From IMG/VR virus record IMGVR_UViG_3300020044_003916, positions 1 to 35,815 of that record: DNA of 35,815 nt. One strand, given 5' to 3'. How positions within the stretch are numbered: the stretch's first letter is position 1; the number at the start of each line of letters is the position of its first letter. The stretch is from a virus (Duplodnaviria; Caudoviricetes). The translations under genes were made by a program, and so were the position numbers. Positions 1-35,815 of the stretch are shown here, piece after piece. The notes beneath the pieces are model-generated. The model was not told where the DNA came from. It saw only the letters and a program-made list of their open reading frames with translations, and did not search any database.

Positions 1-127
1 AAATGGCAACAGCCGACGAATACGCAGCCTGGATCGTCAAGAATTCCGCCAAGCGCGGAACGCCTGAGTTCGACACCGTGGCGCAGGCCTACCAGCTGGC
101 CAAAAGTGAAGAAAACACGGCCACCTT
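1..127 (+). repeat. Terminal overlap copy 1 (imperfect direct repeat of 35689-35815)
   Basis: Direct comparison: 121/127 identical; differences at positions 1, 35, 47, 104, 105, 110. Confidence 0.95.
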
Positions 128-1937
128 CCAGCAGCAGAATGCACCACTGCCACAGGAACCGGGCATCGGTCAGCAACTCATTGGCGCTGGTGAAACAGCA
201 CTGACCTTGGGCACAGGCGCAGTCGGTGGCACGCTCGGCACCCTGGCCGGAACTCTCCAGGGCTTGTCCCAGCAGATCCTCTCCGGTCAGTTCGGCACGC
301 CAGAAGCCATGCGTGCAGTCGAGCAAGCCGCGGCAAAAGGCGCACAGGCGCTCACCTACCAGCCACGCACTCAAGCTGGCCAGGAACAGGTGCAAGCCGT
401 TGGTCAAGTCCTGGCCAACGTCCTTCCACCAGTCCTGCCTGCAATCGCAGCCCCAGGAGCCGTCATGCAAGCAGCACGCACCGCAGCCCCAACCGTAGGC
501 GCAGCCCGTCAAATCGGGACAGCAGCAGGCCAGCGGGCGGCTACAGCAACAGGCCAAGCCATCGCCAGGCCAGTGCAAGCGGCCACCACAGCCGTGCGCG
601 AGACCTTGGGCATGGAGACTCCAGCCGTGGCCACCACATCCCCAGCAGCAGCCGGTGCGCGTGTCTCGGGCGGTGCAGCAGCCACACCAGAGGTTTTGCG
701 ACGCACCACCACGGCGGAAAGCCTGCCAGTGCCAGTCACTCTCACCAAAGGCGCGGCCACCAGAGACGCACAGCAGTTGGCCTTTGAGAAGGAACAGATC
801 AAGAGCGATCTGGGCGGTCCCCTGCGCCAGCGTGCCGAGGAAAACAACCTGCAAGCCTTGCAGAACTTTGACGCTCTGGTCGATATGACAGACGCCCAGC
901 TCATGGACTTGTCCAGCACTGGCGGCGCTGTCGTCAAGTCTCTGACCGAAGGCCTCACAGCCGCCAAGAACAAAACCCGCGCTGCTTACAAAGCAGCCGA
1001 GAACGCTGGCGAACTGGAGAACAACGTCACCCTCAACTCGGTGGTGGACTACATCAACGAGAACATCCCGGAGGGTGACTTGGCCCCTGTCCTCAAGGCA
1101 GCACAGCAGAAGGCCATTGCAATAGGCGCAGCAGTCCCAGATGCAGACGGAAGACTGGTGGCCCAGCCCATCACTCTCAAGCAGGCCGAAAGCCTGCGCC
1201 AGACCTTCCAGCGTGCAGGCTTTGAAGGTGCAGACCAGTTCCATGGCGGAAGCCTCAAGCGTGCATTCGACGTTGAGACAGAAGGCATGGGCGGAGACCT
1301 CTACAAAAAGGCCCGTCAGACTCGCATCGATCAGGCTCGCAAATTCGAGAATCGCGCCATCGTCGCCCGCCTCATCAAGAACCGCAAAGGCATGGAAGAT
1401 CCCCAGGTCGCAGCCGACCAGGTTTTCCGCAAGTCAATCCTGAACTCGTCGCCAGAGGAAATCACATTCTTGAAGCGTGTCTTGGTCACCAGCGGAAAAG
1501 ATGGCCAGCAAGCCCTCAAAGAGCTGCAAGGGGCCACAGTGCGCCACCTCAGAGACGAGGCCACCAAGGGCATGGGCATGGACTCACAAGACCGCCCATT
1601 GATCTCACCAGCCAAGCTGCACCAATCCGTGCAAGCTCTCGATGCCAATGGCCGACTCGATGTCATCCTGGGCAAGAAGAACGCACAGATCGTGCGCGAT
1701 CTTGATGACGTGGTGCGCTACGTCACCACAGTGCCACCAGGCACGCTGGTGAACAGCTCAGGCACAGCAGGAACGCTCCTAGCAGCCATGGCAGAAGCAG
1801 GGGCAACAGGCGCACTCACAGGCCTACCATTGCCAGTGGCTTCTGGGCTGCGCCAGATCATCAAGATGCGCCAGGAAGGGCGCACCAAGGCCAGAATCAA
1901 TGAAGCCCTCAACGCATTGCCACCAGTGCAGCCTTGA
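3..1937 (+). CDS. DNA ejection/transfer protein, P22 gp16 position (644 aa)
   Basis: Third of three Ala/Gln-rich helical ORFs before the tailspike once circularised; start coupled to the previous stop (TAATG at 35689); size similar to P22 gp16. Confidence 0.7.
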   Translation: MATADEYAAWIVKNSAKRGTPEFDTVAQAYQLAKSEENTATFQQQNAPLPQEPGIGQQLIGAGETALTLGTGAVGGTLGTLAGTLQGLSQQILSGQFGTPEAMRAVEQAAAKGAQALTYQPRTQAGQEQVQAVGQVLANVLPPVLPAIAAPGAVMQAARTAAPTVGAARQIGTAAGQRAATATGQAIARPVQAATTAVRETLGMETPAVATTSPAAAGARVSGGAAATPEVLRRTTTAESLPVPVTLTKGAATRDAQQLAFEKEQIKSDLGGPLRQRAEENNLQALQNFDALVDMTDAQLMDLSSTGGAVVKSLTEGLTAAKNKTRAAYKAAENAGELENNVTLNSVVDYINENIPEGDLAPVLKAAQQKAIAIGAAVPDADGRLVAQPITLKQAESLRQTFQRAGFEGADQFHGGSLKRAFDVETEGMGGDLYKKARQTRIDQARKFENRAIVARLIKNRKGMEDPQVAADQVFRKSILNSSPEEITFLKRVLVTSGKDGQQALKELQGATVRHLRDEATKGMGMDSQDRPLISPAKLHQSVQALDANGRLDVILGKKNAQIVRDLDDVVRYVTTVPPGTLVNSSGTAGTLLAAMAEAGATGALTGLPLPVASGLRQIIKMRQEGRTKARINEALNALPPVQP

Positions 1938-1945
1938 GCGACAAT
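1917..1945 (+). promoter_or_regulatory. Putative sigma70-type promoter TTGCCA-N17-GACAAT upstream of tailspike
   Basis: -35 at 1917-1922, -10 at 1940-1945; the same pattern recurs at 23616 and 25715. Confidence 0.55.
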
Positions 1946-1968
1946 CCACCATCCAGGAGAACCCATAA

Positions 1969-4191
1969 ATGTCCGCACTCAGCATCCAGCCAACCTTCCC
2001 GATCTTCACAGAGACGAACGGCTTGCCATTGGAAAACGGTTACATCTGGATTGGCGCGGCCAACCTCGACCCCCAAGGCAATCAGATCAACGTCTATTGG
2101 GACGCTGCCCTCACTATCCCAGCAGCCCAGCCCATCCGCACGCTTAATGGCTACCCATCACGCAGTGGCACACCTGCACGTCTGTACGTTGACAGCGACT
2201 ACAGCATCAGGGTGCAGGACGGCAAGGGCAGTTTGGTTTACAGCGCACCGGCTGCGACTGAGCGGTTGAGCGATGTGGTGCTCACCGGCCTGAACGCTGC
2301 CGATGTGCAATACGACCCCGCAGGCACCGGAGCCGTCGCCACCACGGTGCAGGCCAAGCTGCGCGAAACCGTCAGCGTCAAGGACTTTGGTGCTGTTGGG
2401 GATGGGGTGGCCGATGACACGGTGGCGATACAGGCGGCTATTGACAGCCTTGCAGCTACTGGCGGCGTGGTGCATTTTCCGGCAGGTGAGTACCGCATCG
2501 CACGCAACATCGGAACAAACGATCGCTGGGGTGTCAAAGTCACCAGCAGCAACATCACCTTGAAGGGTGAACAAGCGTCTCTGCGTCGATTCAATACAGA
2601 CATCAGCACGTATGCGTTGGCATACCCTCTAGTGTTTGTCGGTGTTCCAGACAGTGACGTTGCGGCTCAGACGCAAAATGTAGTCATTGAAAATCTGAAC
2701 TTTGTTGGAGAAAACACGAGACATTCAACATCAGGTGGTGCATTATTTGATTTCAGAACAGCAATTGTTTTCAAGAATACAAACAACACCTCTGTGGCTG
2801 GTTGTTCTTTCTCTGCCGTTGACTCGTCCGCTATTTGGTATGAGCCAATTGCCGCATTCAGTTACTCAAACTCCGTTTACTACAACAAAACAAAGAACTA
2901 CAAATCGCGTGTGACAAATTGCAATTTCAGTGCAACTCCCCACGCAACGCCCGGTCGTGCGCTTTTGCATTGCATCAACGCTGATGGTCTTGATGGTTTG
3001 GTAATAGATGCAAACCAGTTTGATTGGACTGATGTTTGCTTGTCTGGTGAAACCACATACGACACGCAAGATCAAAGTGAAAATGCAACTTTCACATACG
3101 CCTCTCCAGCATCCCGCGCTGCGCTGGGCGCTGTAAAGCGTCAATCTCGGGATGTTGTGTTCTCAAACAACAACTGCGTAAACTGCTCCGAGCATCCGGC
3201 CTATCCTGCGATGGTGAATGTTGTCATCTCTGGTAACACGTTCACGACAGATACCCCCTTGATCTGCAACACTGCGCCGATCCAGATGCGGAGCCGTGGT
3301 GCGACGATTGTTGGTAACACCATCGTTGGTTATCCAATGGGCATCACTATCACCGCGCCATCTTCGCAGGTCTGTGTAAATGGCAACTCATATTACGCCA
3401 ACGATGTCAGCGATATTGATGGTGGTGCTATCAACATTTCTTCAGATGGCCTTAATGCGTATATCACTGCACGCAGCGCGTACCTAACTCATATTCCGAT
3501 GGGTGACATTACTATTGTTGGCAATGTGATTGTTGGTCCAAAAACATTTACGCCAACAGGTGTTGAATTCCAAAACGGTGTACGTTTATTGACGGGCGCT
3601 TCATCTGTTAATTATCCAGATGGTCAAGTCATCAACATTAACGTGTCAAGCAACACGTTTAATAATTGGCAGAATGGAATCAGAGTCATTCAAGACCAAT
3701 ATCGAAACATGGTCGTAAATAGTAATAATTTTACAGCCAAGTCTTTTGTTACTGCCGGATTCAGTGGCTCAACCACTATGGAGACAAGGGCTGTTGTTTT
3801 GCTAAACGGTACGACGCAGGCAGAAGCTAGAAGCATGACGTTTACCAACAACAACGTGTTTGGTGCAGAGTACCTTATTGCATCTAGGACAGGTGCTGGA
3901 ACGGCTTTGTCACTGTACCCGCCTGAACAATTCAGCAACAACAAGCTGGATTACATTCAAAACACCAAAACGGCAGATGTACGAGACTTTGATTTGCTTA
4001 CTAATTTTCGGGGCAATGTAAGTCTAGTTTATCTTGACCGATCGTTTTCTACCGCCATGTTGTTTAACGCTCTAAATTCTGGCTCCGGTTCATCTGAGCG
4101 CAAATACAACATGGAATATGTACAGCCTGGGGTAGGCCCGTCTGAGTTGCGTTTCTACACAGACGATGCTGGTACATTCATTGTGCTTTGA
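1969..4191 (+). CDS. Tailspike / beta-helix depolymerase (740 aa)
   Basis: N-terminus resembles the P22 tailspike head-binding domain (PIFTE..NGYIWIG..DP..NQI.VY); VSVKDFGAVGDGVADDTVAIQAAID pectate-lyase-3-type start; Asn-rich beta-helix repeats (ISGNTF, IVGNTI, VSSNTF); AGGAG RBS. Confidence 0.9.
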   Translation: MSALSIQPTFPIFTETNGLPLENGYIWIGAANLDPQGNQINVYWDAALTIPAAQPIRTLNGYPSRSGTPARLYVDSDYSIRVQDGKGSLVYSAPAATERLSDVVLTGLNAADVQYDPAGTGAVATTVQAKLRETVSVKDFGAVGDGVADDTVAIQAAIDSLAATGGVVHFPAGEYRIARNIGTNDRWGVKVTSSNITLKGEQASLRRFNTDISTYALAYPLVFVGVPDSDVAAQTQNVVIENLNFVGENTRHSTSGGALFDFRTAIVFKNTNNTSVAGCSFSAVDSSAIWYEPIAAFSYSNSVYYNKTKNYKSRVTNCNFSATPHATPGRALLHCINADGLDGLVIDANQFDWTDVCLSGETTYDTQDQSENATFTYASPASRAALGAVKRQSRDVVFSNNNCVNCSEHPAYPAMVNVVISGNTFTTDTPLICNTAPIQMRSRGATIVGNTIVGYPMGITITAPSSQVCVNGNSYYANDVSDIDGGAINISSDGLNAYITARSAYLTHIPMGDITIVGNVIVGPKTFTPTGVEFQNGVRLLTGASSVNYPDGQVININVSSNTFNNWQNGIRVIQDQYRNMVVNSNNFTAKSFVTAGFSGSTTMETRAVVLLNGTTQAEARSMTFTNNNVFGAEYLIASRTGAGTALSLYPPEQFSNNKLDYIQNTKTADVRDFDLLTNFRGNVSLVYLDRSFSTAMLFNALNSGSGSSERKYNMEYVQPGVGPSELRFYTDDAGTFIVL

Positions 4192-4200
4192 GGTAGTAAC

Positions 4201-5373
4201 ATGATTTCACCAAAACTAAGTTTGGACTTCACAAGTGCAATTCTCGATGCACGGGTTATGTTTACCCGCGCCGGGGCGACAGCCACCGGGATAACTAGTA
4301 CTGGCCTGATTGAACCAGTTGCTGCCGATACACCCCGGTTCGATTACACGCTGAACACAGGTGGTGTCTGCAAAGGCTTGCTGGTCGAAGAAGCAAGAAC
4401 GAACGTAATCCAGTCGTCAAATGATTTTAGCGCTGCCGGGTGGAGCGTCACCAAGATCAATGGAGGCACCAATCCAGTACGGACAGCAGCCGCAGGCATA
4501 TCACCAGACGGAACCAATAACGCTACAAAGGTGGTGTTCAACACAGCGGCGAGTGGTGATTGGTCTGTTCTTAGATACTCTGTCTCATTTAGTCCAATAC
4601 CATATTCTGGTTCGGCGTTCATTAAAGCATTTGACGCTGCTGACGTAGGCAAAACAATTGCGATACGTCATGTAGCAGCAGGTGGTTTTACAATCATTAC
4701 ATTAACAGACACTTGGCAACGAGCATTTTCTGTTGAAACTGGTTATGCAACGGCAACTGATTTTTTTCAGATTTTGACTCGCGGGGGCACGACCTCTACT
4801 GGTGCTGTTTCAATTTTGTTATACGGCGCTCAACTTGAAGCCGGGTCCGCGCCAACGAGTTACATTCCTTCTTCGGGTGGAACTGTCACCCGCAACGCCG
4901 ACGTAGCCACCATCACCGGCACGAACTTTAGCGACTTCTGGCAAGCCGCCCGTGGCGGTACATCAGTGCTTGCAATTCCTTCAACCGTGTCAAGCATTCG
5001 GCCATTGGTGCAGTTTGATGACAACACCGCCAACAACATCATTGCGCTGCGCGGCAACACGACAAACCCAGAGCTTTACATTGTTGACGGCGGCACGCCC
5101 CAAGCTCAACTTGACGCTGGAACGATTGCAGCCAACACCCCGTACAGCTTGACCGGCTGGTGGCAGACCAACGACTGCAAAGCACGCAAGGACTCAGGCG
5201 CAGTGGTCACAGACACCACGGCCACCATCCCAACGGTCACGCAGATGCGGATTGGCTCAGATGGCACCAACTACCTGAACGGCACCATTGCCACCATTGG
5301 TTACTACGACTCGTTCTTTGGCCGACCCATTTACACTCGGCGCAAGAACAAAGTCTTTCCATCACTTCTCTGA
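4201..5373 (+). CDS. Fibre/head-spike-like virion protein with probable lectin-type (LamG-like) domains (390 aa)
   Basis: Motifs FTRA..AT...PRFDY...GLLVEEARTN and YGAQLEAGSAPTSYIP..TVTRNAD recur in phage fibre/spike proteins; directly follows the tailspike. Confidence 0.6.
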   Translation: MISPKLSLDFTSAILDARVMFTRAGATATGITSTGLIEPVAADTPRFDYTLNTGGVCKGLLVEEARTNVIQSSNDFSAAGWSVTKINGGTNPVRTAAAGISPDGTNNATKVVFNTAASGDWSVLRYSVSFSPIPYSGSAFIKAFDAADVGKTIAIRHVAAGGFTIITLTDTWQRAFSVETGYATATDFFQILTRGGTTSTGAVSILLYGAQLEAGSAPTSYIPSSGGTVTRNADVATITGTNFSDFWQAARGGTSVLAIPSTVSSIRPLVQFDDNTANNIIALRGNTTNPELYIVDGGTPQAQLDAGTIAANTPYSLTGWWQTNDCKARKDSGAVVTDTTATIPTVTQMRIGSDGTNYLNGTIATIGYYDSFFGRPIYTRRKNKVFPSLL

Positions 5374-5384
5374 AAGGTTGAATC

Positions 5385-5738
5385 ATGTCCACTAACTCGC
5401 AAATCGCATTTACACCCCTTGGCAAGACAATTGCCGTTGCTGCCGCTGGCACTGCACCTACAGGCGTGCAAGCTCCAGTCTCGGAGAAGTTCAATCCTCA
5501 GAACGCTGGTCAATACCGCTTCGTGAACGCAGGCACGAACACCGTGTTTTTGGGCACTGGTCCAACAGCAGCACTGGCCCAGGCTGCTTCGGTGGCTCCA
5601 GTCGCCGGTACGCCTTCAGATGCTATCGCTCTACTTCCAGGCGCCACTGAGATCCTGCGCTTCAACAAGGACACCTTCTTCAGCGGTCTGGCTTCTAGCG
5701 CGACCACGGTCTACGTCACGCCCGGCCAGGGGATTTGA
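5385..5738 (+). CDS. Small beta-rich virion protein (117 aa), possible spike base/decoration
   Basis: GAAAGG RBS; Ala/Thr/Gly-rich beta-strand pattern; position after the fibre gene. Confidence 0.55.
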   Translation: MSTNSQIAFTPLGKTIAVAAAGTAPTGVQAPVSEKFNPQNAGQYRFVNAGTNTVFLGTGPTAALAQAASVAPVAGTPSDAIALLPGATEILRFNKDTFFSGLASSATTVYVTPGQGI

Positions 5739-5965
5739 TGACCTTACTGCCACCGACCGACAAAATGGCCCACTTCATTGTTGGCGTTCTGATCTATGCT
5801 GCTCTGCACTTTGTTGGCATCGGATTTGCTCTTCTGATGGTTGTCATCGCGGCCATCGGGAAAGAGGTCTACGACTACTTTAATCGTGCCAAGCACACTC
5901 CAGAGTTCATGGACGCCTTTGCCACCATCCTTGGTGGTTGTGTTGGCCTCGTGTGCACTCTGTAA
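5735..5965 (+). CDS. Small membrane protein, VanZ/YfiM-like motifs (76 aa)
   Basis: DKMAHF...GKEVYD...DAFAT..G pattern with hydrophobic helices; overlaps the previous stop. Confidence 0.6.
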   Translation: MMTLLPPTDKMAHFIVGVLIYAALHFVGIGFALLMVVIAAIGKEVYDYFNRAKHTPEFMDAFATILGGCVGLVCTL

Positions 5966-5997
5966 TACGTTAACCTCACGGCCTTCTCGGGGCACAA

Positions 5998-6432
5998 ATG
6001 GAACACCAAATGACAGGAACGGAAACAGCCGCAGCAGGCGGATGGCTGATCGGTAAATTGGCACCAGCCATTGGTGGACTTTTTGGTGGCCTGTCGCTTG
6101 CCATGTTTTGGACCCCAGAGAAACTTCGCGAGAAGGGCAAGGTCGCCAGCGTGTTCATTGCAGGAGGCATATCCGCGATGGCAGGCTTCAGCTTCACCGG
6201 TGTGGTGGCTACCTGGCTTGGCATCCCCAGCGACAAGCTGGACATGGTGATCGGCTTGGCTTGGCTCCTTGGCCTGTCTTCCATTGCCATCATGAACTGG
6301 ATCGCCAACTACATGGCTAGGCGTGAGCACATGGACATTGGCGAAGTGGCCGAGGAAATCAGCAAGACACGCCAGCGCTTGCAAAACAACACACCACGCA
6401 AACGCGCTCCATCAAAGCGCAAACTGCCATGA
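5998..6432 (+). CDS. Holin-like membrane protein (about 3 TM; start may be 6010)
   Basis: Three hydrophobic segments and a highly basic C-terminus; within the lysis cluster. Confidence 0.6.
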   Translation: MEHQMTGTETAAAGGWLIGKLAPAIGGLFGGLSLAMFWTPEKLREKGKVASVFIAGGISAMAGFSFTGVVATWLGIPSDKLDMVIGLAWLLGLSSIAIMNWIANYMARREHMDIGEVAEEISKTRQRLQNNTPRKRAPSKRKLP

Positions 6433-6722
6433 ATATTGCAGGGTGGTTGCTTGCTGTCCTAATCATCGAGTCGGTGGCCATCGTCTTGGTTGCCTTTTTG
6501 TTGTTTTCCGGATTCTTTGACGGAATGCGAGTCATGGCCAAGATTGGCATCTGGCTTATGACCACTGGCCTCATGGTCCAGATCATGCGCAGCCTGTACT
6601 ACTTCGATGTGGGCAGCTACCCAGTCGATACCATTTTTCCGCTTTGGATTGCCAAAGATATCGGAGCATCAATCCTTATCTTTGATCTCTTTCTGCTCTA
6701 CATCAAAAATAGGAGTAAATGA
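6429..6722 (+). CDS. Membrane protein (97 aa, about 3 TM)
   Basis: Hydrophobic; ATGA coupling at both ends. Confidence 0.65.
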   Translation: MNIAGWLLAVLIIESVAIVLVAFLLFSGFFDGMRVMAKIGIWLMTTGLMVQIMRSLYYFDVGSYPVDTIFPLWIAKDIGASILIFDLFLLYIKNRSK

Positions 6723-7132
6723 TGTTCCCACTCACCGCACTCCTTGAAGTCGGCGGCAAGCTGATCGACAAGCTGATCCCAGATCCAGAGGCCAAAGCCA
6801 AGGCGCAACTCGACTTGGCAAAAATGGCCCAAGACGGTGAACTGGCAAAAATGGCAAATGACACCAAGCTGTTTGAAACCGAGCAGAACAACCTGACAGA
6901 CCGCCTCAAGGCAGACATGGGGTCTGATTCTTGGCTGTCCAAGAACATCAGGCCAATGACGCTGATATACATTCTGGTGGCCTACTTGGTGCTGGCACTG
7001 CTGGACGCCTCAGTCTTGGACATTGCCGATGCGTTTGTTGAACTGCTCGGCCAATGGGGAATGCTGGTCATGTCGTTTTATTTCGGGGGCCGTACTCTTG
7101 AGAAAATCATGGATATGAAGGCCAAAAAATGA
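6719..7132 (+). CDS. 3TM (GTA-type) holin family protein
   Basis: GGKLIDKLIPDPEAKAKAQL...SWLSKNIRP...FYFGGRTLEK signature; immediately upstream of the endolysin. Confidence 0.8.
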   Translation: MMFPLTALLEVGGKLIDKLIPDPEAKAKAQLDLAKMAQDGELAKMANDTKLFETEQNNLTDRLKADMGSDSWLSKNIRPMTLIYILVAYLVLALLDASVLDIADAFVELLGQWGMLVMSFYFGGRTLEKIMDMKAKK

Positions 7133-7584
7133 ACATCACGCCGCACTTCACCCTTGAAGAACTGACTGTGTCCGAGACTGCCGAGCGCAATGGTTGGGAC
7201 AACAACCCCAATGGATACGAGCGTGAAAACCTTGCACGACTGGCCGATCTGCTGGAGCAGGTCAAGGTGGTGCTGGGCGGCAAGCCCATCATGATCAACA
7301 GCGCCTTCAGGTCCAAGCAGGTCAACGATGCCGTGGGCAGCAAGGACACCAGTCAGCACCGCATCGGCTGCGCGGCCGACATTCGCGTGCCAGGCATGAC
7401 GCCAGACCAGGTGGTGCGCAAGATTATTGCCAGCGGCATCAACTTTGACCAGATTTTGAGGGAATTTTCAGATCCAATTAATGGTGGCGGATGGACGCAC
7501 ATATCAGTGCCCAATACAGAATCAACGCCTTCAAGAAGACAAGCGTTGATTGTTGATGGGCTCGGAACTCGTCAATTTGCGTAA
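7129..7584 (+). CDS. Endolysin, peptidase M15 family (151 aa)
   Basis: HFTLEEL start, INSAFRS, SQH..G.AAD and WTHIS zinc-ligand motifs. Confidence 0.9.
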   Translation: MNITPHFTLEELTVSETAERNGWDNNPNGYERENLARLADLLEQVKVVLGGKPIMINSAFRSKQVNDAVGSKDTSQHRIGCAADIRVPGMTPDQVVRKIIASGINFDQILREFSDPINGGGWTHISVPNTESTPSRRQALIVDGLGTRQFA

Positions 7585-8069
7585 AACCACGCATAGCCTT
7601 TGTGGTGCGTTCTTTTTCCAGAAAGAACTAATTGAATGCATCCCTGATTAAATCCTTGTCGCGCAGCATCTGCTTGGGAATAAAAATGCAACTTTTCACC
7701 TGATGTTAGGTGTACACCATATACAGCTACGTTTGACTTGCAATCAATCCCACGTCTTCTGACAATCAATCCTGTTTCATTGGCATGCCTCATGTTTTCC
7801 AAGTGAGTGCATGCCTCTAAGTTTGCAAGACGATTGTCAGTCTTAATACCATTCTTGTGGTTTATTTCAAATCCTGCTGGTATCTTGCCAATATGTGTGG
7901 AATAAACTAGCCTATGAGATCTAAATGTAAATTGTTTTGCATCTTTGTATAAACGCACATGCAAATAGCCTTTTTTACTCTTAACTAGCTTTAAAAGTTT
8001 TCCGTTTCTTGAAAACTCACCTAGTTGTGAGCACAAATAATTTTCAAAGCCTTGTATTGGTTTCCACAT
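7572..8069 (-). CDS. Free-standing HNH homing endonuclease (NUMOD4-like N-terminus, HNH, NUMOD1-like C-terminus); ORF is open to 8093
   Basis: WKPIQGFENY, HRLVY..H, INHKNGIKTDNRLANLE, EN..HA, HKGYAW; AT-rich relative to the genome. Confidence 0.9.
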   Translation of the reverse strand: MWKPIQGFENYLCSQLGEFSRNGKLLKLVKSKKGYLHVRLYKDAKQFTFRSHRLVYSTHIGKIPAGFEINHKNGIKTDNRLANLEACTHLENMRHANETGLIVRRRGIDCKSNVAVYGVHLTSGEKLHFYSQADAARQGFNQGCIQLVLSGKRTHHKGYAWFYAN

Positions 8070-8105
8070 ATAACCCCATTCTTGGTTATGCATTCAATGA
8101 AGATT

Positions 8106-8153
8106 GTGGCAGGCAGTGAATGATTCTGCTTTTCCCCCGCTAAAGGTAGCCAC
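8106..8153 (-). ncRNA. Putative three-way-junction leader RNA, copy A
   Basis: GUGGC-UA-[CCUU UAGC GGGG]-GAAAA-[GCAG..CUGC]-CU-GCCAC; same architecture as 15052-15116. Confidence 0.6.
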
Positions 8154-8159
8154 GTTTTC

Positions 8160-8168
8160 ATTATAGCA
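8160..8168 (-). promoter_or_regulatory. Extended -10 promoter (TGCTATAAT) for the HNH leader
   Basis: Perfect TGnTATAAT on the minus strand, 6 nt before the structured element; no good -35. Confidence 0.6.
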
Positions 8169-8173
8169 TTCCC

Positions 8174-8620
8174 TTAAACGAAGCCGCGCAGATTTGGCGG
8201 CGTCCATCCATCGGGCTTCATGATCTTGCCGCCAGGCGCGATGATTGCCTTGCCGTCCACCAGCTTGGCATCATTGGAATCCAGCACGGCCAAATCGGCG
8301 GCATCCTTATCGAACCCAGCCAGATACGCCACGCCATTGCCCGTGACCTCGCTATCGCAAAGCGCATCCAGGGCATCAACGCGCAGGTGAACGGGGATGT
8401 AAACCGATTGCTCGCGTCGCTTGAGCTTCGATGCAAACCAAGTCAAATCCAGGCGCGTCCGGTCAAGCAGCTTGGCGTATCCCTCGCTGTCGGTGCGCAG
8501 ACATTCCAGCAGTTCGCAGAATTCCTCGATGTGCACACCAACCTGTGTCGAAACGTTTTCCGGGCTTGGCTCTTTTCCGCAAGCCTTCAGCCATGCCGCC
8601 GTGCGTTGAAAGTTGGTCAT
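8174..8620 (-). CDS. MazG-like all-alpha NTP pyrophosphohydrolase
   Basis: EEFCE...DALCD acidic motif, SN.AK, GKIMKPDGW.PP.L C-terminal motif. Confidence 0.8.
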   Translation of the reverse strand: MTNFQRTAAWLKACGKEPSPENVSTQVGVHIEEFCELLECLRTDSEGYAKLLDRTRLDLTWFASKLKRREQSVYIPVHLRVDALDALCDSEVTGNGVAYLAGFDKDAADLAVLDSNDAKLVDGKAIIAPGGKIMKPDGWTPPNLRGFV

Positions 8621-9486
8621 GCCTCACCCCCGAGCGCCTTTATTAACGAATCCACCAGCGGCCCAAACGTGCCCGTGAAAATCGCCACATCCGCATCGAA
8701 CGCATCTTCTTCGCGCTCGCCTGCGCCAGCATCCAGCAGGTTAATCTTTTTGATGCGCATGGAGTCCGTCAGCATGAATTCCGCCTGACCATCCCATTCA
8801 AGCCTAAGCGCCGTTGGCAACTTGCCTTCGCGCACATGGTTTCGCACTTCGTCGCAGTCCAGATTGTGGTGCGTGAATTTGACCTTGGCGCAGTCTTCGC
8901 CTATCGACTCGAGCAGGCAATCTCGGCCAATGCTGAAGCCGTAGGGCACTTCGTCATGATCACCCAGCAGCCAATCCGTCATGGCGCCTTGCGGGCTTTG
9001 CGTGGCCGTCACCAGGTAGAGCTTCATCGCAGGCATGGCCGCCAGAATCGCGCCCACAAAGTCGTCAGCGCGTGAGTTGCTGGCCGTGTCCACCACCATC
9101 AAGCCATCGGCCCGCAGCCAGGCCAAGACAGCGGTTTGCTTTGGGAATGCTTGGGGCAGCAGGGCAAGGCGGGCATCTTCTTTGATTTCGCGGATTTCCT
9201 TTTTGCCGGGCTTGCGGCCCTGGGTTTGCTCAATCTCATAAATGCGGTTTTCCACCTCATCGCGCAGGACTTTGCCGGGCACAGACTTGGTTTCGATCAT
9301 CAGTTTGACGATGCGCTCGCCATTGACAACCTCAATCATCGGCCCGTGGTTATGGCCGCGCGGCTCGATCCAGCCAACGGATTTCTCCTGCAAATCCCCG
9401 CAGGGAACAAAGGCGGGAAAGTCCGCGCTGTCGGGCGTCAAGGTTGATTCGATTTGGTATCGGTAAAGGGTGGCGTTTTTGAACAT
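8617..9486 (-). CDS. rdgC: Recombination-associated protein RdgC
   Basis: MFKNATLYR start, F.PCG....SVGW, GRKPGKKE..EIKED....LLPQAF, FDAD near the C-terminus. Confidence 0.9.
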   Translation of the reverse strand: MFKNATLYRYQIESTLTPDSADFPAFVPCGDLQEKSVGWIEPRGHNHGPMIEVVNGERIVKLMIETKSVPGKVLRDEVENRIYEIEQTQGRKPGKKEIREIKEDARLALLPQAFPKQTAVLAWLRADGLMVVDTASNSRADDFVGAILAAMPAMKLYLVTATQSPQGAMTDWLLGDHDEVPYGFSIGRDCLLESIGEDCAKVKFTHHNLDCDEVRNHVREGKLPTALRLEWDGQAEFMLTDSMRIKKINLLDAGAGEREEDAFDADVAIFTGTFGPLVDSLIKALGGEA

Positions 9487-9498
9487 GGTTTCTCCGGT

Positions 9499-10140
9499 TT
9501 AAAAAGTGTGCTCGTTGGCGATGCGCTCAATGACTTGGCGATAGTATTCGCGGCCAGCCTCGACCTTTTCCACGATCCTGGCCTCCATCGTTTTGTCGCG
9601 CTCTTGGTGCAGCAGGGTCACGCGCAACTCGGGCGCGATGTGGTCCACGATATGCAGCTTCGGATCTTCGTACCCGATCAATTCCTCGGGCGTGGAGACC
9701 AGGCAGTAAGCAATGGCCGCGCTGTCCACATCCCAAAGCCACATATAGGCGGCCAACTGCCACATGTAGGTTTTGTTTTCCCCATCCTCGGCAAGCGCCG
9801 GGAACGTGGCAAGCGACCACGACGACTTGATGTCGATGATCTTCGAGCCGGTGAAGATGTCGCACTCGCCGGTGATCCATTCGTTGGTTTTGCGCTCGGT
9901 GTTCTTTGCGTGGCTGGAAAACAAAACCGAGTTCAGCAACTCAATGGACTGATCCTCGCATTGAATGCCCTTGGTCATTGACTTGCTGGTGATACGCTCA
10001 TCGTACCCGTACACGGCTTCTTTTGCCATCTTGTTGATGGCAGTCTTGGCCCCGACCGAGAGCTTGTCGCTCTTGCTTTTGGGCTCGGTCATGATGTCGG
10101 CCAGCGACGATGCGCGAAAGATCAATTTATGGTCAAGCAT
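9499..10140 (-). CDS. YqaJ/lambda-exonuclease-like nuclease
   Basis: FRASSL..IM, KG...E, GECD....IIDIK, Y.WQL..YM PD-(D/E)xK motifs; coupled to ERF. Confidence 0.8.
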   Translation of the reverse strand: MLDHKLIFRASSLADIMTEPKSKSDKLSVGAKTAINKMAKEAVYGYDERITSKSMTKGIQCEDQSIELLNSVLFSSHAKNTERKTNEWITGECDIFTGSKIIDIKSSWSLATFPALAEDGENKTYMWQLAAYMWLWDVDSAAIAYCLVSTPEELIGYEDPKLHIVDHIAPELRVTLLHQERDKTMEARIVEKVEAGREYYRQVIERIANEHTF

Positions 10141-10714
10141 TTGCGAGCGCCTCCACGAGTACGGATTCCTGTTCTTCGGTCAGCGCAAAATCATTGCGCA
10201 GCTTCTCGGTGCTGTACTGCCCCGACTTGATCGACTCGACCGCCTTGGCAAAACGGGCGTTTGTCAGAGTTGGCTTTTTAGCCTCCACCTGGTGCGACTC
10301 ATGATCTGGATCGCCTTCGACCGGGATGCAGAACGCTTGGATGGCCGTGTATTTGTACGCCGCGCTCATCGCCTTGTTGGTCGACTTGTCGCCGCTGTCC
10401 ATGGCTTCGCCGTACATCTTGACGGTGTGCTTTGAGCCATCCTCTGCGCTGACAAAATCATATTCAACCTCGACCGTGGTGTAGAAAAGATTGCCGCCAG
10501 ACTTTGACAGCCGCTCCTCGCATGACCGGCTGATAACCCTCGGCAGGATGACCAGCTTATGGCGGGCCAGCAAAGGCGCAAGTGCGTTTTGCACATCGTC
10601 AATGCCTCGGAAGTTGAAGCCCGAGCCCTGTTGATTGCGGCGATTCTTGGCGATGCCGTGGGCGGAGATGTCGCTGGCGACCTCCGCAATGAGTTGATAG
10701 ACGTTCTTTGTCAT
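10133..10714 (-). CDS. erf: ERF-family single-strand annealing protein
   Basis: FNFRGIDDV, GEAMDSGDKSTNKAMSAAYKY...FCIP..GDPD signature. Confidence 0.88.
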   Translation of the reverse strand: MTKNVYQLIAEVASDISAHGIAKNRRNQQGSGFNFRGIDDVQNALAPLLARHKLVILPRVISRSCEERLSKSGGNLFYTTVEVEYDFVSAEDGSKHTVKMYGEAMDSGDKSTNKAMSAAYKYTAIQAFCIPVEGDPDHESHQVEAKKPTLTNARFAKAVESIKSGQYSTEKLRNDFALTEEQESVLVEALANA

Positions 10715-10759
10715 GGTCTCACTTTCATTGAATGGCCAGGCGGGATTGCCTGACGATTT

Positions 10760-10828
10760 ATTATAAACTGATTTCCAACGATTCCGGCAAAATAATTTTG
10801 CAAAGACAGAAAAAAATTAGGTTACAAT
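10760..10828. promoter_or_regulatory. Divergent early promoters with central operator-like palindrome GCAAAAT-A-ATTTTGC (10787-10801)
   Basis: Minus strand TTGCCG-N19-TATAAT (10790 to 10760); plus strand TTGCAA-N19-TACAAT (10798-10828); AT-rich gap between the divergent arms. Confidence 0.7.
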
Positions 10829-10856
10829 GCCACGAACCAACAAACATGGGGAAAAA

Positions 10857-11204
10857 ATGACAGAGCAAGAGATCACAAACGAATCCGTCAAGGTGCTGCG
10901 CAAATGGCTCGGCCTCGGGCAAGCCGAATTCTGGGGGCCTATTGGCGTCAAGCAAGCCGCCGCCTCGGGCTATGAAAGCAAGACCGGCATTCCCAAGCCC
11001 GTGCGCATCCTGGTGGTGGCCCGCTACATCTGCGGCCTGCACATCGACGCCGACACCAACGAAGGCGTGGCAAAGACCGCCAAGCTGGGCGCGATCCAGC
11101 AAAAGAGCATCAAGGCCAAAGCCATTGCAGGCGAGGTCAAGCAAGACCTGGCGAAAGCCGCCAAGTCAATCCAAACGGCGCATGACGCGCTGAGTTCATA
11201 CTGA
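10857..11204 (+). CDS. XRE-family HTH regulator (Cro/RsaL-like)
   Basis: LRKWLGLGQAEFWGPIGVKQAAASGYES..GIPKPV HTH pattern; the upstream ATG at 10827 overlaps the -10 box, so 10857 is preferred. Confidence 0.8.
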   Translation: MTEQEITNESVKVLRKWLGLGQAEFWGPIGVKQAAASGYESKTGIPKPVRILVVARYICGLHIDADTNEGVAKTAKLGAIQQKSIKAKAIAGEVKQDLAKAAKSIQTAHDALSSY

Positions 11205-11214
11205 AAGGCAAAAC

Positions 11215-11637
11215 ATGGCTCAAATCACTGGGGTTTTTAGGATCGGCAAAGACGCCGAGGTGCGATTCACGCCGCGCGGAGATGCTGTCGCTCAACTGTC
11301 CCTGGCCTACAACTACGGCAAAAAAGGCGACGACAACAAACGCCCATCGCAATGGATCGACGCATCCATCTGGGGCAAGCGCGCCGAATCGCTCGCGCCC
11401 TACCTGCTCAAAGGCTCGCAGATTTACGCCGTCCTGAGCGACCCGCACATCCAGACCCACGAAGGCAAAAACGGCCAAGGCCATAAGCTGGCCGCGACCG
11501 TGCTGGAGATTGAATTGATCGCAGGCCAACGCGACCAAGGCCAGCCCGCACAACGTCAAGAGCGACCAGCGGCACGGCCAGCGCCTGCGCCCGCATCAAG
11601 CGGCTTTGATGACATGGAGGATGATATTCCCTTTTGA
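11215..11637 (+). CDS. ssb: Single-stranded DNA-binding protein
   Basis: OB-fold motifs (GKDAEVRFT, WG.RAE.L..YL.KG) and acidic DDIPF tail. Confidence 0.95.
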   Translation: MAQITGVFRIGKDAEVRFTPRGDAVAQLSLAYNYGKKGDDNKRPSQWIDASIWGKRAESLAPYLLKGSQIYAVLSDPHIQTHEGKNGQGHKLAATVLEIELIAGQRDQGQPAQRQERPAARPAPAPASSGFDDMEDDIPF

Positions 11638-11644
11638 CTATTAC

Positions 11645-11750
11645 GGGCCGAAAGCGGATGCTGCACGGGACAGTTCGGATCCAACGCTCCAATTCAGGCC
11701 ACGGCCCCCATTGAACGGCGGGGAGTTCGTGCAGACGCAGCGAGTAGGCC
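11645..11750 (+). ncRNA. Putative structured intergenic RNA with loop-E-like internal loop
   Basis: GGGCC/GGCCC closing stem, GAAA/GAGUA internal loop, CUGCACGGG/UUCGUGCAG stem; followed by a U-tract. Confidence 0.55.
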
Positions 11751-11777
11751 CACCATTTTTTAACCAAGGAAAAGACC

Positions 11778-12137
11778 ATGAACGACCAAACCATCGAACA
11801 TGAAATCATCGCCAAGGGCAAAACCGCACCGCGCATCACGCCTGCCGACATCGAGGAAAACATCATCAAAGAGGTGTTTTTCACCGCTGCGGACGGCATG
11901 GCTGGAGCTTGGCGTAATGGCGAAGGCAAAAACCAAGGTTCAGTGAATACGGAGCATGAACTTCTGACGTTCTGCGTGCTGACTTTGCGCAACGGCTTTA
12001 CCGTCACTGGCGAGAGCGCTTGCGCCAGCCCGGAAAACTTCGACGCTGAAATTGGTCAAAAGGTTGCCCGCGCCAACGCAGTGCAAAAAATCTGGCCGCT
12101 GATGGGCTATGAACTGAAAACCAAATTGAATGGCTAA
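11778..12137 (+). CDS. Gp49-family (Phage_gp49_66) protein; probable anti-defence nucleotide sponge (Acb4-like)
   Basis: APRITPADIE and LTFCVLTLRNGFTVTGESACASPENFDAEIG..IW.LMGY signature. Confidence 0.8.
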   Translation: MNDQTIEHEIIAKGKTAPRITPADIEENIIKEVFFTAADGMAGAWRNGEGKNQGSVNTEHELLTFCVLTLRNGFTVTGESACASPENFDAEIGQKVARANAVQKIWPLMGYELKTKLNG

Positions 12138-12654
12138 ATTCACCATCCAACGCACCGGCCAAGCCATCCCAGCAGAACTGGAGGGCGCTCGCGCCCTTCT
12201 TTTCAAATGCTTTGAAGGCCGCACCGACGAAGACACATCCGCATGGAAAAAACTGTGGGCGCGTCTCATCAAATCCGAGCCCGGCCAGATCGTCAACATG
12301 GAGGCATCGTTCCCGCGAAACCTAAAATTCCACCGTAAGTTCTTTGCTTTGCTGAATCTTGGCTTTGAGGCATGGCAACCGGCGACCAAATTCAAAGGCA
12401 TGGAAATCGCCAAGGACTTCGATCAATTCCGCAGCGATGTGACGATCCTTGCTGGCTTCTACGAGCAGACCTTCACTCTTGATGGCGCCATGTCCCTCAA
12501 GGCCAAATCCATCGCCTTTGGCAGCATGGAAGAACCCGAGTTCGAGGCGCTCTACTCTGCCGTGGTGAACGTCCTCCTTCAGCGCGTGCTGACGACATAT
12601 GAAGACCGCGCCCAGTTGGATGCGGTGGTCGATCAAATCTTGTCGATGGCATGA
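12130..12654 (+). CDS. DUF1367-like (nin-region) protein
   Basis: RN.KFHRKFFALLNLGFE.W, FR..VTI.AG.Y, SIAF.SM...EF..LY motifs. Confidence 0.75.
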   Translation: MAKFTIQRTGQAIPAELEGARALLFKCFEGRTDEDTSAWKKLWARLIKSEPGQIVNMEASFPRNLKFHRKFFALLNLGFEAWQPATKFKGMEIAKDFDQFRSDVTILAGFYEQTFTLDGAMSLKAKSIAFGSMEEPEFEALYSAVVNVLLQRVLTTYEDRAQLDAVVDQILSMA

Positions 12655-12968
12655 GATTCCCAAAGCACGATTACGTCCGCAGCAAGACCCTGCTGCGCAA
12701 CGCCCGTGAGATTCCCTGCCAGCACTGCGGCGCTGACGACGGAACAATTTGCGCGGCCCATACCAATCACGGCGGCGGCAAGGGTCGAGGCATCAAGGCA
12801 AGCGACAACCTGATCGCCTCACTTTGTTTTCGATGCCACCATGCGCTCGACCAGGGCGCGGCCATGAGCAAAGCCGAGCGGATCGCCATGTGGGAGGATG
12901 CCCACCGAAAGACCGTGGACAAGCTGACAAAGCTGGGATTGTGGCCCGCCGACGTGCCCATCCCATAA
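12651..12968 (+). CDS. Zn-binding HNH-like nin-region nuclease (DUF1364/DUF968-like)
   Basis: CQHCG, AAH.N, GKGRGIKASD, LCFRCH motifs. Confidence 0.7.
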   Translation: MRFPKHDYVRSKTLLRNAREIPCQHCGADDGTICAAHTNHGGGKGRGIKASDNLIASLCFRCHHALDQGAAMSKAERIAMWEDAHRKTVDKLTKLGLWPADVPIP

Positions 12969-13012
12969 ATTACGATATAATAAAATTTTCATCAACAAAA
13001 CCAAACAAACCA

Positions 13013-13528
13013 ATGAAAGTTACACGAAAGAACGGCGACCCAATCACGATGGATTTGATCCGCGCTAAAAGCCACGAGGACGGCGATTGCCTGATTTGGG
13101 ATGGCGGCAAAGGTGCAGGCGTTCCATACATCCGCCAGCCCGGATTAAAAAACCTCATGCCCGTTCGCAGGTGGATTGCAATCAACGTTTTGGGCCTCAA
13201 AACCGATAAGCTGATGGCAAGCACGCTTTGCGGCAACCCGTCCTGCGTTGACCCTAATCACGTTGTGATGAAAAGCCGGTCAAGGCTGGTTGCAGATGCG
13301 GCTACCCGCACCCAGTACCACAAAAACCCGGTCCGAAATCTAAAGCTGGCCCTCGCTGCCCGCGCCCGCTCGCCTCACTCGCCCGAGTTGATTGAGCGCA
13401 TCCGAAACATGGAAGGCACGCACCGAGGCATTGCCAACGAGCTTGGCATCAACTTCGACGTGGTCAATCGGATCAAAAACGGAACTGGCTACAAAGAATA
13501 CAAAAACAACCCATGGGCTGGACTATGA
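13013..13528 (+). CDS. Degenerate HNH (His-Cys box-like) protein with C-terminal HTH
   Basis: DCLIWDG, CGNPSCVDPNHV, IANELGI..DVVNRIKNG; the His normally preceding CxN is absent (STLCGN); start chosen after the AT-rich spacer. Confidence 0.6.
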   Translation: MKVTRKNGDPITMDLIRAKSHEDGDCLIWDGGKGAGVPYIRQPGLKNLMPVRRWIAINVLGLKTDKLMASTLCGNPSCVDPNHVVMKSRSRLVADAATRTQYHKNPVRNLKLALAARARSPHSPELIERIRNMEGTHRGIANELGINFDVVNRIKNGTGYKEYKNNPWAGL

Positions 13529-13782
13529 GCATTTTTTTATGTGAAGGCCTTGAGGATCACGTTATCCGCAACGAGGATCACGCAGTCGTCATTGCAGGCC
13601 AAGGCTATTCCATCAAAGGCAAGATGCGTTGCATTTTGACCGACAGCGGCAACGGCTTTATTGCGCACTTTCCGTCGCATACATCAACGCACCAAGACAA
13701 CTATGTTTGCATGGATTACGGCCAGGCGCAGGCGTTGGTGATGGCGCTGTCTGCGTTCAAAAAAGAATTGGGGTTTGAATGA
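13525..13782 (+). CDS. Hypothetical protein
   Basis: ATGA coupling on both sides. Confidence 0.65.
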   Translation: MSIFLCEGLEDHVIRNEDHAVVIAGQGYSIKGKMRCILTDSGNGFIAHFPSHTSTHQDNYVCMDYGQAQALVMALSAFKKELGFE

Positions 13783-14243
13783 GAAAGCGCAGCGCATACC
13801 GACCCAAGCCGATCAGGGCCGATGCCGTGAACTACGTTTTGTCCGGCCTCAAGCCATTGACCGACAGCGGCGACGAACTGGCAACGCTCAAAATCAAAAA
13901 CCACGGCGCAATGGCCGCAACAGCACAAGGCCAAGCCACCCGCGACGACATGGACATCCTTATCGCGGCCACCAATATCTCTGAGGCGCTGGCGCTGGGC
14001 GGCATTGGCGCGGACTACAAGACCGAGATCCGAGCAGGCCAAGACGCATTGAAAGACCTTTGCGCCCGAGGCGTTGAGCGCGATGATCGGTTTGTTTTCA
14101 AGGCGCAGGAACTGGCCGCACTGAATCTCGCCATGGACATCCACGACGCCCAGCTTGAGGTTGTCACCGTGCAGCAACTTGAGCAGGCTATCGAGTACGT
14201 GAAAAAGGTCATCCGATCAGGCAAAGCAAGGAGAATCATATGA
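13779..14243 (+). CDS. Hypothetical helical phage protein (154 aa)
   Basis: ATGA coupling; phage-like codon usage. Confidence 0.7.
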   Translation: MRKRSAYRPKPIRADAVNYVLSGLKPLTDSGDELATLKIKNHGAMAATAQGQATRDDMDILIAATNISEALALGGIGADYKTEIRAGQDALKDLCARGVERDDRFVFKAQELAALNLAMDIHDAQLEVVTVQQLEQAIEYVKKVIRSGKARRII

Positions 14244-14491
14244 GCGAAGCATTAACCCGGGTCATTGCAGAACAGCAGGCCGAAATCGACCAATGGAAAT
14301 CACGGGACAAATACAACCTAGACGCCTGGGTTCGCGAAAACGAAAAACGCGAGGCTTTGGTCTCTGCTGTTTTTTCATACCTCAGCTACCCCGACGCAAC
14401 CGGCGTGCGGCAATCAGTCCTTGAGGCTTTGCGCGGCTACGGTTACTGCCTTGCCTGCGAGTGCAGCGATTGCGAGTGCGACGACGAATGA
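14240..14491 (+). CDS. Hypothetical protein with Cys-rich C-terminus
   Basis: AGGAG RBS, ATGA coupling, CLACECSDCEC tail. Confidence 0.65.
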   Translation: MSEALTRVIAEQQAEIDQWKSRDKYNLDAWVRENEKREALVSAVFSYLSYPDATGVRQSVLEALRGYGYCLACECSDCECDDE

Positions 14492-14694
14492 AACCAATCT
14501 GCGCACTTTGTGGCCGACCCACCAAGCCATTCGTCATGATCGGCCGCGAAGCCATCGGCCCGAAGTGCGCGGCCAAGGCTGGACTGCTGCCAAAATCATG
14601 GCGCAATAGTCGGCTGAAGTTCATCAAGCCCGCAAAGCCCGAAAGCAACGGCCAGGGCGACTTATTCGCAGACCAAAAGGAATCCAATGATTGA
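14488..14694 (+). CDS. Small Zn-finger-like protein
   Basis: CALCGR...IGPKCA motif; ATGA coupling. Confidence 0.6.
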   Translation: MKPICALCGRPTKPFVMIGREAIGPKCAAKAGLLPKSWRNSRLKFIKPAKPESNGQGDLFADQKESND

Positions 14695-15043
14695 ACTGAC
14701 CCTGCCATGGCCATCGCCAGACCTAAGCCCGAATTCGCGCGGCCACTGGGCAATCAAAGCCCGCGCCGCCAAAGCCTACCGCCAGGCCTGCTACATCACC
14801 GCAAAGCAGCAAGGCCTGACTCGCATTGACGCACCGCGCCTGCACGCCACGATCACGTTCTACCCACCATCCAGGCGCCGGATTGACCTGGACAACTGCA
14901 TCGCCAGGATCAAGCAAGCCATCGACGCCGTGGCCGAGATCAGTGGGGTTGACGACAGCAAATGGACGATGAGCTTTTCATTTGCTGGCGATGTCGGCGG
15001 GATGGTGAAAATAAACCTTGAGCCGATGCGAATGATTGGGTAA
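14687..15043 (+). CDS. rusA: RusA-like Holliday junction resolvase
   Basis: LTLPWP..LSPN, FYPPSRRRIDLDN...K...DA....GVDDS motifs. Confidence 0.85.
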   Translation: MIELTLPWPSPDLSPNSRGHWAIKARAAKAYRQACYITAKQQGLTRIDAPRLHATITFYPPSRRRIDLDNCIARIKQAIDAVAEISGVDDSKWTMSFSFAGDVGGMVKINLEPMRMIG

Positions 15044-15046
15044 AAT
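15018..15046 (+). promoter_or_regulatory. Sigma70-type promoter TTGAGC-N17-TAAAAT for the replication operon leader
   Basis: Exact 17-nt spacer; the -10 overlaps the rusA stop; the structured leader begins 6 nt downstream. Confidence 0.6.
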
Positions 15047-15051
15047 ATTCC

Positions 15052-15116
15052 GAAACAAGGCTAAGTTGGGACTGATCCCCTGACTGAAAAGCGAACTCCC
15101 CGCCTGCCTTTGTTTC
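15052..15116 (+). ncRNA. Putative three-way-junction leader RNA, copy B
   Basis: GAAACAAGGC-UA-[AGUUGGGA CUGA UCCCCUGACU]-GAAAA-[GCG..CGC]-CU-GCCUUUGUUUC. Confidence 0.6.
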
Positions 15117-15145
15117 TTTCCTGGGAGATTTGCGGAGATGCCATC

Positions 15146-15934
15146 GTGCATTATTACAAACGAAATCTTGGCGATTACGCCAAAAAATGTGGCCGTCTAT
15201 CCATGCTTCAGCACGGAGCGTACACGCTCTTGATTGATTCGTGCTACGACCGTGAGAAATTCCCAACGCTTGAGGATGCTATCGAGTGGACGTGGGCCAG
15301 CACCGAAGCAGAGATTGAAGCGGTCAAATTTGTTTTGGGCCGCTTTTTTACACTGTCACCAGATGGGGAATATGTGCAAGAGCGCATCCTTGCTGAGCTT
15401 CTTGAATACCACTCAAAAGCCGACACAAACAAACGAATTGCACAAGAACGCGAGGCGAAGCGTAAAGAAAAAAGCACGGGTCGTGCACAATCCGTGGACG
15501 ATGCGTCACCTAACCATAAACCACTAACCACTAACCAAGAACCACAAACCAAGAACCAAAAGAACAAAGCGGAAGCGCCTGACGGCGTATCCCCTGAAGT
15601 TTGGGATTCTTTTGTCAAGCAACGGAAATCAAAGAAAGCCCAAATCACCGACAACGTGTTGAGCGCCATTGATCGAGAGGCAAAAAAGGCAGGGTGGTCA
15701 TTGGATGCCGCATTGAATGAAATCGTGGTCAGGAACTGGCAGAGTTTCAAAGCTGATTGGGTGGCCGATAAACAAAATCAAACAGAGACCGTTTACCAGC
15801 GATCAATGCGACTCAAGATGCAGGAGGCCGTGCCAAGCATTGCAAAACAGGCGCCCGAACCCTACCAAGACGCCAGCGACTTTTTCCGCACCATTGACAT
15901 GGAAACCCAGAAAGCAATCGAGGTGAAAAAATGA
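15146..15934 (+). CDS. Replication initiator, YdaU/DUF1376 family (lambda O analogue), GTG start
   Basis: HYY.RNLGDY....L...HGAY.LLID..Y..E N-terminus; internal iteron region; W..F...RK and WQSF...W C-terminal motifs; GGAG before the GTG. Confidence 0.8.
   Translation: MHYYKRNLGDYAKKCGRLSMLQHGAYTLLIDSCYDREKFPTLEDAIEWTWASTEAEIEAVKFVLGRFFTLSPDGEYVQERILAELLEYHSKADTNKRIAQEREAKRKEKSTGRAQSVDDASPNHKPLTTNQEPQTKNQKNKAEAPDGVSPEVWDSFVKQRKSKKAQITDNVLSAIDREAKKAGWSLDAALNEIVVRNWQSFKADWVADKQNQTETVYQRSMRLKMQEAVPSIAKQAPEPYQDASDFFRTIDMETQKAIEVKK
15475..15560 (+). repeat. Probable replication origin: three 11-bp palindromic units (CACGnnnCGTG-like, 15475-15507) plus seven AACCAnn heptamers (15512-15560)
   Basis: cacgggtcgtg|cacaatccgtg|gacgatgcgtc, then aaccata aaccact aaccact aaccaag aaccaca aaccaag aaccaaa, inside the initiator gene as in lambdoid origins. 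Confidence 0.7.
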
Positions 15935-16269
15935 GCCTGCCAATGCCTTGGGTTGAGCGAATTTTTACCAAGTTGACCATGGTTTATGGTCGGGATTTTT
16001 TAGGCCGATGGGAGGGGTTGGACATTTCCGAGGTCAAAGCGGATTGGGCTCATGAGCTTTCAGGATTCAAAGACCACGCAGAATCCATTGCCTATGCCTT
16101 AAAAAATCTGCCAGACAGCGGAAAGCCTCCAACGGTTTTGGAATTTCGCGCCATGTGCAGGAAGGCCCCGCAATCAACCGCCCCCATGCTGGAAAACAAA
16201 CTTACATTCGAGCAAATGGCCGCGAACAAAAAGCGCATTGCTGAATTGATTTCTAAGGTGAAAAAATGA
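15931..16269 (+). CDS. Replication protein at the lambda P position (helicase-loader-like)
   Basis: IF..L...YG..F..RW, W...L, PPT..EFR..CR motifs; coupled to the initiator. Confidence 0.65.
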   Translation: MSLPMPWVERIFTKLTMVYGRDFLGRWEGLDISEVKADWAHELSGFKDHAESIAYALKNLPDSGKPPTVLEFRAMCRKAPQSTAPMLENKLTFEQMAANKKRIAELISKVKK

Positions 16270-16382
16270 CGCACCAACGAGCCATGCAAATCCTCGATCA
16301 TGTCCGCGAAGGCCGCGCATACCCCGAGCACATCATCACCCACGCCCTCAAACTGACCGGAGACATTGATGACCAAAGCTGA
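16266..16382 (+). CDS. Small hypothetical protein (38 aa, MTHQRAMQILDHVREG...ALKLTGDIDDQS)
   Basis: Manually translated; ATGA coupling and AAGGTG RBS; below the ORF-track cutoff. Confidence 0.55.
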   Translation: MTHQRAMQILDHVREGRAYPEHIITHALKLTGDIDDQS

Positions 16383-16689
16383 ACAACGCCGCGACACCGG
16401 AATCGCCCGGGCAGTCAATCACGCCCAGCGGATCCACGGCGACTGGTTTGACAAAGCCAGCGTGATGATGCTTTTGTTCATGAAGCAAAACCCAGGCAAG
16501 GCATTTATGGCCGAGCAGGTCAGGGCCTGGGCCGAACAATGCGGGATGCCAAAGCCACCAGATGCCCGCGCATGGGGCGGCGTGTTCATCGCGGCCAGCA
16601 AAGCCAACGTGATCCGCAGCATCGGCTACAAGCGGCAAGAATCGGCGACTTGCCATTGCTCGCCTAAGAACGTTTGGAAGCGAGCCTGA
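16369..16689 (+). CDS. Hypothetical protein
   Basis: GGAG RBS; RAWGGVF..A motif. Confidence 0.65.
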   Translation: MTKAEQRRDTGIARAVNHAQRIHGDWFDKASVMMLLFMKQNPGKAFMAEQVRAWAEQCGMPKPPDARAWGGVFIAASKANVIRSIGYKRQESATCHCSPKNVWKRA

Positions 16690-16865
16690 TGGACTACGAA
16701 CTCGCCTACCGCCTGCAACTGGAAAAGCTGATTCACATCGCGCAAAGCCCAGAATGGAAGGCCTGGGCATGGGACTATGCCAAACAGCTTGCCGCCGACA
16801 AGTCAGGCGTGTTCAAAGGCATCGACGACGACTTGGCCAAGGCCATGAAAGAATTGAAAAAATAA
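16689..16865 (+). CDS. Hypothetical protein (58 aa)
   Basis: TGATG coupling. Confidence 0.6.
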   Translation: MDYELAYRLQLEKLIHIAQSPEWKAWAWDYAKQLAADKSGVFKGIDDDLAKAMKELKK

Positions 16866-16897
16866 TTTTGCACAGTCGCAAAATATTAGTTTATAAT
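16857..16897 (+). promoter_or_regulatory. Strong early promoter TTGCAC-N18-TATAAT sharing flanks with the divergent promoters
   Basis: AAAATAATTTTGC upstream and ATTAGTTTATAAT at the -10, closely matching 10789-10828 and the leftward promoter. Confidence 0.75.
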
Positions 16898-16944
16898 TTC
16901 AATCAGGCCGCAAACTTCTTGAGGCCATCAACCGAAAGTAAGAC

Positions 16945-17145
16945 ATGAACCACCAAATGCACCTCAACAAATCAGGCAGCGGCTTCACTTCTCGCACAGC
17001 TTGCGGCCGCAATATTTTGCGCACCCCAATGAGCACCGATTGGGAAAACTTCAAAATGGAAGCGCCAGCCTATCGCTGCATCAAATGTGTTTCAAGCAAA
17101 CAGTTTGAAGTCAACACAAAATCAGACGCACGCAAAGCAGCCTAA
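16945..17145 (+). CDS. Small Cys/His-containing hypothetical protein (66 aa)
   Basis: First ORF after the promoter; H..TACG..C..C pattern. Confidence 0.65.
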   Translation: MNHQMHLNKSGSGFTSRTACGRNILRTPMSTDWENFKMEAPAYRCIKCVSSKQFEVNTKSDARKAA

Positions 17146-17186
17146 TTCAAACGGGGTCACCGGCCCCAATTTTCAGAAAGTAAGAC

Positions 17187-17321
17187 ATGAAACACCAATG
17201 GCACTACGAGCGCCAGGCTCGCAAAATCAACAACCGCGCAGAAGCCGCAATGGGCGTCCTTCTTGCAGTGGTCATCGGCCTCGGCTTGGCCGCACTGCTT
17301 TTCATCCACCTTTCCAAGTGA
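17187..17321 (+). CDS. Small single-TM protein (44 aa)
   Basis: Manual translation MKHQWHYERQARKINNRAEAAMGVLLAVVIGLGLAALLFIHLSK; same RBS/start 16-mer as the 16945 ORF. Confidence 0.6.
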   Translation: MKHQWHYERQARKINNRAEAAMGVLLAVVIGLGLAALLFIHLSK

Positions 17322-17329
17322 GGCCAGCC

Positions 17330-17611
17330 ATGTTCACACCAGGAAAATGGACAATCGACGCATCAAACCGCGATTCATCAGGCTGGATCGCAATCCGCCA
17401 AGGCGCTGACAAATACGACCTGACAGTCGCATCGACCTTTGGGCATTTTCCAGATACGGTCGAAGCCGATGCCCGCCTGATCGCCGCATCCAAAGACCTT
17501 TACCAAGCCGTGCTGGATCTGCTGCCATTGGCCGAAAACGCCTACGGACTCAAAGACCCCAAGGTGGCGGCCATCCGCGCAATCATCGACCAGATCGGCG
17601 GCGCAAAATGA
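17330..17611 (+). CDS. Hypothetical phage protein (TPG.W...ADARLIAAS.DL type)
   Basis: Motif common in small early phage proteins; GAGG RBS. Confidence 0.7.
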   Translation: MFTPGKWTIDASNRDSSGWIAIRQGADKYDLTVASTFGHFPDTVEADARLIAASKDLYQAVLDLLPLAENAYGLKDPKVAAIRAIIDQIGGAK

Positions 17612-17763
17612 AGCAACCCATCATGATCCCCATCGTGCCAAACGACAAATTCGAACCCGAGGCGTCTAGCCTTGAAGTTCCGTGCTGCTGGTGCAAGCAT
17701 CGCAACGGCTACGACGACCAAGACCCATGCGCCGACTGCGGCCACAACGGGGACAACCAATGA
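17608..17763 (+). CDS. Small Cys-rich protein (51 aa)
   Basis: Manual translation with CCWC...CADC; ATGA coupling on both sides. Confidence 0.55.
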   Translation: MKQPIMIPIVPNDKFEPEASSLEVPCCWCKHRNGYDDQDPCADCGHNGDNQ

Positions 17764-18086
17764 GCAGCGTCAAGCACATGGCAGTGCTCAATGCTTTGCA
17801 TCTGAATGGCCCGCAAGACTATCTGGCCTTGGAGCGCACCCTTGGCATGGCCGGATTGCACCGCCTAACCAATTACCTGCAACAGCAAGGGCTGATCGTT
17901 GGCTTGCCAAAAAAGGCAGGCGAGCTTCGCCAATACAAGCTGACGCAGGAAGGTTTGAGCCGCATTGGGCAACTGACGATCACCACGGGCCGGGTTTACG
18001 AGCCGCTGGTTTACAAGGAATTCACACCCACAAGACCAGGCGCCATGGATGCGGCCTCAATCAAATCACGGGGGATCAGCGCATGA
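17760..18086 (+). CDS. Hypothetical protein, possible winged helix
   Basis: ATGA coupling; L.QQGLI......YKLT.EG pattern. Confidence 0.6.
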   Translation: MSSVKHMAVLNALHLNGPQDYLALERTLGMAGLHRLTNYLQQQGLIVGLPKKAGELRQYKLTQEGLSRIGQLTITTGRVYEPLVYKEFTPTRPGAMDAASIKSRGISA

Positions 18087-18190
18087 GTTGGCCATTTCCA
18101 CCGGTTACCGGCCCCGTGCCGTGGACACGCAAGCAGATCAAGGAATACGAACTTCAACAGCGCAGGCGGTTGCCAGACGCGCCTTTTTAG
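18083..18190 (+). CDS. Small hypothetical protein (35 aa, MSWPFPP...DAPF)
   Basis: ATGA coupling. Confidence 0.5.
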   Translation: MSWPFPPVTGPVPWTRKQIKEYELQQRRRLPDAPF

Positions 18191-18198
18191 GGGTCAAT

Positions 18199-18357
18199 AT
18201 GCTTGAATTTGCATTGTTCTTTTTTGGGTTTTGGGCTGGTGTTGCCGTGATGTGCGTTTTGCACATTGCCGCAGAAACCTCATGCAATCAAGACTGTAAC
18301 CAAGGCCGGGAATGCGACTGCGCACAAACCCGCCGCAACTTTGAAAGTGAAACATGA
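18199..18357 (+). CDS. Small TM protein with CNQDCNQGRECDC motif
   Basis: AGGGG RBS; hydrophobic N-terminus plus Cys cluster. Confidence 0.55.
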   Translation: MLEFALFFFGFWAGVAVMCVLHIAAETSCNQDCNQGRECDCAQTRRNFESET

Positions 18358-18509
18358 CACACGCACAAAAAGTATTTGAGGCCGTTATGACTTCCAAGGG
18401 TCACACCGACTTCAGCAAGAGCGACACCGGCAAGTACAACAACGTCAGCTTGGCAATGCGCTGGCCGTACTTTTTGTTGGGTTGGGAGATGCGTGAGGTG
18501 ACGGTATGA
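18354..18509 (+). CDS. Small hypothetical protein (51 aa)
   Basis: Manual translation MTHAQKVFEAVM...FLLGWEMREVTV; ATGA coupling on both sides. Confidence 0.6.
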   Translation: MTHAQKVFEAVMTSKGHTDFSKSDTGKYNNVSLAMRWPYFLLGWEMREVTV

Positions 18510-18757
18510 CCCTCACAGGCATAAAAGCATGGCCTAGATGCCTCGAAACGTGGGCGTTGAACATCATCACCAGCCGCGACTGGCAACTGCTGTCCTTGGC
18601 CAAGCCAGAGATCGAAACGCCCTGCGAATTTGCGCACATACCAAAGGCGTACGAATCTAAAAAAGGCTTGGGTACGTGGAACGGTGCTGGGTTCTTTTCT
18701 TACCCTGACGGGCTCTGGGTGTCGGACCCAAATGAAACTTACTGGAGAAAAGCATGA
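18506..18757 (+). CDS. Hypothetical protein
   Basis: GAGGTG RBS, ATGA coupling. Confidence 0.6.
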   Translation: MTLTGIKAWPRCLETWALNIITSRDWQLLSLAKPEIETPCEFAHIPKAYESKKGLGTWNGAGFFSYPDGLWVSDPNETYWRKA

Positions 18758-19044
18758 CCACCTACACAGTGAGCTATTTCATCAAGAACCCGACAAAGTT
18801 TGAAGAAGGCGCAACAGTAACGGAAATGGGTAACGGCTGGTTTCGTGTTGTCAAGGTTACGGATGTTATGCCTCCATCAGACCCGCTGGAGTTTGCCAAG
18901 AGTCTTGTATTTCCGGTTGGCTCTGCGGGGCACACCATTGAGACAGGTTTTTATGCGCCCGCCTGTGTCCCATGCAAACCCAAGCGCAAAGCCGCATGGA
19001 AACAAAACCCACTGCAAAGATTTGCACCAAGGAGCAAAGCATGA
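18754..19044 (+). CDS. Hypothetical protein
   Basis: GGAG RBS, ATGA coupling. Confidence 0.6.
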   Translation: MTTYTVSYFIKNPTKFEEGATVTEMGNGWFRVVKVTDVMPPSDPLEFAKSLVFPVGSAGHTIETGFYAPACVPCKPKRKAAWKQNPLQRFAPRSKA

Positions 19045-19634
19045 TCTGTAACGAATGCGAAACAGTCGCACACTGCCTGAAGAATGGGTGTGTGCCTAAG
19101 CAACCGAGCAAGGACGAAGCATTGAAGCTGGCGCTGGAGGCGTTGGGTAAAGCGCGAAGCCGCATCGTAGAAGCCGGTGGCAGTGGATGGAAACTAGAAG
19201 CACAACGATGCGTCAATGCCATAACCGCCATCAAGCAAGCCCTTTTCACGGCTACGCAGGAGCCTGTGGCGTGGGTTGAACCAGAGTTCTGGAGTTACCT
19301 TGAGCAATCTAACTGTGGAACCGCGTATCGACTTCCTGACGGGGAAAGGCAACCCCTATACACCACCCCACCCGCAGCACAGCCAGCACTTAAGCCGCTG
19401 ACACCAGACATGTTCTGGAACCAAGACGATGCCGAAACACCGCACGACAGTATTGAAGAATTTTTGAATTCTGAAATCTGCAATGGTTACCTTGAGGTTG
19501 GTGCAGTGTTCACGTTGTTGCAGGCAAAAAAATTCCCAAGCGTGAAGATCAGGGTCACAAGCATTGATGAGAACGAATGCGAAGCCGAATACGAAATCAT
19601 CGAAGCCGCCCACGGAAACAAGGGGGACGCATGA
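19041..19634 (+). CDS. Mosaic early protein with EPVAW...PLYTTPPAAQP module (Ea22/EaA-like)
   Basis: AAGGAG RBS; DEALKLALEAL, QEPVAW and PLYT.PP motifs. Confidence 0.65.
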   Translation: MICNECETVAHCLKNGCVPKQPSKDEALKLALEALGKARSRIVEAGGSGWKLEAQRCVNAITAIKQALFTATQEPVAWVEPEFWSYLEQSNCGTAYRLPDGERQPLYTTPPAAQPALKPLTPDMFWNQDDAETPHDSIEEFLNSEICNGYLEVGAVFTLLQAKKFPSVKIRVTSIDENECEAEYEIIEAAHGNKGDA

Positions 19635-19864
19635 AAATCCACGTCTACACAAAAAGCGGTTGCCCGAATTGCGAGACAGCCAAGGCGCTGCTGAAGTCCC
19701 GAGGCCTGCCGTTCGAGGAAAACAACCTGGACGAGCCCGCGCTGATAGCCGCATTCCAGCGGATGTACCCCGAAGCCCGCCAAATGCCGCAAATCACAAT
19801 TGACGGCCAGCGCGTCGGTGGCCTTGCCGGTTTGCAAGCCGCCCTGCGACAATTGGGGCTATGA
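19631..19864 (+). CDS. Glutaredoxin
   Basis: VYTKSGCPNC active site, MPQI cis-Pro motif, VGG. Confidence 0.9.
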   Translation: MKIHVYTKSGCPNCETAKALLKSRGLPFEENNLDEPALIAAFQRMYPEARQMPQITIDGQRVGGLAGLQAALRQLGL

Positions 19865-20109
19865 GCAAATCACGCCTGCCAGAAATCCGAGCGCTATTGC
19901 GGCGCTTTGACGATGGCATGACGGTCCGCAGCATTTCCGAATACACCGGCGCGAGCTTGGCGGTCACGCGAAACAGCCTTATTTTGATGCCCGACGCGTA
20001 CATCGACCGATGGACAATCAGCGATGCAAACAAAGGACAGTTTGAAGCCGTCTGGTGCGTTGTAATTCCGCCCGAGAATTGCCCACACCCGAGAGGCGAA
20101 AACGAATAA
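19861..20109 (+). CDS. Small HTH-like hypothetical protein
   Basis: DGMTVRSISEYTG..., DAYIDRW, AVWCVV.PPENCP.P; last gene before the late region. Confidence 0.65.
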   Translation: MSKSRLPEIRALLRRFDDGMTVRSISEYTGASLAVTRNSLILMPDAYIDRWTISDANKGQFEAVWCVVIPPENCPHPRGENE

Positions 20110-20292
20110 AATAGAGTCTTGATTGGCGGGGCTTTCCAATACTTTCAGACGGGGACGCTCACCTGTCAAAAAGCCCAAATGCCAGACCAGCGTCACCCGC
20201 CTGAGAACTCATGGCGCTGAGAGGTCAAGCACCGGAAGGCCGTAAGTTGTAAGGTGCAAATTTGGGAACGAGCAATTAACGAAAGAAAAAGC

Positions 20293-21090
20293 ATGAGCAA
20301 AAATCCAGCCGACAAAGTGGCAAAGTGGGGCATCGACAAACTGATCCCATACGCCAGGAACAGCCGAACGCACAGCGAGGCGCAAATCGCGCAGATCGCG
20401 GCCAGCATCAAGGAATGGGGATTCACCAGCGCCGTGCTGGTTGACCCCGAGGGCGGCATCATCGCGGGCCACGGGCGCGTTATGGCCGCACGCAAACTAG
20501 GGATGAAAGAAGTGCCGGTGATGGTGGCCGAGGGCTGGACGGACGCGCAAAAGCGGGCTTATGTCATTGCGGACAACAAGTTGGCGATGAACGCCGGGTG
20601 GGATGACGAGATGCTTGCCTTGGAATTTAAAGAGTTGCAAGATCTTGGATTCGGCATAGAGTTGATCGGTTTTAGCAAAGACGAAATTGCAGCCCTCATG
20701 CCCAAAGATCCAGACGATGATGGTGCTGACAGCAGCAAATACACCAAGAAGATCGACGCCCCCATCTACCAACCAACCGGCGACTGCCCACCCACAGCGG
20801 CCCTCTATGATCCGGCCAAGTACACCCAGCTAACGGCCCAGATTTACCAGAACAACGACTTGGCGCCAGAGGTCAAAGAGTTTTTGCTTCTGGCGGCCAC
20901 CAGGCACATCCGCTTCGACTTCGAGCAGATCGCAGAGTTCTACGCCCACGCAGACCCAGACACGCAGCAGCTCATGGAAGACAGCGCGTTGGTCATCATC
21001 GACTTCGACAAAGCCATCTCGGGCGGGTACGTCAAACTCTCCCAGGCCATCAGTAAAGTTTATGTCAGCGAAAAAGGCATTTCGCAATGA
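20293..21090 (+). CDS. ParB/Srx-like N-terminal domain fused to an uncharacterised C-terminal domain
   Basis: LIPYARNSRTH, SIKEWGF, IIAGHGR..AA, AY.IADNKL motifs; acidic linker then a distinct ~110-aa domain. Confidence 0.85.
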   Translation: MSKNPADKVAKWGIDKLIPYARNSRTHSEAQIAQIAASIKEWGFTSAVLVDPEGGIIAGHGRVMAARKLGMKEVPVMVAEGWTDAQKRAYVIADNKLAMNAGWDDEMLALEFKELQDLGFGIELIGFSKDEIAALMPKDPDDDGADSSKYTKKIDAPIYQPTGDCPPTAALYDPAKYTQLTAQIYQNNDLAPEVKEFLLLAATRHIRFDFEQIAEFYAHADPDTQQLMEDSALVIIDFDKAISGGYVKLSQAISKVYVSEKGISQ

Positions 21091-22004
21091 TTACCAAAGA
21101 TCGGAACTTTGCAGTTTTTATTCTTACTCATGGTCGGGCTCATCATGTTTACACCTATGAAGCCCTTCGCAAACACGGCTACACCGGCGAGATCTACCTC
21201 GTCTGCGATGACGAGGACAAACAGATCAAGCAATACCTGGCGCTCTACGGCCTCGACTCCGTGATCGTTTTCAACAAGCAAGAGGCCATCGACAACACCG
21301 ACAGCGGCGATAACCTCAAGAAGCGAAACAGCGTTGTTTATGCGAGGAATCAGAGTTTCAAAATTGCAGCCGAACTTGGTCTCACCCACTTTTGGCAGCT
21401 CGATGACGATTACACACGGTTTGATTATTCAACCAATGAGCAATTACAGTACATAACCAAAGAAAATAAGATCGGGAAACTCGATGATGTATTGGCCGCA
21501 ATGATTGACTTCATGGATGAAACGCCATTTCATTCAATTGCATTTGCGCAAGGGGGTGATTTTATTGGTGGAGAATATGGGGTTGTTTTGGCGAAAATGC
21601 GCAAAGATCAGATCTATCGCAAAGTAATGAATTCATTTCTATTCAGAGTTGACCGGCCAGTTAAATTTATGGGCCGTATCAACGAAGACGTCAACATGTA
21701 CGTTGAATGGGGTCGCCGTGGATTTCTTTTTATGACATCGCCGCAGTTGCGTTTGCAACAGAAAGAAACACAAGCTAATTCTGGCGGCTTAACTGATATT
21801 TATTTGGATCTCGGAACCTACGTGAAATCTTTTTATTCTGTAATTTATGCGCCATCATGCGTACATGTTGCCGAAGTTGGAACTAGTGATAGACATATTC
21901 ATCATCGAATCTCATGGCGGCACGCAGTCCCCATGATCCTTGACGAGCAGCATAGAAAGCCCAGGCTCTTGTCCCGCTACACCAACACAGTCCAGGAGAT
22001 GTGA
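21087..22004 (+). CDS. GREB1/TAGT-like (GT-A fold) glycosyltransferase
   Basis: VFILTHGRA, YARN, FWQLDDDY (DxD), GRINEDV, NSGGLTDIY motifs. Confidence 0.75.
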   Translation: MITKDRNFAVFILTHGRAHHVYTYEALRKHGYTGEIYLVCDDEDKQIKQYLALYGLDSVIVFNKQEAIDNTDSGDNLKKRNSVVYARNQSFKIAAELGLTHFWQLDDDYTRFDYSTNEQLQYITKENKIGKLDDVLAAMIDFMDETPFHSIAFAQGGDFIGGEYGVVLAKMRKDQIYRKVMNSFLFRVDRPVKFMGRINEDVNMYVEWGRRGFLFMTSPQLRLQQKETQANSGGLTDIYLDLGTYVKSFYSVIYAPSCVHVAEVGTSDRHIHHRISWRHAVPMILDEQHRKPRLLSRYTNTVQEM

Positions 22005-22006
22005 CC

Positions 22007-22420
22007 ATGGCAAAACTTGAAAAATCGGTTGTAAAAAAGCAACAGACCCACGGCGGCGCTCGGGAAGGCTCAGGCCGCAAGGCCTTCGAGCCCACAGATC
22101 CAGAGCGCAAACAGGTCGAAGCCCTCAGTGGCTACGGTCTCCCCATCGAGCAGATCGCAGTCTTGATCCGCGAGGGCATCGACACCGACACCCTGCGCAA
22201 ACACTTTGCCACCGAGCTGCAATCAGGCAAAGCTAAGGCCAACGCCCAGGTGGGGAAAACCCTATTCCAGAAAGTCATGGCAGGCGACACCACAGCAGCC
22301 ATCTGGTGGAGCAAAACCCAAATGCGCTGGGCCGAAACCCAAAAGCACGAACTCACCGGGGCCGATGGCGCTCCCCTGGAGTTCGCCAAGATCGAACGGG
22401 TGATCGTCAAGAATGGGTAA
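22007..22420 (+). CDS. terS: Terminase small subunit
   Basis: HGGAREGSGRK, HTH region, GDTTAAIWWSK, ELTGADGAPL tail; directly upstream of TerL. Confidence 0.8.
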   Translation: MAKLEKSVVKKQQTHGGAREGSGRKAFEPTDPERKQVEALSGYGLPIEQIAVLIREGIDTDTLRKHFATELQSGKAKANAQVGKTLFQKVMAGDTTAAIWWSKTQMRWAETQKHELTGADGAPLEFAKIERVIVKNG

Positions 22421-23639
22421 GGTCTTGCAACTCCCCACCCCAGAGTGGGCCCTGCCCCTGCTCAACCCCAGCCGCTACAAAGGCGCATGGGGTGGCCGAG
22501 GCTCCGGCAAATCCCACATGTTTGCCGAGCTCATGATCGAGGCCCACATCATGGACCAGAAGCGGCGCAGGGTTTGCGTGCGCGAGATCCAGAAGTCCTT
22601 GAACCAGTCCGTCAAGCGCCTGCTGGAAACCAAGATCGAGTCCATGAATGCCGGGGCTTACTTCGAGGTGCAAGATGCCGTCATCAAGTCCCGCAAGGGC
22701 GACGGGATGATCATTTTCCAAGGGATGCAGAACCACACCGCCGACAGCATCAAGTCGCTGGAGGGCTACGACTGCGCCTGGGTGGAGGAAGCCCAAAGCC
22801 TCAGCCAAACCAGTCTCGACCTGCTCAGGCCAACCATCCGAAAGCCAGAGTCCGAACTTTGGTTTACCTGGAACCCGCGCCTGCACTCCGATCCGGTCGA
22901 TCACTTACTCCGTGGCCCAACGCCACCCAAAGACGCCAAGGTCTTGAAGGTCAACTTCACCGACAATCCATGGTTTCCAAGCGTCCTCAAAGACGAGATG
23001 GAATACGACAAACGGCGCGATCCAGACAAATACCAGCACGTCTGGATGGGCGGGTATCTGACCAACAGCAACACCCGTGTTTTCAAGAACTGGCGGGTCG
23101 AGGACTTCGACGCACCACCAGACGCCATCCACCGGCTCGGCGCTGACTGGGGTTTTGCCGTTGATCCCACCACCCTGGTGCGCTGCCACATCATTGGCCG
23201 CACCCTCTACATCGACTACGAGGCCTACATGGTCGGCTGCGAGATCGTGAACACCCCAGAGCTGTTCATGACCGTGCCCGAGGCCGAGAAGTGGCCCATC
23301 GTGGCCGACTCCGCCAGGCCAGAGACCATCAGCCACATGAAGCGCAACGGCTTCCCCAAGATCATGACCGCGGTCAAAGGGCCACGATCGGTGGAGGAAG
23401 GCATCGAGTTCCTCAAGAACTACGACATCGTTGTCCACCCTCGCTGCATCCACACCATCGACGAGCTCACCCTCTACAGCTACAAGACCGACCCCCTCAC
23501 GGGCAAGATCCTGCCAGTCTTGGAAGACAAGAAAAACCACGTGATCGATGCCCTGCGCTACGCCTGCGAAGCCGTCCGCCGGGCCAGCACATCCAAACCC
23601 GCCACCTTCACCCCTTTGCCAAATGTGAAGAAGTGGTGA
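22413..23639 (+). CDS. terL: Terminase large subunit, PBSX-type
   Basis: Walker A GGRGSGKS, Walker B AWVEE, TWNP, nuclease motifs ADWG, ADSA, HVIDALRY. Confidence 0.95.
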   Translation: MGKVLQLPTPEWALPLLNPSRYKGAWGGRGSGKSHMFAELMIEAHIMDQKRRRVCVREIQKSLNQSVKRLLETKIESMNAGAYFEVQDAVIKSRKGDGMIIFQGMQNHTADSIKSLEGYDCAWVEEAQSLSQTSLDLLRPTIRKPESELWFTWNPRLHSDPVDHLLRGPTPPKDAKVLKVNFTDNPWFPSVLKDEMEYDKRRDPDKYQHVWMGGYLTNSNTRVFKNWRVEDFDAPPDAIHRLGADWGFAVDPTTLVRCHIIGRTLYIDYEAYMVGCEIVNTPELFMTVPEAEKWPIVADSARPETISHMKRNGFPKIMTAVKGPRSVEEGIEFLKNYDIVVHPRCIHTIDELTLYSYKTDPLTGKILPVLEDKKNHVIDALRYACEAVRRASTSKPATFTPLPNVKKW

Positions 23640-23645
23640 GACAAT
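23616..23645 (+). promoter_or_regulatory. Putative promoter TTGCCA-N18-GACAAT (with extended TG) upstream of portal
   Basis: -35 at 23616-23621, -10 at 23640-23645. Confidence 0.55.
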
Positions 23646-23667
23646 CGCACAAATTGAGGAAATCCCC

Positions 23668-25740
23668 ATGGCCCGAATGAGCAACGACCAACGCCTCGCC
23701 AACCTGCACTCAGAAGCCCTGGCGCAGTTTGATGACGTACAGACAGCCCTCCGAGACGAGCGCTTGCAATGCCTCCAAGACCGGCGCTTCTACTCCCTGG
23801 CAGGCAGCCAGTGGGAAGGCCCACTCTGGGACTTGTACGAGAACAAGCCCAAGTTCGAGGTCAACAAGATCATGCTCTCGGTGATCCGCATCATCAACGA
23901 GTACCGCAACAACCGCATCACGGTGGACTACGTGTCCAAGGACGGCCAGGAAAACGACAAGCTGGCCGAGGTCTGCGACGGTCTGTATCGTGCAGACGAG
24001 CAGGCATCCGTCGCGGATGAGGCCTACGACAACGCTTTCGAGGAAGCAGTCGGCGGCGGCATCGGCGCATGGCGTTTGCGCACAGTCTACGAAGACGAGG
24101 AGAACGACGAAGACGACCGCCAGCGCATCAGGATCGAACCCATCTTCGACGCTGACAGCTCGGTGTTCTTCGACCTCGGGGCCAAGCGCCAGGACAAGTC
24201 CGACGCCAAGTATTGCTACGTCGTCACCAGCATGACGCGCCAGGCCTACAAAGACACCTGGGGCGACGACCCAACCGACTGGCCCAAGATCATCCACCAG
24301 TACGAGTTCGACTGGTGCACCCCTGACGTCGTGTATGTCGCTGAGTATTACAAGGTCGAGGAAAAGACCGAGACCATCCGCATCTTCCAGAACATCGCAG
24401 GCGAGGAAGAACGCTACACCCAGCAAGACTTTGCCAACGACGAGACCCTGGAAGAAACCCTCGCGGCCATCGGCACGGTCGAGATCCGCCAGAAGCGCGT
24501 CAAGCGCAAGCGCGTGCACAAATACATCATGTCCGGCGGCAGGGTCTTGGAGGATGCCGGCTACATCGCAGGCAAGTGCATCCCCATCGTGGTCGTGTAC
24601 GGCAAGCGTTGGTTTGTGGACAACATCGAGCGTTGCATGGGCCACGTCCGTTTGGCCAAAGATGCCCAGCGCCTCAAGAACATGCAGCTGTCCAAGCTGG
24701 GCGAGATCTCCGCACTGTCATCGGTGGAAAAGCCCATCCTGACCCCCGAGCAGGTCGCAGGCCACCAGGTCATGTGGTCCGAGGACAACCTCAAGGACTA
24801 CCCGTATCTGCTCATCAACCCGATCACCGACCAGAACGGAAATCAGGCAGTCAGCGGCCCGGTGGCCTACACCCGCGCCCCCAACATCCCACCGGCCATG
24901 GCCGCGCTCTTGCAGATCACCGAAACCGACATGCAGGACATCTTGGGCAACCCCCAAGGCGCAGACAAGATGGTCAGCGGCATGTCAGGCAAAGCCGTGG
25001 AGATGATCCAGACTCGCGTGGACATGCAGGCCTTCATCTACATGTCCAACTTTGCCAAGGGCATGAAGCGCTGCGGAGAGATCTGGCTCTCCATGGCCAA
25101 AGAGGTCTACATCGAAGACAAGCGCAAGATGAAGACCATCGCCCCAGATGGCCAAGCCGGGATGGTCGAACTCATGCAGCCATCAATCGACCAAGAGACC
25201 GGCGAAGTCGTCATGGAAAACGACCTCAGCGCGGCCACCTTTGACGTCGTTGCCGAGGTCGGCCCATCCAGCACCAGCAAGCGCGAGGCCACAGTCCGCG
25301 CCCTGACCGGCATGCTCCAGATCACAGCAGATCCAGAGACCCAGCAAGTGATCACCGCCATGGCCATGATGAATATGGAAGGCGAGGGCATCAGCGACGC
25401 CAACGCCTACTTCCGCAAGAAGCTCCTGCGCATGGGCGTGGTTAAGCCCACCGACGACGAGGCCCAAGAACTCATGGCAGAGATGCAACGCCAGCCGAAA
25501 GACCCGAACGCCATGTACTTGCAGGCCGCAGCCGAAGAAGCCACAGCCAAAGCAGCCCAGGCCCGAGCCACCACCGTCAAAACCATTGCAGACGCAGAAC
25601 TCAGCCGGGCCAAAACCGTCGAAACCCTCAGCAACGTGGACATGGATTCTCAAGACCACGCGCTGAACTTGGCAGAACAAATCGGCGGCTTTGTCCAGCA
25701 ACAAACACAGCCAGTTGTCAATCAACCCACAATTGAGTGA
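23668..25740 (+). CDS. Portal protein, P22-like (690 aa)
   Basis: G.QW, P.FE.NKI, GG.GAWR, IP.V.VYG, G.VRLAKD.QRL.N motifs; follows TerL. Confidence 0.92.
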   Translation: MARMSNDQRLANLHSEALAQFDDVQTALRDERLQCLQDRRFYSLAGSQWEGPLWDLYENKPKFEVNKIMLSVIRIINEYRNNRITVDYVSKDGQENDKLAEVCDGLYRADEQASVADEAYDNAFEEAVGGGIGAWRLRTVYEDEENDEDDRQRIRIEPIFDADSSVFFDLGAKRQDKSDAKYCYVVTSMTRQAYKDTWGDDPTDWPKIIHQYEFDWCTPDVVYVAEYYKVEEKTETIRIFQNIAGEEERYTQQDFANDETLEETLAAIGTVEIRQKRVKRKRVHKYIMSGGRVLEDAGYIAGKCIPIVVVYGKRWFVDNIERCMGHVRLAKDAQRLKNMQLSKLGEISALSSVEKPILTPEQVAGHQVMWSEDNLKDYPYLLINPITDQNGNQAVSGPVAYTRAPNIPPAMAALLQITETDMQDILGNPQGADKMVSGMSGKAVEMIQTRVDMQAFIYMSNFAKGMKRCGEIWLSMAKEVYIEDKRKMKTIAPDGQAGMVELMQPSIDQETGEVVMENDLSAATFDVVAEVGPSSTSKREATVRALTGMLQITADPETQQVITAMAMMNMEGEGISDANAYFRKKLLRMGVVKPTDDEAQELMAEMQRQPKDPNAMYLQAAAEEATAKAAQARATTVKTIADAELSRAKTVETLSNVDMDSQDHALNLAEQIGGFVQQQTQPVVNQPTIE

Positions 25741-25744
25741 CAAT
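25715..25744 (+). promoter_or_regulatory. Putative promoter TTGTCA-N18-GACAAT upstream of scaffold
   Basis: -35 at 25715-25720, -10 at 25739-25744. Confidence 0.55.
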
Positions 25745-25801
25745 TGCACACATACGGTTTCCACCCAGCCGTTTCAATGGGTGAGTTTCACAGGGTCAAC
25801 G

Positions 25802-26677
25802 ATGAACACACAGGCAGAACAGGACGACGACACCACGAACGACGACACCGCAGTCATCGAGGACGAGGCCACCGAGCAGCCCGAGGCGCAAGCCGAAGGT
25901 GAGCAGGCCCAAGCCCCAGAAGAAAGCGAAGAATCCGACGAGGTTGTGGTCTCCATTGGTGAGGAAGCGCCGCCTCCCGAAGAACCAGCACACGCACCCG
26001 AATGGGTCCGAGAGCTACGCAAGACGAACCGAGAACTCCAGCGCCAAAACCGCGAACTTCAAACCAAGCTGCAAACCACCGCACAGACTGAGACCAAGCC
26101 GGTCGTGCTCGGGGCAAAGCCCAAGTTGGAAGATCACGACTATGACGCTGACAAGTTCGAGGAAGCACTGGCCAATTGGTTTGAGCGCAAGCGCAAAGCC
26201 GACGAAGCCAACGCCAGACAAGAAGCTGAAGTTATGAATCAGCAGAAAGCCTGGCAAGCCAAACTGGATGGCTACGGCAAGGCGAAAGCCGAGCTGAGAG
26301 TCAAAGACTTTGACGACGCCGAGGCCGTGGCCCAGGAGCTGTTCAACGTCACCCAGCAAGGCGTCATGCTGCAAGGTGCGGATAACCCCGCCCTCGTCGT
26401 CTACGCACTCGGCAAGAACCCCAAGAAGGCGCAAGAGCTGGCCGCCATCAAAGACCCCGTAAAGTTTGCCTTTGCGGTAGCGAAACTGGAGAAAGACTTG
26501 AAAGTTACCAACCGCAAGGCAGCCCCGCCGCCCGAAAGAATCGTGTCAGGAACTGGCCGAGTCTCTGGGGCGGTGGACTCAACCCTCGAGCGGCTGCGAG
26601 AAGAAGCGGCTCGTACTGGCAACATGACCAAGGTCATCCAGTACAAGTCGCAGAAACGAGCAGCATCCTCCAAATGA
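25802..26677 (+). CDS. Scaffolding protein, P22 gp8-like
   Basis: Acidic N-terminus, coiled coil, basic C-terminal helix; between portal and coat; ATG at 25802 preferred. Confidence 0.85.
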   Translation: MNTQAEQDDDTTNDDTAVIEDEATEQPEAQAEGEQAQAPEESEESDEVVVSIGEEAPPPEEPAHAPEWVRELRKTNRELQRQNRELQTKLQTTAQTETKPVVLGAKPKLEDHDYDADKFEEALANWFERKRKADEANARQEAEVMNQQKAWQAKLDGYGKAKAELRVKDFDDAEAVAQELFNVTQQGVMLQGADNPALVVYALGKNPKKAQELAAIKDPVKFAFAVAKLEKDLKVTNRKAAPPPERIVSGTGRVSGAVDSTLERLREEAARTGNMTKVIQYKSQKRAASSK

Positions 26678-26694
26678 TTTTTTAAGGAAATACC

Positions 26695-27981
26695 ATGTCA
26701 AACAGCTTCAGCAAAGAAGAACGCGTTGCCTTTGAAGACCTCCTCGAAGGCTTCCAGGACGCGCTGGTCCTGTCCCGTCACGTCAACATCTACAACACAG
26801 ATCAGACAATGATGGACCGTGCCAACAACACCATCTGGCGTCCACAGCCCTACATCGCTCAGTCGATCAACAGCCCCCCTGGTACTGCGATCCCTGGCTA
26901 TCAGGGCATGACACAGTTGGCCGTCCCCGCCACTTTGGGCTTCAGCAAGACCGTGCCTTGGGAAATGACTTCCCTCGAACTGCGCGACGCTTTGCAAGAA
27001 GGCCGTCTGGGTGAGTCCGCCAAGCAAAAGCTGGCCAGCGACATCAACATCGCCATCATGAACTCTGCCGCTGGCTTGGGTTCGTTGGTTGTGCCAATCG
27101 CAGCCGCTGCCGGTGACTATGACGACGTGGCCCTGTGCGACGCCATCATGAACGAGCAAGGCGTGCCTGACTACGACCGCTTCATGGCTCTGTCCAGCCG
27201 CGACTACAACGGCTTGGCCGGTAACCTGGTCGGCACTGCTCGCAGTTTCGGCAACCAGAAGTCCGACAAAGCCTACGAGCGCAGCTACGTTGGCATTGTC
27301 GCAGGCTTCGACACCTACAAGATGGACTACGCCAACCGTCAAACAGCAGCAGCTGGCGGCGGCTCGATCACCATCGACACCAGCGGTGCAGGCACACAAG
27401 CGAACTACACGCCTCAGGCTACCTCCACATCCGTGGGCGGCCAGATCAACGTGGACAACCGCTTCCAAACCGTCACCGTCAGCTCTTCGACCAACGTCAA
27501 AGCCGGTGATGCCTTCACCATCGCTGGCGTGTTCGCTGTGCACCACATCACCAAGCAATCCACAGGCCAGCTCAAGACCTTCCGTGTCGTGAGCGTTCCA
27601 GCCGGTGGCACAAGCCTGGTGATCACTCCTCCGATCATCGGCGCTCAGGGCGTGTCCCCAACCGACGCTCAGTTGCAGTACAAGAACGTGGAAGTGGCTA
27701 CCGCCTCCGACACCTCTGCAATCACCTTCCTGAACGTGAACGCCGCTTCGGTCAACGTGTTCTGGCAGCGTGATTCGTTGGAAATCTTGCCTGGCCGTTA
27801 CGCAGTGCCTTCCGATGCTGGCGTCGCAGTGATGCGTGCCACCACCGACCAGGGCATCGAGTTGGTCTTGCAGAAGTTCTACGACATCGACAGCATGACC
27901 ATCAAGTACCGCATGGACACCCTGTTCGGCGTGGTCAACAAGAACCCCGAGATGTCCGGCATCTTGTTGTTCAACCAGTAA
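26695..27981 (+). CDS. Major capsid protein, P22 coat family (428 aa)
   Basis: IWRP, LRDALQ..RL..SA..KLA..I, KAGDAFTIAGV..VH.ITK, R.D.LFG....PE..G; AAGGA RBS; terminator follows. Confidence 0.92.
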   Translation: MSNSFSKEERVAFEDLLEGFQDALVLSRHVNIYNTDQTMMDRANNTIWRPQPYIAQSINSPPGTAIPGYQGMTQLAVPATLGFSKTVPWEMTSLELRDALQEGRLGESAKQKLASDINIAIMNSAAGLGSLVVPIAAAAGDYDDVALCDAIMNEQGVPDYDRFMALSSRDYNGLAGNLVGTARSFGNQKSDKAYERSYVGIVAGFDTYKMDYANRQTAAAGGGSITIDTSGAGTQANYTPQATSTSVGGQINVDNRFQTVTVSSSTNVKAGDAFTIAGVFAVHHITKQSTGQLKTFRVVSVPAGGTSLVITPPIIGAQGVSPTDAQLQYKNVEVATASDTSAITFLNVNAASVNVFWQRDSLEILPGRYAVPSDAGVAVMRATTDQGIELVLQKFYDIDSMTIKYRMDTLFGVVNKNPEMSGILLFNQ

Positions 27982-27996
27982 TCTGGCCAAAAAACT

Positions 27997-28019
27997 GGGG
28001 GGCTTCGGCCCCCCTTTTT
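27997..28019 (+). terminator. Rho-independent terminator after the coat gene
   Basis: GGGGGGC-TTCG-GCCCCCC-TTTTT. Confidence 0.92.
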
Positions 28020-28035
28020 GCAATAGGAGAACCCC

Positions 28036-28206
28036 ATGCCATTGACCAAAGGTTATTCGAGCAAATCCATCGGCAAGAACATCAAGATGGAAAAGAAAGC
28101 AGGCAAGCCCATGAAGCAAGCCGTGGCCATCGCACTCAGCACAGCCGAGAAAGCAGCCAAGGCAGCAGGCAAGCCCAGCAAAGCACCAAAGAAGGCCATG
28201 AAATGA
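28036..28206 (+). CDS. Small Lys/Ala-rich protein (56 aa, MPLTKGYSSKSIGKNI...KQAVAIALS)
   Basis: Manual translation; AGGAG RBS. Confidence 0.75.
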   Translation: MPLTKGYSSKSIGKNIKMEKKAGKPMKQAVAIALSTAEKAAKAAGKPSKAPKKAMK

Positions 28207-28364
28207 AGCCAGGTCTCTACGCCAACATCAACGCCAAGCGCGAACGCATCGAAGCAGGCAGCAAAGAGAAGATGCGCAAACCCGGTGCCAAAGGCGCACC
28301 CACAGCCGCAGACTTCAAAGCAGCCGCCAAGACCGCCAAGCCCATGAAGAAAAAGGCCAAGTGA
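28203..28364 (+). CDS. Small basic protein (53 aa, MKPGLYANINAKRERI...KGAPT)
   Basis: Manual translation; ATGA and TGATG coupling. Confidence 0.7.
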   Translation: MKPGLYANINAKRERIEAGSKEKMRKPGAKGAPTAADFKAAAKTAKPMKKKAK

Positions 28365-28669
28365 TGCAGGAAAAAATCCTCACCCCCAAATACGCCAAGA
28401 ACCGCAAGCCGGTTAAGGTTCGCAAGCCATCCAAGCCCATCGACGGCATCAACCACCGCCTGCTGGCCGAACAAGCCGCAGCAGCTGCCCAGGCAGAAGT
28501 CCAGGCCGTGGAAGTCGTGGACACAGCCCCAGAAGACGACGCAGCGCCCACCCGTGCAGAGCTGGAGGCCAAGGCCACAGAACTCGGCATCCGCTTCGAC
28601 GGTCGCACAAAGGACAAAAAGCTGGGACAATTGATCCAGGACAGACTGTCCGCGCCAACTGGAGAATGA
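28364..28669 (+). CDS. Hypothetical protein with C-terminal helix-extension-helix (Rho-N/SAP-like) module
   Basis: TRAELEAKATELGI.FDGR..DKKL..LI. Confidence 0.65.
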   Translation: MQEKILTPKYAKNRKPVKVRKPSKPIDGINHRLLAEQAAAAAQAEVQAVEVVDTAPEDDAAPTRAELEAKATELGIRFDGRTKDKKLGQLIQDRLSAPTGE

Positions 28670-28671
28670 CA

Positions 28672-29154
28672 ATGGGATGGACCAAGCGCCAATTTATCGA
28701 GCAGGCCTTCGACGAGATCGGACTGGCCTCCTACGCCTTTGACCTCGGGCCAGAGCAAATGCAATCTGCCCTCCGGCGCTTGGACACCATGATGGCCGCA
28801 TGGAACGCCCTCGGCATCCGCCTCGGCTACCCTCTGCCATCCAGCCCCCAGGACAGCGATCTCGACGAGCAAACCAACGTGCCCGACAGCTCCAACGAGG
28901 CCATCTACAGCAACCTGGCGATCAAGCTCGGCCCGTCCTACGGCAAGCAGGTCATGCCCGACACCAAGGCCACAGCCAAAGAGTCGTACAACACGCTCCT
29001 GTCACGCGCAGCCATGCCAGTGCAGCAACAACTGCCCAGCACCATGCCAGCAGGCGCAGGCAACAAGCCCTGGCGCGTCTACGACAACCCCTTCATCCGT
29101 CCGCCCGTCGATCCAGTCCTGGCCGGTCAAGATGGCCCCATCGAATTCAACTGA
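28672..29154 (+). CDS. Head-to-tail adaptor, P22 gp4-like
   Basis: TK...I..A...IG, AL..LD.MMA.W...GI.LGY, NLA..L.P.YG, MP.GAGNK. Confidence 0.85.
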   Translation: MGWTKRQFIEQAFDEIGLASYAFDLGPEQMQSALRRLDTMMAAWNALGIRLGYPLPSSPQDSDLDEQTNVPDSSNEAIYSNLAIKLGPSYGKQVMPDTKATAKESYNTLLSRAAMPVQQQLPSTMPAGAGNKPWRVYDNPFIRPPVDPVLAGQDGPIEFN

Positions 29155-29163
29155 GGAACCAAC

Positions 29164-29619
29164 ATGCCAACCATCAACCAGCTCTCGGGCATCAGCCAGG
29201 TCTCTGGCGGCGACCTGCTCCCGGTCTACGTCCCCAACAATGGCGACGCACGCAAGGTCTCGATCACCCAGCTCCTGCAATACTTCCAGCAGACATTCGC
29301 AGCCCCCACCGTGGCCACGAACCTCTACACCCCTGGCACCGGCTTCAACATCACAGTGCCCACGCCAACGACAGAACAGCAGTGGATGATCTTGCAGCCT
29401 GCCGGGACTCTGGCCGCTGGCACGGTCACCTTGCCATTGAACACTGGCGTGCCAGACGGCACACAGGTGCTGGTCACCACCACCCAGATCATCACCAGCT
29501 TCACGCTGGCCCTGAACGGCGCAGCAGCAGCCTTCGGCGCACCCACCACCCTGGCCGCCAATGCCTTCTTCACCATGCGCTTCTACCAGGCCACCAACAG
29601 CTGGTATCGCGTCGCCTAA
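29164..29619 (+). CDS. Virion structural protein (151 aa)
   Basis: GAGG RBS; Thr/Ala-rich beta pattern (TVTLP...DG, W.RV end). Confidence 0.65.
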   Translation: MPTINQLSGISQVSGGDLLPVYVPNNGDARKVSITQLLQYFQQTFAAPTVATNLYTPGTGFNITVPTPTTEQQWMILQPAGTLAAGTVTLPLNTGVPDGTQVLVTTTQIITSFTLALNGAAAAFGAPTTLAANAFFTMRFYQATNSWYRVA

Positions 29620-29640
29620 ACCCCATCCAAGGAGATCCCC

Positions 29641-30591
29641 ATGTTCATCCAGCCATCAGCCACCACCAACGACGTTGATCTGCCAATCCCAGCAGGCCAG
29701 TCGATCAGCATCGGCAACACGGGCGACGAGCCCACCACCGTCCAACTGCAAACAGCCTACCCAGGCCAGGCTTGGATCTACACCACCATCGGCAGCCTGT
29801 TCAACAGCGCCCAGACCTTTGGACCATACGGGCAAGATCGCGTGATCCGCATCTCCAACCGCAACGCTCAGGTCGAGTACAGCATCGGCACACAGCCCCA
29901 GCTGCGCAGCTTCCCTGCTTTGGTGCTGGGCAACCTGGCACCAGTCAGCTTGGTGCAACCTGCCGCCACCTTTACGACCCTGACCTACGCTGACGACTCT
30001 GGCAGCGTCCAGTTGGTTAGTGCAGGCGCTCATGGCCTCACAGCAGCCGTGGCAGTCGGTGAAGACATTTATGTCACATGGGCAACAGGCACAGGCGTCA
30101 ACGGCTTCTACGAAGTCACAGCTCTTGATGCCGATACCACCGGCGTGGCCATCACCATCGACTTGGCCTATGTCACAGGCTTGGGCACACCCACCGTGGC
30201 CGTGGCTAACACCGAGGTGACAGTGGCCACAGTGACAGTGCCAGGCTGGGCCATGGGCACAGGCGGAGGCATGGAAATCGATGCCCTGTTCACGCTCACC
30301 AACAACGCCACCGTCAAGACCTTAGGAATGACCTACGGCGGCGGAGTCTTGCTGGCAGCAGCAGCAGCCAACAGCGCCAGCGCCTGCGTGCAAAAGCTCA
30401 TGTGTAACCGTGGCGGCTCGCAAGTTGTCAGCAACTCGGCCAGCGCAGTCGGCCATGGCTTGTCCACTGGCGCAAACGTGTTCTTGACGGTGGACACTAC
30501 CGTAGACCAGACCTTCGCCATCACGGTCAAGCCAGCAACGGCCAACAACCTGATGCGCTTGGAAGCCTACAAGCTGCACATCAGCTTCTGA
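29641..30591 (+). CDS. Virion structural protein (316 aa)
   Basis: AAGGAG RBS; Thr/Ala/Val-rich; AHGL...GEDIYV...NGFYEVT beta-barrel-type motif seen in tail proteins. Confidence 0.65.
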   Translation: MFIQPSATTNDVDLPIPAGQSISIGNTGDEPTTVQLQTAYPGQAWIYTTIGSLFNSAQTFGPYGQDRVIRISNRNAQVEYSIGTQPQLRSFPALVLGNLAPVSLVQPAATFTTLTYADDSGSVQLVSAGAHGLTAAVAVGEDIYVTWATGTGVNGFYEVTALDADTTGVAITIDLAYVTGLGTPTVAVANTEVTVATVTVPGWAMGTGGGMEIDALFTLTNNATVKTLGMTYGGGVLLAAAAANSASACVQKLMCNRGGSQVVSNSASAVGHGLSTGANVFLTVDTTVDQTFAITVKPATANNLMRLEAYKLHISF

Positions 30592-30593
30592 CC

Positions 30594-30878
30594 ATGGCTA
30601 CCAAAGACACCAGACTGGCACGCGCAGGCGTAGAGGGCTACAACAAGCCCAAGCGCACGCCTTCGCACCCTACCAAATCACACGTCGTGGTGGCCAAGTC
30701 GGGTGACGAGATCAAGACCATTCGCTTCGGTCAGCAAGGCGTGTCAGGCTCTCCCAAAAAAGAGGGCGAATCCAAGGCCAGCCAAGCTCGGCGCGAATCA
30801 TTCAAAGCTCGGCACGCTGACAACATTGCCAAGGGCAAACTAAGCGCAGCGTATTGGGCAAACAAGGTCAAGTGGTAA
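30594..30878 (+). CDS. Small highly basic protein (94 aa)
   Basis: NKPKRTP.HP.KSH.V, IRFGQQG, RRESFKARH, SAAYWA..KW. Confidence 0.75.
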   Translation: MATKDTRLARAGVEGYNKPKRTPSHPTKSHVVVAKSGDEIKTIRFGQQGVSGSPKKEGESKASQARRESFKARHADNIAKGKLSAAYWANKVKW

Positions 30879-30881
30879 GCC

Positions 30882-32294
30882 ATGCAAATCCCAATCCTCA
30901 ACGGCATCTATGCCGACACCACTCCAGAGCTGCGCACGGCCTACCCGGTCAACATGGTGCCTGTGCCAAAGCAGTCAGGCATTAGCAATGGGTTTCTGCG
31001 CCCTGGGGACGGCATCGTGTCCAACGGCACAGGCCCAGGCACAGACCGTGGCGGCATTAACTGGAACGGCGTCTGTTACCGGGTTATGGGCACAAAGCTG
31101 GTGTCGATTGCCAGCAACGGCGCGGTCACAGTCTTGGGCGATGTCGGTGGCCCCACGACAGAACTGGTGACGCTCGATTACAGCTTTGACCTCTTGGCCA
31201 TCGCATCCGGTGGCCGTCTGTATTTCTGGGACCCGGTAGCAACCACGCTCACGCAAAACACTGATCCAGACCTCGGTTTCGTGCTGGACGTGGCATGGGT
31301 TGATGGCTACTTCATGACCACCGACGGCGAGAACTTGGTTGTAACCGAGTTGACAGACCCTTTGCAGGTCAACCCACTGAAATACGGCAGCTCAGAAATC
31401 GACCCAGATCCAGTGGTGGCCCTTGTCAAGTTACGCAATGAGATCTATGCACTCAACAGCAACACCATTGAAGTGTTCGACAACATTGGTGGCGACCTGT
31501 TCCCATTCGCACGCATCGACGGCGCACAAATCCAAAAAGGATGCCTCGGCACGCAGGCCTGCTGTGTCTACTTGGAACGCCTCGCATTCCTTGGCGGTGG
31601 ACGCAACGAAGCTCCAGGCATTTATGTCGGGGCATCGGCCACCACCCAGAAGATCAGCACACAGGAAATCGACAACCTGCTTCTGACCTACACCGAGGCA
31701 CAGCTGGTCACCACCAAGCTCGAAGCACGCAACGATAAGAACCACCAACACCTCTACGTTCACCTGCCAGACCGCACCATCGTCTATGACGCATCGGCAT
31801 CCGAGGCACTCGGAGATCAGGTCTGGTTTACCCTCACCAGCACGGCGTCCGGATTCAGCCAATACCGCGCACGCAACATGGTCTGGATCTATGACAAGTG
31901 GCTGGTGGGCGACCCACAAAGCAGCGCCATCGGTTATCTGGTGCAAGACACCGGCCACCATTGGGGCCAGCAAGTGCGCTGGGAATTCGGCACGATCATC
32001 GCCTACAACGAGGGCAACGGCGCAATCTTCAACCGCTTAGAACTGGTCAGCTTGACCGGCAGCGTGGCATTGGGCACCAACCCACAGATCAGCACCAGCT
32101 ACAGCGTCAACGGCCTTGCATGGAGTCAGGATCGCAGCGTTGCAGTCGGCACCACAGGCAACACAGCCAAGCGTCTTGCATGGTTTCAGCAGGGACACAT
32201 GCGCAACTGGCGCATCCAGCGCTTCCGTGGCGACAGCGATGCGCACATTTCTTTTGTCCGCCTTGAGGCACAGATTGAGGCATTAGCATACTGA
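30882..32294 (+). CDS. Tail hub / packaged-DNA stabilisation protein, P22 gp10-like (470 aa)
   Basis: PVNM.P.PK....GFLR..G, RG...NGV.YRV.G.KL, DGYF, E.DPD motifs; size matches. Confidence 0.88.
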   Translation: MQIPILNGIYADTTPELRTAYPVNMVPVPKQSGISNGFLRPGDGIVSNGTGPGTDRGGINWNGVCYRVMGTKLVSIASNGAVTVLGDVGGPTTELVTLDYSFDLLAIASGGRLYFWDPVATTLTQNTDPDLGFVLDVAWVDGYFMTTDGENLVVTELTDPLQVNPLKYGSSEIDPDPVVALVKLRNEIYALNSNTIEVFDNIGGDLFPFARIDGAQIQKGCLGTQACCVYLERLAFLGGGRNEAPGIYVGASATTQKISTQEIDNLLLTYTEAQLVTTKLEARNDKNHQHLYVHLPDRTIVYDASASEALGDQVWFTLTSTASGFSQYRARNMVWIYDKWLVGDPQSSAIGYLVQDTGHHWGQQVRWEFGTIIAYNEGNGAIFNRLELVSLTGSVALGTNPQISTSYSVNGLAWSQDRSVAVGTTGNTAKRLAWFQQGHMRNWRIQRFRGDSDAHISFVRLEAQIEALAY

Positions 32295-32974
32295 TGGCAA
32301 CCGCACCCGTCTCCAGAAGGCTCAACCTAACCCGCGACCAGCTCGCGGCGTTTTTGACTGACCAGCAACAGATCAGACAGTTCGAGTTGTTGTTCTCCAC
32401 CTTGGACGCCATCGCCATTCAGAACGTCAGCGCCAACCAGGTTTATGCAGGCCCAACAAGCGGTGCAGCATCAAGTCCAACATTCAGAGCACTGGTGGAT
32501 GCCGACATCCCTCCATTGGATTACGTCGAGTCTGTCGGTGTGACTGCGCCTTTGACATCGGACTTAGATCCGCAAAACCCAACGCTCGGAATCACCGGAT
32601 CAGCCCTCACCAAGACAGATGACACCAACGTCACGCTCACGCTGGGCGGCTCACCATCAACCGCACTTCTGGCCGCTGTATCGCTTACCTTGGCGTGGGC
32701 CGGTCAACTCGCAGTCAGCCGCGGCGGTACAGGTCAAAGCTCGTTCACAGATGGCCAGCTCCTGATCGGCAACAGCACCGGCAACACGCTGACCAAGGCC
32801 ACACTCACACCAGGCGCAGGCATCAGCATCACTAATGCAGCTGGGGCCATCACCGTGGCCACCTCAGGCGGAATCTCAGGAACAGCAGCACTAGCGAAGC
32901 TCACAGCCCTCGGAACAGATGGATCTTTGACATTCGTCGATGGCATCATCACCGCATACGTCGCACCAACTTAA
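32294..32974 (+). CDS. Tail needle/plug-position protein (gp26 slot)
   Basis: TGATG coupling to the gp10-like gene; PTFRALV.ADIP, L.VSRGGTG, GQLLIGN fibre motifs. Confidence 0.6.
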   Translation: MATAPVSRRLNLTRDQLAAFLTDQQQIRQFELLFSTLDAIAIQNVSANQVYAGPTSGAASSPTFRALVDADIPPLDYVESVGVTAPLTSDLDPQNPTLGITGSALTKTDDTNVTLTLGGSPSTALLAAVSLTLAWAGQLAVSRGGTGQSSFTDGQLLIGNSTGNTLTKATLTPGAGISITNAAGAITVATSGGISGTAALAKLTALGTDGSLTFVDGIITAYVAPT

Positions 32975-32986
32975 AGGAGAAACAGC

Positions 32987-33388
32987 ATGGAAAAATTCAT
33001 GATGATGCCAAAGGGCTTCATGGGCCTGCCGGTCGAAGAGGAATTCATCACCGCAGCCGAGAACAAAAAGAACACCCAAGTCGTGATCGACGACTGGATG
33101 CTCGGCCCAGAAAAACCCAGCAACGAGCCAACGGCCAATAAGGTCTATTGGGTCGCTCTTGGCAAAGCCATGCAGGTTGACGAGAAAGAAGCCCGGCGTC
33201 GTCGGTGCAGCAACTGCGAGTATTACGACAACAGCACCATGACCCAAGCCAAGATGGAGCGCATCCCGCGCAACGATTGGGACACCGATGCCGGTTTCCG
33301 TGGCTACTGCAACAAATTCGACTTCATCTGCCACGACCTGCGCTCCTGCCAGGCTTGGGAAGAACGCGAATTCGAGATGGAAGATTGA
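32987..33388 (+). CDS. Cys-rich hypothetical protein (133 aa)
   Basis: AAGGAG RBS; C-x2-C-x30-C-x6-C-x5-C-x2-W. Confidence 0.75.
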   Translation: MEKFMMMPKGFMGLPVEEEFITAAENKKNTQVVIDDWMLGPEKPSNEPTANKVYWVALGKAMQVDEKEARRRRCSNCEYYDNSTMTQAKMERIPRNDWDTDAGFRGYCNKFDFICHDLRSCQAWEEREFEMED

Positions 33389-33468
33389 CGGTTCGTCAAA
33401 ATGTGGGAAAATCGAGCCGCTGAGAAAAATTGCTACCAGCGGCATCCAATGAATATTGAGGTGTTTTT

Positions 33469-34248
33469 ATGGGTTTACTCAGCTCACTTGGTGGAATAGC
33501 AGGCTCCTTCTTCGGTGGCCCAGTAGGTGGCGCTATTGGTTCTGCACTCGGTGGTGCGTTTGAAGGTGAAGAATCAGTCGGCCAAGCATCGCAAGCACAG
33601 CAGCAAGCAGCCCAAGGCGGCATTGACGAACAGCGCCGACAGTTTGATGAGATCACCAAACTCCTTTCGCCATACAACCAAGCAGGCACAGCCGCCCTCG
33701 GTCAACAGCAGGCCTTGCTCGGAATGGGAAGCCCAGAGGCGCAACAGCAAGCTATCAACGCCCTGCAAAGCGGCCCACAGTTTCAAGCCCTACAACAACA
33801 GGGTGAAAACGCCATCCTCCAAAACGCATCTGCCACCGGCGGCTTGCGTGGCGGAAACGTGCAAGGCGCACTTGCTCAGTTTCGTCCGGCTCTGCTCTCC
33901 AGCCTCATCAATCAGCAATACGAGCGCCTCGGCGGTCTGACAAACGTCGGCCAAGCCTCAGCAGCACGTCAAGCCGCATTTGGTCAGCAAACAGGCGCAA
34001 ACGTGGCCAACCTCATGGGGCAGCAAGGCCAGGCGCAAGCTGGTGGCATCATCGGCCAGCAGCAGGCATTGACCGGCGGCATCAATCAAGCATTCGGGGC
34101 CATCCAAGGCGCTGGCGGTTTCGGCAAGTTGTTCGGCGGTGGCGGCGCTGGTGGTCTGCAAGCCCAATTCTCACAAACACCCATTGGCTCATCTGGGTTT
34201 GGCTCCGGTCTTGCATACGGAAACCAAGACCTTGGCATGAACTTTTAA
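33469..34248 (+). CDS. DNA ejection protein, P22 gp7-like (259 aa)
   Basis: Gly-rich hydrophobic N-terminus, L.PY..AG, ASATGGLRGGN motif; GAGGTG RBS. Confidence 0.8.
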   Translation: MGLLSSLGGIAGSFFGGPVGGAIGSALGGAFEGEESVGQASQAQQQAAQGGIDEQRRQFDEITKLLSPYNQAGTAALGQQQALLGMGSPEAQQQAINALQSGPQFQALQQQGENAILQNASATGGLRGGNVQGALAQFRPALLSSLINQQYERLGGLTNVGQASAARQAAFGQQTGANVANLMGQQGQAQAGGIIGQQQALTGGINQAFGAIQGAGGFGKLFGGGGAGGLQAQFSQTPIGSSGFGSGLAYGNQDLGMNF

Positions 34249-34257
34249 AGGCGCACC

Positions 34258-35691
34258 ATGCAACCCATCAACTATTTGGCGCAGGTCGCAGACCCATTCG
34301 CTCAGGCGGCCCAAGGCTACAAGCTCGGGGCCACCATCGTTGACGTCGAAGCCAAACGTGCCGAACTCGCACGCCAGCAACAACTGCAACAACAGCAACA
34401 ACAACAACTGGCCCAAGAGCAAGCGCGATTCTTCGCCAATCCCAACCCAACAATGCGCGATGCTGCACGCTTCGCCTCCGTCCTTTCGCCTGAGCAGTCC
34501 AAAGCCTTCCTCCCTTACATGGAAGGCATCAGCAAAGAGCAACAGCAAGGCGTCCTGAAGTCGACCGGACAGATCCTCTCCGCCCTGCAAGTCAATCCAG
34601 AAACAGGCATCAAGATCTTGCGCGAACGTGCCGTGGCTGCACGCAACGGCGGCGACGAGGACGATGCCTCTTTGTTTGAGCGCATTGCAGACGCAGCAGC
34701 AGACCCAGCACGTGGCCCTGCCATGGCCTTCAAAGCCTTGGTGCAAAACACCAGCATGATCCCAGGCGCCAAAGAGATGTTTGAGAACATCGACAAAGGC
34801 TTAGGAACTGCGCGAGCCGAAGCCAAAGCACCGGCAGAACTCACCGAAGCCGAAGCCAAAGCACAAAAAGCATCAGTCGAAGCAGCATTTGCAGAACGCC
34901 TGCAACAAGCAGGCTTGAACGAAAAGAACTGGAACGTCAAAAACCTGCAAAGTCAAATCGGTGATCGCTCTGCCCGCTTGAATCTGGATCAGCAGACCAC
35001 AGCCGCAACCGTAGCCGAAAAGCTGTCCAGTATTCAGAAAAATCTGAACGACATCCCATCCGACACCCGCAAGCTGATCAACGAGTCAGCAGTTACAGCG
35101 GCAACAGCAAAACAGTCTGCCGACCAGTTCAACGATTTGGCCAAACGCCTCGACGCATCTGGCGGTGGTTACGGCGTGTTCTCCAGCGCCTCAGACTTCT
35201 TGAAGAAGGGCGCAGGCTTCCAAGGCGGCATGACGCAATTGCGTCAGGAATACACACGCCTTCGCAACACGGCGGCCATCAAGTCTTTGCCACCAGGCCC
35301 AGCCACAGACAAAGACATTGCCATGGCTTTGAAAGGCTTTCCAAGCGACAACGCATCGGCCACAGACCTGTCTGCCTTCCTGCGCGGCATGGCCAAGCTG
35401 CAAGACGTTGACGCATCCATCAACAACGCCAAGACCGACTGGCTTGCCCAGAACAACGGCACGCTCACACGCGCCAAAAACACATTTGTTGCTGGTGATT
35501 ACTCCACCAAGCCCGGCGAGACCTTCAACGACTTTGCCCAGCGCATCGTTGGCGATGTCTCAAAACGCTACGATCCTACGCAGCAGACCAGCCTGGTGAA
35601 TCAGATCCCCACGGATCGCACACCACGCCCAGCAGCTCCAGCGGCAAACATCCGATCACAAGCTGACGCAATCCTTGCAGGGGGCCGCTAA
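34258..35691 (+). CDS. DNA ejection protein, P22 gp20 position (477 aa)
   Basis: Gln/Ala-rich helical protein; PGPATDKDI motif; order and size match. Confidence 0.72.
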   Translation: MQPINYLAQVADPFAQAAQGYKLGATIVDVEAKRAELARQQQLQQQQQQQLAQEQARFFANPNPTMRDAARFASVLSPEQSKAFLPYMEGISKEQQQGVLKSTGQILSALQVNPETGIKILRERAVAARNGGDEDDASLFERIADAAADPARGPAMAFKALVQNTSMIPGAKEMFENIDKGLGTARAEAKAPAELTEAEAKAQKASVEAAFAERLQQAGLNEKNWNVKNLQSQIGDRSARLNLDQQTTAATVAEKLSSIQKNLNDIPSDTRKLINESAVTAATAKQSADQFNDLAKRLDASGGGYGVFSSASDFLKKGAGFQGGMTQLRQEYTRLRNTAAIKSLPPGPATDKDIAMALKGFPSDNASATDLSAFLRGMAKLQDVDASINNAKTDWLAQNNGTLTRAKNTFVAGDYSTKPGETFNDFAQRIVGDVSKRYDPTQQTSLVNQIPTDRTPRPAAPAANIRSQADAILAGGR

Positions 35692-35815
35692 TGGCAACAG
35701 CCGACGAATACGCAGCCTGGATTGTCAAGAATTCTGCCAAGCGCGGAACGCCTGAGTTCGACACCGTGGCGCAGGCCTACCAGCTGGCCAAGGGTGAGGA
35801 AAACACGGCCACCTT
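35689..35815 (+). repeat. Terminal overlap copy 2; contains the 5' end (from 35691) of a variant allele of the 644-aa gene
   Basis: Encodes MATADEYAAWIVKNSAKRGTPEFDTVAQAYQLAKGEENTAT; one S-to-G change versus copy 1. Confidence 0.95.

Follow-up and report, generated by a model that had tools for sequence, protein, structure and literature searches.

The c4 RNA of phages P1 and P7 is a structured leader RNA with two complementary sites on its own transcript, an arrangement comparable to the one described here. The family closest to the present elements is int-alpA (RF02996), typed in Rfam as Gene; sRNA, which has the same three-way junction and the same three stems (P1, P2, P3). This motif was reportedly first described in a survey of 224 motifs, and its name presumably refers to adjoining integrase or alpA genes. 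The word 'alpA' is absent from the main text of that survey (PMC5737381), and a functional study of int-alpA was not found in the literature searched, the supplement of the survey apart. The 3' tail of the Rfam model is complementary to the model's own consensus for L3, the loop of P3, and the nearer of the two downstream L3 complements considered here (site 1) therefore lies inside the model. The second complement (site 2), the hairpin P4 and the start codon lie outside it, and no self-pairing of L2, the loop of P2, is marked. The consensus is thus already catalogued; site 2, P4 and L2 self-pairing go beyond the Rfam model, though the survey supplement may describe some of them.

The 35,815-nt stretch of viral DNA analyzed in this study (the window) contains two such elements, copies A and B (Table 1). 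The earlier note had reported two junction RNAs, and both their pattern and their coordinates were confirmed: the full pattern GGC-UA-P2-GAAAA-GC..GC-CU-GCC occurs exactly twice in the window and in none of 100 dinucleotide shuffles, and a looser structure scan returned the same two elements only, with 0-1 matches per shuffled window (n = 10). Neither the covariance model nor the structure scan revealed further copies in standard wiring in the window. Both copies contain the junction letters CUA / GAAAAG / CCUG. The consensus, which the note had not recognized, belongs to int-alpA according to the Rfam covariance-model scan (five matches at E ≤ 5), so that the element stands and the novelty of its consensus is gone. 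Copy A matches the full model above the gathering cut-off (35.8). Copy B also aligns over the full model (1-71) and falls below the cut-off, with E-values of 0.027 against all Rfam families and 6.3e-6 against RF02996 alone; its score is lowered because its longer P2 is penalized, and we file it as a divergent int-alpA form. Among homologue records, 45 of 49 matched RF02996 (23 over the cut-off, 22 only under it). A hammerhead-like ribozyme was considered and rejected: the hammerhead core consensus is CUGANGA, GAAA and UH in that order, the junctions found here are UA, GAAAA and CU, the core order does not fit, and no Rfam ribozyme matched.

Table 1. Coordinates of features of the two int-alpA loci in the window.
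Feature	Position	Strand	Basis or remark
NUMOD4-HNH homing endonuclease gene, 165 aa	7572..8069	-	Pfam NUMOD4, HNH_3, I-HmuI NUMOD-like; PHROG 59
Inserted AT-rich cassette (promoter, copy A, HNH gene)	7585..8173	-	between stop codons of two convergent genes
Copy A hairpin P4	8070..8089	-	fold -5.0 kcal/mol; directly before ATG 8069
Copy A site 1, UGAAUG, complementary to L3	8091..8096	-	duplex -5.2 kcal/mol; family covariation
Copy A int-alpA three-way junction	8106..8153	-	RF02996 41.0 bits; fold
Copy A L3	8125-8117	-	sequence coordinates
Copy A P2	8146-8135	-	loop L2 UAGC at 8142-8139
Copy A predicted extended -10 promoter, TG-N-TATAAT	8160..8168	-	read from sequence; 6 nt before P1
Copy B predicted sigma-70 promoter, TTGAGC-17-TAAAAT	15018..15046	+	1 found, 0.3 expected in shuffles; 5 nt before P1
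Copy B int-alpA-type three-way junction	15052..15116	+	RF02996 29.4 bits; fold z -2.95
Copy B P2	15064-15085	+	loop ACUGAUCC, palindrome GAUC 15074-15077
Copy B P3	15091-15103	+	within three-way junction
Copy B site 1	15123..15133	+	complementary to L3 and P3 5' strand; one mismatch, one bulge
Copy B site 2, includes SD GGAG (15134-15137)	15134..15141	+	duplex -8.5; only 4 contiguous Watson-Crick pairs
DUF1376 (YdaU-type) replication initiator gene, GTG start, 262 aa	15146..15934	+	Pfam DUF1376; PHROGs primosomal protein and O-like initiator

The observation that the stems of the two copies differ and still pair was confirmed: both sequences fold as the junction, with copy B more stable than shuffles and copy A no more stable than its shuffles (z 0.03). 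The stems covary across homologues, and G-U exceeds A-C by 27 to 9. On bacterial genomes, a loose pattern gave mostly chance matches, 109 of the 120 failing the structure filter; 11 passed, and the counts include two of these (L148 and L167) that are probably false.

Both copies start 5-6 nt after a -10 box, as had been noted from the sequence; the promoter scanner, which requires a -35 box, called the promoter of copy B and reported none for copy A. Across homologues a -10 box precedes the element in 54 of 81 cases, compared with 7 and 6 in control windows. Both copies are likely 5' leaders of the HNH and initiator mRNAs, transcribed from the promoter-like boxes just ahead of them, and the evidence favors such a leader over a free sRNA. 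Only 34 of 81 homologues have a U-tract with the potential to liberate a short form; P1 followed by the U-tract was rejected as a terminator, being not conserved and not called by the scanner at either copy. Public RNA data, found via one homologue (L037), comprised 23 contig sets and one raw-read run, and eight runs were examined. In the raw-read run 12 reads were placed, none overlapping the element. Coverage of a related element came from the contigs of one sample (two libraries), contigs being unable to show RNA ends. One contig ended inside P3 at a tag that we take to resemble a small-RNA adapter; the same tag occurred in another library in the opposite orientation and elsewhere.

The genes downstream do not match the context implied by the family name, since the window elements precede an HNH nuclease and a DUF1376 initiator, and among 76 homologue downstream genes two are integrases and none is AlpA; for int-alpA membership, neighbor-gene identity is context and not a structural criterion. 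The proposal that the RNA precedes DNA-acting genes fits 34 of the 42 genes with a Pfam family (initiators, nucleases, antirepressors or integrases) and does not extend to the 34 of 76 without a family or to a few others unrelated to DNA-acting functions. The view of the RNA as a portable promoter-proximal leader is supported. For the cassette of copy A, GC content is 0.39 (7501-8000), compared with about 0.55 around it, and in eight syntenic relatives promoter, RNA and gene are all missing and the flanking genes lie tail to tail. By these empty sites, copy A arrived together with the HNH cassette, as the earlier note had supposed. Only three distant relatives of the HNH protein were found, and in the two of these with the start covered no int-alpA element lies directly upstream.

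The HNH gene most likely starts at ATG 8069, which coincides with the beginning of the NUMOD4 motif. As had been noticed earlier, GAAUG occurs twice before it: the first occurrence is site 1, which with L3 forms a predicted cis pseudoknot, and the second is site 2 (8081-8077; duplex with L3, -5.5), which lies in the loop of P4, a hairpin not noted earlier that holds the Shine-Dalgarno (SD) sequence and spacer in its 3' side. For copy B, complementarity between P3 and 15123-15133 was recovered, with one mismatch and one bulge (-13.2 kcal/mol with the whole P3); it represents the near site 1 and not the SD, which belongs to a second, shorter match. P4 of copy B is weak (local hairpin, -2.0). In the class of copy B, distinct P3 form at least five Watson-Crick pairs with site 1 in 15 of 15 cases and with site 2 in 4 of 15. 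The element precedes DUF1376 initiators in 51 of 79 homologues by a structure-driven search, which was used instead of a simple regex that found 12 elements in 81 homologues and missed most; among annotated phages, blastn gave no match to the region of copy B. The two copies are not fully orthogonal, as the loop of copy B pairs with the leader of copy A at -7.3 versus -8.9 with its own. Two candidate trans targets in the window were rejected: a 12-nt complement of copy B P3 (11718-11729), located in a variable stretch, is missing from the matching locus of a relative with identical P3, and an 8-nt complement of copy A L3 (15030-15037) is altered in the same relative. Both are treated as chance.

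The complementarity of the P3 loop to the initiation region, proposed from the two copies alone, covaries across homologues and involves two sites in overlapping register. The main statistic used 87 distinct P3 from 122 unfiltered matches, because a strict P1 filter kept only 64 of the 122 and dropped one window copy. The mean run of L3 pairing was 5.38 at site 1 versus 3.36 for swapped loops (z 19) and 5.10 versus 3.82 at site 2 (z 12.7), with no signal in a control window (3.66 versus 3.61); the loci are related, so that z values overstate independence. The signal was kept in 15 loops with no 5-mer in common (z 8.4 at site 1, 6.6 at site 2) and, once anti-SD-like runs were excluded, in 26 loops (z 8.7 at site 1, 6.9 at site 2); these two groups are subsets of a stricter 44-loop set. 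In the 11 bacterial-genome matches at least 5 nt of L3 pair at site 1 in nine and at site 2 in eight, and the 109 structure-failing chance matches gave a null result. In all 69 cases with a match of at least 5 nt, site 1 starts 9-17 nt after P1 (searched window, 8-23). Site 2 overlaps an SD-like run in 40 of 63 cases and the start codon in nine, and L3 pairing there would be expected to block ribosomes. P4 encloses site 2 in 33 of 65 cases (nulls 22.5 and 19.7; maxima 33 and 30).

L3 is hypervariable even where P2 is unchanged (one P2 is followed by 12 distinct P3), and it differs between copies of one genome in the window and in four two-copy records. Such diversity would define immunity groups if a short stable form, cut from the leader as in c4 and CI RNAs, silenced matching mRNAs in trans, among them mRNAs of superinfecting relatives, with L2 dimerization incidental. 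P4 CI RNA arises by processing of its own leader and has two pairing sites (PMC4825925, available portion), and the sRNA type given by Rfam points the same way. We nevertheless consider this reading improbable: the pairings span only 5-7 nt, no terminator is conserved, no c4/CI-type Rfam family matches, and both sites are downstream, unlike seqA and seqC, which flank CI.

The second loop behaves differently. L2 is self-complementary in 26 of 37 distinct loops (null 6.9, maximum 17), and 60 of 75 distinct P2 contain palindromes (nulls 25.5 and 29.5, maximum 40), whereas self-complementarity of L3 (9 of 79 loops) is not above chance. The palindromes have ten different cores and are off-center in the hairpin in 55 of 60 cases, so that, as expected of a kissing loop, self-complementarity is kept through sequence change across the family; copy B has GAUC, and copy A (UAGC) only a GC dinucleotide, which allows a 2-bp kiss. 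Five P2 variants terminate in GACG, which in retroviral RNA forms a self-kissing tetraloop (PMC5874298, PMC516450, in the parts available). The L2 palindromes could alternatively serve a protein on DNA or RNA.

If the element acted as DNA, the P2 palindrome would be an operator or cruciform beside the promoter and the direct repeats protein sites. A palindrome 10-30 nt after a -10 box stands where operators are typically located. The G-U bias on the sense strand, the off-center palindromes, an L3 that covaries with the repeats as their reverse complement, and one identical P2 ahead of unrelated genes make this highly improbable.

The two-site layout and the self-complementary P2 loop, both absent from the earlier note, point to an intermolecular step. 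The duplexes at sites 1 and 2 use at least three common L3 nucleotides in 63 of 65 cases; therefore one loop cannot fill both sites. The reading that we tentatively prefer, while giving it somewhat less than an even chance, is a 5' leader with feedback on RNA concentration. Within each molecule L3 would occupy site 1. Two leaders would associate via the self-complementary L2 loops, after which the L3 of the partner would cover site 2 at the ribosome-binding site (RBS), the dimer supplying two L3 loops for two sites on one mRNA, like a dimeric repressor on a tandem operator. Translation would proceed early, while transcripts are scarce, and would drop as leader RNA builds up. The stronger L3 duplex is at site 1 in 47 of 65 cases, and the L3 of a full-length partner would therefore be tied up. 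Since the partner needs a free L3, it may be a short processed or terminated leader without site 1, or else a full-length leader whose pairings are exchanged upon dimerization. Against the dimer reading also stand the minority of homologues with a U-tract, the 2-bp kiss of copy A, the weak site 2 in the class of copy B, the limited enclosure of site 2 by P4 and the incomplete orthogonality of the two copies.

The mutual exclusion of the two duplexes would also suit a two-state switch in cis: in a single molecule, L3 would alternate between an on state at site 1 and an off state at site 2 in response to a metabolite, an ion or a protein bound at L2 or at the conserved junction, and the RNA would be an orphan riboswitch or a protein-sensing leader. 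Identical junction letters are present in genomes titled Bacteroidota, Planctomycetes, Acidobacteria, Bacillota and Acinetobacter, although they are part of the search pattern and the junction varies in protein-selected homologues; corrinoid riboswitches place a kissing loop onto an RBS-linked hairpin (PMC10327014, in the portion available). A cis switch gives no reason for L2 self-complementarity through ten different cores, and the downstream genes share no common pathway, so that we regard it as unlikely; if true, int-alpA would be an orphan riboswitch widespread in phages, and its expression platform would now be mapped. Rather more doubtful is a constitutive or kinetic damper without a signal, in which the folded leader lowers initiation or allows each transcript a brief period of translation until L3 comes to rest on site 2. 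RBS-sequestering hairpins hold down T-even homing endonuclease genes (PMC2988022, available text), and P4 of copy A alone partly hides the SD, but site 1 is the first to form and in most cases the stronger duplex, which disfavors drift to the off state, and L2 is left unexplained. This damper seems to us quite improbable.

The dimer reading in its most specific form, that int-alpA is a protein-free dimeric translational autorepressor whose leader of approximately 90 nt counts its own copies through L2 kissing and puts a second, gene-specific L3 onto the RBS, is one that we hold more cautiously still, as a possibility of roughly one in three. It would provide portable, re-programmable negative feedback for phage initiators, antirepressors, integrases and homing endonucleases, and specificity would be encoded twice and independently, in L2 for the partner and in L3 for the target. 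Although int-alpA is catalogued, the literature searched gives it no function, and covariation singles out three loops or sites. If the dimer model is true, self-association of mRNA would let bacteria-infecting viruses sense gene dose without a protein, which bears on the restraint of phage initiators and homing endonucleases and would offer a small orthogonal feedback part for synthetic biology.

Compared with known systems, int-alpA resembles P4 CI RNA with its seqA and seqC and Gifsy-1 IsrK, which are likewise structured RNAs in their own leader with two complementary sites on the same transcript and control phage replication or antirepressor genes (PMC4825925, available portion). Complementarity to two sites on its own transcript is thus found in int-alpA as in c4 and CI, with both sites downstream and not flanking; fold and sequence differ, none of the five Rfam matches (E ≤ 5) is to the c4/CI families, one loop pairs over 5-7 nt, and the second loop is self-complementary. 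Retroviral dimerization loops share with L2 an off-center palindrome of 4-6 nt or the GACG tetraloop of MuLV (PMC5874298, PMC516450, parts available), but they are genome-packaging signals, whereas int-alpA is a predicted bacterial or phage mRNA leader with a putative dimer. RNA structure also limits translation of the T-even homing endonucleases I-TevI, mobE and segB, whose RBS hairpins P4 resembles; there the structure is a simple hairpin, which a late promoter bypasses (PMC2988022, available text), in contrast to the three-way junction, covarying loop and non-nuclease genes of int-alpA. In the corrinoid riboswitch, a loop of the upstream domain kisses a downstream RBS-governing hairpin (L5-L13), as proposed for L3 (PMC10327014, portion available), while int-alpA has no B12 box and no known ligand, is a much smaller RNA and possesses a competing near site.

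The window is a complete virus record of 35.8 kb encoding P22-like portal and coat proteins, terminase, RdgC, ERF, SSB, and RusA, and both of its leader elements are real. Copy A, ahead of the HNH gene, is a member of the known orphan family int-alpA (Rfam RF02996; 41.0 bits, cut-off 35.8), and copy B, ahead of the DUF1376 initiator gene, is a divergent form of it (29.4 bits, under the cut-off). The earlier note had not recognised the consensus, which the Rfam search names for both copies. Its description of the two three-way junctions was accurate: the window has two instances of the pattern, none of 100 shuffles has any, and a -10-like box lies 5-6 nt ahead of each copy. The fold is more stable than shuffles for copy B (z -2.95) and no different from them for copy A (z 0.03), so the case for copy A rests on homology. 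The RF02996 search of homologues covered 49 of 119 records, of which 45 match, 23 over the cut-off, and 4 have two copies, compared with 0/14 control genomes. At locus L245, two same-strand copies 586 bp apart have CCUUG in both L3 loops (the loops of stem P3) and could therefore cross-react. In the literature excerpts available, int-alpA denotes a gene order, or the RNA is listed without test, and the accession RF02996 occurs in no paper.

The survey that is reportedly the source of the family lacks 'alpA' in its main-text keyword passages; its supplement may already note some features.

Features of the window and of homologous loci
Feature	Coordinates or loci	Strand	Remark
int-alpA copy A	8106-8153	-	
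NUMOD4-HNH endonuclease gene	8069-7572	-	downstream of copy A
Insertion with copy A	8173-7585		589 bp
Hairpin	11645-11762	+	3' of ssb
Second HNH-like gene	13007-13528	+	no int-alpA copy ahead
int-alpA copy B	15052-15116	+	
DUF1376 replication initiator gene	15146-15934	+	downstream of copy B
ParB-N domain gene, then lower-GC TAGT gene	20254-22004	+	just before terminase
Two int-alpA copies	L245 (G025:C1:13334-13989)		
Rz regions lacking the element	L412:1030-1042, L415, L416		cf. L037:1508-1518
Alternative leader	L370:1085-1203, L339, L388, L399, L382		
Alternative leader, by eye	L371, L375, L387, L389, L391, L394		

A pattern scan of viral contigs yielded 120 loci out of an estimated 1900; adding the two window copies brings this to 122 matches, in which 87 distinct P3 have enough sequence downstream. 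As the earlier note had proposed from two copies, pairing is kept despite sequence change: in the 87, unfiltered, variable stem positions pair far above shuffled columns. P2 pairs 1-3 form in 78, 78, and 73 (shuffle maxima 70, 60, and 54). In P3 the inner pair forms in 77 (maximum 61), and in P1 the first outer pair forms in 73 (maximum 54). Each of these positions shows five or six types of pair; P2 pair 4 and P3 pair 2 lie within the shuffle maxima. In 54/81 structure-passing elements, a TAnnnT hexamer lies upstream, its end 7-17 nt from the junction (control windows: 7 and 6), so the RNA is likely the 5' end of its mRNA. DUF1376 accounts for 19 of the 76 downstream proteins, which were picked mechanically after leaving out three loci without a usable frame. 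A further 7 are nucleases of the HNH type or similar, 4 are antirepressors, 2 are integrases, and 2 are other replication proteins; 8 are miscellaneous, and 34 fall in no family. Elements ahead of Rha/AntA antirepressor genes in Acinetobacter-type prophages (L020, L054, L070, L084, L090, L202) form a class with a long P3, a site 2 (the farther L3 target, described below) that covers the AUG itself, and a preceding terminator-like hairpin instead of a clear -10 box.

The complementarity of P3 to the downstream initiation region, also claimed earlier, extends in the homologues to two L3 targets, both beyond loops swapped between loci. The longest Watson-Crick run of P3 averages 5.38 at 8-23 nt after P1 (site 1; swapped loops 3.36, z 19) and 5.10 at 21-48 nt (site 2, at the RBS; swapped loops 3.82, z 12.7), compared with 3.66 versus 3.61 in a control window. 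The site windows were set after inspecting these viral loci themselves, so later locus sets weigh more. Among 11 structure-passing matches in bacterial genomes, sites 1 and 2 reach at least 5 nt in 9/11 and 8/11, and 109 chance matches there gave no L3-site signal. DUF1376 loci picked by protein carry the element in 51/79; in this class (15 distinct P3), site 1 matches at least 5 nt in 15/15 and site 2 in only 4/15 (site 2 mean run 4.53 versus 3.76, p 0.0005). Three second copies not picked by pattern have both sites by eye. The same loop nucleotides serve both duplexes in 63/65, and site 1 is the stronger in 47/65. Site 2 overlaps an SD-like run in 40/63 and the start codon in 9; a small hairpin, P4, carries it in its loop in 33/65, modestly beyond two nulls. 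The full layout is clear in copy A; in copy B, site 1 is strong and site 2, on the SD, is weak. Whatever the trigger, int-alpA is probably a leader RNA that controls translation by way of L3. Separately, in three phages without the element after Rz, 11 nt of the Rz stop/next start region are perfectly complementary to the L3 of the element found there in L037; this may be a coincidence or a target in trans on a competing allele.

L2, the loop of P2, tends to be self-complementary. A palindrome of at least 4 nt is centred there in 60/75 distinct P2 hairpins, compared with 25.5 and 29.5 in two nulls; every one of the 75 has either such a palindrome or a GC/CG step. Among 37 distinct L2 loops, 26 contain a 4-nt palindrome, compared with 6.9 in the null and at most 17 over its 5000 trials, and ten different cores occur; palindromes in L3 loops are at chance level. 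Copy B has GAUC, and copy A has UAGC, whose GC step, in register with the CG of GACG, allows only a 2-bp kiss. GACG ends five P2 variants.

The earlier suggestion that the HNH cassette brought its own RNA agrees with relatives of the gene upstream of copy A. An M15 peptidase lies within 2 kb in 16 of 80, and in 8 of these the two genes converge until their stop codons overlap, with promoter, RNA, and HNH all absent; this HNH occurs downstream in 0/80. The 589-bp stretch is thus a single insertion including its own promoter and leader. In L025 and L039, the P2 of copy A recurs ahead of other HNH genes. Copy B is the resident kind.

Observed are the family identity, the stems, the position, the complementarity to two sites, the self-complementary L2, and the mobility; the rest of the mechanism we infer. 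A single L3 cannot fill both sites, whose registers overlap. L3 would occupy site 1 of its own molecule, so that the RBS stays free; the nearer site presumably forms before site 2. L2-L2 pairing would then recruit a second L3 to site 2, so that accumulation of leader RNA would shut translation. Such dimer-based feedback is a tentative proposal, somewhat short of even chances, and the simplest reading that uses the overlapping registers, the nearer site being first and stronger, and the retained self-complementarity of L2; a cis switch driven by a ligand or protein is rather unlikely, and a damper without signal decidedly so. The weak point of the dimer reading is the source of free L3, plausibly a putative short form, and a U-tract that could yield one is found in only 34/81 elements. 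A processed antisense RNA of the c4/CI type is also unlikely, more so than the ligand or protein switch, and a DNA operator is most improbable.

Other elements were noted alongside. Upstream of its DUF1376 gene, L356 has a strongly diverged int-alpA-like junction (UU + GACAG replacing UA + GAAAA; no Rfam match at E<=0.5) that by eye still has GAUC as a loop and two sites matching L3. About 11/28 DUF1376 homologues without int-alpA have, in the slot equivalent to window 15052-15145, another kind of promoter-proximal leader, also a three-way junction, whose terminal U-tract lies just ahead of the ATG. Five aligned copies show compensatory change in 16/32 pairs, and on inspection by eye changes in a 5' heptamer are matched in the junction loop (UUGGCGG/CCGCCAA, UUGACGG/CCGUCAA, UUGGUGG/CCACCAA, UUGGUCG/CGACCAA). 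None of the six tested matches an Rfam family at E<=0.5. The leader may be an uncatalogued RNA standing in for int-alpA. The hairpin 3' of ssb has conserved internal loops (GAAA/GAGUA beside GGAUG/ACGCA) around a variable insert, then a U-tract; its frame is retained with other inserts in L419-L421, with no Rfam match and a fold z of ~0. The ParB-N gene and the TET-associated glycosyltransferase (TAGT) gene together suggest DNA base modification.

The anatomy of int-alpA suggests an unusual feedback based on dimers and makes the function of the family directly testable. Functional RNA oligomers are called rare in a review of RNA dimers (PMC7357161), and no leader under the control of dimerisation, from phage or bacteria, turned up in the literature searched, which is weak evidence of absence. 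GACG, the tetraloop that ends the five P2 variants, makes loop-loop contacts in murine leukaemia virus RNA (PMC5874298, PMC516450). The likeness to P4 CI RNA drawn in the earlier note holds in that both pair with two sites of their own transcript (PMC4825925), but not as membership. T-even endonuclease hairpins likewise guard the RBS (PMC2988022), and in corrinoid riboswitches a loop similarly kisses an RBS-linked hairpin (PMC10327014); int-alpA belongs to none of these three systems.
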